From: an uncultured bacterium | GTDB taxonomy: Bacteria > Hydrothermota > Hydrothermia > B15-G9 > WFZT01 | Reading direction: 5' to 3' | Assembly: GCA_964571845.1 (NCBI GenBank) | Contig: CAZNDM010000074.1 | Span: 4,431 to 68,430 of the forward strand | Length of the DNA stretch: 64,000 nt | Shown: piece after piece, positions 1 through 64,000 of the stretch | How the letters are laid out: every line of letters begins with the position of its first letter | How positions within the stretch are numbered: the first letter of the stretch is position 1 | Translations under genes and position numbers: made by a program | Notes under the pieces: model-generated | What the model was told of the DNA's origin: nothing | What the model saw: the letters and a program-made list of their open reading frames with translations, nothing else | Databases searched by the model: none

Positions 1-1052
1 AGGTTCAGGGTAATGGTTTTGTCTATCCGAAAAACGGTTCAAATACTTTATTTTATGGTTCACTTGCCTTTGGAAATGACTCAAGCTACGTGGTTGATAA
101 CTGGTATGAGCATGGTACCGAGGATGGAGATTGGGTTTACACACAGGACCCTCTTGGCAAACTCTATTACATAACGCCTCCACAGGTTGCTAACCAGGAA
201 CTATGGGCTATGATGTCTGACAGTGGTCATCCCAATCCGCAGGGAGTCACCGTGGAACAGATTGCCTATGGGTACATGCGGGAAGGAATTAACAACTTTG
301 TAATAATTAAATACACATTTAAAAATAACGGCTCATCCACCTTGAATGACCTCTACGCCGCTCAGTTTATTGATTTCGATATTGGCCAGGATCCATCTAC
401 AAACTATGCATTTGTAGATACCTCAAGGTATACAGCATTTATGGCACCATCTACTTACAACCCTGTCGTAGGTATCACACTTCTTTATCCACGGAACAAT
501 GTGGCCAATATAAGCACAATATCCAATCCAACCTATGTTTATCCCGACACTGGAATGACAGATGCAAACGAATGGAAATTCATGTCTGGCCAGTTACATT
601 TTGGTAACCAGGCCTCCCAGAATGATTACAGTGTAGTAGTTTCCGCCGGTCCATTTTCACTGGCACCAGGAGAGGAAGATTCGGTTGTTTTTGCAATTGT
701 TGGTGGAACCTCCTTTTCCTCGTATTACGCAAACTGTGATTCTGCATACAGCGCCTACCTCGTAGGGATCAATGAATCTGTGAATATTCCAGGCATAAAA
801 ACATTTAAGATCACCCCTAATGTAATTAAATCAAAGGGTGAATTGACTTTTACAATTGATAGAAGATCAAACGTGACTATTAATCTGTTTGACGTAAGTG
901 GAAGAGTCGTGAAGCGTGTCTTCAGCGGGGCAATGGAAGGTGGCACTCACGTTTTGAAAATGGACACGAGAGGATTACCAGCTGGAATTTACTTCCTCGA
1001 ACTAAATGCAGACGGTAGAACGAAGATTGGAAAATTTATGGTTGTGAGATAG
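1..1052 (+). CDS. Secreted protein with T9SS type-A C-terminal sorting domain (5'-truncated by window edge)
   Basis: The frame is open from position 3 (VQGNGFVYPKNG...). The last ~80 aa are a typical CTD (TINLFDVSGRVVK...LPAGIYFLEL...GKFMVVR). The upstream catalytic domain, if any, lies outside the window. Confidence 0.8.
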   Translation, partial: VQGNGFVYPKNGSNTLFYGSLAFGNDSSYVVDNWYEHGTEDGDWVYTQDPLGKLYYITPPQVANQELWAMMSDSGHPNPQGVTVEQIAYGYMREGINNFVIIKYTFKNNGSSTLNDLYAAQFIDFDIGQDPSTNYAFVDTSRYTAFMAPSTYNPVVGITLLYPRNNVANISTISNPTYVYPDTGMTDANEWKFMSGQLHFGNQASQNDYSVVVSAGPFSLAPGEEDSVVFAIVGGTSFSSYYANCDSAYSAYLVGINESVNIPGIKTFKITPNVIKSKGELTFTIDRRSNVTINLFDVSGRVVKRVFSGAMEGGTHVLKMDTRGLPAGIYFLELNADGRTKIGKFMVVR

Positions 1053-1060
1053 GAAATTTT

Positions 1061-1093
1061 TGTGGGGGCGCCCGCGGAGCGGGCGCCCCCACA
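1061..1093. terminator. Perfect 15-bp GC-rich hairpin between convergent genes (putative bidirectional terminator or stabiliser)
   Basis: TGTGGGGGCGCCCGC-GGA-GCGGGCGCCCCCACA, 8 nt after the stop at 1052. No U-tract on the + strand side. Confidence 0.6.
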
Positions 1094-1110
1094 TCCCCAT
1101 CAACCCAGTT

Positions 1111-1566
1111 TTATCTGTTAACAGGAGGTAGTGCAGGTGTTTTTCCCCTGAATCTTCTTGCTTTCCTTTCCGCCATCAGTAGCCGTTTAAATCTATTCAC
1201 TCTCATTTTCCTGAGTTTCATTAATTGATCCTTCGTAAGAATTTTCCTAACACTTACCGCCATTTTTGCCTTCACAAGCCCTATCTTAGCATTAACTTCA
1301 GAGAGGTCGTTGAATAATTTCTGGAGCCTATTAAAATTCACATCTTTTTTGGTCAATTCCTCTCTTATCTGGAGCCTGACCTTATTCCGTTTTGCCCTGA
1401 GATCAATGAGGGTCTCCTCAGCTGGATACCATACATTTCTTAGCTTATAAATCTGGCTATCTGTAAGATTCAGCTTTTCCTGTATAATGGGTGAGTTAAT
1501 CATTCTTCCGATAGGTAACCCAATTCCTCCAAAGTACATCGTAAGTGCTATAAGTAGTGTGTTCAT
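1111..1566 (-). CDS. Spy/CpxP-family periplasmic protein (LTXXQ motifs)
   Basis: N-terminal signal-like segment, LNLTDSQ and LTKDQ motifs, helical body, strong SD (AGGAGGTG) upstream. Confidence 0.8.
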   Translation of the reverse strand: MNTLLIALTMYFGGIGLPIGRMINSPIIQEKLNLTDSQIYKLRNVWYPAEETLIDLRAKRNKVRLQIREELTKKDVNFNRLQKLFNDLSEVNAKIGLVKAKMAVSVRKILTKDQLMKLRKMRVNRFKRLLMAERKARRFRGKTPALPPVNR

Positions 1567-1839
1567 TGTGTCACCTCCTATCTGGTTTTATTCTTTAGAC
1601 ATCAGGATAGTCACAAAAGTTCAGTACATGATACCAAGTTGTTAGAAAAATCACTTAGAGATAAACAATTAGAGAATTTTCAACTCGCCGTCCACAATAT
1701 GAAATATCAGGGGAATTTTCCTCAATCTGAAGGGTTGTTATTGCCCGAATTTTCTATCATGGCCAGAAGATTTTTGGAACAGTCTTTATATGATGTTGAG
1801 GATGTTTTAAAAATGCCCTTGGAAAAGGGAAGAATGCAA

Positions 1840-2005
1840 TTTTTCAACCTCTTTCCCCTCAATGCTCTGCATTGCGGGGAAAGATAAAGGAAGGGACAAA
1901 TTCTCGTCCTACCCTTCATCCCCTTCCACAGAGTAGGAAGGGAAATAAAGATAATTTTTCCACAAAGTGAAAGGGAAGTAATTATCGGTAAAATATTTTT
2001 CAAAC
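1840..2005 (-). repeat. Dispersed hairpin-rich repeat, copy B
   Basis: Minus strand GTTTGAAAAATATTTTACCGATAATTACTTCCC-TTTCACTTTG matches + strand 39638-39681 at 40 of 44 positions. It is followed by two related stem-loop units ending GGGGA..(G)AGG. Confidence 0.7.
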
Positions 2006-2020
2006 ATTCTCACATGATAC

Positions 2021-2050
2021 TTGACTCGATAAAGGAGGACATGTTATAAA
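2021..2050 (+). promoter_or_regulatory. Sigma70-type promoter for tRNA-Gly/slt
   Basis: TTGACT-18 nt-TATAAA with extended TG, 13 nt before the tRNA. Confidence 0.6.
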
Positions 2051-2063
2051 TAAAAGCGTACAT

Positions 2064-2135
2064 GCGGGCGTAGCTCAGAGGAAGAGCATCAGCTTCCCAA
2101 GCTGAGGGTCGCGGGTTCGAATCCCGTCGCCCGCT
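2064..2135 (+). tRNA. tRNA-Gly (CCC), 3' CCA not encoded
   Basis: GCGGGCG/CGCCCGC acceptor stem, TAGCTCAG D-arm, TCAGC-TTCCCAA-GCTGA anticodon arm, GGTTCGAATCC T-arm, U discriminator. Confidence 0.95.
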
Positions 2136-2145
2136 TTTTATTAAA

Positions 2146-4161
2146 ATGGGCTTTTTACTTTTACTTCTCTCTATCAGTCTTACGGCGAATCTTCAGGACG
2201 CAATAGTCACAAGGGATTGGCCATCCATCTATAACCACATGTCCCTCAACAATTCTGATGAAAAGTTCTATCTCATTGTCTCACTTCTGCGCATGAGACA
2301 ATACGGCTTGTTGTATCAGTTTCTATCTATCAAAAAAAATCATCTAAAAAAACCGGAATATTTTGCTCTTCTTTATTCCAGTTACAACACGCCACTTGGT
2401 GATAGTCTGTTCAACGATTTGATAGAAACTGGATTAAATAAATATCCCGATATGGGAGATTTTCTGCTCTATCTTAGAATTAATAAAAATATAAGTTTAC
2501 AAAAAACTGGCTATGTCCTCCTGGATCTGAGGGTGATGAAACGGAAATACCCTGCAAGTACTTTCATGGAATACAGTGTTATTCTTACTCTAAGGTATCT
2601 ATATTCAAATACAGAATATCAAAAATTTCTGAAGACTTTTAATGATTACAAAAAGTATTTGAAATCTCGCTACAACCGGGCAGAAGCATACTATTATTAT
2701 CACAGAATCTTGCTTTTACAGAAGAAAAAGACTCTTGCCAAAAGAATAGCGGATCTTTTACTCACAAGATATTATAGAACCCCCTTTTCCTTTCGGGTAA
2801 TAAAAAGTGGCTCAAAAAAGTATCCATTTTACAAGGGTCTGTCGGCATTTTACAACGGACATTATAAAATTGCAATAAAGTATTTAAAAAAATCCAGTAT
2901 CCACAAAAAATTTCATTATCTAACTATTGCTTATTACAGGGCGGGGTACTACTCCAGAATTTTGAAACTCTACAGGAAGAAGCTCATTCCTGACTCTTTG
3001 AGATACTATGTAGCACTGGCGTATGAAAGGAAGAAAAAGTTCAGAAAGGCTTTGAGAGAGTTTTTATATACTGTGAGACACAGTGAACGATACAGTGGTT
3101 ATGCTGCCTATGAAATATCTTTTATCCTTGTGAATAATCCCAAAATATACCGTAAAGCTGGTGACTCATTCCCTCTAAATATCCCTAATCCAGATTATCT
3201 CCTGAGAATGGGTTTGATATATATGGTCTATGGTGAAAGAAACCGTGCAATTGCCTTTTTTGAAAAAGCTTTAAAGAGTAGAGATAGTTTCGTAAAATCC
3301 CAATCATTGTACTGGCTTTATCGCATCACCGGTATTTCTGCATACCGAGATAATCTTTTGAAAGAGCATCCTTTTTCTTATTTTGCGTGGATAACGAGAG
3401 GAGAAAAGGAAATAACAAGTGTGGATTCACTTGCTTATCCATTAATAAAAAACAACCATAATTTTCTCTCTAAAGGGTCCCAATACTGGGATAGATTCCA
3501 CATATTCACATTTCTTGGACTCAACAATTACGCCCTTAGAGAGTTAAAAAAGTGTCGAAAAGACATAAAGGAGTGTGTCGAATTTGCGTATCTTACAGGT
3601 GTGGACAATCTCACCGTGGAAATTTTCAGAAAATTTAAATCGCTTGAGAGTAAGAAAGAGAGTCTAATCTTTGGGTATCCTCTGGCTTACTGGTACTTTA
3701 TAAAGGGGGAGACTGAAAATCCTTTTCTCTTTATATCACTGCTGAGGGAAGAAAGCCATTTTAACCACATGGCAATCTCCCCCGCTGGTGCAGTGGGTAT
3801 CGCGCAGATTATGCCGTACACTGCATCTAAAATTATGGGAAGAAGGGTAAAAAAGGATGAGTTACTCGACCCGTACTTTAATATGAAACTTGGTATGAGG
3901 TATCTCAATAAATTACTTGAACGGTATAGAGGAAATGAACCGTTTGCCCTTGCCGCCTACAACGCAGGTGAAAAGCGTGTTGACAGATGGCTAAAAAAGT
4001 ACTCAAAATTCGGGATAAATGAGGACCCTTACCTTTTTGTGGAATTCATTCCGTTCCGTGAAACACGAAATTATGTGCGTAGAATTATAAAAGATTACAA
4101 ATTGTACATTAAACTGTACTCAAGGATAACGGAAAAATTACTTGACCGTCAGGCCTCGTAG
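2146..4161 (+). CDS. slt: Soluble lytic transglycosylase (Slt70-like, TPR plus SLT domain)
   Basis: C-terminal REESHF, GAVGIAQIMP, AAYNAG and ETRNYV motifs; helical TPR-like N-terminal part; signal peptide. Confidence 0.88.
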   Translation: MGFLLLLLSISLTANLQDAIVTRDWPSIYNHMSLNNSDEKFYLIVSLLRMRQYGLLYQFLSIKKNHLKKPEYFALLYSSYNTPLGDSLFNDLIETGLNKYPDMGDFLLYLRINKNISLQKTGYVLLDLRVMKRKYPASTFMEYSVILTLRYLYSNTEYQKFLKTFNDYKKYLKSRYNRAEAYYYYHRILLLQKKKTLAKRIADLLLTRYYRTPFSFRVIKSGSKKYPFYKGLSAFYNGHYKIAIKYLKKSSIHKKFHYLTIAYYRAGYYSRILKLYRKKLIPDSLRYYVALAYERKKKFRKALREFLYTVRHSERYSGYAAYEISFILVNNPKIYRKAGDSFPLNIPNPDYLLRMGLIYMVYGERNRAIAFFEKALKSRDSFVKSQSLYWLYRITGISAYRDNLLKEHPFSYFAWITRGEKEITSVDSLAYPLIKNNHNFLSKGSQYWDRFHIFTFLGLNNYALRELKKCRKDIKECVEFAYLTGVDNLTVEIFRKFKSLESKKESLIFGYPLAYWYFIKGETENPFLFISLLREESHFNHMAISPAGAVGIAQIMPYTASKIMGRRVKKDELLDPYFNMKLGMRYLNKLLERYRGNEPFALAAYNAGEKRVDRWLKKYSKFGINEDPYLFVEFIPFRETRNYVRRIIKDYKLYIKLYSRITEKLLDRQAS

Positions 4162-4170
4162 TTATACCCT
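4142..4170 (+). promoter_or_regulatory. Putative promoter for near-leaderless merR-uppP transcript
   Basis: TTGACC-17 nt-TACCCT; ATG 8 nt downstream with no SD. Confidence 0.45.
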
Positions 4171-4178
4171 TAAAAACC

Positions 4179-4535
4179 ATGCAAAGCGGTCCGCAAAAAT
4201 TATATTGGAAAATCTCAGAAGTCGCTGAGATAGTCGGGGTTAGACCTGAGCAGCTGAGGTACTGGGAAAAAGAGCATGGCCTTCTTAGACCTTTAAGAAA
4301 AGGGGGCAAGAGGAGATACACCAAAAAAGATATTCAGATCGCTTTAATGATAAAAGCCTTGCAGGATAATGGAGAGGACCTTCGAAGAATAAGTTATCAA
4401 TTGAGGCATTTAAATAACACCGAGTTTTACAATAGAGCCCTCAAGACATTTCTTAGATCTCTTCAAATTGAGATAAAAAAATTGCTCGATGATGTAAGAA
4501 AGGTGAGAAAGGAACTTGAGGAGAAGAAAGTTTGA
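4179..4535 (+). CDS. MerR-family transcriptional regulator
   Basis: ISEVAEIVGV...LRYWEKE...RRY MerR HTH. Confidence 0.88.
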   Translation: MQSGPQKLYWKISEVAEIVGVRPEQLRYWEKEHGLLRPLRKGGKRRYTKKDIQIALMIKALQDNGEDLRRISYQLRHLNNTEFYNRALKTFLRSLQIEIKKLLDDVRKVRKELEEKKV

Positions 4536-5275
4536 AATACATCATCTTAGGGGCGATACAGGGACTCACTGAATTTCTACCCATCTCATCATCTGGACAT
4601 CTGGTAATTTTCGAGCACTTCTTAAATGTACATTTTCCTGGAATCACTTTTGAAGTCTTTCTGCACATAGCGACTCTAACAGCTGTCATTATTTATTTAT
4701 GGAGAGATGTAATTGACATCTTTAATTTCAAGAAATATTCATTATGGGAACAACCTATTCTTCTGATAATTGTAGGAACAATACCTGCTGGAATAGTTGG
4801 AATACTTTTTAACGACCAGGTTGAAAATTTCTTTCAAAATATTACCTGGGTTAGATATTTCTACATCCTGAACAGTGTCATACTGTTTTCCTCGATTCTT
4901 GGCCATGGAGATCGGGATAGAATAACAATATGGGATGCTTTAATTATCGGAATCGGCCAGTCTCTCGCCATCCTTCCTGGTATTTCAAGATCAGGAACGA
5001 CTATAACTATCGCTCTACTACTGGGGATCTCACCCAGAAAGGCTTTTTCATTCTCTTTTCTTCTCTCAATTGCTGCCATTTCCGGAGCAGCTGTCTTAAA
5101 GCTCAAAGACATAGGACACCTGGCATTTTCTTATGGGTATGTTACCGGTTTCACATCTGCACTCATATTCGGGCTATTATCAATCATCATACTTAAAAAG
5201 ATTGTTCTTGTCAGGAAACTCCACTTCTTTGCATATTACACACTCGGGCTTGGAATTTTACTTTTTATAGTCTAA
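4532..5275 (+). CDS. uppP: Undecaprenyl-diphosphate phosphatase
   Basis: QGLTEFLPISSSGH and PGISRSG motifs; multi-TM; TTG start overlaps the upstream stop. Confidence 0.95.
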   Translation: MKYIILGAIQGLTEFLPISSSGHLVIFEHFLNVHFPGITFEVFLHIATLTAVIIYLWRDVIDIFNFKKYSLWEQPILLIIVGTIPAGIVGILFNDQVENFFQNITWVRYFYILNSVILFSSILGHGDRDRITIWDALIIGIGQSLAILPGISRSGTTITIALLLGISPRKAFSFSFLLSIAAISGAAVLKLKDIGHLAFSYGYVTGFTSALIFGLLSIIILKKIVLVRKLHFFAYYTLGLGILLFIV

Positions 5276-5307
5276 ATTTTTATCACTTGTGGAAAAAGCT
5301 TTGTAGC

Positions 5308-5336
5308 TTGACATTATAAATGGCCGATTTTATATT
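5308..5336 (+). promoter_or_regulatory. Sigma70-type promoter
   Basis: TTGACA-17 nt-TATATT upstream of the M23 gene. Confidence 0.6.
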
Positions 5337-5355
5337 AATGATTGGATTTTCCGCT

Positions 5356-6264
5356 ATGAAAAAAGTAAAGTATAACATAAAGATAATACCAACAGATTCA
5401 CACTCGTTTCCAAAAGAAATCAGGATAACAACAGCAAAAATTTTTACATTTTTTACCTTCATTTTCGTATCTCTTGGGCTCCTCTCATACGCCGCATATA
5501 GATACATGACATTTGAGGTGGATTATCACAAGCAGGTTAAACTCGAGAAAGAGAACCAGAAGCTGAAGAGCAGTCTGAATGAGATGAAGCAAAAAGTTGC
5601 AATGATTCAGAAGAAGCTTGATTCCATATACGAATGGGACAACAAGTTGAGAACGGTTGCCGAATTACCACTTGTTCCACCAGCGCAGAAGCAAATGGGA
5701 ATAGGTGGTAACCTTGAAATACCAAAGGACTCACTCGATAGAGAATTATTTAATATGGATACCGAGATAAACCGGATGCTAAAATACTCTGACTTTGAAC
5801 TAAGCAGTTTGAACAAAATACACAACAAACTCGCAAAGGATGAGAGACTCAGGCGTCACACACCTTCGATCTATCCCACCAGCGGCCTGCTGACATCTCC
5901 TTTTGGATTCAGGCGGGATCCATTTACAGGGAAGATCAAGCATCATGATGGTATAGATATATCTGCCCCGGTTGGAACCCCTATAGTGGCACCTGCAGAT
6001 GGAATAGTGAAAAGTGTTAGATGGGCTCGTGGTTACGGCCTTATGATCGAAATTGATCATGGATATGGAGTCACAACCAGATACGGACATTGCAGCAAAG
6101 TGGTTGTCAGGCAAGGGCAGTTCGTTAGACGGGGGCAGCTGATCGGATATGTTGGAAACACTGGACGTTCCACAGGTCCACATCTCCACTATGAAGTAAG
6201 AGTAATGGGGAGGCCCATCAATCCTATCAAATATATTATCCCCGATTCTGTCCTTTACGATTAA
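5356..6264 (+). CDS. M23-family peptidoglycan endopeptidase (TM, coiled coil, LytM)
   Basis: HDGID and STGPHLHYEV zinc motifs. Start moved to ATG 5356, downstream of the promoter. Confidence 0.9.
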   Translation: MKKVKYNIKIIPTDSHSFPKEIRITTAKIFTFFTFIFVSLGLLSYAAYRYMTFEVDYHKQVKLEKENQKLKSSLNEMKQKVAMIQKKLDSIYEWDNKLRTVAELPLVPPAQKQMGIGGNLEIPKDSLDRELFNMDTEINRMLKYSDFELSSLNKIHNKLAKDERLRRHTPSIYPTSGLLTSPFGFRRDPFTGKIKHHDGIDISAPVGTPIVAPADGIVKSVRWARGYGLMIEIDHGYGVTTRYGHCSKVVVRQGQFVRRGQLIGYVGNTGRSTGPHLHYEVRVMGRPINPIKYIIPDSVLYD

Positions 6265-6265
6265 A

Positions 6266-9043
6266 ATGTCACGCATCCTACCGTTATTACTCTCCATTTC
6301 TGTTCTTTTCTCTCAATACTATACGTTCGGCAAAAACAAAGTTCAGTATAAGAGATTTCACTGGAAAGTACTCGAAACTCGACATTTCAAAATATATAAC
6401 TATGAGGGGGAGGAAAATCTTGCACGTTTTGCTGGAGCTGTTCTTGAAAATTACTACACTAAATATTCCAAAATTCTTAGCGTAAACATTGAAGACAAGA
6501 CTCCTGTAATTATTTACCGTTGTCAAAACGATTTTGAGCAAACAAATGTTATCCTTGATCTAATAGAAGAGGGGGTTGGAGGATTTACTGAGGTATTTAA
6601 GAATCGCGTTGTGGTACCTTTCACTGGCTCCTACGATGAATTTCGTCACGTACTTGCTCACGAGCTTGTTCACGTTTTCCAGTACAACATACTGTTTAAA
6701 GGTTTTAAAAGCCCCTTATCAACTGCCTCCTCCCTGAGAATGCCACTATGGGTTATGGAGGGTATGGCAGAATATCTCTCACAGGGGTGGGACAAAGAGG
6801 CTGATATTTATATAAAAGACCTCGTTATTAACGATAAAATCCTCACAATCGAAAAACTTAGCAACGTTTATGGATACATAGATTACAAAGAAGGACAGGC
6901 AATTTATCGATTTATTGACGAAATGTTCGGACGCAAAAAAATTGGACAATTTTTTCACTCAATTAAATTCAACGGGAGCCTGGAGAGTTCAATTAAAAAG
7001 ACATTTAACATGCCACTTAAAGAATTTGACCGCCAGTTTATTCTGTACTTAAAAAAATTATATTATCCACAGGTAAAAAAGGTTGATATTCCATGGCCTG
7101 GTAAAAGACTCACAAATCATGAGGAAGAAGGTAGCTATTTCAATATTGCATCTACAATCTCCCCTGATGGAAGTTTGGTGGCAGCGGTTTCAGACAAGGG
7201 GGGATATTCGAGTATCTATCTCTATTCAGTTGCTACAGGTAAAAGGATAAAAAAACTGATCACTGCAGAAAAGACACCCTCTCTTGAAAACATTCATCTG
7301 CTTAAACCTGGTCTTGACTTCTCCCCCGATGGTAAAAAGATAGTATTTTCCGCAAGATCTGCTAAAGGCGATGTTATACATATACTGGACGTCAGAAGAA
7401 AAAAGATTATAAAAACGATTAGACCAGGACTTGACGCAATTTATAAACCCAAATGGTCTACAGATGGTAAGAAAATTGTATTTACAGGATTGAAAGATGG
7501 CAAATCAGATATTTACATTTATAGTCTTTCATCCGGGAAATTACATCAGTTAACTGATGATTATTTCGATGATCATGATCCAGATTTCTTTGACAATGGT
7601 ATTGTATTTGTCTCAGACAGAAATGATAGTTCTACCGATAGCATCAGATATTATGGAAGCTACGCTGTTTTTATTTACAAAAACGGCCAAATCAAGCGGA
7701 TAACACCATATCTGGGGCATATATCAGATCCCCACTTTATAAATGATTCTTCACTCACATTTGTGGTAAATTACAAAAATTCGTTTAATCTTGTGTTATA
7801 CAACATTATGAGACACAATTTTTATCTTGTTACAAACTATGTTACAGGTATAAAAACACCTGATTGGACAAGGGACAACGATAAACTTGTCTTATCACTA
7901 CTCTGGGATGGTGGCTGGGATATTTATGTATTGAGAAATCCTTTGGACTCTTTAAAAGAGGTTAATCTCGTTTCAGTACCATTCAAGAAACTGGATTTAA
8001 AAGAGGTGAATGAAGCTGAAGAGGAGAATTACAAGGTGTATTTCACAGCTGACTGGGTTACCGGGACTGTCCAGTATTCCTCCGTATTTGGATTCGCTGG
8101 CATGTTTGCTATCTCTGTCTCTGATGAGCTCGGTGACAACAGATTCGTCTTCTACTCTGATCTTACAAAAGATATATCCAATTCTGATTTTGAACTTGAC
8201 TATTTATATTTACCGAGGAGAACAGATCTCGGTCTCTCATTTTACCAGTACTGGAGTTATTACATAGTTTCAAATTACGAATTTTATATTTACAAAACTA
8301 ACGGATTGGCGGCCCAGGTCTGGTATCCACTGGATAAATTTAAGAGATTTGAATTCGGGCTCGGTGTCGAAAGAATATACTACTATCATTATCTATATCC
8401 ATACGAGTATCCTATCAATTCAGGGAGTATATGGCCAGCCTATGCAAGCGCAGGCTTCACTTTTGATAATGTACTATACACATATCTTGGTCCATTATCT
8501 GGCACAAGATATCACCTTGAATACGATAAAGTTTTCCACAAAACAGCCGGTTACCAGACTGCATTTTTTGATTTCAGACATTATATAAGATTAACCAGGA
8601 GATCTGCATTGGCGACAAGATTGATTTATGGGACATCCTCCGGTCAGAATCCCCAGTATTTCTACCTTGGTGGTCCTGGGACTTTAAGAGGGTATGATTA
8701 CTATAGTTTTGGTGGAACCAATGTTTTTCTCACAAATATCGAGTTAAGAGTTCCATTTATAGATATCCTCAAGATGGCGTTCCCTCTCCCCATTGAAATA
8801 GACATGATCAGGGGGGCACTTTTCCTTGATATGGGAGCAACATGGGATAAAAATAGTGATTTTAAACCCTTCACAAGCGATTCATACGGCTTTAAACTAA
8901 ACGACCTGAAGGCAGATGTAGGATTTAGTATCAGACTTAATCTTGGAATAGGAATTTTGATGTATAATGTTGCAAGACCCACAGACTTTAGGGAATTCAC
9001 AGGTGGGTGGCTTCAGACAATAAGCATAGGAGAAGAATTCTAA
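6266..9043 (+). CDS. Omp85/BamA-family protein with N-terminal gluzincin-like domain and PD40/TolB-like propeller
   Basis: HELVH plus EGMAEY zinc motifs, SPDG/FSPDG PD40 repeats, C-terminal LGGPGTLRGY and IELRVP barrel motifs, terminal Phe. Confidence 0.85.
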   Translation: MSRILPLLLSISVLFSQYYTFGKNKVQYKRFHWKVLETRHFKIYNYEGEENLARFAGAVLENYYTKYSKILSVNIEDKTPVIIYRCQNDFEQTNVILDLIEEGVGGFTEVFKNRVVVPFTGSYDEFRHVLAHELVHVFQYNILFKGFKSPLSTASSLRMPLWVMEGMAEYLSQGWDKEADIYIKDLVINDKILTIEKLSNVYGYIDYKEGQAIYRFIDEMFGRKKIGQFFHSIKFNGSLESSIKKTFNMPLKEFDRQFILYLKKLYYPQVKKVDIPWPGKRLTNHEEEGSYFNIASTISPDGSLVAAVSDKGGYSSIYLYSVATGKRIKKLITAEKTPSLENIHLLKPGLDFSPDGKKIVFSARSAKGDVIHILDVRRKKIIKTIRPGLDAIYKPKWSTDGKKIVFTGLKDGKSDIYIYSLSSGKLHQLTDDYFDDHDPDFFDNGIVFVSDRNDSSTDSIRYYGSYAVFIYKNGQIKRITPYLGHISDPHFINDSSLTFVVNYKNSFNLVLYNIMRHNFYLVTNYVTGIKTPDWTRDNDKLVLSLLWDGGWDIYVLRNPLDSLKEVNLVSVPFKKLDLKEVNEAEEENYKVYFTADWVTGTVQYSSVFGFAGMFAISVSDELGDNRFVFYSDLTKDISNSDFELDYLYLPRRTDLGLSFYQYWSYYIVSNYEFYIYKTNGLAAQVWYPLDKFKRFEFGLGVERIYYYHYLYPYEYPINSGSIWPAYASAGFTFDNVLYTYLGPLSGTRYHLEYDKVFHKTAGYQTAFFDFRHYIRLTRRSALATRLIYGTSSGQNPQYFYLGGPGTLRGYDYYSFGGTNVFLTNIELRVPFIDILKMAFPLPIEIDMIRGALFLDMGATWDKNSDFKPFTSDSYGFKLNDLKADVGFSIRLNLGIGILMYNVARPTDFREFTGGWLQTISIGEEF

Positions 9044-9057
9044 AAAGGAGAAAAGTT

Positions 9058-9405
9058 ATGAGAAAGTTGTTGTTCACCATATTATTTGCCCTGCCACTCA
9101 TGGCCCAGCAGCAGGCAGGTGGGGATATTTTCAAGGCTCTTCTACCATTGATTTTCATTTTCGTCATCTTTTACCTTCTGCTTATTTACCCCCAATCCAG
9201 AGCCGAAAAGAAGAGAAAAGCCATGCTTAATTCTTTGAAAAAAGGTGATAGAGTTATAACAACCGGAGGAATCATTGGAACCATCCAGAAAATTGATGAG
9301 AATATTGTCACATTAAAAGTCAGCCAGAATACTGTTTTAAAAATTGAGAAATCGGCAATTCGCGCCATTCTGAGATCAGAATCTGAAGAACAACAGCAGA
9401 AATGA
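9058..9405 (+). CDS. yajC: Preprotein translocase subunit YajC
   Basis: FYLLLIYPQ...LKKGDRVITTGGIIG; AAGGAG SD before ATG 9058. Confidence 0.93.
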   Translation: MRKLLFTILFALPLMAQQQAGGDIFKALLPLIFIFVIFYLLLIYPQSRAEKKRKAMLNSLKKGDRVITTGGIIGTIQKIDENIVTLKVSQNTVLKIEKSAIRAILRSESEEQQQK

Positions 9406-9932
9406 AGGAGAAAAAAGACGTCCTCCCCATAAGAATACTCGGGGATAAGGTTTTACGAGAGAAAGCCAGACCAATTGAAGATCTTACGGATGAGATCATA
9501 GAACTTGCCAGAAAAATGGAAGCGACCATGAAAATGGCTAATGGTATAGGACTCGCTGCGCCACAGGTAGGTAAATCCATCCGTCTTTTTGTTGTTGACA
9601 CAGAATACCTTGAAATCAGCAAGAAACCCATGATCTTTGTCAATCCTGTTATCGTTGAAAAAGATGGTGAAAGTGAGTTTGAAGAAGGGTGTCTCTCCAT
9701 CCCGGGATTGTACGCGGATGTCATTCGCCCAAAAAAAATTGTTGTTAAAACACTAATATTGAGGAGAAAAAAACTCGTTGAGCGGGAGCTGGAAGCTGAT
9801 GAGCTTTTCGCCAGAGTTATCCAGCACGAGATTGATCACCTTGATGGTATTTTATTCATTGACCATCTCCCTCCCGAAAAGAGGGCTGAACTCTTAAGAG
9901 AATGGACCAGAAAACGTCACTCAATGGGTTAA
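9402..9932 (+). CDS. def: Peptide deformylase
   Basis: GIGLAAPQVG, EGCLSIP and QHEIDHLDG motifs. Confidence 0.97.
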   Translation: MKEKKDVLPIRILGDKVLREKARPIEDLTDEIIELARKMEATMKMANGIGLAAPQVGKSIRLFVVDTEYLEISKKPMIFVNPVIVEKDGESEFEEGCLSIPGLYADVIRPKKIVVKTLILRRKKLVERELEADELFARVIQHEIDHLDGILFIDHLPPEKRAELLREWTRKRHSMG

Positions 9933-10843
9933 ATCTCATTTTCTTCGGCTCAGGTGACTTCGCTACCATTGTCTTGAGAAAACTACTCACTGAAGGTGTG
10001 AACTTCCGGGCAGTTGTTACCCTCCCACCAGGGCCAAAGGGAAGGGGTAGAAAACTACGTGACCCTGAAGTTAAGGAAATTGCAGATAAGGCAGGTATTC
10101 CTGTCTTCCAACCTCAAAATCCAAATTCTGAAGAAACTCTCTTTTCACTTAAATTATTCAAACCAGACTTCTTAATTCTTACCGATTACGGGAAAATCCT
10201 AAAAAGACAACTCCTCGATCTTCCGGCTTTTTATCCATTAAACATTCATCCTTCGCTACTTCCAGAGTATAGAGGAGCGGCTCCGATAGAACGTGCAATG
10301 ATGGACTGTAAAGAAGAAACGGGAGTAACCTTAATGGTCATGGATGAAGGACTGGACACAGGTCCCATTGTCAAACAGGAACATATAAAAATTGGACCAA
10401 CTGAAATAAAATCTGAGCTCATGCTCCGTCTCGCAGAAACAGGAGTAAAACTGGTACTGGAGTCACTTTTACCACTCAAACTTAACAAATTAAGGCCCAA
10501 ACCTCAGCGAGGTAACCCGAGCTACGCTCACAAAATCCAGAAACAGGAACTATGGATTAACTGGGAAAAAACGGCTCAGAAAATTAAGTGCCACATCAAC
10601 GCCCTTTCCACAAAACCAGGTGTTAGGACTAATCTTGGTCCCTTAATGGTAAAGCTGATCAGGGCAGGTGTGTTCAATGACAGAAGTCCAGGCCCAGGTA
10701 AAATCGCAATAAAAGGGGATAAACTGCTCATTGGGGCTCTCGACTATTTTGTAGAAATACTTGAAATTCAACCACAGGGTAAAAAGATCATGTCGGCAGA
10801 AGAATTTCTAAGGGGATATAAAAGAAAACTCTCCACTGTTTGA
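9902..10843 (+). CDS. fmt: Methionyl-tRNA formyltransferase
   Basis: NIHPSLLPEYRGAAPI and GLDTGP motifs; follows def. Confidence 0.95.
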   Translation: MDQKTSLNGLNLIFFGSGDFATIVLRKLLTEGVNFRAVVTLPPGPKGRGRKLRDPEVKEIADKAGIPVFQPQNPNSEETLFSLKLFKPDFLILTDYGKILKRQLLDLPAFYPLNIHPSLLPEYRGAAPIERAMMDCKEETGVTLMVMDEGLDTGPIVKQEHIKIGPTEIKSELMLRLAETGVKLVLESLLPLKLNKLRPKPQRGNPSYAHKIQKQELWINWEKTAQKIKCHINALSTKPGVRTNLGPLMVKLIRAGVFNDRSPGPGKIAIKGDKLLIGALDYFVEILEIQPQGKKIMSAEEFLRGYKRKLSTV

Positions 10844-10868
10844 AGGTTCCCGTTCTGAAAATTACCAT
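10840..10868 (+). promoter_or_regulatory. Putative promoter for a leaderless transcript
   Basis: TTGAAG-17 nt-TACCAT; ATG 10876 lies 7 nt downstream with no SD. Confidence 0.45.
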
Positions 10869-10875
10869 TTAAACA

Positions 10876-11682
10876 ATGAAAAAGGGTTACGAAATCATCA
10901 TAGTCTCTCGGAAAAAGGTAATTAATAAATTCATACCCTCCTGGTTATTTAAATTATTTATTGCAATTGGGATTGTTACAGCTATCATCGTTGTTTCAGC
11001 GTTTTACACACATTACGAATATGTAAAAACAGAGAGAAAACTCCGATATGTGATGAAAGAAAACCGTAGATTGAAAGCGGAAAACGCAAAGATTGTACTC
11101 CTTGAGAAGAAATTGGAAAAGTTGTCTGAATTCAGAAAAAAGGTGGAAAACATGCTGGGTGTTCAAAACGCACCGCCTCCATTCAATATTGAAAAACTGG
11201 CATCAAAAGTAAGTGCAAAGAATAAAAGTGAGCGTAAAACTAAAGCTAAGAAGGTAAAACTTGCAGGGACTAACCCCATTGAACAAGAAATTATCAAAGC
11301 TGAGAAGGCGAACGTTTACACCCCATATGGAATGCCTGTTAAAGGTTACATAACCCGTGGGTTCACAGCATCTCATAAAGCCGTTGACATTGCAGCCCAA
11401 ACAGGCACTCCCATAATTGCCCCTGCAAACGGTATAGTTATTAAAGTCACCTATAATAAAAGATTCGGAAATCTCGTTGTTATATCTCACGGTGACATTT
11501 TCAAAACAGTTTACGGACATCTTGAGAAGGTTTTTGTAAAACCCGGTGACATCGTCAAAAAGGGTGATCTCATCGGCCTCGTGGGTAACACAGGATTATC
11601 AACCGGACCCCATCTTCACTATGAAATATGGAAAAACGGAAAACCTGTAAATCCAATGAAGTATCTAAAGTTTCCAGGATGA
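10876..11682 (+). CDS. M23-family peptidase (second paralogue)
   Basis: HKAVD and STGPHLHYEI motifs; N-terminal TM and coiled coil. Confidence 0.9.
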   Translation: MKKGYEIIIVSRKKVINKFIPSWLFKLFIAIGIVTAIIVVSAFYTHYEYVKTERKLRYVMKENRRLKAENAKIVLLEKKLEKLSEFRKKVENMLGVQNAPPPFNIEKLASKVSAKNKSERKTKAKKVKLAGTNPIEQEIIKAEKANVYTPYGMPVKGYITRGFTASHKAVDIAAQTGTPIIAPANGIVIKVTYNKRFGNLVVISHGDIFKTVYGHLEKVFVKPGDIVKKGDLIGLVGNTGLSTGPHLHYEIWKNGKPVNPMKYLKFPG

Positions 11683-13127
11683 TTATCAGAGCGGAAAAAG
11701 CTTTCATAAACGGCAATTTTCAGAATAATGTTACTCTCGCCATCCACAGAGGAGTTTTTGAAGATCCAGTTACTTTGTTAAAACCAAAGGATAAAAGCCT
11801 GGATTTCAACATTATTGTTCCGGGATTCATTGACGCCCATACACATTTGTGGCAGTATGGACTGTTTATTTCACGCCCCAACCTCAAAGAAACAAGAAGT
11901 ATCAAAGAAACACTCGAATTCATTGAGAGTATTGTAAAAAGCGGGGCCTATCGTCCACCCATAATATTTGAGGAATTCGATCAGAGTAACTGGCAGGAAA
12001 AGAGATTTATCACCAAAAAGGAGCTCGACCGGGTCACAGGAACAGTTCCGGTAATTTTGAGACGCGTGTGCGGTCATATTGCCATAGCAAATACTGCCGC
12101 TCTCAGGCTAATTCCTTCAAAAACAGCTGGAGTTGACAAAAAATCTGGACTTTTGCTTGAGGAAGTACCTTTGAGAATAAATGATTACTTTCCTCCTGAT
12201 TTTGAAGATATAAAACTTGCAATCCTCAGTGCGCAGGATAGAATGCTATCCCTTGGAATAACATCAGTTCATGAGTTTGGAGGCCCAGACATTTTCAAAG
12301 CCTATGAAGAGTTGGCTTCTGCTGACCTTTTGAAAATCAGAATATACTTCAATTTTTATGAGAGGGATATAAAAAAAATTATTGATCTCGGCCTCAAAAC
12401 AGGCTTCGGTAATAATATTTTGAGAATCGGTGGAATTAAAGTTTTCATGGATGGTTCAGTTGGTGGCAAAACTGCTGCATTTTTTGAAAATTATGTCGGG
12501 GAGAAACACAATGGAAAGCTGCTCAAATCTCAAGAAGAGATGGAGAAATTAATTACTACAGCCCAGGACCACGGAATACAACTCCTTGTTCATGCCATAG
12601 GTACGAAGGCTATAAGAACTGCGCTCCTTGCCTTTAAAAATGCGCTTGCGGGTGGCAACTACCTACGACACCGAATAGAGCATTTTGAATTTCCTGAAGA
12701 GCAGGATCTCAAACTGGCCAGCAGCATGGGAATTTTAATATCATCACAACCAAATTTTATTACACGGTGGGGTGGAGTTGAAGGCATGTACTATGAATTT
12801 CTTGGAGAAAATCGCTGGAGAATAAATAATCCCTTCAGGAAGATGCTCAAATACGGATTAAAAGTCGCTTTCGGATCTGATGCCATGCCTCCCTCACCAT
12901 CCTATGGAATTAAAGGAGCTGTCAGACACCCTGTTCAGGAAAATTCCATAAGCTTTGAAAAGGCTGTTGAGCTTTACACAGAAATGGGAGCATTCTTTTC
13001 TTTTGAGGAAGATATTAAGGGCAAAATTCAACGCGGCCTATTCGCAGATTTCGTCGTGATTGACAAAGTGTCACCAGACTTTAACGTTCAATCCGTTTTT
13101 ATAAATGGGATCAGGGTCTCTGGCTGA
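11679..13127 (+). CDS. Amidohydrolase family 3 protein (YtcJ-like)
   Basis: PGFIDAHTH, GIKVFMDGS, HAIG, RIEH and FGSD motifs; ATGA coupling to the M23 stop. Confidence 0.9.
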   Translation: MIIRAEKAFINGNFQNNVTLAIHRGVFEDPVTLLKPKDKSLDFNIIVPGFIDAHTHLWQYGLFISRPNLKETRSIKETLEFIESIVKSGAYRPPIIFEEFDQSNWQEKRFITKKELDRVTGTVPVILRRVCGHIAIANTAALRLIPSKTAGVDKKSGLLLEEVPLRINDYFPPDFEDIKLAILSAQDRMLSLGITSVHEFGGPDIFKAYEELASADLLKIRIYFNFYERDIKKIIDLGLKTGFGNNILRIGGIKVFMDGSVGGKTAAFFENYVGEKHNGKLLKSQEEMEKLITTAQDHGIQLLVHAIGTKAIRTALLAFKNALAGGNYLRHRIEHFEFPEEQDLKLASSMGILISSQPNFITRWGGVEGMYYEFLGENRWRINNPFRKMLKYGLKVAFGSDAMPPSPSYGIKGAVRHPVQENSISFEKAVELYTEMGAFFSFEEDIKGKIQRGLFADFVVIDKVSPDFNVQSVFINGIRVSG

Positions 13128-13564
13128 CTCCTCAGACGTCTGTAAACTTCAAGTCCTCTCTTTATCACTTTTACAGCACGATCTGGAGGATTGTACTTCC
13201 ATAATTCATCAATAGTTATCCACCTTAATTCAGTACTATCTGACATTGGTTCTGCTTTACCCGAAACATATTCAAGCAGAAAATCCACAATCACGTAGTG
13301 GAACCTGACTCTCCCATCTCTGTCATGAAAGATTTGCTCAAAAACTTCGATGATTCCGAGAGGTTTTACTTTAATCTGACACTCTTCAAATATTTCTCTT
13401 ACAATTGCATCCTGAAGTTTCTCACCTGGCTCAACAGCTCCACCCGGCAACGTCCATACATCTTTGAGGGGTTCTTTCCCCCTCCTCGCCAGTAAAAATC
13501 TATCTTCATCTAAAACCAATCCCCCGACCGAAAGGATCGGGGAATCTGGATATTCTCTTTTCAT
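13088..13564 (-). CDS. NUDIX hydrolase
   Basis: GGAVEPGEKLQDAIVREIFEEC Nudix box. Confidence 0.9.
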   Translation of the reverse strand: MKREYPDSPILSVGGLVLDEDRFLLARRGKEPLKDVWTLPGGAVEPGEKLQDAIVREIFEECQIKVKPLGIIEVFEQIFHDRDGRVRFHYVIVDFLLEYVSGKAEPMSDSTELRWITIDELWKYNPPDRAVKVIKRGLEVYRRLRSQPETLIPFIKTD

Positions 13565-13584
13565 CAAATTTTAGATTTCATTTC

Positions 13585-15872
<2,288 letters not shown>

Positions 15873-15880
15873 ATTATCAG

Positions 15881-16204
15881 CTATTTTAACTTTTCGAGGA
15901 GCTTTAGATTCCTATCTCTTACCATGTCACTAACGATCTTAACAAGCTCATAGACGCGATCATCGGCAACACTGTAGTAAACATTAACGCCCTGCTTCCT
16001 TGACTTGAGGATACCAGCTTTCTTCAGAATTGACAGATGTCTTGAAACAGCGGACTGGTCTATCCCCAGAATGGGAATCAGATCACAGGCACATTTCTCA
16101 CCTTCCTTCAACAACTCAAGAATAAGGATCCTCCTTCCACATGCAAGTGCAGAAAAGATATCTTTACGTGGATCATCTATGTCCTTCGCATACTTTGCTG
16201 CCAT
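15881..16204 (-). CDS. ArsR/SmtB-family transcriptional regulator
   Basis: EKCACDL...QSAVSRHLSILKKAG...VYY; AGGAGGT SD before ATG 16204. Confidence 0.9.
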   Translation of the reverse strand: MAAKYAKDIDDPRKDIFSALACGRRILILELLKEGEKCACDLIPILGIDQSAVSRHLSILKKAGILKSRKQGVNVYYSVADDRVYELVKIVSDMVRDRNLKLLEKLK

Positions 16205-16238
16205 TATCGTACCTCCTCTTGGATTTTTTGTTTCGTTT

Positions 16239-16267
16239 AGATTAACGTTATATTTAAAGTTTGTCAA
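16239..16267 (-). promoter_or_regulatory. Promoter of the arsR-nfnAB operon with overlapping palindrome
   Basis: TTGACA-17 nt-TAATCT on the minus strand; the palindrome TAACGTTA overlaps the spacer and -10. Confidence 0.5.
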
Positions 16268-16313
16268 GTGTTAATATTAATTTTAGGCAATTTGTTATGA
16301 TAGGCAAAGTTAA

Positions 16314-17579
16314 TCAGCCACTATTTAACCTGTTTTTAAGCGACTTTAATCTCCTGACCGTCTCATATCCATAGTAAGCTATGGGAAAAACTATATTGTT
16401 TTGCAGGAGTGGTTCTGCTATATCCAGTATCTTCCGTGCTTTCTCTCCATCAGGTGTACCCGGTATCGGAGAATACTCAGATAGCATGATTTTCAATCCA
16501 AGCTCTGCAATTTCTCTCATGCCCTGTTCCACTTCTTCTGGTGGTTGACCGGGGAGACCCATCATCAAGTAAACCGTAATCTGTTCCCTCTCAAATCCCG
16601 CAGATAGTAAATTTTCAACGGCATTATAAAAATGTCGGGATGTAACCTTTCCCCCTGTGTCCTTCTGTCTCTCAACGTCAGTTGTCTCATATCCAATATA
16701 AATCGTCTCAAATCCCGCTTTTTTCATAGCGTAAGCTACTTCCAGGGTAATGTATCTGGCATGCAGGGCATTGGGAGTATGAAATTTCAACCCCATCTCT
16801 GAAACTGCATCAAGGAGTGGTAGTATTCCCCTTCCTGGATTTACAAGTAGGGCATCGTCATAAAAAACAATATTTTCGATTCCTCTTCTCCTGAAATGAT
16901 CTATTTCTTCAAGTACTCTATCGATGTTTCGAACTCTGAAACGAGGATTCAAGATCCATACAGCACAGTAGGTGCACCTAAATGGGCATCCTTCTGTAAG
17001 CTTAATTACCCCATAATCGAGTTTCTCATAAACATCCCATAACGGGGATGAATTCCCGTTGAGAGATTCCACACCCAAAAAATTCGAAAAACTATCTAAA
17101 TCTGTAAAAATATGGTCTGGGTCAAGAGTTTTTACGGCATGTTCAGGTATGATCGAGGAGTAAATTCCACCGAGAACGATTTTTGTTGAAGGAAAAATTT
17201 CTCTAACAGTTTTTGTCACTTCATTAACTCCAGGGTACCAATAGGTCATCCCGGTTGAGACAAGGGTAAAATCTGGCGCCGGGATATTCGAAAGATAAGT
17301 ACGGAACAACTCGACTGGGGCACCATATCTTTTGAACTTCCGAGGAACAAAGTCGAGGACGTCCGGCTTTCGAATCTCGATACTGTAGAATTTACCCCGC
17401 CCATATCTATCAGATTTTGCATGTGGAAACAGATGTCTATCCATGAAATCAAAGAAATAGATTGAATCGATCCCACTATTTTTCAGAATACCTGCAATAT
17501 GAACAAGTCCGTAGGGCTTGAGCCAGAAGTCATGTGCGGCAAAGTCATATATGGGTGGATTTACGAGAAGGACGTTCAT
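16314..17579 (-). CDS. B12-binding-domain radical SAM protein
   Basis: VLLVNP N-terminus, GGIY, and GCPFRCTYC (CxxxCxxC). Start placed at MNVLLVNP. Confidence 0.85.
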   Translation of the reverse strand: MNVLLVNPPIYDFAAHDFWLKPYGLVHIAGILKNSGIDSIYFFDFMDRHLFPHAKSDRYGRGKFYSIEIRKPDVLDFVPRKFKRYGAPVELFRTYLSNIPAPDFTLVSTGMTYWYPGVNEVTKTVREIFPSTKIVLGGIYSSIIPEHAVKTLDPDHIFTDLDSFSNFLGVESLNGNSSPLWDVYEKLDYGVIKLTEGCPFRCTYCAVWILNPRFRVRNIDRVLEEIDHFRRRGIENIVFYDDALLVNPGRGILPLLDAVSEMGLKFHTPNALHARYITLEVAYAMKKAGFETIYIGYETTDVERQKDTGGKVTSRHFYNAVENLLSAGFEREQITVYLMMGLPGQPPEEVEQGMREIAELGLKIMLSEYSPIPGTPDGEKARKILDIAEPLLQNNIVFPIAYYGYETVRRLKSLKNRLNSG

Positions 17580-17636
17580 TTTCCTCTGGTGTGACATTAT
17601 AATTGAGACCCAACAAATCTTGAAGGAGGAATCAAA

Positions 17637-17855
17637 ATGCCAGTTCCAAAGAGGAGACATTCACGGGCGAGAGGTAGAAAACGTCGTACTCATTATGTTG
17701 CATCAGCCCCGGCATTGTCTGTATGCCCTAATTGCGGAAGACCAAAAATGCCCCATAGGGTCTGTCCATACTGTGGATATTACGACGGCAAAAAAGTCAT
17801 TGAAGTAAAAGTTAAAGTTAAGGAAAAGGCAGCTGAGGGCGAAGCCCAGGCATAG
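17637..17855 (+). CDS. rpmF: 50S ribosomal protein L32 (zinc-binding type)
   Basis: MPVPKRRHSRARGRKRRTH...CPNCG...HRVCPYCGYY. Confidence 0.97.
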   Translation: MPVPKRRHSRARGRKRRTHYVASAPALSVCPNCGRPKMPHRVCPYCGYYDGKKVIEVKVKVKEKAAEGEAQA

Positions 17856-17858
17856 ATT

Positions 17859-18872
17859 ATGGCTTATAAGGTTGCCCTTGACGCATTTGGAAGTGACAGG
17901 GCACCTCATATTGAAATTGAGGGGGCTGTTAAGGTCTGCGAAGAGAATGACGATGTAGAAATATTCCTCGTCGGGGACAAAAAAATTCTGGGAGATGCCC
18001 TTTTAAATCATAAAAAGTGCCGGGGTAAAAAGATTTATCTCGTACACGCGCCACAGAGGGTAACCATGCACGACAAACCCTCTATGGCACTGAGGAAGAA
18101 ACCTCACTCATCAATCGCAGTTGGTCTACAGCTTGTTGCTAATGGACAGGCAGACGCTTTCGTTTCTGCAGGTAACACTGGTGCAGTTATGGCATACTCC
18201 CTGAAAATTCTTGGACGACTTGAAGGAGTACAGAGACCAGGAATTGCAGCACTCGTCCCCACTCTTGGAGGTGGATTTACTATCATTATCGATGTGGGAG
18301 CAAATATCCAGACAAAACCTGAGCACCTTCTTCAATACGCTCTGATGGGAAAAATTTTTATGGAATTCGTCCTGAATGTAAGGGATCCAAGAGTGGGTCT
18401 CCTCTCTATCGGGGAAGAGGCCAGCAAGGGGAATCAACTTATTAAAGAATCTCGTATATTGCTTGAGAAAAATCCAAACATCAATTTCATAGGTCATGTG
18501 GAGGGAAATCATGTTCTCGAAGGAATAGCAGATGTGATAATAACGGACGGATTCACTGGAAATGTAGTGCTTAAATTTGGTGAGGGAGCTATCAATGTAT
18601 TCATCAAATTAATCAAGGAAGAAGTTAAAAAAAGCATACTTGCTACAATTGCAGGTCTCTTCCTAAAACCTGTTTTCAAGAAACTAAAGCGGAGACTCAA
18701 CTACGAGGAATATGGAGGAGCCCCTCTCCTTGGGGTTGATGGGGTAGTGATCATCGGTCACGGAAGATCCACATCCCTTGCTATCAAAAATGCCATTCTC
18801 ACAGCAGTCAGATACATAGAAAGAGATGTGAACTCCCATATAAAAGATGAGCTTTCGCTTGCCATAACATGA
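17859..18872 (+). CDS. plsX: Phosphate acyltransferase PlsX
   Basis: ALDAFGSD, SAGNTGA, DGFTGNVVLK and GGAPLLGV motifs; follows rpmF. Confidence 0.96.
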   Translation: MAYKVALDAFGSDRAPHIEIEGAVKVCEENDDVEIFLVGDKKILGDALLNHKKCRGKKIYLVHAPQRVTMHDKPSMALRKKPHSSIAVGLQLVANGQADAFVSAGNTGAVMAYSLKILGRLEGVQRPGIAALVPTLGGGFTIIIDVGANIQTKPEHLLQYALMGKIFMEFVLNVRDPRVGLLSIGEEASKGNQLIKESRILLEKNPNINFIGHVEGNHVLEGIADVIITDGFTGNVVLKFGEGAINVFIKLIKEEVKKSILATIAGLFLKPVFKKLKRRLNYEEYGGAPLLGVDGVVIIGHGRSTSLAIKNAILTAVRYIERDVNSHIKDELSLAIT

Positions 18873-19606
18873 TAAAAGTAGGAACCTGTGGATTCCCGGT
18901 TGCACGCTCAAAACTTTTTCCCTCAGTTGATGTCGTTGAGACACAGAAGACCTTTTACACTATAGTTAAAGAAAGCACCCTCCGAAAATGGCGTTTTGAG
19001 GCTCCGGAATCTCTTGAATTCACTGTGAAAGCCCTTCAGATTATAACACATCCAGCCCAGAGTCCAACCTACAGAAAACTCGGAAATGATGTTGGAAATC
19101 GAGAAAATTATGGCTTCTTCAAACCTTCATCCGAGGTCGATAGAGCGATGACTATAACCTTAGAATCGGCATTCATACTGAAAGCAAAAATTATTGTTTT
19201 CCAGACCCCCGCCTCTTTTAAACCAACCAATAAGAATATCGATAACATTATTAATTTCTTCAAAAAATGGAGAACAAGTGATCTTATCTTTGTGTGGGAG
19301 CCACGCGGAAAGTGGGATGGTGCGACAGTACAAAAAATCCTTGCCGAAACGGGCATTTCCCATGCTGTAGATCCATTTAAAAATAAGTATTTAGGAGGCA
19401 AGATTGCCTATTTTAGACTTCATGGAAGGGGCAAAGGCTATCGTTATGTTTACACAAATGAAGACTTCAGAGAATTAAGAAATCTCCTGCCTGAAGACAG
19501 AAACTCCTATGTAATGTTCAACAATACAAATATGTTTAACGATGCGATAAGATTTAAGGAATTCCTCAGATTGAATAGATTTCAAACATCTTCTCCAGAA
19601 AGCTGA
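18869..19606 (+). CDS. DUF72 domain-containing protein
   Basis: VGTCGF, VETQKTFY, FTVKA, QTPASF, WEPRG, YFRLHG and VMFNN motifs. Confidence 0.88.
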   Translation: MIKVGTCGFPVARSKLFPSVDVVETQKTFYTIVKESTLRKWRFEAPESLEFTVKALQIITHPAQSPTYRKLGNDVGNRENYGFFKPSSEVDRAMTITLESAFILKAKIIVFQTPASFKPTNKNIDNIINFFKKWRTSDLIFVWEPRGKWDGATVQKILAETGISHAVDPFKNKYLGGKIAYFRLHGRGKGYRYVYTNEDFRELRNLLPEDRNSYVMFNNTNMFNDAIRFKEFLRLNRFQTSSPES

Positions 19607-19824
19607 GATTCAAGTTCCTTTTTAAGTATTTCAAACTCTTGCCTGTCAATTTTGCCGGATTGGAGATCGTATTCGAGCTCCCTCAAAGCCTCTCTGTAGT
19701 GTACCTCTAAATCTTTTAATTTTCTTTCTCCAGTAAGAGGGACAGTAGTCTTCAAAATTATTGGCTCAAGAATATAGTAAAGTGAAACAGCTGCTATTAT
19801 ACCTATAACAATTGCTGGTATCAT
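19582..19824 (-). CDS. Small membrane protein resembling the CcmI/CycH N-terminal segment
   Basis: One TM followed by YREALRELEYDLQSGKIDRQEF; coupled to ccmF by a 4-nt overlap. Confidence 0.6.
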   Translation of the reverse strand: MIPAIVIGIIAAVSLYYILEPIILKTTVPLTGERKLKDLEVHYREALRELEYDLQSGKIDRQEFEILKKELESQLSGEDV

Positions 19825-21767
19825 TCCTTTCTACTCCAGGGATTATATGCAAGAATTCCACCAAGGATAACGAGTAAGGTACCTGCCCATAGAATTTGTA
19901 TAAGAGGCTCAACCATCACGTGGAAATAAGCAACTTCTCCTTTCTTCTCCCACCCAGATAATGAAATATAAAGGTCGCCATAAATTGAGGGATATATATC
20001 AACCTCAGAGCTTGGTTCATTTTCCCAATTCACATAAAACCTTTTCTGAGGTTTCAGTATATCTACAAGCCTGCCATTCTTGTCGAAAACTTTAACCGTT
20101 GCCTGCACAATCTGGGCGTTTGGAATATTAAAAGCTATTAAGTCAGTGTATTTCAAAGTGAAATTTTTAACTTTATGAGATCCACCCTTTGTAAGTTTGA
20201 AGTCATCCTTATGAAGATAGAAACCGGATCCAATAATGCCAAGTGCCGTCAAAGCAATCCCAAAATGTACAACATATCCACCATATTTCCGTGGATTAAG
20301 CATAAACATCTTCCATATTGCTTTAAAGAAATTCCCATCTCTTCTGATTCTCACTTTTAGATCAGAAAGGAAATCCTCGATGGTTGAGATCAGCATAAAT
20401 GTGGTAAGGATATACATAATCAGAGGCAAAATCTGATGTGCACCAAGGAACCAGTACAAAATTCCAAGAAGAACGCTCATCACTGCTGGTACAATCACAC
20501 CTTTAATCAGATGCTTGCTTCTCGCACGTCTCCAGCCTAAGTGAATGCATATTCCCATCAAAATTACAATAATTGCAAAAAACGGCAGGGACGATTGATT
20601 GTAGAAGCTCGTCTTTACAGTGATTTCTTTCCCTGTAAAAATTTTGCTAAAAAGTGGAATAGAAGTTCCGATGAAGACAACAAAGGCGAGTGCGAAAAAC
20701 ACCCAGTTCGTAAGATATATAAACCCCTCACGCGAAAAAATAGTGAGTATCTTTCTCTGTGATTGTAGGAGTGAATTTCTTTTTATTATCAGGTAAATAA
20801 GCAAAATCCCAAGGCCAAACATGTAAACCAGGAAGAAATTGCCAAGTGGACTCTGGGCAAAGGCGTGAACCGAGGAGATAATACCACTTCTCGATATGTA
20901 TGTTCCAAAAATGGCGGTGATATAGGTAAGGAAAATCAGAATTATTGACCATCTTTTTAATATATTTCCTCTTTCCTGAGCAATAATTGAATGGAGAAAG
21001 GCCGTACCAAGCAACCACGGAATCAGGGATGAATTTTCAACCGGGTCCCAGCCCCAGTAACCACCCCATCCAAGCTCAATATAAGACCATCTTGCACCAA
21101 AAAATATCCCTGTTGTCAGGAAAATCCACGCAAGCAGGGACCATTTCCGGACTCGTACAATCCATTCTTCATCGATCTTACCCGTAAAAAGGGCGGCAAA
21201 AGCATAGGAAAAAGGAATTGCATACCCAACATATCCAAGATAAAGTGTAGGCGGATGTATTATCATCCAGATATTTTGAAGCAGAGGGTTCATACCCACG
21301 CCATCAGGCGGTGTAAAATCCATCCTCTTCAAAGGATTTGAGAAAAATGTCAGTATTAACAAAAGGAATAAAAAAGTAAATGACAAAATCATATAGGCGT
21401 AGCTATTAAAATCCGATAGATCTCCGTGATTCTCCCATATAACTATAATTGTGAATAGTCCAAGTAGCCAGATCCAGAGAACGAGGGAGCCGGATTGCCC
21501 AGCCCACAAAGCTGTGATCTTGTAAAACAATGGTAGCTCCCGGTTTGTATAATGGGCAACATATTCAACACTAAAATCTGATGTAATAAGGACATAAAGT
21601 AGAGAAATAATTACAAGTGTAAGTAAGGCGAAGATAACATATATCCCTCTCAGTGCTGAAAGTCGAAAATCGTAATTTTTCTTCAAAAGACCAAGAATGA
21701 AGAATACAGAGGAAAGAATGGAAACAATAAATGCAATGTATATTGAATACTGCCCGATTTCAGCCAT
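19821..21767 (-). CDS. ccmF: Cytochrome c heme lyase CcmF/NrfE
   Basis: MIIHPP, WGGYWGWDPVEN (WWD domain) and SVHAF motifs. Confidence 0.95.
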   Translation of the reverse strand: MAEIGQYSIYIAFIVSILSSVFFILGLLKKNYDFRLSALRGIYVIFALLTLVIISLLYVLITSDFSVEYVAHYTNRELPLFYKITALWAGQSGSLVLWIWLLGLFTIIVIWENHGDLSDFNSYAYMILSFTFLFLLLILTFFSNPLKRMDFTPPDGVGMNPLLQNIWMIIHPPTLYLGYVGYAIPFSYAFAALFTGKIDEEWIVRVRKWSLLAWIFLTTGIFFGARWSYIELGWGGYWGWDPVENSSLIPWLLGTAFLHSIIAQERGNILKRWSIILIFLTYITAIFGTYISRSGIISSVHAFAQSPLGNFFLVYMFGLGILLIYLIIKRNSLLQSQRKILTIFSREGFIYLTNWVFFALAFVVFIGTSIPLFSKIFTGKEITVKTSFYNQSSLPFFAIIVILMGICIHLGWRRARSKHLIKGVIVPAVMSVLLGILYWFLGAHQILPLIMYILTTFMLISTIEDFLSDLKVRIRRDGNFFKAIWKMFMLNPRKYGGYVVHFGIALTALGIIGSGFYLHKDDFKLTKGGSHKVKNFTLKYTDLIAFNIPNAQIVQATVKVFDKNGRLVDILKPQKRFYVNWENEPSSEVDIYPSIYGDLYISLSGWEKKGEVAYFHVMVEPLIQILWAGTLLVILGGILAYNPWSRKE

Positions 21768-21776
21768 CGGCCATGA

Positions 21777-21806
21777 ATTATACTTATGAGATCCTCACTG
21801 TGTCAA
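21777..21806 (-). promoter_or_regulatory. Promoter for ccmF (very short leader)
   Basis: TTGACA-18 nt-TATAAT on the minus strand; ATG 9 nt downstream, no SD. Confidence 0.55.
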
Positions 21807-21910
21807 GCTGAGTTATAATGATTTTTAATTAATATCCGTTACCTTCCAATCTCCATCATATCTCCAGAGGTTAAAAATGATACCAAATGGGTTTAAACTA
21901 AAACCCTGTT

Positions 21911-23698
21911 ATGATTACCTTTCTCTCAACCATATTCGCACTACTCCTGAGCCTGTGGGTTTATAGAGGAAGTTACAGGCGACTCTGGTACCTGGTCCTT
22001 TTGAGAACCGTATCCATAACACTACTGTTAGTCTTAATATTCACACCCGTCTTCAAAAAAACTGTAACTATTCCCACCACGGTAGATGTTCTTATTGATA
22101 AATCCGGCAGTATGGGATTCAAGGAAAAAGCCAAGTTTTTAAAATCGACCGTAAAACGTCTTCAGGACATTGAAAACTCTAACTTTAGCTTAAATTTTTT
22201 TAGTTTCGATACAACTATTTATAATGGCATCAATTTCGATTTCGGGGGTAAAACAGCAATTGGTAAAGCAATCAATAGCATGTTGTCCAGCACAGTTATT
22301 CTATTATCGGATGGATTAAACAATAGAGGCCCCTTCCCTGATCTCCACAACAAACGGATAATATCCCTCTTACCTCCATCAACAGGGGCACTTATAAAAT
22401 CGATCAAATTTAAACCCCTTATTGTGGAAGGAGCCACTGATACGTTGAAGATAATTACCGGAAAATCGGGGAAACTTGAAATTTTTGGGAAGCAGAAAAT
22501 ATTTTCTAAAATTGTAAAACAAGGGGAGGAAAACTCTATCCCTTTAAAACCTTCGAAAAGTGGCATTTACACCTATAGGATAAAGATAGATGGTAAACTG
22601 GTTAAAAAGATCACTATAAGAGTGGTTAAAAGGGGGAAAAGTGTCCTCGTGTTCTCCTCTCATCCTGATGTAAATGTAAGATTTCTCAGGATGTATTTAG
22701 ACCAAAGTGGAAACATCACGGCAGACATTGTTATCTTCACAAAACGTGGACTCACAATGTTCAAAAAAGATGCAGTAATCAAATTAAAAAAATTCGATTT
22801 TAACGGATATGATTTCTACATACTGATTGATCCTACACCTGACGCACTTGCTCCCGTTCTTTCCGGTAAAAGGGGACTCATAATATTCTCAAGAAGGCCG
22901 GACAATTTGAATAAACTGTTAAACGGTATATTCATTCCCACTCTAAGGAGAGGTGAGCTTTATCCTGTATGGGGTGATTCTACTCTAAATCCTATCGAAT
23001 ACATGTGGGTTTTAAACAGATATCCCCCCGATATTGATAATTTTGTGTATGTTAGAATGGGAAAAAGACAAATCCCATTGCTTTTCATACACCAAAACCT
23101 GGCATTCCTCATGACAGGTGATTTTTATAAAATTCCCCTATTCAATTTCGATGCATATTTGAAAATTCTCGATAGAGTCTTTTCCAGACTTATCCCTGAA
23201 GGAAATTTCTTTGTCGAAACCCCCATAAGGGAGTTTGAAGCAGGGGAAAAGATCCCTGTCACTGCTTATGCGTATGACAGGTTTGGCAATCCAATTGACA
23301 CACTTTTCCCTGTGGTAAAATTGGGTAAGAAGGTTTATCAAATGAATTACAGGGGGAACGGAGTATACACAACTCTCATCTCATTGAATGATACTGGAAA
23401 ATTAGAGGCACATGTGATATTTAAAGGACTTGAGGGCATTTTAAAAACAGAATCTATTTCCTTACGAGTCAGGAACAGCCAGATTGAGACCCCTACACCC
23501 GATGTGAATGTAGACTTTCTTCACAATCTTGGTAGCACGGTAAATTCTCTCAAAGAATTACAGGCGATTCTAACAAGGATAAAACCAGAAAAAGAGATGA
23601 GGAGAATCAACCTCAGAAATACATGGCTTATATTATTGACCGTAATTATCCTCTTAGCAATTGAATGGTTTATTCGACGTGCAAATGGGACTGTATGA
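21911..23698 (+). CDS. VWA-domain membrane-anchored protein
   Basis: MIDAS DKSGS, TAIG and LLSDG; two N-terminal TMs and one C-terminal TM (LLAIEWFIRR). Confidence 0.8.
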   Translation: MITFLSTIFALLLSLWVYRGSYRRLWYLVLLRTVSITLLLVLIFTPVFKKTVTIPTTVDVLIDKSGSMGFKEKAKFLKSTVKRLQDIENSNFSLNFFSFDTTIYNGINFDFGGKTAIGKAINSMLSSTVILLSDGLNNRGPFPDLHNKRIISLLPPSTGALIKSIKFKPLIVEGATDTLKIITGKSGKLEIFGKQKIFSKIVKQGEENSIPLKPSKSGIYTYRIKIDGKLVKKITIRVVKRGKSVLVFSSHPDVNVRFLRMYLDQSGNITADIVIFTKRGLTMFKKDAVIKLKKFDFNGYDFYILIDPTPDALAPVLSGKRGLIIFSRRPDNLNKLLNGIFIPTLRRGELYPVWGDSTLNPIEYMWVLNRYPPDIDNFVYVRMGKRQIPLLFIHQNLAFLMTGDFYKIPLFNFDAYLKILDRVFSRLIPEGNFFVETPIREFEAGEKIPVTAYAYDRFGNPIDTLFPVVKLGKKVYQMNYRGNGVYTTLISLNDTGKLEAHVIFKGLEGILKTESISLRVRNSQIETPTPDVNVDFLHNLGSTVNSLKELQAILTRIKPEKEMRRINLRNTWLILLTVIILLAIEWFIRRANGTV

Positions 23699-23700
23699 AA

Positions 23701-26091
23701 CTAATCTGCCCCTGATATTGGGCGGACCTTAACTACTCCTTTAATAGATTTGATGTGTCCAAGTAGTTCTTCAAGTTGTGTTCGCGTCTTCACATTCAAT
23801 GTGAGATCAGCTATGAAATTCCCCCCGTACACACCTTTAATATTAGGGGAAACCTGGAATTTACCGAACATAGAAGGCTTATCCTTACTAAGATCCAGAA
23901 GAAATTTATTAAGTCCCGTCAGATCTTCAGCTACCACTCTAACTTTCACTCTTCTTGAGAAATCGACATCCTCGGTCCATCTTGCTGGCAGTATTCGACT
24001 TCTATTTCCCCTGTAATGTACTACATTCGGACAATCTTTCCTGTGAATGGTGACTACATGGGACGTTGTGGCAATACCAACAATCTCATCACCTGGTAAC
24101 TGGATACAGCACTTGGCAAATTTTATTTCCATACCCTTGATTCCACTTACCTCAACCAGTGGTTTTTTCTCACCCTGGCGAACATACCTGTGCTGAGGAA
24201 GGAATTTCCTCACTTTCCCGACCAATTTTCTTCTTGAAATTCTCTTCGCGTAGATTGCATAGTAAAGCTCCTCCTCAGCGTGCATGTTGAATGAACGTAC
24301 CAGCCTGGGGAGTAGCCTGTCCAGGGTTTCACGTGGAACCTTCTCCTGTTCCAGAATCTCTTTTAATTGTTGTTCCCCGGCTTCAATCTCATCTGAGGCA
24401 TATTTTATCAGAATTACTCTCTTTAATGCTTTTAAATTTATCTTTTCTTCCGCTATTTGAATAAATAAATTATTTTCCTGCCTCATTTTGAGGTCAGGGA
24501 GAATACTTCGGGCAACTTCTTGATAATCGAGGTCAAAGGGCAGTAATTTTTTGAGAATCTTCATAAATTCTTCTTTCCCCTTTGAAATCTTTTGCTCTCG
24601 CTCCTGTCTTCTGAAGTAGGCTTTAATTTTTTGCCTTGCAGATGATGTTTTGACAAATCTGAGCCAGTCGAGGCTTGGAGATGGAACGGAACCTGTTTTT
24701 ATTTCAACAATATCTCCATTTTTTAACTCGTAATTCAGGGGGACAAGTTTGCCATTAACTATCGCTCCTCTCGCTCTGTGCCCCAGCTCCGTATGTACTG
24801 CATACGCGAAATCAATGGGGGTCGAGTGTTTCTTTAAAATTTTAATCTCTCTTTTAGGTGTAAAAACATAGATATCCTCTTCCTTTAACTCATCCTTTAA
24901 AACCCTATAGTATATGCGGGGATCTTCGATATTCTTGGACCTTTCAATCAAATTATGCAGCCATCCCATTAATTTCAGTGTTTCAGCCCCACTTTTCACT
25001 CCTTCTTTGTATCTCCAGTGAGCAGCAATTCCAAACTCTGCTATTTCATGCATCATTTCAGAGCGAATTTGAATTTCTATAAACTTGTTATCGGGTCCAA
25101 CAACCGTGGTATGAAGAGACTGATAAAAATTCGGCTTGGGATTTGCCACGTAATCCTTAAATCTATCAGGTACAGGTTGATAAAGCTCATGAACAACCCC
25201 AAGAACCTTATAAACATCTTCCTTAGTTCTCGTAATGATTCTAATTCCATATAGGTCGTAAAGCTCTTCAAATTTCTTATTCTTTTTCTTCATTTTTTGG
25301 TAAACGGAGTAGATATGTTTTGGACGGGAAATTATTCTTGCTTCAATCCCTCTACGCTTTAACTCAGCCCCCAGCTGAGCTTCTACAAGTCCAAGGAACT
25401 TCTCTCTGTCCCTTCTTTTTTCGTTTATCTTTCTCGCAAGATCAGAGTAAACAGATGGATTCAGATATTTGAATGACAGATCTTCAAGCTCCCATTTAAT
25501 TTTCCAGATACCAATCCTATGTGCAAGTGGTGCATAAATCTCGAGAGTCTCTCGTGCAATTCTTCTCTTTTTATCATCTGGTAATGATTCAAGCGTCTTT
25601 ATATTGTGCAGCCTGTCAGCCAGTTTTATGACAAGTACTCTTATATCTTCAGCTATAGATAAAATCATCTTTCTATAGGTCTCGACCTTTTGCCTGTACA
25701 TTTTCCCCAGCTCTCTCGCTCCATCCAGCTCACTGAGAGGGATCTGTCTGATCTTGGTTACTCCCTCAACGAGAAAAGTAATCTCTCTGCCGAACACTTC
25801 CTCAAGCTCTTCTGATGTTGTATCTGTATCTTCAAGGATGTCATGCAGTAGACCTGCTGCTACTGTCGTAGCGTCCATTTTCAGATCAATAAGTATGAGA
25901 GCAACATTTATAGGGTGTGTAATATAAGGATCTCCGGATACTCTGAACTGTCCCCTATGCCTTTCACAGGCGAAATCGAGTGCTTTTTTTACCAATTCAA
26001 CTTCATCATCAGAGAAAACACTTTCGACACGGTTTATTAATTTTTCTCTTAGAGTTATGAGCTCTTTTTCAATAGACCGGGAAAGCTGCAA
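23701..26091 (-). CDS. rel: Long bifunctional RelA/SpoT (p)ppGpp synthetase/hydrolase, with duplicated helical domain
   Basis: LHDILEDT, KLADRLHN, RPKHIYS, YQSLHT, EIQIRS, AAHWRYKE, TGS, CC zinc finger and ACT/RRM domains. TTG start is uncertain. Confidence 0.95.
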   Translation of the reverse strand: MQLSRSIEKELITLREKLINRVESVFSDDEVELVKKALDFACERHRGQFRVSGDPYITHPINVALILIDLKMDATTVAAGLLHDILEDTDTTSEELEEVFGREITFLVEGVTKIRQIPLSELDGARELGKMYRQKVETYRKMILSIAEDIRVLVIKLADRLHNIKTLESLPDDKKRRIARETLEIYAPLAHRIGIWKIKWELEDLSFKYLNPSVYSDLARKINEKRRDREKFLGLVEAQLGAELKRRGIEARIISRPKHIYSVYQKMKKKNKKFEELYDLYGIRIITRTKEDVYKVLGVVHELYQPVPDRFKDYVANPKPNFYQSLHTTVVGPDNKFIEIQIRSEMMHEIAEFGIAAHWRYKEGVKSGAETLKLMGWLHNLIERSKNIEDPRIYYRVLKDELKEEDIYVFTPKREIKILKKHSTPIDFAYAVHTELGHRARGAIVNGKLVPLNYELKNGDIVEIKTGSVPSPSLDWLRFVKTSSARQKIKAYFRRQEREQKISKGKEEFMKILKKLLPFDLDYQEVARSILPDLKMRQENNLFIQIAEEKINLKALKRVILIKYASDEIEAGEQQLKEILEQEKVPRETLDRLLPRLVRSFNMHAEEELYYAIYAKRISRRKLVGKVRKFLPQHRYVRQGEKKPLVEVSGIKGMEIKFAKCCIQLPGDEIVGIATTSHVVTIHRKDCPNVVHYRGNRSRILPARWTEDVDFSRRVKVRVVAEDLTGLNKFLLDLSKDKPSMFGKFQVSPNIKGVYGGNFIADLTLNVKTRTQLEELLGHIKSIKGVVKVRPISGAD

Positions 26092-26956
26092 AATGGATCA
26101 CCTCATTATTCAGTTTTAGAGCATGAGCAACGGCCTTTTTATCTGCAAATCTTAATTCCTGGCCCTCTATAACTCCATCCGCCACCATGTAATCCCGGGA
26201 GAAAACATAATCTATGAAATTTTGTATTTCGGCCTCTTTAAAGTCGCCTGGTCCATACATCATGGATTCCAGCGCTTCAAGAGCATATCCACGCAAAAGT
26301 TTTTTACTCATTTTTTTGAATAAACCGGGACCAACAAATATATCCATCCCAAGAATCTTTTTACCTGCAACCACAATAAAACCCTTTGTATCCTCAGAAA
26401 ATTCAGCATCCTCAACAAATCTATCTATATCATCTCTCAACGTCGAATATGCATCATGCATGGAGCTTGTAACTGACTTAACCCGAAAACTTTTAAGTGT
26501 GCTACGGACAGATTTCCATATTGCTGACTGATCTGATTTGAAACTTTTGTTTAGCTTGAGAGATTGTGTAACGGATGATGCGAGTATCGACCTCAAAGAG
26601 GGATATGCCACCACGCCTGAATGATGAAACTCCCTGTTACCACTCCATCTGTTTTGTTCCACACAGGTAACCGGGACTCGCGCACTCACGGGTTTGGAGG
26701 CGACCATAGATGTGTTAAAAACCCTGTTCTGAAGAGCGCCAATAATCTCCTCTCCATCAAGAACAAAAAGCCTTCCTCCACCCTCGAAATCCAGCTCTGC
26801 TTCATTTACAACTCCAGTATCGTTTAAAAACAAAACCCCTCTATCTCTTGCCTCTTCAATACTCAGGTAGTTACCATTCCCTGTCCCGATAATCGGGTAA
26901 ATAACAAGATTCCTCAAAAAATATGGTTCACCAATCCTGGGAGTCTCAAACATCAT
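26069..26956 (-). CDS. ARPP-1 (DUF6569) family protein
   Basis: YLSIEEA, LDGEEIIGALQNRVFNTS, PVTCVEQNRW, SDQSAIW and KLLRGYALEAL match the family pattern as I recall it. Confidence 0.75.
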   Translation of the reverse strand: MMFETPRIGEPYFLRNLVIYPIIGTGNGNYLSIEEARDRGVLFLNDTGVVNEAELDFEGGGRLFVLDGEEIIGALQNRVFNTSMVASKPVSARVPVTCVEQNRWSGNREFHHSGVVAYPSLRSILASSVTQSLKLNKSFKSDQSAIWKSVRSTLKSFRVKSVTSSMHDAYSTLRDDIDRFVEDAEFSEDTKGFIVVAGKKILGMDIFVGPGLFKKMSKKLLRGYALEALESMMYGPGDFKEAEIQNFIDYVFSRDYMVADGVIEGQELRFADKKAVAHALKLNNEVIHFAAFPVY

Positions 26957-27669
26957 TCTATATTAATAACCGAACCTGCTCCAGAGTCAATATAGTTTTC
27001 CTCACCAAACACTTCTCTCGCTATTTCCATGGCCAGATCACCAGAACAGTGGGACGGAGAGATCTTTTCAACCCCCATTTCTTTCAAATATTTCATAACC
27101 TCTGTGATATAGTCTTCATCCTTGTGCAAAAGGTGAAAACCACCTACAACCAGGTAGATATGTTCATCAAGAAAATTACCTCTTACATGGGAGACTATCT
27201 TCGTGAGTTTCGGGTGAGAACATCCGGTAATAATAACGAGACCAGGTGGTGTTTTTATCACCATGGACTGTTCTACAAGAATGGTGCCAAGCTGTCCAGT
27301 AGAGTAAACCCCATCAAACAGATTCTCAAATTCCTCTACTCTTTCAACTCTACCACCATGTCTTCTAACTCTTTCTTCAAATTCTCTTGAAATACTAATC
27401 GGGATATACACCACAGGTTCGTTTTCCATAACATTCAAAAGGTCAATCAGACCCCCGACATGGTCCAGATGAATGTGGGAAATAAAAATTCTACTAATAC
27501 TGTCTGGAGAAATTTTGAAAGTCTCCATATTCTTTAAAAGAAGGTCTCCATCCGGTCCAGTATCAAATAACACTCCCTCCTTCAGGCCTTCAATATAAAT
27601 TGATAATCCCCAGCCGTATTTAAACTTTTCATTATGGATAACATTGTTAACGACGACCTTTAACTGCAT
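26953..27669 (-). CDS. MBL-fold metallo-hydrolase
   Basis: LFDTG, SHIHLDHVGG, TGCSHP, GGFHL and PSHCSG motifs. Confidence 0.9.
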   Translation of the reverse strand: MQLKVVVNNVIHNEKFKYGWGLSIYIEGLKEGVLFDTGPDGDLLLKNMETFKISPDSISRIFISHIHLDHVGGLIDLLNVMENEPVVYIPISISREFEERVRRHGGRVERVEEFENLFDGVYSTGQLGTILVEQSMVIKTPPGLVIITGCSHPKLTKIVSHVRGNFLDEHIYLVVGGFHLLHKDEDYITEVMKYLKEMGVEKISPSHCSGDLAMEIAREVFGEENYIDSGAGSVINIE

Positions 27670-27689
27670 AATGCACCCCCTATGTTTGT

Positions 27690-28943
27690 TTAATCGACAA
27701 GATATTTAAACCTATTTATAAAGTCCTCCGGAGACATGTTACCAGCTCTTGCGAGCTCTTCAATGTCCTCCGGAGACTCAAAGTCCTCCTTTTTTAATTT
27801 GATCATATATTCCTGGGAAACTCTGTAAGTTTCAGAGGTTGTATCCACAAATCTCACCCTGAGTCGTTCAGTCTCAGGGTCTATCAGCTCTTCAAAGGGG
27901 ATAGGATTCAATCTCCCGCCTTTATACGAAATTATTGCCCCGCTCCCCTCCATATTTAGCAGATACTCAACAGCTCCATGGCCAAGATTTTTCGTATATT
28001 CAATATCAAATGCAATCGGGGGTGCACTTCTCAAAATGTATCCAATTTCAACGTCAAGTATCTTAATATCTACTCCTCTCTTCCTAAGGGATCCGAGAAC
28101 TGGATCTTTTAAAATTTTTCCAAGTGGGATTTCTGAAAGTCTCAAATGGCCGAAATCGTCTCTCTCCATTATTTGATCAGCTGGAAGATCATGAGGGTCT
28201 ATCTTAAGTGCTATTCCTTCGGCAATCACAGCGACACCATCTTCCCTTCCCAGGGCTTTTCTCTTGATTATTGCTCCTTCAAGTATATCTGTGATATAAT
28301 GCAGCGGCACCCTATCCCCTTTCAGCTCCTCCGGGATTACAGCAAGTGTCGCCCCGGCTGCTTTTGCTATACCCAGAGCGAGGTGTCCCGCCTCTCTCCC
28401 CATTGTTATCACAAAATACCACCTGTTAGTGGTCTTGGAATCTTCCATAATATTTCTTACAAGATCTGTTCCCAATTCCTTCGCTGTTTCAAAACCGAAC
28501 GTGGGCATATTCTCCGGCAAAGGAATATCATTGTCTATCGTCTTCGGAACATGGGCTATCCTTATTCTATCACCCATCAATTTCTTTAATTTGTAAGCAA
28601 GAGTGGCAGTCCCATCCCCTCCGATAGTTACAAGATATTTAATTCTCAGTTCTGAAAAAGATTTCATTAAATTTTCAATCTTATCTCGCGAATCAATTGG
28701 ATTATCCCTTGAAGATCTGAGAATTGACCCTCCGGTGAAATGTATTCTTGAAACATTCTCAATCGAGAGAGGAACAAGAAATGAGGTATCTCCCCGACTC
28801 AACCATTTGAATCCATCCATTATTCCGATCACATCAAGTCCTTCATTTATAGCTTCGATGGTTACAGCACCGATTACACCATTTATTCCTGGTGCAGGTC
28901 CCCCCATAACAGCAATTGCAAGAACCTCACTTCTCTTCCTCAT
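27690..28943 (-). CDS. pfk: 6-phosphofructokinase of the Thermotoga PPi-PFK-like clade with ATP-type GGDG motif
   Basis: GGPAPGIN, TIGGDGT, PKTIDND, MGREAGH and GYILRS motifs. Confidence 0.92.
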   Translation of the reverse strand: MRKRSEVLAIAVMGGPAPGINGVIGAVTIEAINEGLDVIGIMDGFKWLSRGDTSFLVPLSIENVSRIHFTGGSILRSSRDNPIDSRDKIENLMKSFSELRIKYLVTIGGDGTATLAYKLKKLMGDRIRIAHVPKTIDNDIPLPENMPTFGFETAKELGTDLVRNIMEDSKTTNRWYFVITMGREAGHLALGIAKAAGATLAVIPEELKGDRVPLHYITDILEGAIIKRKALGREDGVAVIAEGIALKIDPHDLPADQIMERDDFGHLRLSEIPLGKILKDPVLGSLRKRGVDIKILDVEIGYILRSAPPIAFDIEYTKNLGHGAVEYLLNMEGSGAIISYKGGRLNPIPFEELIDPETERLRVRFVDTTSETYRVSQEYMIKLKKEDFESPEDIEELARAGNMSPEDFINRFKYLVD

Positions 28944-29120
28944 GGCGAAAATTATAAATCCTGTCACTAAAAAAAAGAAACTCCAGTAATGGAAACTTCG
29001 CTTTTTTTGAATTATTATTAATAAAATTCTCCTTGTAAAAACTAAGAGTTTGTATTATATAATTACTCATCTGAGGGGTTATTTCTTTTGGTCGTCGAAT
29101 ACTAAAAGGAGGTATGTATT

Positions 29121-30479
29121 ATGAATGTGTTAACCCTATCGAGGTGGCAATTTGCAATTACCACCATATACCACTTCTTCTTTGTACCTCTCACTCTCGG
29201 TTTATCTATTCTTGTCGCTATAATGGAAAGTAAATACGTGTCAACCGGTGACGAGATGTACAAGAAGATGGCTAAATTCTGGGGCAGACTGTTCCTCATA
29301 AATTTCGCCATGGGTGTGGTCACAGGTATTGTTCAGGAGTTCCAGTTTGGTATGAACTGGTCTGAATACTCAAGATTCATGGGAGACATCTTCGGTGTAC
29401 CTCTTGCAATAGAAGCACTGCTGGCCTTTTATCTTGAATCCACCATGCTTGGAGTCTGGACATTTGGCTGGAATAAACTCTCAAAGAAAACACACGCCCT
29501 TACCATCTGGCTTGTTGCTATTGGTTCAAATTTGTCAGCTCTATGGATCTTAATTGCAAATTCTTTCATGCAGGAACCTGTGGGATACAAACTTGAAAAT
29601 GGTAGAGTGCTTCTGACAAATTTCAAAGCGGTGTTCTCCAATCCTAATGTCTGGGTTCAATTCCCCCATGTACTTACTGCCGGGATAACTACAGCTGGAT
29701 TCTTTGTACTCGCCTTTAGTGCGTATCATCTTCTGAAGGGAACAAAAGACGTGGAGTTCTTCCGTCGCTCCTTCAAGTGGGGCGCTGTGTATGGTCTCAT
29801 CGGTGTAATTCTTGTAATTATAATTGGCCATATCCAGGGACAGCATCTTACAAGAACCCAACCCACAAAGATGGCTGCGGCAGAGGCACTCTGGGAAACA
29901 GAGGACCCAGCAAGCTTCTCCCTCTTCGCTATAATTGACACAAAGGCCCAAAAGAACCCCGTTGACATAAAAATCCCCGGCTTCCTGAGCTTCCTCGTTT
30001 ACAACAAATTTAGTGGAGAAGTAAAGGGTATAAAGGACCTACAGAAAGAATATGAGGCAAAATATGGTCCAGGTAACTATATTCCGCCCGTAAAAACCTG
30101 CTACTGGTCATTTAGATTAATGGTAGGATTCGGTCTATTAATGCTATTGATAGCCATTATTGCAATTCCTTATGCCAAACGAGATCCGTCAGAAATTCCC
30201 AGGTGGTTCCTTAAATTATCAGTCTGGTCCGTTTTCTTCCCCTATCTGGCAAATACTTTTGGATGGATGCTCACTGAGTTTGGGAGAAATCCATGGATCG
30301 TGTATGGTCTTTTAAAGATAAAAGATGCAGTCTCACCTAATCTCGCCCCTGGTACCGTTCTCTTCTCACTACTGATGTTCGCTATTGTATACGGCTTACT
30401 CATGATTGCTGATGTTTATCTACTCGTTAGGTACGGTTTGAAACAGGGCCCTGAAGGGGCTGTTTCAGAAGGATACTAA
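29121..30479 (+). CDS. cydA: Cytochrome bd ubiquinol oxidase subunit I
   Basis: YHFFFVP, QEFQFGMNWS, FPHV, QPTKMAAAE and GWMLTEFGRNPW motifs. Confidence 0.96.
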   Translation: MNVLTLSRWQFAITTIYHFFFVPLTLGLSILVAIMESKYVSTGDEMYKKMAKFWGRLFLINFAMGVVTGIVQEFQFGMNWSEYSRFMGDIFGVPLAIEALLAFYLESTMLGVWTFGWNKLSKKTHALTIWLVAIGSNLSALWILIANSFMQEPVGYKLENGRVLLTNFKAVFSNPNVWVQFPHVLTAGITTAGFFVLAFSAYHLLKGTKDVEFFRRSFKWGAVYGLIGVILVIIIGHIQGQHLTRTQPTKMAAAEALWETEDPASFSLFAIIDTKAQKNPVDIKIPGFLSFLVYNKFSGEVKGIKDLQKEYEAKYGPGNYIPPVKTCYWSFRLMVGFGLLMLLIAIIAIPYAKRDPSEIPRWFLKLSVWSVFFPYLANTFGWMLTEFGRNPWIVYGLLKIKDAVSPNLAPGTVLFSLLMFAIVYGLLMIADVYLLVRYGLKQGPEGAVSEGY

Positions 30480-30491
30480 GGAGGTTCAATC

Positions 30492-31511
30492 ATGGTATTC
30501 CAGACAATCTGGTTTATTCTTGTAACAGTTTTATTTATTGGGTTCTTCTTCCTTGAAGGATTTGATTATGGAGTGGGAATTCTTCTCCCATTCCTTGGGA
30601 AGAAGGATGAAGAGAGAAGGGCCATAATAAATGCTATTGGTCCATTTTGGGATGGAAACGAGGTCTGGTTAATAACTGCCGGTGGTGCACTTTTTGCATC
30701 TTTTCCACAGGTTTACGCAACGCTGTTCAGTGGTTTCTATCTTGCTCTCTTCTTGATTCTCCTGGGGCTCATAGTCAGGGGTGTGTCCTTTGAGTTTAGA
30801 AGCAAGCTGGAAAGCTCTTCCTGGAGAAATTTCTGGGATTGGATGAACTTCCTGGGGAGCTTTCTTGCTGCTCTTCTCTGGGGTGTAGCTGTTGGAAATC
30901 TTATCCGTGGTGTACCGATTGACGAGAAAATGTATTATCACGGTGGACTACTCGGGCTAATCAGCGTATTTACACTCATTGCAGGGATAACTTTTGTTCT
31001 GTTGTTTGCCTATCACGGAGCAAATTTCCTTTCACTCAAACTCGATGGTGAAATGGCCGAAAGAGCAAAGGCAACTGCCAGGAAACTCTGGATCTGGGTT
31101 GTAATTTTCGCTGTAATCTTCATTCTGTGGTCACTTTTCGGCACTCCATACTTCACAAAGGGAGCAGTTCCAGGATTATCATTCCTTGCTGCCGCACTTG
31201 CTGCTATCTCACTACTTATCTCCGGGTTCAGAGCCATGCAGGGTAGAAGTGGATGCGCCTTTTTCTGGAGTGCACTTACTATCGTCTTCGCTACAGTAAT
31301 GGTTTTCGCGGGTCTCTACCCAAGAATCATGATCTCCACGCTCAATCCAGCATGGAGTCTTACAATTTCTAATGCCTCAGCCAGTCAGTACACCTTGAAA
31401 ACCATGACTATTGTGGCAGTAATTCTCGTTCCAATTGTACTCCTTTATCAAATCTGGACATACAGGGTTTTTAAAGACAGGATCAGTACGAAGAGCGAAA
31501 TGGAATACTGA
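30492..31511 (+). CDS. cydB: Cytochrome bd ubiquinol oxidase subunit II
   Basis: LEGFDYGVG, GPFWDGNEVWL and RGVSFEFR motifs. Confidence 0.96.
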   Translation: MVFQTIWFILVTVLFIGFFFLEGFDYGVGILLPFLGKKDEERRAIINAIGPFWDGNEVWLITAGGALFASFPQVYATLFSGFYLALFLILLGLIVRGVSFEFRSKLESSSWRNFWDWMNFLGSFLAALLWGVAVGNLIRGVPIDEKMYYHGGLLGLISVFTLIAGITFVLLFAYHGANFLSLKLDGEMAERAKATARKLWIWVVIFAVIFILWSLFGTPYFTKGAVPGLSFLAAALAAISLLISGFRAMQGRSGCAFFWSALTIVFATVMVFAGLYPRIMISTLNPAWSLTISNASASQYTLKTMTIVAVILVPIVLLYQIWTYRVFKDRISTKSEMEY

Positions 31512-31518
31512 TAGGATA

Positions 31519-31555
31519 GAGAGGGGGGCGAAGCCTCTGGCTTCGCCCCCCTCTC
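31519..31555 (+). terminator. Perfect 17-bp hairpin between cydB and cydD
   Basis: GAGAGGGGGGCGAAGCC-TCT-GGCTTCGCCCCCCTCTC; followed by a C-rich, not U-rich, tail. Confidence 0.55.
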
Positions 31556-31654
31556 CTCACCCCCCAACCCTCGCTTTATCCTCCATGGTCCCACCCCATG
31601 AACAAAAAGATGCTCTCCCATCCTCAAAACTCATCTTCTTTATAATTTACCCAC

Positions 31655-33382
31655 ATGAAAATTGATAAACGTCTGTTCAAAGAAATAAGAAAGTACAAAT
31701 TATCACTGATCTCAACCACTATCCTCAGTTTTTTAATTGGGGTACTGATTGTACTACAGGCACGATACTTCAGCAAAATTGTCAATTTAGCATTTCTAAA
31801 AAAATACTCCTTAAAACAACTTTATCCACTCATACTTCTTCTCGTTGTCATAATTATTCTCAGAGCAGTGGCTCTGTATTTGAACTCGGTAGTGACGACA
31901 AACATCTCCATTAAAACGAGACACAATCTCAGAAAACGTCTCATCAAAAAAATTGTATCTCTCGGACCTTCTTTTACCAGCAAGGAACTAACAGGAGAGT
32001 TAACAACTACCCTTACAGAGGGAATAGAAAAACTTGATCCCTATATCAGGGAATACATTCCCCAAATCATTCTCACGGCAGTAATTCCAATTATGGTACT
32101 GTTTTTTGTGTTTCCACGTGACTTTTACACAGGGTTAATTTTCATTATCACTGCTCCCCTCATTCCCTTTTTCATGTATTTGATAGGACTCGCAGCCGAA
32201 AAAATCACCAAAAAGCAGTGGGAAACTCTGAGCAAGATGAGTGCCTATCTGCTGGATGTCATCCAGGGGCTCACAACATTGAAAGTTCTTAATCGTTCGA
32301 AGGAAGAGAAGGAAAGACTGAAACGTACCGTCGAGGAATTCCGTAAGACGACGATCAGTGTGCTTAAAGTAGCATTTATATCCGCTCTCACACTGGAACT
32401 GATAGCGACTCTCAGCACGGCCATTGTGGCAGTTGAAATTGGACTGAGATTGCTTTACGGCAAACTGGCCTTTGAACAGGCCTTTTTTATACTGCTACTT
32501 GCACCTGAGTTTTACACGCCATTCCGTCAGCTCGGCGCAAAATTTCATTCTGGCATGGCAGGAGTTGAAGCAGCAAATAGAATTTACCAGATCCTATCGA
32601 TCCAGAATCATGAAACTCATAACCAACTGAAAAAAATAGATTTTAACAACCGCATCCTGTTTAAAGAAGTCAAATTCTCTTACGGAGATAGAGAGGCTCT
32701 TCGTGGAATCAATTTTGAACTAAGAAAGGGAGAGAAGATTGCCCTTGTTGGGCCGACAGGGGCCGGAAAATCTACAATAGCCAGCCTGTTGTTAAAATTT
32801 ATTACGCCTGACGAGGGAGAAGTCTTTGTAGATTCAACTCCACTCTCCACAATCTGTGGAGATACATGGAGACAACTTATTTCATGGGTTCCTCAGTCAC
32901 CATACATTTTCAACACCACTATTATGGAGAACATCCTGATTGCACGTCCTGGTGCAACCTATGAAGAAGTCGTTGAGGCAGCCAAAGCGGCTCACGCACA
33001 TGAATTCATTACCAAACTTAAATACGGTTATAAAACAATTGTGGGAGAGAGGGGCGCAAAATTAAGTGGTGGTCAGGCCCAAAGAATAGCTATTGCACGG
33101 GCTTTTTTAAAAAACTCACCTATATTGATTCTTGATGAGGCAACTGCTAATCTCGATCCAGAGATAGAAAGGATGATCACCGATGCCACCTACAGGCTGT
33201 TACAGTCTAAAACTGCTCTGATAATAGCCCACAGGATCAGTACCATCTTCAAAGCAGACAGGATTATAGTCCTTGAAAATGGAAAAATAGTTGAGCAGGG
33301 AACTCACGAGTTACTCATGAAAAGAGGCAAGTTATATCCCAGGCTCGTTAAAAAATACAGGGGAGAATATGAAAACCTTTAG
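31655..33382 (+). CDS. cydD: Thiol reductant ABC exporter subunit CydD
   Basis: TM domain with LLLAPEFYTPFRQLG; GPTGAGKS, LSGGQAQR and LILDE motifs. Confidence 0.93.
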   Translation: MKIDKRLFKEIRKYKLSLISTTILSFLIGVLIVLQARYFSKIVNLAFLKKYSLKQLYPLILLLVVIIILRAVALYLNSVVTTNISIKTRHNLRKRLIKKIVSLGPSFTSKELTGELTTTLTEGIEKLDPYIREYIPQIILTAVIPIMVLFFVFPRDFYTGLIFIITAPLIPFFMYLIGLAAEKITKKQWETLSKMSAYLLDVIQGLTTLKVLNRSKEEKERLKRTVEEFRKTTISVLKVAFISALTLELIATLSTAIVAVEIGLRLLYGKLAFEQAFFILLLAPEFYTPFRQLGAKFHSGMAGVEAANRIYQILSIQNHETHNQLKKIDFNNRILFKEVKFSYGDREALRGINFELRKGEKIALVGPTGAGKSTIASLLLKFITPDEGEVFVDSTPLSTICGDTWRQLISWVPQSPYIFNTTIMENILIARPGATYEEVVEAAKAAHAHEFITKLKYGYKTIVGERGAKLSGGQAQRIAIARAFLKNSPILILDEATANLDPEIERMITDATYRLLQSKTALIIAHRISTIFKADRIIVLENGKIVEQGTHELLMKRGKLYPRLVKKYRGEYENL

Positions 33383-35099
33383 AAGATTATTAAATTTTGT
33401 GAGACCCTTTGTAATCAATATGCTTGGTGCAACGTCTCTTGGAGTGGCGACCATACTTTCCAGTATTGGACTAATGGCAACTTCTGCATATATCATCGCA
33501 AGTGCTGCCCTCCACCCTGCACTTTACACACTTCAGCTCGCAATTACAGGGGTCAGATTTTTCGGAATCTCACGCGGGATTTTTAGATACTTTGAAAGGT
33601 TAATTTCCCACAACGTCACCTTCAAAATTCTGGGACACATGAGAGTATGGTTTTATGAAAAAATTGAACCCCTTGCACCTGCCAGACTCACATCCTTTCA
33701 ATCTGGAGACATCCTCTCAAGAATTGTATCTGACATCGAAACTCTCGAAAATCTCTTTGTCAGAGTTTTGTATCCACCATTTGTATTTGTTTTTGTTTTG
33801 ATACTCGTGTCTGTTTTTATGGGTTTATTCAATTTTAAATTTGTAATAGTGCTTGGTACCTTCATGATCGTGGGGGCAATCATGATCCCGGTTATCTCAT
33901 TCTATGCTGCTAAGAGAGACGGCAGACTACTGCTGACGCACAGGGGTAACCTTTATAAAAAAATCGTTGACACAATCGATGGACTCCCGGACCTCCTTGT
34001 CTCTGGTTTCCAGTCCATACAGCTCAGGAGAATAGATAATTCCTCGAAGGAGCTTTCAAAATCTGAGAAGAAAATGGGTTATATTGAAGGTGTGGAAAAT
34101 GCACTTCTTCTCCTGGTCTCAAGTTTAGGGGCAATAAGTGTATTAATTGTTGCTATAAAACTCACAGAAATTGGCAAACTTAGAGGAGTTATGATCGCCG
34201 TACTATCGCTTACAGCCCTCACCGCATTTGAAGCAATCATTCCATTACCAGGAGCTGCAAAACTCCTGGAAAGTGTTATTGAAGCCGGAAATAGATTGTT
34301 CGAAATCGTTGATCAAAAACCTGCTGTTGAAGACCCTCCACACCCGAAAAAACCACCTGAGAAATTTGAAATTTCTATAAATGACCTCTCTTTTTCTTAT
34401 TCACCTGATATACCTGCTCTTAAAGGCATTACTTTTACCGTCAGGGAAGGTGGTAAAATAGCAATAGTTGGGCCAAGTGGTGCTGGAAAATCGACTATAG
34501 CCCATATACTTGTGAGATTCTGGGATTACGATTCCGGAAGTGTAAAAATTGGAGGCACAGAATTAAAATTCCTATCCCAGCAAACTGTTCGCTCACTCAT
34601 AAGCCTGATGACGCAAAGAACTTATCTTTTTACAGGTACAATCAAAGAAAATCTCCTCCTTGCAAAACCTGATGCTTCTGAAAAGGAAATTATTGAAGCA
34701 TCAAAACTTGCAAAACTTCATAACTTTGTCCAGTCTCTACCCGGTGGATATGATACCCCGGTGGGAGAATATGGCGAATTTTTAAGTGGCGGTGAGCGAC
34801 AAAGGGTCGCACTCGCACGAATTATCTTAAAAAATAGTCCTATTATTGTACTCGATGAACCAACTTCAAATCTTGATCCGATTACTGAGAGAGCTATTCT
34901 GGACGATATCTTTAAAAATCTTCAAGAAAAAACCGTTATCTTTATAACTCACAGGCTTAGTCACATGGAGATGATGGACGAAATTATTGTTCTGAAGAAT
35001 GGTGAGATTATGGAAAAGGGTAAACACGATGAGCTCATGAAATTAAAGGGTCTTTACTGGAAAATGTGGACTTTACAGCAAGAAATGCTCGTTGCATGA
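33369..35099 (+). CDS. cydC: Thiol reductant ABC exporter subunit CydC
   Basis: GVRFFGISRGIFRYFERLISH, GPSGAGKS, LSGGERQR and VLDEPT motifs. Confidence 0.93.
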   Translation: MKTFRRLLNFVRPFVINMLGATSLGVATILSSIGLMATSAYIIASAALHPALYTLQLAITGVRFFGISRGIFRYFERLISHNVTFKILGHMRVWFYEKIEPLAPARLTSFQSGDILSRIVSDIETLENLFVRVLYPPFVFVFVLILVSVFMGLFNFKFVIVLGTFMIVGAIMIPVISFYAAKRDGRLLLTHRGNLYKKIVDTIDGLPDLLVSGFQSIQLRRIDNSSKELSKSEKKMGYIEGVENALLLLVSSLGAISVLIVAIKLTEIGKLRGVMIAVLSLTALTAFEAIIPLPGAAKLLESVIEAGNRLFEIVDQKPAVEDPPHPKKPPEKFEISINDLSFSYSPDIPALKGITFTVREGGKIAIVGPSGAGKSTIAHILVRFWDYDSGSVKIGGTELKFLSQQTVRSLISLMTQRTYLFTGTIKENLLLAKPDASEKEIIEASKLAKLHNFVQSLPGGYDTPVGEYGEFLSGGERQRVALARIILKNSPIIVLDEPTSNLDPITERAILDDIFKNLQEKTVIFITHRLSHMEMMDEIIVLKNGEIMEKGKHDELMKLKGLYWKMWTLQQEMLVA

Positions 35100-35215
35100 A
35101 ATTCAAAATCGAACGTTCTAAAAAATCTTCATGTGTAACCAACGAAAATGCCAGCAACAATACAGAATTTTTAAACACACGATGGGCTCCATAAAAAAGT
35201 TTTGGACCTGTCCAC

Positions 35216-35244
35216 TTGACGTGGTGGGATAGGCTTGATAACAT
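35216..35244 (+). promoter_or_regulatory. Promoter for a leaderless yggS-cluster transcript
   Basis: TTGACG-17 nt-TAACAT with extended TG; ATG 6 nt downstream, no SD. Confidence 0.6.
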
Positions 35245-35250
35245 AAAGCC

Positions 35251-35670
35251 ATGGGTAATCGAATCTCCTGGAAAATCCTACCTGCAAGAGATAAGAAAAA
35301 ATTTTCTATCTTTATCTTTACTGTCTCCGGGTTTACAATCCTCGTGTATTTCGTGGCCGGGATTTATTGGGCCCTTTTCTCTCTTGTAGTACTTCTTGCT
35401 TCTCTATTTCAGTTTTACACACCCACAGAGTACATCCTTGACGACGACGGAATCATTATAAAAAGACCTCTATATACCATGAGAAAAAACTGGAGCGAGT
35501 TTAGACGTGTGGTTGAAACAAAAAGCGGCATTTTTCTTTCACCCTTTTCAAGACCATCGAGACTTGATAGTTTCAGAGGTGTACACTTATTAATTCAAAA
35601 TAAAGAAAAGCACGATGTCATTGAGTTTATCAAAAGGAAAATTCACCATGACGATAAAGGAAAGAATTAA
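35251..35670 (+). CDS. Hypothetical membrane protein (two TMs plus small soluble domain)
   Basis: Compact ORF with hydrophobic hairpin; overlaps yggS as the first gene of the operon. Confidence 0.7.
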   Translation: MGNRISWKILPARDKKKFSIFIFTVSGFTILVYFVAGIYWALFSLVVLLASLFQFYTPTEYILDDDGIIIKRPLYTMRKNWSEFRRVVETKSGIFLSPFSRPSRLDSFRGVHLLIQNKEKHDVIEFIKRKIHHDDKGKN

Positions 35671-36325
35671 AATCCTCCGAGAAAAAATAGCTGATGCTCT
35701 TGAAAAAGCTGGACGTTCAAATGAAGAGATAACGGTGGTTGGTGTAACAAAGGGTATTGATATTGAAAGAATAATCGAGGGCATAAAACTCGGAATACAT
35801 ATCCTTGGAGAAAATAGAGTTCAGGAAGCAAGAGAAAAGATCCCCCTCATAAATCTTCCATGTCAATGGCATCTTATCGGGCATCTTCAGAAAAACAAGG
35901 TCAAATATGCAGTTAAACTTTTCGACATGATTCAGTCTGTTGATAGTATAGAACTTGCCGGGCTCCTCAATAAAAAACTCAATAAAAAAATTGATATACT
36001 CATCGAGGTGAATACATCTGGTGAACCACAAAAATTCGGTATAGCACCTGAAAAATTACCTGCTCTAATTGATAGTATACTGGGAATGGAAAATCTTAAC
36101 CTGCTCGGTTTGATGACAGTTGGGCCCTATCCTGTTGAAGAATACAGATCCAGGAAGGCTTTTTCACTTTTGAGAGAGCTTCGTGATAACATGGAGAGAC
36201 GTTTCAAAGTCAAATTGCCCATTCTTTCCATGGGAATGACAGAGGACTTTGAATACGCTATACTTGAAGGTGCAAATATGCTGCGTATCGGTAGAGGCAT
36301 ATATGGTGAAAGAAACTACCCATAG
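35648..36325 (+). CDS. yggS: PLP homeostasis protein YggS/PlpHP
   Basis: VGVTK, LGENRVQE, WHLIGHLQKNK, LSMGMTEDF and LRIGRGIYG motifs. Confidence 0.95.
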   Translation: MTIKERIKILREKIADALEKAGRSNEEITVVGVTKGIDIERIIEGIKLGIHILGENRVQEAREKIPLINLPCQWHLIGHLQKNKVKYAVKLFDMIQSVDSIELAGLLNKKLNKKIDILIEVNTSGEPQKFGIAPEKLPALIDSILGMENLNLLGLMTVGPYPVEEYRSRKAFSLLRELRDNMERRFKVKLPILSMGMTEDFEYAILEGANMLRIGRGIYGERNYP

Positions 36326-36335
36326 GAGGTAAGGA

Positions 36336-36638
36336 ATGTTCGTATTCTCAAACTTTCTTATTGCCCTTGCAAGAGTTATTGACATATTTCTAAATCTTTA
36401 CATGTGGGTCATTATCATAAGAGCCTTGATTTCATGGGTTAATCCAGACCCGTTCAACCCGATTGTACGTTTTTTGAGGAACGTAACGGATCCATTTTTA
36501 AACTGGATCAGACGCACATTGAGACTGGGCTACTTTGGGGGAATTGATATATCTCCACTTATAGCCATTTTTATCATATACTTTTTGAGATATTTTGTGG
36601 TAAATACTTTAATAGAAATAGCCGCCAGAATGAGGTGA
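36336..36638 (+). CDS. yggT: YggT-family membrane protein
   Basis: RALISWVNPDPFNP...TDPFL...IDISP. Confidence 0.93.
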   Translation: MFVFSNFLIALARVIDIFLNLYMWVIIIRALISWVNPDPFNPIVRFLRNVTDPFLNWIRRTLRLGYFGGIDISPLIAIFIIYFLRYFVVNTLIEIAARMR

Positions 36639-36641
36639 GTC

Positions 36642-37220
36642 ATGAAACTTTCACCACTTGAAGTAAAAAAGAGAGAATTCAAGACAAAAATGAGGGGGTA
36701 CGATCCCCAGGAAGTGAGGGCATTTCTCGAAATGGTCTCACGGGACATGGAAGATACAGAGAGGGAGATACGCGAGCTTTACGAAAAGATGGAAGAAATG
36801 CAGAAACTTCTTGATCACTATAAAGAGATGGAAGAGACAATAAAATCGGCCATGATGACCGCCCAGAAGGCGGCTGAGGATATGAAAAACAACGCTGAGC
36901 GTGAAGCTGAATTAATCGTTGAAAAGGCTCGTGTTCAGGCACAGGAAATAATTTCACAAGCCCAGAAAGAGCATGATGAACTCCTTAACTCACTTGAAAG
37001 CAAAAAATCCCGACTCGAAAATGAAATTAAGATGCTTGAAAGGAAGAGAAGAGCAATTCTCGAAGACCTTTACAATACTCTGAATCTCCACCTTGGTCTT
37101 GTAAAGGAAGAATTTGAAAAAGAAAAATTGAATCTCCTTGAAGGAGAAGAGGAGGTTAAAGATGTCAGATCTCAAGAAGAAGATACTGGAAGCAGTGAAC
37201 TTTCTGAAACAGGAGATTGA
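36642..37220 (+). CDS. DivIVA domain-containing protein
   Basis: LSPLEVKKREFKTKMRGYDPQEVRAFLE followed by a long coiled coil. Confidence 0.9.
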   Translation: MKLSPLEVKKREFKTKMRGYDPQEVRAFLEMVSRDMEDTEREIRELYEKMEEMQKLLDHYKEMEETIKSAMMTAQKAAEDMKNNAEREAELIVEKARVQAQEIISQAQKEHDELLNSLESKKSRLENEIKMLERKRRAILEDLYNTLNLHLGLVKEEFEKEKLNLLEGEEEVKDVRSQEEDTGSSELSETGD

Positions 37221-37983
37221 TGAATCACCAACAATAGGTATAATCCTTGGTTCAGGACTCGGTGGCCTCGCCGATGAAATGGAGAAATTGAAGGAAATTA
37301 AGTACTGGGAAATTCCAAACTTCCCCGTTTCCACTGTTAAAGGTCATGAAGGTAAACTGATCTATGGAAAATTATCAGGAAAAACTGTCCTCGCTATGCA
37401 GGGGCGATTTCATTATTATGAGGGATACTCCATGCAGGAGGTCACATTTCCTGTCCGTGTTATGAAATTTCTTGGTGTAAAAACCCTTATTGTCTCAAAT
37501 GCATCAGGTGGGGTTAATCCAAGATTCGAGCCGGGTGATATTATGCTCATATGGGATCACATTAACTTGATGCCTGAAAATCCTCTCCGCGGAAAAAATG
37601 ATGAAACTCTTGGGCCAAGATTTCCATCCATGCATAATGCTTATGACAAAGATTTGATTAAACTGACAGAAAGTGTGGCATTTAACCTCGGAATTAAGGT
37701 TGTGCGGGGCGTTTACGTCGCTCTCCAAGGCCCAAATCTTGAAACCCCCTCAGAATACAATTTCGTAAGAGTCATTGGCGGCGACGCTGTGGGCATGTCC
37801 ACGGTTCCTGAAGTCATTGTGGCAAATCACATGGGGATGAAAGTCCTTGGAATATCTGTCATAACAAATGTTGCAGACCCTTATAATCCAAAGCCAACAA
37901 CCCATGAGGAGGTCCTTGAAGTGGCCTCCGTTGCCGAGAAAAATCTGACAAAATTAATTAAAGGAGTACTCGAAAAAATTTAA
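37162..37983 (+). CDS. punA: Purine-nucleoside phosphorylase (trimeric, family 2)
   Basis: ILGSGLG, GRFHYYEG, GPNLETPSE and VGMSTVPE motifs; GGAGG SD before ATG 37162. Confidence 0.94.
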   Translation: MSDLKKKILEAVNFLKQEIDESPTIGIILGSGLGGLADEMEKLKEIKYWEIPNFPVSTVKGHEGKLIYGKLSGKTVLAMQGRFHYYEGYSMQEVTFPVRVMKFLGVKTLIVSNASGGVNPRFEPGDIMLIWDHINLMPENPLRGKNDETLGPRFPSMHNAYDKDLIKLTESVAFNLGIKVVRGVYVALQGPNLETPSEYNFVRVIGGDAVGMSTVPEVIVANHMGMKVLGISVITNVADPYNPKPTTHEEVLEVASVAEKNLTKLIKGVLEKI

Positions 37984-38003
37984 ATTCAGGTGGTGATCTC
38001 TGA

Positions 38004-39278
38004 ATGACCTATTTTAAAAAAATTATCAATTTTTTCATAACACGTGCTGGAGTTTCAATCTTAATTGCCGGGATTCTCGGTGCAAATTACATTCTTATAC
38101 CCATGGACGATGTACAGAATGACCACCTGCGGGCTTATGGAATCGCATACAATGTACTGAGGAAAGGAGTTAAAGTCGATTGGCTGCTGAATTACCGTGG
38201 TGGTAGCTTCATGATGAAAGATTTACCCTCCATTGAAAAGATGTGTGACGTCCTTGGAGTGACATATAAGGTGATAAGCGAGGCCGATGTAGCTTCAATC
38301 TATAAAACCATCGAAGAAAATAATATGAATGACGTGGTTCTCGAAAAAGCTCCAAAAATTGCCGTCTACATTCCTCCTTATGCCGAACCGTGGGATGACG
38401 CTGTAACTCTCGCCCTCGAATATGCCCAGATCCCTTACGACAGAATCTATGACGACGAAATACTTGAAGGGAAACTATCAAATTACGAATGGCTGCACGT
38501 ACACCATGAAGATTTTACCGGTCAATTTGGCAAATTTTATGCAAGTTATAGAAACACGGAATGGTATCAGAGACAGGTAAAGATGGATACTGAGACGGCC
38601 CATAGATGGGGATTTAAAAAAGTATCAAAACTCAAGCTCGCAGTCGCTGAAAAAATTAAACAGTACATATACCGCGGTGGTTTCCTCTTTGCTATGTGCT
38701 CTGCTCCAATAACTCTGGATATTGCTCTCGCTGCGCACAACACAGACATCGTTCCCGCTGTCTTCGACGGCGACCCTGTAGATCCGAATTATCAGAAAAA
38801 ACTTGATTTTAAAAATACTCTGGCGTTTACAAACTTTCATATCATTACAAATCCATATATTTACGAGCATTCTGATATTGATGTAACACGTGAAGCGGCC
38901 ATGCGCGGACCAAACACATATTTCACACTCTTCGATTTTTCTGCGAAATACGATCCAATCCCTACAATGTTGACACAGGATCATACAAGGGTCATCAAAG
39001 AATTCCTTGGACAGGATACTGGATTTAGAAGATCAAAATTGAAAGACAACGTCGTTATTCTCGCAATGGTCAAAGGAACCGATGAAGTCAAGTATCTTTA
39101 TGGAAACTACGGTAAAGGGTTCTTCGCATTTCTCGGTGGACATGATCCTGAAGATTATCAGCATTTTATTGGTGATCCCCCAACGAGACTTGAACTACAT
39201 AGAAATTCGCCAGGCTATAGGCTGATCCTGAACAATGTCCTTTTCCCCGCTGCTCGCAAAAAACCATTGAAAACATAA
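38004..39278 (+). CDS. Conserved exported protein of the family commonly annotated 'asparagine synthetase B' (function unverified)
   Basis: ILIPMD..QNDHLRAYGIAY, WLLNYRGGSF, PWDDAVTLAL and YRLILNNVLFPAA recognised as this family. It lacks the N-terminal Cys of true AsnB. Confidence 0.7.
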   Translation: MTYFKKIINFFITRAGVSILIAGILGANYILIPMDDVQNDHLRAYGIAYNVLRKGVKVDWLLNYRGGSFMMKDLPSIEKMCDVLGVTYKVISEADVASIYKTIEENNMNDVVLEKAPKIAVYIPPYAEPWDDAVTLALEYAQIPYDRIYDDEILEGKLSNYEWLHVHHEDFTGQFGKFYASYRNTEWYQRQVKMDTETAHRWGFKKVSKLKLAVAEKIKQYIYRGGFLFAMCSAPITLDIALAAHNTDIVPAVFDGDPVDPNYQKKLDFKNTLAFTNFHIITNPYIYEHSDIDVTREAAMRGPNTYFTLFDFSAKYDPIPTMLTQDHTRVIKEFLGQDTGFRRSKLKDNVVILAMVKGTDEVKYLYGNYGKGFFAFLGGHDPEDYQHFIGDPPTRLELHRNSPGYRLILNNVLFPAARKKPLKT

Positions 39279-39637
39279 TATGGATCTGGACACCCTCACT
39301 ATGAAGACTAATAATCATAATTTCCCTTTATTTTGATATCTTTCTGTAGACTACTCTGTATGTTCCGGATTAGAATCATCTGTATACAAAAGGAAATTTT
39401 GACCAGTTGATAAAACTGAGCGCCAAATTCTCTAAAAACACCCTACAGATGACAAGTTTATGAAACTAATCAGTCCCGTTTAAAGGTGTTAAAAACAGGT
39501 TCACGAAATTCCAAAACGTGAGTAACCTTTATGTTGAATTCCGGCGGGGGAAGTAGGGTGCATTTAAGCCAGACTTAACATCATCTCTTTTCGCATCAAA
39601 TCTTGAGGACTTCATCTGTCAACACTTAAAAACGGAA

Positions 39638-39774
39638 GTTCGAAAAATATTTTACCGGTAATCACTTCCCCTTTCACTTTGCTAAAAAACTCCCTTCCTT
39701 TTCCCTCCCTGCTTGCGAAAAGACCCACCTATAGTCTCGCCTTCCACTTCGTGGAAGGGGATCGAGGTTGAAAC
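39638..39774 (+). repeat. Dispersed hairpin-rich repeat, copy A
   Basis: Homologous to minus-strand 1840-2005; contains the stem CCTTCCAC-TTC-GTGGAAGG followed by GGATCGAGGTTGAAAC. Confidence 0.7.
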
Positions 39775-40524
39775 CAATTCTGGTATCAGGGCAGTGTTTA
39801 TCAGTCATTGAAGGGGTGTGATAAAAGATCCATCACTTGTCTCTGTCAATATCCTACTGTAAATTCTATCACCTTTCCCCTCGCCTTTATTCTTCCTCGA
39901 CAGTGCTAAATGCACCGCATGGTAGAAGGTTAAAGAATTACATTCTCTTTTTCCAAAGCTTTTTTCAGCCAGCCTTACATTCAAATATAAAACTCTGGAT
40001 TTATGGCTATACCTATAATTTCAGAGACAACTATAATCTGTAATGCCAGAGCCGTCTCAAATCAGTTCGGTCATCTTGCAAATAGAAAATGAAAAAACTA
40101 TTTACATGATTTTACAATGGATATTTAAATTACGTTTAAAAAATTTATGAAAACTGCATTTAACTATGATGATTATAGCTCAGCTATCCTTTGATTTTTT
40201 ACCAGGTAAGAAATCCGGTTTATATTTGAAATATATGCATAAACTAACCTCATTAGTAGTTGAGTTTTTTTCACTGACCTGATTCTTTAAAAAATTGAAC
40301 TGAGCATCGAGGACAGAACACTTTCTCCAAGAATGGTGGGGTAACATGGAAAATTTGTTACCACTATGGGAAAAATTTTTAACAAATTGGATATGGTTCA
40401 TAAAGAGATTTAATTTTAGATTAATGTATGAATCGGGGAAAATTGGGAGTACAACTTATGGCAGAAAAATTGCCATAATATAAAAGAGCGGGAGGGAAGG
40501 ATGGAATTTTGATGCAGGAGGGGG

Positions 40525-40557
40525 ATATGGGAGGCGGCCTTCGGCCGCCTCCCATAT
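40525..40557. terminator. Perfect 15-bp hairpin in intergenic DNA
   Basis: ATATGGGAGGCGGCC-TTC-GGCCGCCTCCCATAT. Confidence 0.5.
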
Positions 40558-40726
40558 TTCATTTAATCCTTAAACATACCTCTAAACTTTCCTATCATTC
40601 ATTTAGAAACTTGTTACAACTATTATACCTTCAAACCACAAGCATCTTTACAAATTTCAGTACTCCATTTTAAATACTAAAAATGTTGCGCTTGAATACT
40701 TTTACTTGAACAAAAAATAAATTCCC

Positions 40727-40756
40727 TTGAGAATTTGGGAGGTGGTTGAGTATAAT
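40727..40756 (+). promoter_or_regulatory. Putative promoter for the holin-like/patatin pair
   Basis: TTGAGA-18 nt-TATAAT, followed by an AAGGAGG SD. Confidence 0.45.
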
Positions 40757-40783
40757 TCACCTAAATCTAAAGGAGGTTATGAC

Positions 40784-41158
40784 ATGAGAGGTTTTGTTAT
40801 AAGATGGTTGGTCTCTGCGATAGCCCTTGCAATAACGGCGTGGATCATTAAAGGTATTGAAATTCACGGCATTTTCTCGTTGTTAATCGCTACTCTCGTG
40901 CTCGGCATTTTGAATGCTATTATAAGACCAATCCTGATAGTTCTTACACTACCCATAAATATTCTCTCACTCGGCATTTTCACATTTGTGATAAACGCCA
41001 TCATGCTAAAGATAACGGCCAGTGTTGTCAAAGGCTTTGAAATACATGGTTTCTGGGCTGCTTTTGTCGGTGCAATCTTTATGTCTATTATCAGTACGCT
41101 CCTCACTTACTTTGTCTCGGATAGAGGAAAATTCGAAATCATCGTGGTGAGAAAATGA
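40784..41158 (+). CDS. Phage holin superfamily IV / YvlD-type 4-TM membrane protein
   Basis: GILNAIIRPILIVLTLPINILSLGIFTFVINA; AAGGAGG SD. Confidence 0.88.
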   Translation: MRGFVIRWLVSAIALAITAWIIKGIEIHGIFSLLIATLVLGILNAIIRPILIVLTLPINILSLGIFTFVINAIMLKITASVVKGFEIHGFWAAFVGAIFMSIISTLLTYFVSDRGKFEIIVVRK

Positions 41159-42102
41159 AAACTGCACTCGTCCTGGGAGGTGGCTCTGTCAGGGGTTTTG
41201 CCCATCTCGGGGTTTTGGAGGCACTTGAAAAACACAACGTCAAATTTGATTTTATTGTGGGAACAAGTGCAGGGGGGATAGTGGGAACACTTTTTGCATA
41301 TCAGAAAGACATTTACAAATGCTTCAAAATTTTGGACGATGCGGCTCATTCAGAAGTCGTTAGAGAAATGCGACTCCAGAGCTACAAATTAAATTCACCT
41401 CAAAATGGTGTTGAAGAAGGCAGATTGCATAAATTGTTGAATACCATAAGGGGAACAATGCTTCTGAGAAGATCTCTTACCCACAGATCAATGGTAAGTG
41501 AAGAACAAATACTCAAGTTTTATAGGTTGATATATCCTGAAAATCTCAGCTTCAACGATCTTAAAATTCCTGTTTATGTGGTTGCACTGGATCTTATCTC
41601 CGGTAAAGATGTTGTTATTGGTAAGGGGGCTGTGATACCAGCAGTCAGGGCAACGAGTGCAATTCCTGGACTGCTCCCGCCGGTTATGATGAACGGAATG
41701 ATGCTCGTTGATGGGGGGACAACCCAGAAAGTGCCCGTTGAAAGTGCTTTTCTCCTGGGAGCTGACAGAGTCATTGCCGTGGATGTCGGAAGAGATCCAG
41801 ATTCGACCGATCCTTTAAATACAGGTCTTGAAATAATGTGGAGAACTGAGGACTGGTCCAACTATCGATTGCATCTCAAACAGCTCTCAATGGCAGACGT
41901 GCTTATAAAACCTGCTATTTCTCATATCAACTGGTACGATACAGAAGCCGCTGATTTCCTCTTCAAAGAGGGGTATGAAGAAACCATTAAAAAGATGAAA
42001 GAGATAAAAAAGCTAACTTCCCCCAGTCTTTTAAATAGAATTTTTGGACGTAAGAGAAAATACTACAAGGAACCGCTCGGAAAATACATAGTACTGGACT
42101 AA
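41155..42102 (+). CDS. Patatin-like phospholipase
   Basis: GGGSVRG, GTSAG and VDGG catalytic motifs. Confidence 0.92.
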   Translation: MKTALVLGGGSVRGFAHLGVLEALEKHNVKFDFIVGTSAGGIVGTLFAYQKDIYKCFKILDDAAHSEVVREMRLQSYKLNSPQNGVEEGRLHKLLNTIRGTMLLRRSLTHRSMVSEEQILKFYRLIYPENLSFNDLKIPVYVVALDLISGKDVVIGKGAVIPAVRATSAIPGLLPPVMMNGMMLVDGGTTQKVPVESAFLLGADRVIAVDVGRDPDSTDPLNTGLEIMWRTEDWSNYRLHLKQLSMADVLIKPAISHINWYDTEAADFLFKEGYEETIKKMKEIKKLTSPSLLNRIFGRKRKYYKEPLGKYIVLD

Positions 42103-42340
42103 AAAATCGTCACCCTGAAACCTGTCCTGTCAGGACCCCTGACATTACCCATGAAAATTTTAAATTTAAAAATGACTTCGAAACAGTTATAAATTGAGAG
42201 TGAGGATGTTACACGAATCTATGTCTTCAGAATGTAAAATTATACAGAATTTATAAATAAAACAGAGAGATGTTGCTCTCAGAGTGAAGTAATATCCGTT
42301 ATTTCTCTCATCTACTTGGCGTGAGACTGCATCCACAATG

Positions 42341-42455
42341 TCCCCTTCCACACTGCGGGAATGAATAAAGAGAAAGTGAGAGTTTACCCCTTACCTTATT
42401 CTCCTTTCATTTATCCTCCTCTGCGATGCGAAGCATTGTGGTGGAGGAGGTTATT
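42341..42455. repeat. Dispersed repeat, degenerate copy C (two units in opposite orientation)
   Basis: TCCCCTTCCACA...GGAA..AATAAAGA..AAAGTGA matches + strand 1920-1973. GCGATGCGAAGCATTGTGG matches the minus-strand unit GCAATGCAGAGCATTGAGG at 15 of 19 positions. Confidence 0.55.
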
Positions 42456-42466
42456 CTGTTCATTTC

Positions 42467-42514
42467 ATTCAAGTGTGGGAATATACAGGAATTCAAGTGT
42501 GGGAATATACAGGA
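42467..42514. repeat. Exact 24-bp tandem duplication
   Basis: ATTCAAGTGTGGGAATATACAGGA twice in tandem. Confidence 0.9.
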
Positions 42515-42607
42515 ATTGAATATTCATACATTATTCTGAAAAAAAGTAGGGACTGGAAATATCTGAATCTACACAATCGGCGGTTTTTTTAATAAATTAG
42601 TGGGAAT

Positions 42608-42649
42608 GATGTGTGGGGCGGCCGCCTCAAGGCGGCCGCCCCACACATC
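42608..42649 (-). terminator. Perfect 19-bp hairpin downstream of the CTD adhesin gene
   Basis: GATGTGTGGGGCGGCCGCC-TCAA-GGCGGCCGCCCCACACATC. Confidence 0.6.
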
Positions 42650-42670
42650 CCAATCTCGACAATCTTCCTC

Positions 42671-44479
42671 CTATCTCAAAATGATAAATCTACCACGTGA
42701 GCTCATCTTACCCGCTTTTATAATTACAAAATAAACTCCCGTTTTCAGTCCAGAAATTTCAATTGAATGAATCCCTGGTCTCATATAACCCAGATCAACC
42801 AGTTTAATTACCCTACCCGACACATCATAAACCCTCTCAACTACATTTGAACTCATAGGTAGAGTAAACTCCACTCTTACACGGTTTGGCCTGATATTCT
42901 TGATAACCATCGGGAACATCATGACTTTACTCTTAGAATTCTCCTCAACAGATGTAAGCTGGAAATCTTTCTCAACGTAATCGTCCTCAATCCTTACTGT
43001 ATCCATTCCGACCTGCTGACCGTCATAAGTGTAAAGTGAAACAGCATACTCCCCAGGGGGCATATTCTCAATGATGTAGCTTCCACTCTCATCCACTGGA
43101 GCAGTGTATTCCTCAAAGGTATCAATATTTCTGGCTATAACAAGTCCAGAGATAGACTTACCAGAAGAGATCAATCCCATGAGTCCTCCCGAGCCGTAAT
43201 TTTCTCTTGGTGAAAGAGTAAAATCAATGGAAGATGCTGGAGGGACAACAGGTGTGGCTTCCCTTATATACGGAGTTTCTCTATAAAATTCGTGTACATA
43301 TCCCCTTGCATAGGCAACAAGGAGAATTGAGTCTCCTGCAGGTAGGTATGGCAACCTGTAATTTCCGAGAGAATCGGTTCTCACTCCAATCGTATGTGGC
43401 GGTCTTCTAAAAAGAGCCCTTACGAATGCACCTGAAATCGGCTCTCCCGTCTCCTGATCAAAAACTGTACCCGTTACGGATGCAGTATCATAGGGTAAAT
43501 TTTGCCAAGGTGTAAGTGTGAAATCTATATTATTAACCGTATCACCAAAAGCGACATCAACTGGAGTCGCAGAGTCAATAACCGATGCGTTTTGATAAAA
43601 TTCTCGATAAAAGCCGAATTTCTTTGCCACGACAATATAATCTCCGGGTATCAGCCTCCCCAGGGTATAATTACCTGAAGAATCTGTACGTGTATATGAT
43701 CTCCATCCAACAGGTCTACCATTTATCAATTTAACCGCAAGGACAGCCGCGTTTCTCAGTCCCTCAGCAGTCTGCTCATTTGTAACAGTACCCCTTATTG
43801 CACTAAAAGCGAATCTGGACAGATTGAAGTTTATTCCTTCAAGTGTATCATTTGCAGATACCACAATCGTATCAGCGCTGTCAGAAGTGGTAGTATTATC
43901 ATAGTACTCTCTTACATATCTAGGTTTAAAACAAACTGCTATATACCTGCCAGCTGGAACCCCTCTTATTGAGTAAGTGCCTGTGGAATCCGAAAAACCC
44001 ATTAGGTTGAAAAATCTAATATGAGGCAAGGAGTCAACGGGACGTAAAAACACAAAAGCACGGGCAAGAGGATTGCCGGTCCTTTCATCCGTTACCATTC
44101 CTGAGACAACGGCTCCACTGAAATAATGACTCCATGGGTATAGAGTAAAGTTGATGCTATCGAGGGTAGCGCCTTCTGCAACAGTCACAGTATCAGCTTC
44201 GCTCCTCAAAGTATCACCATTGTAGTATAGAGGTCGAAATCCCGGATGGAACGCTCTCACAAAATAATTTCCCGGAAGCAGATTTCGGACGGTATAATGA
44301 CCGTTTCTATCCGAATAGCCAACTCTTGAGTGAAAGGGATGTGCAATATTTTCAGCAACAATTATAGTAAACCTGAGAGGTTCACCTGTCACACCGTTAG
44401 TTACCGTTCCAGAAATTGAAGCCCCCTGAAGAATAGTTACTCCAAGGACTACAATTAATCCAACCCATAACCTTTTCAT
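42671..44479 (-). CDS. Secreted protein with 4-5 carboxypeptidase-regulatory-like (transthyretin-like) repeats and a T9SS CTD
   Basis: Signal peptide; repeats of the form ISGTVT..TGEPL...D..G.Y....L.PG.Y...EFY....A......INFTL; CTD (VYDVSGRVIK...GVYFVII...RFIILR); AGGAGG SD. Confidence 0.85.
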   Translation of the reverse strand: MKRLWVGLIVVLGVTILQGASISGTVTNGVTGEPLRFTIIVAENIAHPFHSRVGYSDRNGHYTVRNLLPGNYFVRAFHPGFRPLYYNGDTLRSEADTVTVAEGATLDSINFTLYPWSHYFSGAVVSGMVTDERTGNPLARAFVFLRPVDSLPHIRFFNLMGFSDSTGTYSIRGVPAGRYIAVCFKPRYVREYYDNTTTSDSADTIVVSANDTLEGINFNLSRFAFSAIRGTVTNEQTAEGLRNAAVLAVKLINGRPVGWRSYTRTDSSGNYTLGRLIPGDYIVVAKKFGFYREFYQNASVIDSATPVDVAFGDTVNNIDFTLTPWQNLPYDTASVTGTVFDQETGEPISGAFVRALFRRPPHTIGVRTDSLGNYRLPYLPAGDSILLVAYARGYVHEFYRETPYIREATPVVPPASSIDFTLSPRENYGSGGLMGLISSGKSISGLVIARNIDTFEEYTAPVDESGSYIIENMPPGEYAVSLYTYDGQQVGMDTVRIEDDYVEKDFQLTSVEENSKSKVMMFPMVIKNIRPNRVRVEFTLPMSSNVVERVYDVSGRVIKLVDLGYMRPGIHSIEISGLKTGVYFVIIKAGKMSSRGRFIILR

Positions 44480-44530
44480 TTTAAAACCTCCTTTTTCTTT
44501 TTAGACCACTAATTTTGTTTTTTGTTTCCA

Positions 44531-46672
44531 TTATAAGAGAGAGGTGGGATCAATGTTAATGACGAATCTTTTCCCCGCCCTCCCAACCATACCGGTCTCC
44601 TTCAGGAGATGCTGAATGGCGTAAGGTTTACTGGCCTTTAAAAGAACCCTGTATCGATAATACCCCATCAATTTTTCAATAGGTGCAGGGGCAGGCCCAA
44701 TAATTTCAACATCTTCATCCGTGTGTGAAAGAAGTACTTCAACCACTTTCAGGATTTCTTTGGAAGCCTTTGACCTCGTTCTGGATCTAACTTCTATGTA
44801 ACCCAATCTCACAAAAGGGGGGTAGCCAAACAACTTTCTATTATTTAGCTCTTTCTCGAAAAATTCCTCATACCTCGATGAGGAGCCTGACTTTATCGCT
44901 ATGTCATCAGGATTGTAAGTCTGGATAATAACCTTTCCACCCTTTCTGGATCTTCCTGCAACCTGATTTATAAGTTGAAATGTAAATTCTTCTGCTCTGA
45001 AATCCGGGATCCCAAGAGTCGTATCAGCGAGTAAAACACCTACAAATCCAACTCCGGGAAAGTCAAACCCTTTTGTTACCATCTGGGTTCCAATCATTAT
45101 CTTCTTCTTTCCAGACAGAAATTCTTTATAGATTTCCCTATGTGCACCCCTCTTTCGTGTGGTATCAAGGTCCATTCTAACAATAATCTCTTTAGGGAAA
45201 AACTTTGATAGTTCCTCTTCCACTTTCTCAGTTCCAAATCCAACCGGTCTTAGTCTATAGGAGCCACATTTGGGGCAAACCTCTGGCACTCTTTTTCTAA
45301 ATCCACACAAGTGGCATTCAAGTGTCCTTGTGGATTTATGATAAACAAGGCTTACTGAACAATGAGGACATTTCTCGATATATCCGCAATCGGCACATTG
45401 AATGTGATGGGAGAAGCCTCTTCTATTTAGAAACAGGATCGCCTGCTTGTTTGAAGTAACTGTACTCCTCAATTCTTCCAGCATTTTAATGGAAAGGACA
45501 GAGTCACTTTTTTCTTCTCTCATATCCACAACTTCAATCTTTGGCATAAAATAGCCACGGATTCTCTTTTTCAGTCTAATCAGATCGTATTTTCCCACTT
45601 GCGCATTATAGTAGCTTTCAACGGACGGGGTAGCAGAGCCCAGAATTACTGGTATATCGAGGATTTTCCCCATCATCACAGCGACATCTCGCGCATTGTA
45701 GAAAGGGGCCCGCTCTTCTTTATACGATGTATCATGCTCCTCGTCCACAACAATCAGTCCAGGGTTTTTAAGAGGTATAAACAGACTCGATCTTGGACCA
45801 ACAACAATCTTAATATCGCCGTAGTAGGCTCTGTTCCATAACCATCTTCTCTCTCCTGGTGTCAAATTACTGTGATAAATACCGACTTTCGGGCCAAAAA
45901 CCCTTTGAAAATATGCAGAAATCTGATGTGAGAGGGCAATTTCTGGTACAAGAATGTAAACACCCTTACCGGACTTAACTGCGTGGGACGTGAGCCACAA
46001 GTAGAGAGCTGTTTTCCCACTTCCTGTTACACCATGTATAAGGAACGTCCGATATTTCCCTTTTTCTATGAATGGTGAAATTTTTTTTAAAGCATTGTAC
46101 TGCTCCTCCGTAGGCTCGGATGGTATGGAAATTCCCTCAATTTCATCACTGAACATGGCTTTCTCACCAATCGATTTCTTCACCTCTTTTACCTGAATTA
46201 ATTCCCGCTCCATTAGATCTCCGATAACTTTTCTGAAATTTTCCCCAAATCTTTTCCGTAAAGTTGACAGCGCAGTCCATTTTTTTCCTTTTGATAACAG
46301 AAATCTAATAATTTCATTATCAGGCAGATTATCGACATCGGATTTTAGTCTGATCTTAAGGGATTCTCGTCTTATTTCACCCGGCGGTAAAAATAGTCTG
46401 ACAATGGAATCCCAGCCTCCAAGATAATAGTCATGCATCCATTTCATGAGTTTAATATGAAAATGGGAAATTTTGTAAGGAAACACCTCGAGAATGGGCT
46501 TGACATCATAATCTCCGGCGTAATTGGATTTTAGATTAATAACTACCCCCTTAACTTTTCTGCCGACAACCTCTACAAGAACTACATCCCCAATATTGAC
46601 TTCAAATGTTCCAGTGTGGTAAGTAAGGAGGTTGTGTAAATTCAAAGATACAGCAACTTCGGCAAAGGGCAT
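44531..46672 (-). CDS. priA: Primosomal protein N' (replication restart helicase)
   Basis: HGVTGSGKT, VDEEHD, SATPS, two CxxC zinc pairs, GTQMVTKG and QVAGRS motifs. Confidence 0.95.
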   Translation of the reverse strand: MPFAEVAVSLNLHNLLTYHTGTFEVNIGDVVLVEVVGRKVKGVVINLKSNYAGDYDVKPILEVFPYKISHFHIKLMKWMHDYYLGGWDSIVRLFLPPGEIRRESLKIRLKSDVDNLPDNEIIRFLLSKGKKWTALSTLRKRFGENFRKVIGDLMERELIQVKEVKKSIGEKAMFSDEIEGISIPSEPTEEQYNALKKISPFIEKGKYRTFLIHGVTGSGKTALYLWLTSHAVKSGKGVYILVPEIALSHQISAYFQRVFGPKVGIYHSNLTPGERRWLWNRAYYGDIKIVVGPRSSLFIPLKNPGLIVVDEEHDTSYKEERAPFYNARDVAVMMGKILDIPVILGSATPSVESYYNAQVGKYDLIRLKKRIRGYFMPKIEVVDMREEKSDSVLSIKMLEELRSTVTSNKQAILFLNRRGFSHHIQCADCGYIEKCPHCSVSLVYHKSTRTLECHLCGFRKRVPEVCPKCGSYRLRPVGFGTEKVEEELSKFFPKEIIVRMDLDTTRKRGAHREIYKEFLSGKKKIMIGTQMVTKGFDFPGVGFVGVLLADTTLGIPDFRAEEFTFQLINQVAGRSRKGGKVIIQTYNPDDIAIKSGSSSRYEEFFEKELNNRKLFGYPPFVRLGYIEVRSRTRSKASKEILKVVEVLLSHTDEDVEIIGPAPAPIEKLMGYYRYRVLLKASKPYAIQHLLKETGMVGRAGKRFVINIDPTSLL

Positions 46673-46673
46673 A

Positions 46674-49600
46674 TTAGAATCTGTACCTTGCTTCAATACC
46701 AATTGAGATTTCCCCCTCTTTATCCCTTTCTCCATAGATGGCCATATTCCTCTTAATGAAGTATTTTACCTGATAGACGTCTTTTTCCAGCACTTCAAAA
46801 GAATGAGCATACTTGAAATAAACACGTGGTGACAGGTAGAGACCAACGGTGACACGTGGGTTTTCACCGGCGAGACCTGTTCTAAGCTCAAGCTCGTTTA
46901 TTCTCAGCCTTTTCTGTAACTCTTTAGAGATCAGTCCTTCTGCAAGATTGAGCGCCCTCGTTTTCATCAAACTGATATCTCTTATTGTCAATGGCACTTC
47001 TGAGAGCAATTTCCCGAAACTCAAGAGTGAGATTATATCTTCTTCCGGAAGCGGAGGATTGGAAGTTAGCTGGATCTCCGGTGTCTTCAAGCTTCCTGTA
47101 ACGTGCAGATCAATGAATATAGTGTCATCAACCACAGTTTCACCCTGAAGATTGAGAGTTGGATTTATCTCAGGCTCATTGTTAAAAATTATACTTCCTT
47201 CCTGAACGATGAAAATCCTGTCGAGATAAAGGAAAGTCCCCTTGATCACATCCAGTTTTCCGGATATAAGTACCGTCACAGGGTCCTGCTTCACAATTGT
47301 CAGGTCCGTGGAAAATTCCATATCCGCAAGCTCATTGACCAGGAAAATTCTCCTATCTGCCCTGATTCTTAGATTGAGTCTCAGTGGATTGGGCTTCATC
47401 CTGCCACTGCCACCTGATTTACCAAAAGACAGGTATGCATATCCCTCCTCCACGTAAATGTCACCTGAAACGAGGACATTATTCGGCAATGTCCCTGAGA
47501 CTTCAAGAGTGCCGTCAAATACACCTTCAAAGATATCTCCTTTCTTAAAGGGAAATTTGTAAAGGTGGAAGGTCAGTTTTAAACTTTCGGGCTTAAAACC
47601 AGAAAGTTGTATGTGACCAGAACCTTTCATGTAACCATTTTCTGCATCAATCCTGATGTCTGGAATCTCCACCCTCTGGTCTTTAAAAATCATCCTCACA
47701 AAAATACCTTCATATTCTTTTCCAAAAGTCTCTATGTAAACTCCACCTGTTTTCAGAACCATTTTACCTGCAAGTTCGGGGGAGGTAATGCTACCGGTTA
47801 GGACAAGGTTGCCTTTAAGTGCACCAGATTCCGGGTAAACCTCACCGCCCAATAGGTCCGTTATGATATCTGCATCTATATGATCTACAGTCAAATCGGC
47901 ATGGATGTTTTTTTGCTTGATAAAGGTGATTTTGAAAGGATTAATAGAAAATTGTGCAGGCACAACAAAATCTGTGTAGATCGCAAATTTCTTCCCCTTA
48001 ATCACAGTTAATGGACTTATAAAATTCTGATCCTCATAGACAACTTCTGTCCTCACTGTATCAATATCTAAATTTTTCATTCGAGCGCTGCATACAGTAC
48101 CCTTAAATCCTGCCTCAGGTGACGATGCAGAACCATGGATTTCAAGTTCACCTGACAATACTCCTTCCTCAAACGAAACTGACCTTAAGAGTTCATGAAG
48201 ATAAGAGATATCAATCTGTCTCAATTCTACATGTGCATCAATGCTATCCCGGGAGTACCTGAGATAAGCTTTTGAAAGTTGACCTTTAAACAGATTTATG
48301 GAATCGCCTGACAGTTCGAAACTGTTTCCTACAACATTCAAAAAAATGGGATTTTTAGTTCTTTCATTAAGGGAATCCAGTTTGTAGGCAAAATCATTAT
48401 TCTCGATGTAAATACCACTTGAATCCATGTAGAGTTTCCCCCTTACTTTTACCCAGTTTTCTCCAAAGTAAGTGGAAAGATAATACTTACCCATGTGATA
48501 CGATGATAGCGAAAGCCCCAGAACTGCAGAATCGGAAACGATTTTCCCCACAGCAAATCTCTCGCTCATCAACTCCACGTTCAAGTTTCCATCTTTAAAA
48601 TTGATACTCGCTCTCAGATATGGAGACTCTATCTTCTCATATTCGAGAGATTTGACTTCGGTCGATAGTTCAACTTCCTTATAATTCCCTCTCAGAAATA
48701 TCGAACCAGCGATGTTGAAATAGCTTGTGTGAATTGGACGTGGTGCATACGCATAAATATCATAACCATTACCAGACATATTCAACCTCGAAGAATCCTT
48801 TGAAACGTAACCATTAAAAATGATGTTTAAATTCGGATCAATAAGCTCTCCATTGTGGATATAAAGCTCTCCCTTTCTGTAATCAGACATAAGATTTAAC
48901 TGTCTAAAACTATATTTTTTGTAAAAAACATTTCTCAAATAGGCCTCAAATGATCCTATTGGTCCTTTACCTCTGAGGGAGACTACTCCGGAAAATCCGA
49001 TACTGCCATTTCTATAGTTTGAAACATCAAGGTTGAGAGCATAGCTTATGGAATCAGTAACACCATAGGAAAGATTCCCCACTGATCCTCGGCCTTCAAT
49101 TGACATTTTCTCCTTGAAAAAGGCAAATTTGTAAAGGTGTAACGTATCAAAATCCTCTGTCGATAAGACAACTTTAAGGGAGTCAACATTATATTTTCCA
49201 ACAATTTTTGACCTTTTCGCATAGATTTCGTAAGTATTTTCCCTGATTTTCCCATCTGCATTTTTTAATACGGTATTCCCATACCTAACAAATTTTGCAT
49301 ACCAGAGTAGCAAATTTTTCCCTGGAATTTTTAGCCTCCCTTCTTTGACAACAATCTTATCTGATAGTGCTGTGATATTGCCAAGCACCGTAGAATCTTT
49401 AAAAACTCTAACAGTGGAAGACAAATACCTGTATTCATTATTAAGAAAAGAAATCCTTGTAGCCTTAAAGGGTATCACAAGTGAATTTGAAACACCCTTG
49501 AATTCACCAATTACGTAGGCCATTTTGAAGTCAATGCCACCGGCGACAAACTCAGCCTTATTCCAGACAACTTTTGAGATCTCAAATTCCGGGATTTTTC

Positions 49601-49940
49601 CACTTCCTCCCTTTCCATGTGTATAAGCAGCAACGAGTGTGTCGAGATTAAAATAGAGATTAACTGCTTTGATCAATGCAATTTTTCTATAAAGGATGTC
49701 CACAAAATCGAAATCAACTTCAAGTGTGTCTGCGTTCATAGATTTTGACCTGAAATTGACAAATCTCACATAAGAAAATGGATTAAATTCGTAGGAATCA
49801 TAGTAAATTTTAGATTTCAAAATGCTCTCAATCAGATGTTTAACTCCATTCCTTGAAACTCTATATCCAAACTCCAGTCCAACTCCTGCTAACACAATAA
49901 CCATAAGGATTATGAATATCTTCGTTAGATTCTTCTTCAT
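46674..49940 (-). CDS. tamB: Translocation/assembly module TamB-domain protein
   Basis: N-terminal TM anchor, beta-taco-like body, C-terminal DUF490 pattern (ISGKLDVIKG, NPTLNL, LTSNPPLPEEDIISLLSFG, VGLYLSPRVY). Confidence 0.8.
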   Translation of the reverse strand: MKKNLTKIFIILMVIVLAGVGLEFGYRVSRNGVKHLIESILKSKIYYDSYEFNPFSYVRFVNFRSKSMNADTLEVDFDFVDILYRKIALIKAVNLYFNLDTLVAAYTHGKGGSGKIPEFEISKVVWNKAEFVAGGIDFKMAYVIGEFKGVSNSLVIPFKATRISFLNNEYRYLSSTVRVFKDSTVLGNITALSDKIVVKEGRLKIPGKNLLLWYAKFVRYGNTVLKNADGKIRENTYEIYAKRSKIVGKYNVDSLKVVLSTEDFDTLHLYKFAFFKEKMSIEGRGSVGNLSYGVTDSISYALNLDVSNYRNGSIGFSGVVSLRGKGPIGSFEAYLRNVFYKKYSFRQLNLMSDYRKGELYIHNGELIDPNLNIIFNGYVSKDSSRLNMSGNGYDIYAYAPRPIHTSYFNIAGSIFLRGNYKEVELSTEVKSLEYEKIESPYLRASINFKDGNLNVELMSERFAVGKIVSDSAVLGLSLSSYHMGKYYLSTYFGENWVKVRGKLYMDSSGIYIENNDFAYKLDSLNERTKNPIFLNVVGNSFELSGDSINLFKGQLSKAYLRYSRDSIDAHVELRQIDISYLHELLRSVSFEEGVLSGELEIHGSASSPEAGFKGTVCSARMKNLDIDTVRTEVVYEDQNFISPLTVIKGKKFAIYTDFVVPAQFSINPFKITFIKQKNIHADLTVDHIDADIITDLLGGEVYPESGALKGNLVLTGSITSPELAGKMVLKTGGVYIETFGKEYEGIFVRMIFKDQRVEIPDIRIDAENGYMKGSGHIQLSGFKPESLKLTFHLYKFPFKKGDIFEGVFDGTLEVSGTLPNNVLVSGDIYVEEGYAYLSFGKSGGSGRMKPNPLRLNLRIRADRRIFLVNELADMEFSTDLTIVKQDPVTVLISGKLDVIKGTFLYLDRIFIVQEGSIIFNNEPEINPTLNLQGETVVDDTIFIDLHVTGSLKTPEIQLTSNPPLPEEDIISLLSFGKLLSEVPLTIRDISLMKTRALNLAEGLISKELQKRLRINELELRTGLAGENPRVTVGLYLSPRVYFKYAHSFEVLEKDVYQVKYFIKRNMAIYGERDKEGEISIGIEARYRF

Positions 49941-50045
49941 GGTTGTTGGAAAATTCTAATGCCAGTAATAAAATACTCAAAGAATGGTATTTTCCCCACC
50001 ATGCTATTAAAATAATCCTATCACTGATGTGGAGAAAAACTTACA

Positions 50046-51572
50046 ATGTTTGTTTTAACACCCGATGAACAGAAAAGACTCAGGAAAATTGCCAACAGGG
50101 AAATTGGTCTCAAAAACCCTATTCTCACTGAGAATGCTGGTAGAACAGCATTTTCAGTCTTAATTGAGGAAATTGACCTCCCTGTTGATAGAGCTGTTGT
50201 TGTAATTGGGAAAGGTTACAACGGAGCAGAAGGACTGGTTGTTGCAAGATATCTACTTGAAAAATCACGTGAGTTATCAGTTTTTATCGTTGGAAAAAGG
50301 AGACATTTGAACAGAGAAGCTAAGGCAAATCTTAAACTTTTTGAAAAGTTCGGTGGAAAAGTCCGTGAAATTATTACACCGGATATTAACATCAGAAATA
50401 AATTTTTAAGAGCAAATCTAATTGTAGATGCAATTTGGGGAACAGGATTTAAGGGAAAACCTGAAGGAATTTACAGAAATATTATCAGCTGGATAAATGA
50501 ATCACGTGCCTACACCCTTTCACTCGACATTCCTTCAGGGGTAAATCCGGCTACAGGTGAGGTTTCAACCGATGCTGTATACGCTGATCTCACTGTAACA
50601 ATGGTTTTCCCAAAGGTTGGAAACATCTTCTATCCCGGTAAGTTACATACTGGAAAGCTCGTAATAGCGGATACTGGAATACCTGAGAAAATAGTGTCAC
50701 GAGAGGTCAAAAGGGCAACCTTTGAAGAAGAGGATGCCGCGAAATATATCATCACGGGTAATCCAAACGGTAGAGTACTGTTTATTGGAGAATTAGAAGA
50801 TTCTTTATTGTCAGCTAATGCCGCAATTAGAATTGGAGCCGGTACTTCCTACATTGCACTTCCCAAAAAGTATCTCAATTCTGTTTCACCTGTATCCCCA
50901 AACGTTGTAGAGCTACCCGTCATTGATAGGGGAGGTATCCTGAACGATGAATCGGCGGATTTTATCTGTAACTACGGCCTTGATTTTAATGCCCTTGTAA
51001 TAAACAGCGAAGCCCATGGAAAAATTTTAAATTCTCAGGGTTTCCTGCGACTGATAAAAAGATTCAGGGGATCAATTCTTATCGACTCCCCGGGTGAAGG
51101 CCTGCTTGGAATCCATCTAAACTGCCTGAGAAATAGAGAAAACCCTTCTATCCTGATGATTACAGCTCAGGAATTTAAAAAATTACTTAACCGTATTAAA
51201 GATGAAGATGACGTTGATCTAATAAAATCTGGTGTGGAATTCGCCACTTACAACAATACTGTGCTCGTTATCAAAGGAACTCCGGCAGTCGTATTCACCC
51301 CTGATGGTTTCACCTGGATAAATTCTACGGGTACCCCTGGACTGGCGAGTGGAGACACAGGAAGAGTACTTACTGGAATGATAGCCGGTTTGTTAACTCA
51401 AGGATACTCACCACCCAACGCCTCTATCCTGGCAGTTTTTCTCCATGGACTGGCAGCAGACATCGGAGTCATTGACCTTACTAAACACACACTTATTGCC
51501 GGGGATCTGATTGAATATATACCCGAAGCGATAAGATATTTAAAAGATTATGAAGACATGGATCAAAGTTAG
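50046..51572 (+). CDS. nnr: Bifunctional NAD(P)HX repair protein (YjeF_N plus carbohydrate-kinase domain) with degenerate motifs
   Basis: ENAG, DAIWGTG, DIPSG and ADTGIP (YjeF_N); VIKG..AVV, NSTGTPGLA and AVFLHGLAAD (YjeF_C). Several catalytic loops are altered. Confidence 0.85.
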   Translation: MFVLTPDEQKRLRKIANREIGLKNPILTENAGRTAFSVLIEEIDLPVDRAVVVIGKGYNGAEGLVVARYLLEKSRELSVFIVGKRRHLNREAKANLKLFEKFGGKVREIITPDINIRNKFLRANLIVDAIWGTGFKGKPEGIYRNIISWINESRAYTLSLDIPSGVNPATGEVSTDAVYADLTVTMVFPKVGNIFYPGKLHTGKLVIADTGIPEKIVSREVKRATFEEEDAAKYIITGNPNGRVLFIGELEDSLLSANAAIRIGAGTSYIALPKKYLNSVSPVSPNVVELPVIDRGGILNDESADFICNYGLDFNALVINSEAHGKILNSQGFLRLIKRFRGSILIDSPGEGLLGIHLNCLRNRENPSILMITAQEFKKLLNRIKDEDDVDLIKSGVEFATYNNTVLVIKGTPAVVFTPDGFTWINSTGTPGLASGDTGRVLTGMIAGLLTQGYSPPNASILAVFLHGLAADIGVIDLTKHTLIAGDLIEYIPEAIRYLKDYEDMDQS

Positions 51573-52974
51573 CCTTTTAATCCTCTTAATTTCAAGCTTA
51601 AAAGCTTATAGCACACTTAACATCGGCAAATTCCTATATGTCAACTCCATCGTTAAACAGAGCAATAGACTGGTGGTAGCGACCGATGGTGGAGTTTTTC
51701 TATACAATCTCTTTGACAATAAGATTGAGCACACACTTGTTACACAATTTGCTGTCAAGTTGTGTATTATTCAGAACTTACTTACTGGATTTTTTGTTGA
51801 CTACATGGGCAATCTTTACAGATGGGATATTGGACATGACGAGAAATACTTCATCTCCAGTGTCGGGCCTGCAACTTCCCTCGGTGTATGCTGTGATAAA
51901 ATCTATATCGAAAACAATGGTAATGTAACTGCATATACCAACTCAGGTATTCGTATAGGACCGGCAAAACCTGAACCAGGGACATATTGGGTGGGAAAGA
52001 TAAATTCTATAAAGCGTGGAGACGACAAAATTATTTTCCTTCAACCTTACTTTTTTATAGACAATTATGCTGGAAGAATTGATTTTTCATATTTTTACAA
52101 AAATTTCACTGATCTGTGGGTCGGGACAAGAGGAAAGGGGATCTATAAATACGATTTGAATCTGAGGATAAAAACAGATTCCATTCAGATTGGACTTCCT
52201 TTTAGAGAAGTACAGTCAATTGCCTCTGATGGAAAATACATTTTTATCGGGGGGAATAACGGATTGGTTAGATTTGATGGGAACATCTGGATGCCCATAC
52301 TTTCTGGAGGTCAATCTGGTCTCTCATGTCCCAATATCCTTAAACTCGAAGTAGCTGATCAACGTTTAATAATTGGTACTCAATGCGACATAGAATATCT
52401 TGGTAAATACAGAATTAACCGTTTAATACGTAATGCTACTCTCCTCGGGGTCTCCAGAAATATAATTATTGCTCAGAACAACGATCATGTATATTATTTC
52501 AATCTCAGTGGAGCAGTATTGAAAGAATTCAAATTCCCTTATAAGATAAAGAAAATCTTAAACTTTGGAAGCTCTGAACTCCTTCTCGCCAATGATAATA
52601 TTCTTAAAATTTCTGATTCTACTATTCTCCCATTAAGGAGTTTGAATGCGTTTTCTCCCATCTATTCAATGACAGTATCTAAGGACACCCTCTTCGTACT
52701 TTCAGAAATAGGTCTATTAGAGGTATCGGACGGGATTATCGAGAAGCTGGTCCTCCCCTTTAGACCAGCCTCGAATACTCCTTATCCAATGATCTGTATC
52801 AGGGAAAAAATATTCATCGGAAGTACCGACGGCCTATACATGTTTAACAGAAAAACGGGAAATCTTGAGAAAATTTTCTGTAGCCTCCCGGACAATCGTG
52901 TGAATACGTTATCATACTGGCATGGTAAATTATTCGTAGGTACGCCTTCAGGATTGTGTATAATCACTCCCTAA
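51550..52974 (+). CDS. Hypothetical secreted beta-propeller protein
   Basis: Signal peptide; repeated LWVGT.G.GIY, IFIGGNNGLVRF and LFVGTPSGL blade motifs. Confidence 0.7.
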   Translation: MKTWIKVSLLILLISSLKAYSTLNIGKFLYVNSIVKQSNRLVVATDGGVFLYNLFDNKIEHTLVTQFAVKLCIIQNLLTGFFVDYMGNLYRWDIGHDEKYFISSVGPATSLGVCCDKIYIENNGNVTAYTNSGIRIGPAKPEPGTYWVGKINSIKRGDDKIIFLQPYFFIDNYAGRIDFSYFYKNFTDLWVGTRGKGIYKYDLNLRIKTDSIQIGLPFREVQSIASDGKYIFIGGNNGLVRFDGNIWMPILSGGQSGLSCPNILKLEVADQRLIIGTQCDIEYLGKYRINRLIRNATLLGVSRNIIIAQNNDHVYYFNLSGAVLKEFKFPYKIKKILNFGSSELLLANDNILKISDSTILPLRSLNAFSPIYSMTVSKDTLFVLSEIGLLEVSDGIIEKLVLPFRPASNTPYPMICIREKIFIGSTDGLYMFNRKTGNLEKIFCSLPDNRVNTLSYWHGKLFVGTPSGLCIITP

Positions 52975-55130
52975 CTATTCTCCTTTAGATTATTCAGGAG
53001 ACTCTTTATATCCGGTGAAGGCTCAATGTCATAACGTTTTTTTAAAGTTCTCTCGTAGAGTTTAAACACCTTGACGGCATTTGCACGTTCCCCGGATTCA
53101 AGTAGAAGATTTATATAACTCTTCACAATGTTGTCATTCGTTGGATCAACAAAGAACGCCTTATCAAGAAGCACCTTCATTTTACCTCTCTCTCCACTTT
53201 CACTGTAAAACTTGACAAGCATCTGGACAGCCTGGAAATAGAGATTCCTCAAACGTTCTCTCTCAATATAAACAAAATCACTGTAAATATCATCCTCAAG
53301 AAAGTCACCTCTATAAAGTTCAACTGCCCTTTCGAGTTTGACAACAGCTTCTTTCCTATCAACCGTGCGAGTGGCCTCTTTAATGAGATTTTCAAAAACT
53401 ACAGTATCGAGAGTCACTTCGTCTATGTATAAACCGTACTTTCCATCGGCATAAACTATTATCGAAGGCTTATCATCCTTCAGTAGCCAGGGCTCTATCA
53501 CATCGCGGAGTAAGGAAATATAGACTCTAAGCTTACCATGAGATTTCTCCGGATTCTCCCCTGGCCAGATGGATTCCATGATATAATCCCGTGGAAGCAA
53601 TTTATTCTTATTTACCACGAAAAATTTAAACAGGTCTCTAACAGACGGCCTCTTCCAATCAGTCGACGTGATCTTATAAGGACCAATAAAGACTTCAAAG
53701 TTCCCAAACGTGTAAATATTTATGTTATATCTTGCTCTATACTCAGAAACGAGAGTTCGATAACTTTCCTTTTCTTCAGGAGTTTTAAGTTTTGTTTTTA
53801 TGGCAAGGAATAAATGAGGATGAAAAGTGGGTGATTTTATCAGGTTCTTGATAATCTCCTTAATGGAGAATTCCTGAACGACACCATGGATAAATTCATT
53901 ATCTCCAAGCAAAGACGCAACCTTAACAAAAAATTCTGGATATTCAATCTCTCTCTTAATCTCGTTCATTACATAAATGAGGTCTTTTTTAAATAGCGTG
54001 AAATAACCTATTCTGCCGTGTCTTTTCTGTATACATTTATAAATTCTGTTAAATAGATCGACTGCATCCTTTCTTAGTCCTCTTTTCAGCAGAAATTTTG
54101 CATAAACTGGAAGAATTACAATTAAGTCGTTACAAAATTCTTCCCCAAGGGCATTCTTTACCTTCACAGGGTTAATGGATTCCTGTTCGGTGATGGATTT
54201 CATAAAATAGGCAATTTTATACTCATAGGTATCCTTGTGTCCCCATCTTTTCAATATCTCATCAGCATGTTCCCTCACCTGTGAAAGTACCCCAAGCTTG
54301 TAGGCGAGAAGCAGGGAAACAATATGAAATGTCAGAAAATCATGGGCTTTATCAGTTTCAACCAACAATTTTTCCGACATTTTCAGATACTCCTGCGCTT
54401 GCCTATCCTTACCCAGCAGGAGAAATATTTTCGCAAATCCGTTTGAAATTGCAATTCTCAATGTCCCCGGTTCCAGACATTTCCCATGTTTTATTTCCTC
54501 AACAACCTTCAATGCATTATCTGAATCCTTCATTTCTGCATAAAGTTCTGCAAGATTGATCAGGTTATTGCAAAAAATGGGCCTGAGATCAATCCGTGAT
54601 GATAATTTTGCAGATTCCTTGTACATATCAAGTGCATTTTTTATATCACCTCTCACATCATAAGCTACAGCAAGATTGGATAAGGCAGTCACAATTAAAT
54701 GCAAGTCACCACGCTCCTCTGCTACTGAGAGGGCTTTCTTTAAATAATCAATCGTATTGTCAATTCTATTGATATAAAAATAACCGGTAGCAAGATCGAT
54801 GAGGTAAGACGCATACTGTGGAGTATTCCTCATCTCACCCTCAATGCCTCTCAAAATCTGGATTCCAACATCAAAATTTCCCTTACCGATCTCGACTCCA
54901 CCCAAACCCCATAATGAGTAGGCTTTTATTTTGGGATCAGGAGAGTTTTTCGATTTTTTAAAACATACCTCGGCTTCAAAGAATCTGTTCAAAAATTTAT
55001 ACCCCATACCAAGAAAAAGATAAACTTCACAATCCTTTTTATCATCCGGTATCTTCTCAAGCAAGTTTACCCCCTCTTCATACTTACCGCGGTAGTACAA
55101 ATCTATTACCTTATCTATAACGTCTCTCAT
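52971..55130 (-). CDS. TPR sensor plus OmpR-type wHTH plus BTAD (SARP-family) transcriptional activator
   Basis: N-terminal TPRs; IYTFGNFEVFIG...W...RDYIMESIWP...LRVYISLLR wHTH; LYRGDFLED...ERERLR...DIEPS BTAD. Confidence 0.88.
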   Translation of the reverse strand: MRDVIDKVIDLYYRGKYEEGVNLLEKIPDDKKDCEVYLFLGMGYKFLNRFFEAEVCFKKSKNSPDPKIKAYSLWGLGGVEIGKGNFDVGIQILRGIEGEMRNTPQYASYLIDLATGYFYINRIDNTIDYLKKALSVAEERGDLHLIVTALSNLAVAYDVRGDIKNALDMYKESAKLSSRIDLRPIFCNNLINLAELYAEMKDSDNALKVVEEIKHGKCLEPGTLRIAISNGFAKIFLLLGKDRQAQEYLKMSEKLLVETDKAHDFLTFHIVSLLLAYKLGVLSQVREHADEILKRWGHKDTYEYKIAYFMKSITEQESINPVKVKNALGEEFCNDLIVILPVYAKFLLKRGLRKDAVDLFNRIYKCIQKRHGRIGYFTLFKKDLIYVMNEIKREIEYPEFFVKVASLLGDNEFIHGVVQEFSIKEIIKNLIKSPTFHPHLFLAIKTKLKTPEEKESYRTLVSEYRARYNINIYTFGNFEVFIGPYKITSTDWKRPSVRDLFKFFVVNKNKLLPRDYIMESIWPGENPEKSHGKLRVYISLLRDVIEPWLLKDDKPSIIVYADGKYGLYIDEVTLDTVVFENLIKEATRTVDRKEAVVKLERAVELYRGDFLEDDIYSDFVYIERERLRNLYFQAVQMLVKFYSESGERGKMKVLLDKAFFVDPTNDNIVKSYINLLLESGERANAVKVFKLYERTLKKRYDIEPSPDIKSLLNNLKENS

Positions 55131-55134
55131 AACC

Positions 55135-55180
55135 TTGTTAACACCACGTTAACAATTTTGTAACACCTAAATTTTAACAT
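55135..55180 (+). promoter_or_regulatory. Divergent control region: three TAACA repeats at 11-bp period, 8-bp inverted repeat, and -10 TAACAT
   Basis: TAACA ends at 55143, 55154 and 55165; TTGTTAAC-N5-GTTAACAA at 55135-55155; TAACAT at 55175-55180 with no -35 consensus. Confidence 0.55.
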
Positions 55181-55187
55181 AATACGC

Positions 55188-55361
55188 ATGGTAAAGAAAT
55201 TTTTTACAATGGAATTTGTTAAAACGGACGATGGCCAGGTCAGAATCGTTGTAAAAATCCTCGAAAAAGAAATTAAAGAAAAGATTTTCAAATCTATAGA
55301 TGAGACCCTCAGTTTCCTTAAAGAAAAATTTTTAGAGGAGGTGAAAAGGAATGAGGAATAA
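55188..55361 (+). CDS. Unannotated 57-aa protein (MVKKFFTMEFVKTDDGQVRIVVKILEKEIKEKIFKSIDETLSFLKEKFLEEVKRNEE)
   Basis: Hand-translated. It has protein-like composition, fills the gap between the BTAD gene and the clostripain gene, carries the GGAGG SD of the next gene, and overlaps its start. Confidence 0.65.
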   Translation: MVKKFFTMEFVKTDDGQVRIVVKILEKEIKEKIFKSIDETLSFLKEKFLEEVKRNEE

Positions 55362-56994
55362 ATTCGTTGTTGGCATATTGGGCATAATAATCCTTGCAAT
55401 TGCAGGATGCAAAAGCTCAACAACAGGCTCACCAGCACCATCAAATCCCAGCTGGACTATCATTGGGTATCTCGATGGAAACAATAATCTCGATATCAGC
55501 AACAATGGAACTTCCTACGTGATTGAAGATGCCCAGAATCTCGAACTTGTAGGAAGCACAGAAGATGTCAACATAATAGTTGCCGTTGGTTCAATCAAAA
55601 AAGGAGGTATCGTCAAATACTACTTCATTGAACATCATGAACATGAATTACCAGATTCTCTAAGCTCACCGGTGCTCGAAAATCTGGGAACACGCGATAT
55701 GTCTGATCCTACCACATTACAACAATTTATTGAATATGCGGTCGAACACTACCCTGCCGATCACTATGCTCTCCTCATCGATGATCATGGAGGCGGATGG
55801 AGAGGATGCTGTGCTGACGACCAGAATGGCTCAGGAAATCTCATGTCACTAAATCAACTCAAATCGGCTATCCAGAATGCAAACGTGCACTTCGATCTTG
55901 TAATTTTCCACGCTTGCCTTATGGGACAGGCAGAAGTTGGTTATCAGCTCAAGGATATCGCAGATTACATGGTTGCATCAGAATTTACATTGCCCATGCA
56001 GAGCGTTTTAAACGCTCCAGAATGGCTCGACTCCCTCGTGAATAGACCATCCATGTCTGCCCGGGAACTCTCCATGAAAATAGCTGAAGCTGTCTACAAC
56101 GCTGGCCAGAGACTCCAGAAAATCGTTCACATGGCCGCTATTGATCTGAACTATATGAATGCACTGGGGGCAGACATTGGTGTACTGGGTAATAGAATAG
56201 TTGACAACGTCAATGGACACTGGGATGAGGTAAGAGATGCGTGGGGAAGAACTCATTATACCCAGTACGATGACCCAACTTTCGTTGATATCAGAGAATT
56301 TATAAATAATTTGAAAAATGAACCTAATGTCGGACAGAATCCCTCTATCAGAAATGCAGCAGATAACGTACTGAATGACCTAAATGAGGCCGTTCTTAGA
56401 ACCTACACCAATGCACCAGGACTTACCCGTGGAGGCCTCACTATATATTTTCCCTCTACTCAAGCCGAATTCCAGCAGGATTCAGCCGCCTATGCATCTA
56501 TTGATTTCGTACATACCAACTGGATCAACTTCATCCACCAATTCATTATTAATGCTGGCGGAGGCGGTGGAGGTGGCACTGGATCGGTCACAATCAGTGG
56601 GAATCTCACAACTGCCGGAGGAGAAACACAATTTACACCTATAGCAGTTTTCAGCCACGACCAGATTCTTGATCAGAATGATACTCAGGTACAGGGTAAT
56701 CCTATTGGTATAGGGAACTTTAACCTGACCTTTCAGGTCCCTGAAGGTTATGGACAGGGGGATTATATCCTCTTCGTCTTCCTCGGTACCCACTGCTTCG
56801 ATCTGGACGGAGATGGACAGGCAGATGATGTCTTTGTAGGTTTCTATCCCGAACCGGATCAGCAGGGTAACATAGTGTTCACAAATCTTCAGGAATCCTT
56901 TACCGGTGTGACTGTTGATGCAAACTACTACATACAGAATGGATGTGGTGGAAAAAGTAGAATATTTGGAAAAGTTCATCTTATTGGAAAATAA
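55351..56994 (+). CDS. Clostripain-related (C11) cysteine peptidase lipoprotein with extra C-terminal domain
   Basis: Lipobox IAGC, YLDGNNNL, DHGGGW (His), FHACLMG (Cys), ASEF; poly-Gly linker; DLDGDGQADD motif. Confidence 0.9.
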   Translation: MRNKFVVGILGIIILAIAGCKSSTTGSPAPSNPSWTIIGYLDGNNNLDISNNGTSYVIEDAQNLELVGSTEDVNIIVAVGSIKKGGIVKYYFIEHHEHELPDSLSSPVLENLGTRDMSDPTTLQQFIEYAVEHYPADHYALLIDDHGGGWRGCCADDQNGSGNLMSLNQLKSAIQNANVHFDLVIFHACLMGQAEVGYQLKDIADYMVASEFTLPMQSVLNAPEWLDSLVNRPSMSARELSMKIAEAVYNAGQRLQKIVHMAAIDLNYMNALGADIGVLGNRIVDNVNGHWDEVRDAWGRTHYTQYDDPTFVDIREFINNLKNEPNVGQNPSIRNAADNVLNDLNEAVLRTYTNAPGLTRGGLTIYFPSTQAEFQQDSAAYASIDFVHTNWINFIHQFIINAGGGGGGGTGSVTISGNLTTAGGETQFTPIAVFSHDQILDQNDTQVQGNPIGIGNFNLTFQVPEGYGQGDYILFVFLGTHCFDLDGDGQADDVFVGFYPEPDQQGNIVFTNLQESFTGVTVDANYYIQNGCGGKSRIFGKVHLIGK

Positions 56995-57001
56995 GTGATA
57001 A

Positions 57002-57036
57002 GTTCGGGGCGCTGCGCAAAGCGCAGCGCCCCGAAC
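57002..57036 (+). terminator. Perfect 16-bp hairpin after the clostripain gene
   Basis: GTTCGGGGCGCTGCGC-AAA-GCGCAGCGCCCCGAAC. Confidence 0.6.
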
Positions 57037-57630
57037 AACATATTAACACCTCCTGAATGCCAATTCTCCTCCAATTCAACAACTCATCACCTTTGGAACA
57101 TCTCCCCTCTGTTCCTCCAGTACTCTAAAACAGTAATAGATAAGTTGCCTCAAAGAATAAATGGCAAAAATACAGGAATTCCAGCTCATCACATCGTCTC
57201 TCAAAATCGGGCACTCCATGTACAGACTGCTCACTTCGGCAATGTTAATGTCATCGCAAAGTAACCATTGCGATTTACACATATATTCTGGGCCCCAATG
57301 GGTAATATCAACAAATAGAAGGGAAATTTAAGAGTTCCTCCACCGCAGAGGGGCGATGAAATAGATTTTACACATCTTTTGACCTCAAAATAGTATGAAG
57401 ACCTATTCTGATCTTCTTCCCTGAGAGTTTTAAATGGAAGAAAATTAAATGCCACCTTTCCAATTTTAAAAGGCAAAAAATTTACCAATTTTTTCATACT
57501 GCAAAAAATAATGCAAAAACGGTGCACCAATCTACCTTCTCTGATGTATTACAACAAAATTGTGAAAAAATCCCCATCCAACCCCTCCGGGCGATAATCC
57601 ACCAGCTCCTTTCCCCAGACCCCCTCTTTA

Positions 57631-57667
57631 GGTCTGGTGGAGCCCCCTTCGGGGGCTCCACCAGACC
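57631..57667 (-). terminator. Perfect 17-bp hairpin after etfA
   Basis: GGTCTGGTGGAGCCCCC-TTC-GGGGGCTCCACCAGACC. Confidence 0.6.
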
Positions 57668-57673
57668 CTACAA

Positions 57674-58675
57674 TTAATCAACTTTATAAACTTCCTTCAA
57701 TTCCTTTATCAATTCCGGTACCACCTTGAAGAGATCGTCCACAATTCCGTAATCCGCTACCTTGAAGATCGGAGCCTCAGGATCCTTATTGACCGCTACT
57801 ATAACCTTCGATGTCCTCATACCTGCAAGATGCTGGATCGCTCCTGAAATGCCGAACGCCATGTACAGTTTGGGAGCCACCACCTTACCTGTCTGACCAA
57901 CCTGGTGAGAGTGATCAATCCAGCCACTATCAACGGCAACACGGGATGCACCAAGTGCAACCTTCCCTACACCAGCCTTATTTAAAACATCGATAAGCTG
58001 GCGGAGAAGCTCAAATCCCTCTGGACCTTTGACTCCTCTACCACCTGAAACGATTATGTCAGCCTCCGTAACATCAATTTCGCCTGTCTCCTTTTCCTTG
58101 ACCTGAAGGACTTTAGCCTTGAAGTCGTCATCTGATAGATCAACACTTAACTCCTCTGCCGAGGCACTTCTCGACGAGTCGGGCTCCCCCTTCTCGAAGA
58201 TCTTTGGCCTGAGTGAGATGATGGCTGGCTCAGCAGAAAGTTCAAAAGTTCCGTAAACCTTACCTGCATAGAGGGGCTTGACCACTTCAAATTTTCCGTC
58301 TTTGTATTCAAGTCCTGTGATGTCAGAAACCATTGGAACACCAAATTTTGCGGCAACTCTGGGAGCAAGATCCTTACCGAGGCTCGTTGCTGAGAGCAAA
58401 AATACTTTTGCATCAGCCTTGTCCATTGCAGCTTTTACAGCCTTCGCATAGGGTACAGTGAGATAATTCTGCAATCTATCATCTGAGACCTTGAGGATCA
58501 CATCTGCGCCATACTGTGCAAGTGTGTTATCAAATCCATCGGTCTTTCCAATCAAAAGTGCATAAACCTTGCCACCTGAAGCATCGGCGATCTTTCTCGC
58601 CGTATTTAAAGCCTCAAGTGAAAACTCTCTAACTTCATCCTTTTTCGTTTCAATATAAACCAGGATGTTTGCCAT
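57674..58675 (-). CDS. etfA: Electron transfer flavoprotein alpha subunit
   Basis: [39 protein letters not shown] and NKDPEAPIF motifs. Confidence 0.96.
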
Positions 58676-58688
58676 TTTTCTCCCTCCT

Positions 58689-59450
58689 TTAGAGTACTTT
58701 CGCCTCTTCTCTCAAGAGTCTAACGAGCTCTTTCACATTCTCAGGGAATTCCTTGTCAATGATCTTACCCGGTGCCTTCTCAGGTGGTGGTGCGAGCTTC
58801 ACTTTCTTGAATGTCTCAGCTGGAGAAACCGAGGTTTCAACCACATCAATGGGCTTTTTCTTTGCCTGCATGATTCCACGAAGGGAGGGATATCTCGGCT
58901 CGTTGAGTCCCTTTTCACATGTCAGAATGGCAGGAAGAGGGACTTCCCACTCTTCCATACCGGTTTCAAGCTCGCGCTCGACCTTTGCGATATTTCCGTC
59001 GAGCTCCAGCTTCACGATGTAAGAAGCCTGTGGGATGTTGAAAAATTCAGCTATGTACGAAGGGACCTGCGAATTGTAGTCGTCAACAGCCATCTTTCCC
59101 GTGAGAATGAGGTCAAAGCCTTCCTTCTCGATCACCTCTTTAAGCATCATGGCGGTTGTGTATCCGTCAAGGTCCCAGAAGCCGTCAACTTTCACCAGTA
59201 TTCCCCTATCAATTCCCATTGCAAGTGCAGTTCTGATCTGCTCTTTGGCTCCCTCGTCTCCAACAGAGATTGCCACAGTTTCCACATCGCCGAGTTTCTC
59301 CTTTATCCTCAGCGCCTCTTCTATAGCAAATTCATCGTAGGGATTTATCACATAGGTAACATTATCCCTGACAATGTCACTTCCGTCGGGCTTGACCTGA
59401 AGGGTCAGCCCGGTGTCCGGTACTTTTTTAAGCAGTACAAGAATCTTCAT
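58689..59450 (-). CDS. etfB: Electron transfer flavoprotein beta subunit
   Basis: KKVPDT, INPYDEFAIEEA, GKMAVD and NEPRYPSLRGIM motifs. Confidence 0.96.
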   Translation of the reverse strand: MKILVLLKKVPDTGLTLQVKPDGSDIVRDNVTYVINPYDEFAIEEALRIKEKLGDVETVAISVGDEGAKEQIRTALAMGIDRGILVKVDGFWDLDGYTTAMMLKEVIEKEGFDLILTGKMAVDDYNSQVPSYIAEFFNIPQASYIVKLELDGNIAKVERELETGMEEWEVPLPAILTCEKGLNEPRYPSLRGIMQAKKKPIDVVETSVSPAETFKKVKLAPPPEKAPGKIIDKEFPENVKELVRLLREEAKVL

Positions 59451-59464
59451 CTTAACTCACCTCC

Positions 59465-60643
59465 TTACATTTCAATTGCCATAGCTACGGCTTTTCCGCC
59501 ACCGATACAGAGTGCGGCAAGTCCTGTCTTTGCTCCTCTGTCTTTCATTGCATAAATAAGGGTTGTCAAAACTCTTGCTCCAGATGCGCCAATCGGGTGG
59601 CCCAGAGCCACCGCTCCACCGTGAACATTAACCTTTGACCAATCCCAGCCAAGTTCTTTTCCATCTGCAAGAACCTGTGCGGAGAACGCCTCGTTTATTT
59701 CAATGAGGTCAAAGTAGTCTATATTTACACCAAGTTTGTCCATGACTTTTCTGATTGCGTAAATGGGGGCATAGAAGACATCCTGTGGATCAACGGCTGC
59801 TGAAGCGTAGGCGCGGATGTACGCAAGAGGTTCGATGCCAAGCTCTTTTGCCTTGTCTTCTGACATAACGACGAGTGCCGAGGCACCGTCGTTGAGTCCG
59901 GGGGCATTACCAGCTGTTACTGTTCCGTCTTTCTCAAAGGCGGGCTTGAGTTTTGCAAGTTTTTCAAGCGAGGTGTCCCTTCTCGGTCCCTCATCGGTAT
60001 CGAAGATTATGGGGTCTCCTTTTTTCTGGGGTATCTCCACAGGGACGATCTCTGCTTTAAATTTCCCCTCGTCAATGGCTTTGATTGCTTTCATGTGGCT
60101 TTCGTATGCGAATTTGTCCTGCTCTTCGCGAGTTATTCCGGATTTTCTTGCGGTGTATTCGGCGAAGTTGCCCATGTGTACATTGTGATAAGGGTCCCAG
60201 AGGCCATCCCATACCATGAGATCGAGGAAAGTCGTGTTGCCAAATTTTTTCCCCTTGCGCATCTCTTTGACAGCGAAGGGGGCGTTTGTCATGGATTCCA
60301 TGCCGCCTGCCACGATGATCTCAAGATCTTCTGCCTTGATTGCCTGGGCGGCGAGCATCACTGCCTTGAGTCCGGATCCGCAGACTTTGTTTATTGTAAA
60401 TGCAGGGATATTTGTAGGCAGGCCAGCCTTGATAGCAGCCTGGCGGGCAGGTGCCTGCCCAATTCCCCCCTGCAGCACATTCCCCATTATCACCTCTTCC
60501 ACAAGCTCCGGCTTGATTCCTGCGCGTTTCACCGCTTCTTTAATCACAATGGCTCCAAGATCAGGAGCCTCAAAATCCTTTAATGCCCCGAGAATCTTCC
60601 CTATCGGGGTTCTCACAGCACTTACTATAACAGGCTGTTTCAT
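59465..60643 (-). CDS. atoB: Acetyl-CoA C-acetyltransferase (thiolase)
   Basis: NKVCGSG (Cys), [12 protein letters not shown] and CIGGG motifs. Confidence 0.95.
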
Positions 60644-61758
60644 TGATCTATTACCTCCTCAAGTGGCGTGTAAGGCATGTTGAAGTCCTCAGCAATTCCC
60701 TTGTACACAAGGTATCCCTTAAACACGTTGACACCTTTCCACAGTGCCCTGTTTTCTTTGACTGCCTTTTTCCATCCTTTGTTTGCAAGCTCCAGGACAT
60801 AGGGTAGTGTGGAGTTAGTCAATCCGTAGGTGGATGTTCTTGGTACAGCTCCAGGCATGTTAGCAACGCAGTAGTGGACGACTCCCTCTTCGATATAAAT
60901 TGGGTCGTTGTGGGTTGTTGGTCTCGATGTCTCAGCAATTCCACCCTGGTCAATGGCAACATCAACGATCACGGCGCCGTCTTTCATCTCTTTGAGCATG
61001 TCCCTTGTGATGATCTTTGGTGCTTTTCTACCATGAATAAGGACAGCGCCAATGACAAGATCCGCCTTTTTTATAGCCTCCTTGACATTGTAGGGTGTGG
61101 AAATCAGGGTTTTTACATTGGCGGGCATGATTTCGGCGAGGTAACGCAGACGGACAGGATTGAGGTCAAGAACCGTGACATCGGCGCCCATACCAGCGGC
61201 AATGAAAGCTGCATTTGTGCCAACTGTGCCACCGCCGATTATCACCACATTTGCCGGTGGCACACCCGGGATTCCACCGAGAAGAATACCGAGGCCCTTT
61301 TGAGGTTTCTCCAGGTACTTTGCACCTTCCTGGGGCGCCATTCTACCTGCGACCTCACTCATAGGAATCAGAAGTGGCAGGGAGCCATCTTCGAGCTCCA
61401 CTGTCTCATAGGCGATTCCAATGATCTTTCTCTCCAGGAGTTTCTCTGTAAGGGTCTTGTCTGCTGCGAGGTGTAGGTAAGTGAAGAGGACCTGTCCTTC
61501 ACGGAGTTTCGGAATTTCCACTTCCTGGGGTTCTTTGACCTTGACGATCATATCTGCTTTTTCGAAGACTTCGTCTGCTGTGGGAACGATTTCAGCGCCG
61601 GCTGATCTGTAATCTTCGTCAGAAATTCCGCTGCCAAGGCCGGCTCCCTTTTCAATTATCACTTTATGGCCAGCCTGTGTGAGGGAATAGACCCCTGATG
61701 GGGTGATTGCGACCCTGTATTCTTCCTTCTTTATCTCTTTGGGAACGCCAATGATCAT
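60640..61758 (-). CDS. ald: Alanine dehydrogenase
   Basis: [42 protein letters not shown] and [11 protein letters not shown] motifs. Confidence 0.97.
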
Positions 61759-61804
61759 AATAAAACTCTCCTTTCGGAATTTTTAAAATAACACACTTTC
61801 CCAA

Positions 61805-61833
61805 ATTATAAAAACTACTTAAAGTGTTATCAA
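61805..61833 (-). promoter_or_regulatory. Promoter of the ald-thiolase-etfBA operon
   Basis: TTGATA-17 nt-TATAAT on the minus strand. Confidence 0.6.
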
Positions 61834-61939
61834 CAATCGAAAAACATGGGAAATTTGTTTTTGTAGGGTAAATTTCAATTCGCCAAATTTGAACCGGGGT
61901 AGATTTTTTGACCACATCCATTGCACGGTTTTGTTGAGG

Positions 61940-62779
61940 TCAGTACCCCCTTTCTTCAATTTTCTTTGCATATTCGAGAATTTTTATGGCACGGCGGTAG
62001 TGAATTCGTTCGATCATTTCTCTTCCAAGTGTTGTTACTCCTTTGCCCTCGGAGATCGCTTTTTCAAAGACCTCTTTTACCTTTTTTGCCCAATCGATCT
62101 CCTCGTCTCGAGGACTGAATATCCTGTTTATGATCTCAAGCTGAGATGGATGGATTGCGGTTTTACCATCAAATCCCATTCTCCGGGCAAACTTTGCCTG
62201 CACCTCCAGTGCTTCAGAATCTGACAGATCAAAAGCGGGGGTATCCAGCACAAAAAGTTTAAAGGCTTTTGCAACAGTAACCACATCTGACATAAAGTGG
62301 ATCATCTCTTCTCTAAATCTCGTTAACTCCATGTCGAGTTCGCCAGTAAGGTCAGCTGCACCGAAGATGAACCCTATGAGCTTTCTGCACTGTGCAATTC
62401 TTCTCAGGTTTAAAATCGCCTGTGGTGTTTCTATCATTGCAACAAGCGGAATTTCATCGGTTACTTCAGCTACGATCTCGAGATCTCTAAAATCTCTAAC
62501 CTTAGGAACAACAATACCGTCAGGTTTCAACTCCTTTACGACCTGTGCATCTTCCCGTCCCCATGGGGTATCCAGTGAATTTATTCTCACAAAAACAGTC
62601 CTGTGACCATAGTTGAGCTCTGGAAAAAGATTTTTCAGTAAATCCCTTGCATTTTCCTTCTCCTGTGGTGCGACTGCGTCTTCAAGGTCAAGTATGACAC
62701 CATCTGCTGGAAAACTCTGGGCTTTTCTTACCATCTTCTCACTTCTTGCTGGTACAAATATGAAAGATCTCAAAATCAT
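61940..62779 (-). CDS. CitE/HpcH-family CoA-ester lyase
   Basis: RSFIFVP, DLEDAV, VRIN, AMIET, FGAADL and GFDGKTAIHPSQ motifs. Confidence 0.9.
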   Translation of the reverse strand: MILRSFIFVPARSEKMVRKAQSFPADGVILDLEDAVAPQEKENARDLLKNLFPELNYGHRTVFVRINSLDTPWGREDAQVVKELKPDGIVVPKVRDFRDLEIVAEVTDEIPLVAMIETPQAILNLRRIAQCRKLIGFIFGAADLTGELDMELTRFREEMIHFMSDVVTVAKAFKLFVLDTPAFDLSDSEALEVQAKFARRMGFDGKTAIHPSQLEIINRIFSPRDEEIDWAKKVKEVFEKAISEGKGVTTLGREMIERIHYRRAIKILEYAKKIEERGY

Positions 62780-62795
62780 GGGCTCTGACCTCCTT

Positions 62796-63428
62796 TTAAA
62801 TTAGCAAAATGAGAACAAAAAATAGAAAAACGGCGGAAAGGGATACAACAGTATCCCTGAATTTCCATTTCAAAGGCTCGTAGAATGTGCGATTTTTACA
62901 GGTAAATCCACGGGACTCAAGTGCTTCTGCGAGCTCATCGGCGAGCACAAAAATGCCGACAATCAATGGGATCAAAATTGCATGAAAATTTCTGAGCTTT
63001 ATCTCTATGCCTCTACCCTGCTGGGCTTCTTTGATTTCATGAAATTTTACCCGCACAAGTTCCACATAACGAATGGCTGATGTGAAGATAAATACAAAAT
63101 TGTATGGAAATTTTAATCCGAGCAATGCCTTGGCTATCTCGTCTGCATCTGTAAAATGAAAAAATATGTACGATCCAATGATTAGTTCAGAAAATCTCAG
63201 AGACAGCAGAATAGCTTCTTCTAAAGAGATGAACACATAGCCTATTATGAAGATAGTGATCATCATGGGGATAAATCCCTTTGAGAAGCTAAAAAACCGT
63301 TTTCTGTCCGTAAAAAATCCAGAGAAAACGAGAATAGAGAAAACGATCAGGTGCAGGGGTAGAATTTCTTTCAAAATCACGAACACATCGAACAGTATGA
63401 GTATCAGTAATTTAACTCTTGGGTCCAT
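62796..63428 (-). CDS. ecfT: ECF transporter transmembrane component T
   Basis: DPRVK N-terminus; AQQGRG and ALESRGF (the two XRG motifs). Confidence 0.9.
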   Translation of the reverse strand: MDPRVKLLILILFDVFVILKEILPLHLIVFSILVFSGFFTDRKRFFSFSKGFIPMMITIFIIGYVFISLEEAILLSLRFSELIIGSYIFFHFTDADEIAKALLGLKFPYNFVFIFTSAIRYVELVRVKFHEIKEAQQGRGIEIKLRNFHAILIPLIVGIFVLADELAEALESRGFTCKNRTFYEPLKWKFRDTVVSLSAVFLFFVLILLI

Positions 63429-64000
63429 TGGCGAGCGCCCTAAGTTCGATACCCGGGTTTATGTGCAGTTTTTCCATAAGATTGATTTCTGCAGTTGTCA
63501 AACTCTGTGGATTGATTTCACCTGCAATTCTTCCATTTTCCATCAGAACCCATCTGCATGAGACCTCTTTTGCAAATTCTATGTCGTGTGTGGAGACGAC
63601 AACGGAAATCCCAATTTTACTGAGATTTCTGATAATTTCGATAATGGCACCCACGGTCTGTCCATCCTGCCCCGTTGTGGGTTCATCAAGGAAAATTATG
63701 CCGGGTTTGGCAGCAAGAACAGCAGCCATAGCAACCCTCTTTTTCTCACCCTCGGAGAGCAGGAAGGGAGATCTTTCAAGTATGTGGCCAAGGGATAGAG
63801 ACTCGATGATCCAGTTAAGCCATTTTTCCTCTTTTGCCGATACCTTCAGTTCATCAATTACCCTGGTCTTGAAAAAGATATCCTGGGGATTGTGTGGTAC
63901 GTAACCTGCTCTGCACGATCGCCATAAACTGCCTTTGTGGGGCTTTCTGATACCTGAAAGGAGTTTCATGAGCGTTGTCTTGCCTGCGCCGTTCGGACCG
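63412..64000 (-). CDS. ecfA: ECF transporter ATPase (5'-truncated by window edge)
   Basis: GPNGAGKTT at the edge, QDIFF Q-loop region, LSEGEKKR, LDEPTTGQD and STHD motifs. Confidence 0.9.
   Translation of the reverse strand, partial: GPNGAGKTTLMKLLSGIRKPHKGSLWRSCRAGYVPHNPQDIFFKTRVIDELKVSAKEEKWLNWIIESLSLGHILERSPFLLSEGEKKRVAMAAVLAAKPGIIFLDEPTTGQDGQTVGAIIEIIRNLSKIGISVVVSTHDIEFAKEVSCRWVLMENGRIAGEINPQSLTTAEINLMEKLHINPGIELRALANGPKS

Follow-up and report, generated by a model that had tools for sequence, protein, structure and literature searches.

AfsR of Streptomyces coelicolor combines a SARP domain, which consists of an OmpR-type winged helix-turn-helix (wHTH) and a BTAD domain, with a NOD/NB-ARC ATPase and a TPR domain, and its adjacent target gene, afsS, encodes a protein of ~60 amino acids. 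SARP activators bind direct repeats with a period of 11 bp that overlap the -35 region, with 8 bp between the 3' repeat and the -10 element. The two repeats of the afs box span -40 to -19 (PMC10936776). All characterised SARPs carry their SARP domain N-terminally, and the small SARPs (ActII-ORF4, RedD, and DnrI) and EmbR are actinobacterial pathway-specific regulators that share the wHTH and BTAD unit (PMC10972967). The small SARPs lack a TPR sensor, while EmbR has an FHA domain instead. Among proteases, the C11 peptidases PmC11, clostripain, fragipain, and thetapain belong to family PF03415 and carry caspase-like His/Cys dyad motifs; their relatives in Bacteroidales are reported to be secreted or lipoprotein enzymes. 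In the staphostatin/staphopain and Spi/SpeB operons, the gene of a secreted cysteine protease shares its transcript with that of a small inhibitor that stays in the cytoplasm.

A regulator of the SARP type is encoded by an uncultured WOR-3 bacterium in the window, by which the whole 64-kb stretch of DNA that was analysed is meant. An earlier note on this stretch had reported a 719-aa TPR-wHTH-BTAD protein without an NTPase domain, and domain searches and structure prediction bear this out. The regulator gene is made up as follows:

52971..55130, minus strand: regulator gene, 719 aa (ORF, Pfam, NCBIfam, and PDB sequence matches)
53727..55130, minus strand: TPR-like superhelix, all-alpha, residues 1-468 (AlphaFold, Foldseek)
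53421..53726, minus strand: OmpR-type winged helix-turn-helix, residues ~469-570 (PF00486, orthologue alignment)
52989..53411, minus strand: BTAD domain, residues 574-714 (PF03704)

Pfam places TPR_12/TPR_MalT matches at residues ~100-290, and no NTPase domain was detected by Pfam or NCBIfam. In the AlphaFold model residues 1-468 contain helices only, mostly at high pLDDT and with zero beta-strand, and Foldseek likens the superhelix to the TPR scaffolds of LGN/Pins, OGT, and designed consensus TPR proteins; it is presumed to be a sensor that binds a ligand or protein. The BTAD match is strong (72.5 bits, E = 6e-20), while the Trans_reg_C match (PF00486, residues 497-547) barely exceeds the Pfam cut-off (27.3 versus 26.2 bits) and the wHTH is modelled by AlphaFold at low confidence; its stretch RVYIS-LRDVIEPWL is near-invariant in the orthologue alignment. 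The C-terminal 220 residues match the AfsR SARP chains 8hvr/8k60/8jke in a PDB sequence search, with EmbR (2fez) as a weak match. Full-length orthologues (n=5) are 49-74% identical to the regulator, and the closest non-orthologous SARP domain, that of a 316-aa small SARP, is 29% identical. Judged from its domain matches, the regulator is a cytoplasmic protein with an N-terminal TPR sensor and a C-terminal SARP domain, devoid of an NTPase. The order of these two parts is thus the reverse of that in AfsR. The same order of TPR, wHTH, and BTAD occurs in AAA_16-TPR_MalT-wHTH-BTAD proteins (MalT/STAND-like, ~1,080 aa; P0007, P0008, P0013), which align collinearly with the regulator in the TPR region and beyond, with 21-29% identity over the C-terminal 250 residues (P0007: 29% over the 251-residue wHTH-BTAD portion). 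These proteins have an N-terminal AAA/STAND ATPase of ~430 residues that the regulator lacks, and at the sequence level the regulator resembles such a protein minus a lost ATPase module. The searches found no characterised member among them. The statement in the earlier note that the architecture is undescribed holds roughly, in that the SARP domain of every characterised SARP is N-terminal (PMC10972967), but the domain order as such is shared with these uncharacterised proteins.

The regulator gene lies head-to-head with a small ORF, the two being 57 bp apart (55131-55187), as had been noted before. In this gap, and overlooked at that time, three repeats with a GTTAAC core follow each other with an 11-bp period. 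The elements of the gap are the following:

55136..55183, plus strand: putative promoter/operator block, TGTTAAC-N5-GTTAAC-N6-GTAACAC-N8-TAACATAAT (conserved in 7 loci)
55137..55147, plus strand: repeat unit 1, GTTAACAccac (-51 to -41 if transcription starts at 55188)
55148..55158, plus strand: repeat unit 2, GTTAACAattt (-40 to -30 on the same assumption)
55159..55169, plus strand: repeat unit 3, TGTAACAccta (-29 to -19 on the same assumption)
55175..55180, plus strand: -10-like hexamer TAACAT (invariant in 7 loci)

The TAAC cores start at 55139, 55150, and 55161, in exact 11-bp steps. The phased pattern has one match in the 64-kb window, with 0.01 expected by chance, and no further copy of the operator is present within the window. 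The conserved octamer TGTAACAC ends 8 bp upstream of TAACAT, no -35-like hexamer occurs 17 bp upstream of TAACAT, and no sigma-70 consensus promoter was called in the gap, although that consensus may not be the one of WOR-3. A promoter for the regulator gene itself was not found either. As far as sequence can tell, the spacing of the repeats and the -10 is that of published SARP promoters: here and in the afsS promoter alike, 11-bp direct repeats stand where a good -35 would be, and 8 bp separate the 3' repeat from the -10 (PMC10936776). Units 2 and 3 occupy the positions of the AfsR repeats DRup and DRdown, a register that is exact only on the assumption that transcription starts at 55188. 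The locus differs from AfsR-afsS in having three repeats rather than two and in the divergent orientation of the genes.

The small ORF opens a two-gene unit of a 57-aa ORF and a C11 lipoprotein gene, which was recovered as described earlier, with lipobox, His/Cys dyad, Gly7, DxDGDG, and a perfect closing hairpin all in place:

55188..55361, plus strand: small ORF, 57 aa (ORF, codon-position substitutions, phmmer, AlphaFold)
55335..55341, plus strand: Shine-Dalgarno GAGGAGG for the lipoprotein gene, within the 3' end of the small ORF (sequence)
55351..56994, plus strand: lipoprotein gene, 547 aa (PF03415; PDB matches 6mzo, 9cip, 6n9j)
55786..55788, plus strand: codon of catalytic His146 (lines up with that of C11 chains of known structure; invariant)
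55909..55917, plus strand: codons of H187-A188-C189, with catalytic Cys189 (PDB alignment, PMC4850288)
56578..56991, plus strand: C-terminal domain with a C-x-D-x-DGDG-x-x-DD loop (likeness to the L180 lipoprotein)
57002..57036, plus strand: GC-rich perfect hairpin at the operon end (fold)

Seven loci of this kind were compared (the window, L001, L002, L004/L129, L003, L072, and L102/L180), and regulator, operator, and small ORF co-occur in every one. Regulator and small ORF are limited to one narrow WOR-3 clade. Across the seven loci 37 of the 48 columns of the block are invariant, the variable ones being repeat spacers, and the six other loci match the window at 38-45 of 48 positions. The adjacent regulator gene, by contrast, is near saturation at its third codon positions (35-43% identity), which argues that the block is under strong purifying selection. 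In all seven loci an ATG follows TAACAT at 7-10 nt; in the window it is that of the small ORF, at 7 nt. In L003 and L072, an insertion of ~85 bp separates the small ORF from the block, which stays on the side of the regulator; a 28-aa upstream ORF begins there at the ATG after TAACAT and ends overlapping the start of the small ORF. These findings suggest that a SARP-type promoter probably drives expression of the small protein and the surface lipoprotein.

The block might instead be mainly the autoregulatory operator of the regulator, part of its 5' leader or promoter, in which case the small-ORF/lipoprotein operon would not be activated from it. The block indeed starts 4-6 nt from the regulator ATG in all seven loci and remains there despite the insertion in L003 and L072. 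Moreover, GTTAAC is palindromic: taken together, units 1 and 2 also make an inverted repeat, TGTTAAC-N4-GTTAACA, to which a dimeric repressor from another family could bind. BTAD/SARP proteins, however, are activators at direct repeats overlapping the -35 (PMC10936776, PMC10972967), and the rightward TAACATAA hexamer is invariant and followed by an ATG at its conserved distance even in the insertion loci, as expected of a rightward promoter and not of a leftward leader. An exclusively autoregulatory role is therefore unlikely, albeit that autoregulation and rightward activation can coexist.

The genes could also be neighbours by shared descent without any regulatory relationship, the block being bound by an unrelated factor or serving as a housekeeping promoter. 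YjeF and a 473-aa gene are conserved on the regulator-side flank wherever it is on the contig (L001, L002, L003, L180), as is TamB where the contig extends that far. With such a flank in one narrow clade, synteny alone cannot show functional linkage. In L180, however, the cargo and the cargo-side neighbours (ADH, aminotransferase) differ, yet regulator, operator, and small ORF have stayed together; it would be remarkable for SARP-spaced 11-bp repeats to lie by chance beside a gene with a SARP domain, and the extended operator was found in clade loci only, among the metagenome matches listed. Mere neighbourhood is thus considered very unlikely.

The small ORF evolves, by its substitution pattern, as a real coding gene: most substitutions fall at third codon positions, and the length (57-58 aa) and start codon are conserved. 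An exhaustive phmmer search returned homologues from clade members only. AlphaFold predicts a beta-beta-beta-alpha fold (pLDDT 81.8), for which no fold match was obtained. Neither a signal peptide nor a hydrophobic segment is present (the highest Kyte-Doolittle value over 15 residues is 0.46), and, going by these predictions, the protein is a cytoplasmic, clade-restricted orphan. It is unrelated to AfsS and predicted to be co-transcribed with a lipoprotein. Its mRNA is probably leaderless or nearly so; among the window's 45 long ORFs only 18 have a Shine-Dalgarno sequence, and the lack of one ahead of the small ORF is thus no proof of a leaderless start.

The small ORF and the lipoprotein gene overlap by 11 nt (55351-55361), and an identical GAGGAGGTGA Shine-Dalgarno is found in L001, L002, and L180. 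The lipoprotein has a signal peptide with lipobox LAIAGC (Cys20), followed by a C11 clostripain-like domain (~27-402; PF03415, E = 7e-36), a Gly7 tether (403-409), and a C-terminal domain (410-547). The C11 domain matches 6mzo, 9cip, 6n9j, and 5dyn by sequence and shows the motifs DDH146GGGW and FHAC189LMG; none of C20, H146, and C189 varies among 20 homologues. The primary S1 Asp of C11 peptidases (Asp177 in PmC11, Asp229 in clostripain; PMC4850288) is replaced by His187 here, as it is in 86 of 105 matched homologues, and specificity for Arg/Lys can thus not be assumed. In contrast to described C11 peptidases, the protein adds the poly-Gly tether and a C-terminal domain of no described family: neither Pfam nor the PDB yields one, and an FG-GAP-like match over the loop (DLDGDGQADD, residues 484-493) is sub-threshold. 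The hairpin has a 16-bp stem and a 3-nt loop (-37.6 kcal/mol, z = -7.6); since it is not followed by a U-tract, the terminator scan makes no call there. Hairpins of differing stem sequence also end the operon in L002, L129, and L180.

In the earlier note the locus was taken for a candidate signalling/proteolysis module: a regulon in which a TPR sensor induces the surface C11 protease, with the small protein as a possible modulator. Spelled out, the sensor would respond to a substrate or peptide signal, and the target of the 57-aa protein would be the protease, which it might inhibit or chaperone in the cytoplasm. Recurrence in relatives had been set beforehand as a test, and the three-gene arrangement, with an intact C11 lipoprotein coupled to the small ORF, recurs in L001, L002, and L004/L129. 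The invariant dyad and lipobox also fit a regulon of this kind, as do peptides, which are typical ligands of TPR scaffolds. As in the staphostatin and Spi operons, a small protein without signal peptide shares an operon with an exported cysteine protease; here it precedes the protease, is half the size, and shows no similarity in sequence or fold to those inhibitors or, in the same kinds of searches, to other known protease inhibitors. Furthermore, the module of L180, with regulator, operator, and small ORF all present, has as its cargo a 177-aa lipoprotein (lipobox, poly-Gly, and a C-terminal domain 39-43% identical to that of the window, E = 8e-38) and an OMP beta-barrel, without a C11 domain. 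In L003 and L072, whose cargo genes are truncated, lipobox, poly-Gly, and the start of the C-terminal domain likewise follow one another in this order. Conversely, neither regulator, operator, nor small ORF accompanies the C11 domain at 52 loci outside the clade, among them those of WOR-3 orthologues with 48-66% identity. The small protein therefore tracks the regulator and not the protease; it persists without the protease domain. What stands of the proposed regulon is a TPR-BTAD regulator with a small ORF and a lipoprotein, now extended by SARP-type repeats and a coupled unit; proteolysis as its conserved function does not, and a regulon dedicated to it is improbable.

A TPR receptor adjoining a small ORF, with a surface protease encoded in the same operon in the sub-lineage of the window, also calls to mind RRNPP- or arbitrium-like signalling, in which the product of the small ORF would be a pro-peptide and the TPR domain would sense it after export and processing, the latter perhaps by C11. 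The small protein, however, lacks an export signal and is predicted to be folded, the regulator has its DNA-binding domain at the C-terminus (wHTH-BTAD) instead of the N-terminal HTH of RRNPP proteins, and the C11 domain is dispensable. Signalling of this type is scarcely credible here.

In conclusion, the locus is no dedicated protease switch, and it is with moderate confidence regarded as a lineage-specific, locally acting locus of a SARP-type activator, outside actinobacteria and without the link to secondary metabolism of AfsR-afsS. SARP protomers would bind side by side on the three phased repeats (55137-55169), which would stand in for a -35 element, and bring RNA polymerase to the weak -10 TAACAT. 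Transcription would start at the ATG at 55188 or within ~3 nt of it, and the resulting mRNA would encode the small protein and, translationally coupled through the overlap and the internal Shine-Dalgarno, the lipoprotein, ending at the hairpin. Occupancy of the repeats probably also autoregulates the regulator gene, given the closeness of the block to its start codon. The small protein strictly accompanies the regulator but not the protease domain, which suggests that its role most likely lies in regulation, e.g., in feedback as a binding partner of the TPR domain; the nearest precedent is the activation of afsS by AfsR. As the cargo of L180 lacks C11, the conserved unit comprises activator, operator, small protein, and tethered lipoprotein domain, with the protease as an option: the C11 domain would be variable cargo, and the conserved output of the clade would be the small protein together with a C-terminal domain tethered to the cell surface through poly-Gly.

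The regulator gene lies head-to-head with a two-gene unit, which is followed by a hairpin, and converges on a gene for a secreted protein. The features of this region are:

51550-52974, plus strand: gene for a 474-aa secreted protein, overlapping YjeF upstream
52971-55130, minus strand: regulator ORF, 719 aa
55131-55187: intergenic gap of 57 bp, up to the start codon of the small ORF
55188-55361, plus strand: small ORF, 57 aa, overlapping the 547-aa ORF by 11 nt
55351-56994, plus strand: lipoprotein ORF, 547 aa
57002-57036: hairpin with a perfect stem of 16 bp (-37.6 kcal/mol, z = -7.6)

Sequence, profile and fold checks confirmed the presence of all elements listed in an earlier note on this DNA, namely the ORFs, the gap, the lipobox, the catalytic dyad, the poly-Gly stretch, the DxDGDG motif and the hairpin.

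Searches of the regulator with Pfam and NCBIfam profiles gave TPR matches in its N-terminal half and no match to an NTPase. A marginal match to the OmpR-type winged helix (PF00486, Trans_reg_C, 27.3 bits at residues 497-547, with the cut-off at 26.2) is directly followed by a BTAD (PF03704, residues 574-714, 72.5 bits, E = 6e-20). The DNA-binding region aligns with the DNA-binding domains of AfsR and EmbR, and the C-terminal 220 residues match EmbR and the AfsR SARP chains in complexes with RNAP (8hvr, 8k60, and 8jke). The SARP domain comprises residues ~469-719, while TPR-like helices make up residues 1-468. In an AlphaFold model based on six orthologues, the latter part is all α-helical with zero β-strands, mostly at high confidence, and a structure search revealed a resemblance of the modelled helices to generic TPR superhelices. 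The earlier claim that the regulator has no NTPase domain is thus borne out by both the empty profile searches and the all-helical model; the P-loop NTPase module (NB-ARC or AAA_16) of STAND/NLR-type proteins such as AfsR and MalT is absent. Only five full-length orthologues, with 49-74 % identity, were found among 5.8 billion proteins, and the wHTH is nearly invariant across them.

The regulator shares with the SARP family the wHTH and the adjoining BTAD. In all characterised SARP classes, however, the SARP domain is N-terminal and extra domains (NB-ARC, TPR, LAL) are C-terminal (PMC10972967), whereas the SARP domain of the regulator is located at the C-terminus. Also, the family is known for actinobacterial regulators of secondary-metabolite gene clusters, whereas the closest loci to that of the regulator are from WOR-3 MAGs; the neighbours in the region include YjeF, ETF, and thiolase genes and no biosynthetic cluster. 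The best matches from outside the clade, a narrow WOR-3 group, are proteins of ~1,080 aa in which AAA_16/AAA_22 is followed by a MalT-like TPR, a wHTH, and a BTAD. Collinear with the regulator throughout, these proteins share 29 % identity with its last 251 residues. The regulator looks like this STAND-type AAA-TPR-wHTH-BTAD layout minus the ATPase. Using the SARP domain alone as the query, four weak matches were obtained, all with at most 29 % identity. RRNPP/arbitrium receptors combine an N-terminal HTH with a C-terminal TPR and differ from the regulator in domain order and HTH type; they are accompanied by an adjacent secreted pro-peptide, whereas the small protein of this locus is a predicted folded domain that lacks a signal sequence.

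The gap reads T-GTTAACAccac-GTTAACAattt-TGTAACAccta-aatttTAACATaatacgc-ATG. Its TAAC cores at 55139, 55150, and 55161, which the earlier note had missed, follow an exact 11-bp period, and the window contains a single instance of the 11-bp-phased pattern, where 0.01 would be expected. A conserved octamer, TGTAACAC, ends 8 bp ahead of TAACAT, which itself ends 7 nt ahead of the ATG. SARP targets carry direct repeats that are 11 or 22 bp apart, the 3' repeat being at a distance of 8 bp to the -10 element, and the afsS promoter has two 11-bp repeats at -40 to -30 and -29 to -19 (PMC10936776). At the level of sequence pattern, the arrangement of a SARP target promoter is both present and conserved in the candidate operator. 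If transcription is assumed to start at 55188, which is the A of the ATG, units 2 and 3 would occupy the exact positions of the afsS repeats, with unit 1 at -51 to -41.

Seven independent loci were compared: the window and, from other genomes or metagenomes, L001, L002, L004/L129, L003, L072, and L102/L180. Hydrothermal and sediment samples were the source of L004, L129, and L180. The block TGTTAAC...TAACATAA is located 4-6 nt from the regulator ATG in all seven. Over 48 bp, the other loci are identical to the window at 38-45 positions, and 37 of the 48 columns are invariant, the variable ones being the repeat spacers. In the adjacent regulator gene, identity at third codon positions is only 35-43 %, which is close to saturation. 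Conservation of the block next to such positions is strong evidence, from sequence comparison, that it is a functional cis-element tied to the regulator. A sigma-70 consensus scan called a promoter neither in the gap nor for the regulator, a result that carries no information on an activator-dependent promoter in a phylum whose consensus may differ.

Scanning metagenomes with GTTAAC-N5-GTTAAC-N6-GTAACA gave at least 119 matches, the pattern being too loose. Further regulon members were not found: among the matches listed, the extended operator was present only in the clade loci L072, L102, and L129. A conserved promoter-like element unrelated to the clade operator, consisting of three GTTAAC(A) repeats with an 11-bp period plus TAnGATAC, was observed on soil metagenome contigs (L066, L068, L073, L117, L130, L132, L134, L136, L144, L154, L172, and L176). 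It lies ~60 nt upstream of a conserved ORF of 64-67 aa (MAISNELSSEIAAALLAEKKSPQELKQLKDV...), and no BTAD relative was found on these contigs.

Judged from its pattern of divergence, the small ORF is a real gene. It differs from its counterparts in L001, L002, and L004 at 25-29 third and 6-8 second codon positions, and from that of the divergent L003 at 37 and 17, respectively; the length of the protein (57-58 aa) and its N-terminus are conserved. The sequence GAGGAGG is present inside the 3' end of the ORF. AlphaFold predicted a β-β-β-α fold (pLDDT 81.8) for the small protein, in which no hydrophobic segment or signal sequence was found. Foldseek gave no significant fold match in the PDB (best E = 0.33, TM ≤ 0.52); the matches to an EF-P domain, a dsRBD, and a Pur-alpha-like fold were non-significant and provided no functional lead. 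In an exhaustive phmmer search the relatives of the small protein were clade members only, a repeat-driven match to P0020, a repeat protein of 954 aa, having been discarded.

An ATG is present 7-10 nt past TAACAT in every one of the seven loci. In L003 and L072, an insertion of ~85 bp after the promoter block displaces the small ORF, and a 28-aa upstream ORF (MKDN[RH]LKTHK...) begins at the conserved ATG instead (L003 ~300-395 and L072 ~350-435, on the minus strand of each locus). Its stop codon overlaps the start of the small ORF, as ATGgtTAG in L003 and as ATGA in L072, which suggests that translation of the two ORFs is coupled in this sub-lineage. The conserved spacing of the ATG, together with the insertion loci, is in keeping with a transcript that is leaderless or nearly so. 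That the small ORF lacks a Shine-Dalgarno sequence was rejected as evidence for this, since only 18 of the 45 long ORFs of the window have one; for the same reason, starts that look leaderless may be frequent in the genome. A perfect TATAAT stands 8 nt ahead of the ATG of a 575-aa ORF at 31655, which has no Shine-Dalgarno sequence (~31635-31657).

The signal peptide of the 547-aa lipoprotein ends in MRNKFVVGILGIIILAIAG-C20 (LAIAG-C20), in agreement with the lipobox pattern [LVI][ASTVI][GAS]C. Residues 49-395 match PF03415 (Peptidase_C11) over profile positions 5-356 of 359 (E = 7e-36), and the catalytic dyad H146/C189 aligns with the corresponding motifs in 6mzo and clostripain; neither C20 nor the two dyad residues vary among 20 homologues. 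The C11 domain is followed by seven glycines (residues 403-409) and a C-terminal domain without a Pfam or PDB family match, in which DLDGDGQADD occupies residues 484-493. C11 peptidases autoprocess at a basic residue located between those of the dyad; in the present protein, GGGW-R151-G is conserved directly after the catalytic His. PmC11 and clostripain owe their Arg/Lys specificity to a conserved primary S1 residue, Asp177 and Asp229, respectively (PMC4850288). The dyad is common to all three proteins, whereas the S1 Asp is replaced here by His187, two positions ahead of the catalytic Cys (H187-A188-C189, codons at 55909-55917), and clostripain-like specificity should for that reason not be assumed. 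The S1 position is a His in 86 of the 105 matched homologues and an Asp in 14, mostly more distant ones. These counts point to a large subfamily of C11 domains in which His takes the place of the S1 Asp and the P1 specificity is probably non-canonical, other than Arg/Lys.

The hairpin behind the lipoprotein gene has no U-tract and was not called by a terminator scan. Equivalent GC-rich perfect hairpins end the operon in L002 (~4090-4125), L129 (~1130-1160), and L180 (~10335-10370), none of them with a U-tract. As such hairpins recur at the operon end in four loci with differing stem sequences, this lineage is suggested to use terminators that lack a U-tract. In the ~640 bp after the hairpin (57037-57673) no credible ORF, no Rfam match, and no trace of an AhpC or OMP-barrel remnant was found; an Rfam search of 52000-58000 was negative as well. 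An AhpC/Redoxin gene is present at the equivalent place in L002, and only the last ~100 bp of the gap is conserved with L002 and L004. At the other end, the 474-aa gene overlaps the regulator gene by 4 bp, and a gene of 461-473 aa is found at the same position in L001, L002, L003, and L180. The protein bears only a faint resemblance to the N-terminal β-propeller of PorZ.

Synteny alone could not prove linkage: L001-L003 keep the three genes but the flanking genes too. Linkage was therefore examined in L180 and in C11 loci of outgroups. WOR-3, Hydrothermota, KSB1, Calditrichota, Zixibacteria, and Bacteroidota are rich in C11 homologues. Only one of 56 genome loci with such a homologue, L004, carries the regulator and the small ORF. 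WOR-3 orthologues with 48-66 % identity lie among unrelated genes, such as those for transketolase, asparaginase, and DUF72 (L047) or radical SAM, DUF123, and a kinase-helicase (L179/L011). L180 has a regulator with 51 % identity to that of the window, the operator, and the small ORF; next come genes for a lipoprotein of 177 aa and an OMP β-barrel of 207 aa, and a GC hairpin closes the operon. The 177-aa protein is made up of a lipobox, poly-Gly, and a domain that shares 43 % identity (E = 8e-38) with residues 403-545 of the window lipoprotein, the D-x-DGDG loop included; it lacks a C11 domain. The OMP gene (PF13505, L180 9704-10327), third in the operon, is coupled to the lipoprotein gene by a 4-nt overlap and has no counterpart in the window. 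The truncated lipoprotein genes of L003 and L072 run from a lipobox via poly-Gly to ITVSG, which resembles the start of the C-terminal domain. All contigs of this sub-lineage (L003/L183 and L072) end inside the poly-Gly-coding stretch of GGN repeats, an assembly breakpoint that conceals what follows in the operon, and no longer contig was found. Because L180 retains the regulator, operator, and small ORF with a C11-less lipoprotein, the invariant set at these loci is the regulator, operator, small protein, and tethered C-terminal domain, and the C11 domain is optional. Identities of the C-terminal domain are ambiguous as to gain or loss of the C11 domain.

The proposal of the earlier note, a self-contained regulon in which a TPR sensor induces a surface protease, stands in so far as it describes a SARP-type local activator, for which a candidate operator of textbook geometry is now available; L180 and the outgroup C11 loci argue against a regulon dedicated to the protease. 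We consider it moderately probable that the regulator is a SARP-type activator of the small-ORF/lipoprotein operon, and we infer both binding and activation. SARP protomers seated on the phased repeats would recruit RNA polymerase to a weak -10 element, and the hairpin would end the resulting leaderless bicistronic mRNA, while the TPR domain would sense a cytoplasmic ligand or protein. The regulator is likely autoregulated too, since the operator adjoins its start codon. For the small protein, a role in regulatory feedback, with AfsR/AfsS as precedent, is favoured over that of an inhibitor or chaperone because it tracks the regulator rather than the protease. A minimal closed-loop switch seems rather unlikely: an NTPase-less, STAND-type SARP descendant, its TPR gated by the 57-aa protein that it induces, would control a poly-Gly-tethered surface module with a swappable C11 head (His-type S1 pocket). 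AfsR/AfsS would be analogous, direct feedback by the small protein setting the present locus apart; the proposal that such a switch is of a kind not yet described is equally tentative.

In conclusion, the locus, known from one narrow uncultured clade only, encodes a non-actinobacterial SARP that is permuted, lacks the ATPase, and has a small ORF as its predicted target. With the clade narrow and uncultured and the roles predicted, the practical impact would be modest. By-products of the analysis that may prove useful are the His-S1 C11 subfamily and an orphan small protein tied to the regulator by its distribution. With a short, clearly delimited operator and a DNA-binding domain that can be separated, the locus lends itself to a direct in vitro test of the predicted binding. 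SARP activators have been studied almost wholly as actinobacterial antibiotic regulators with an N-terminal SARP domain. The locus suggests that SARP promoter logic, in which 11-bp repeats replace the -35 element and the last lies 8 bp from the -10 element, is present in an uncultured phylum of the FCB group, with reversed domain order, no ATPase, and envelope proteins rather than secondary metabolism as its predicted targets.
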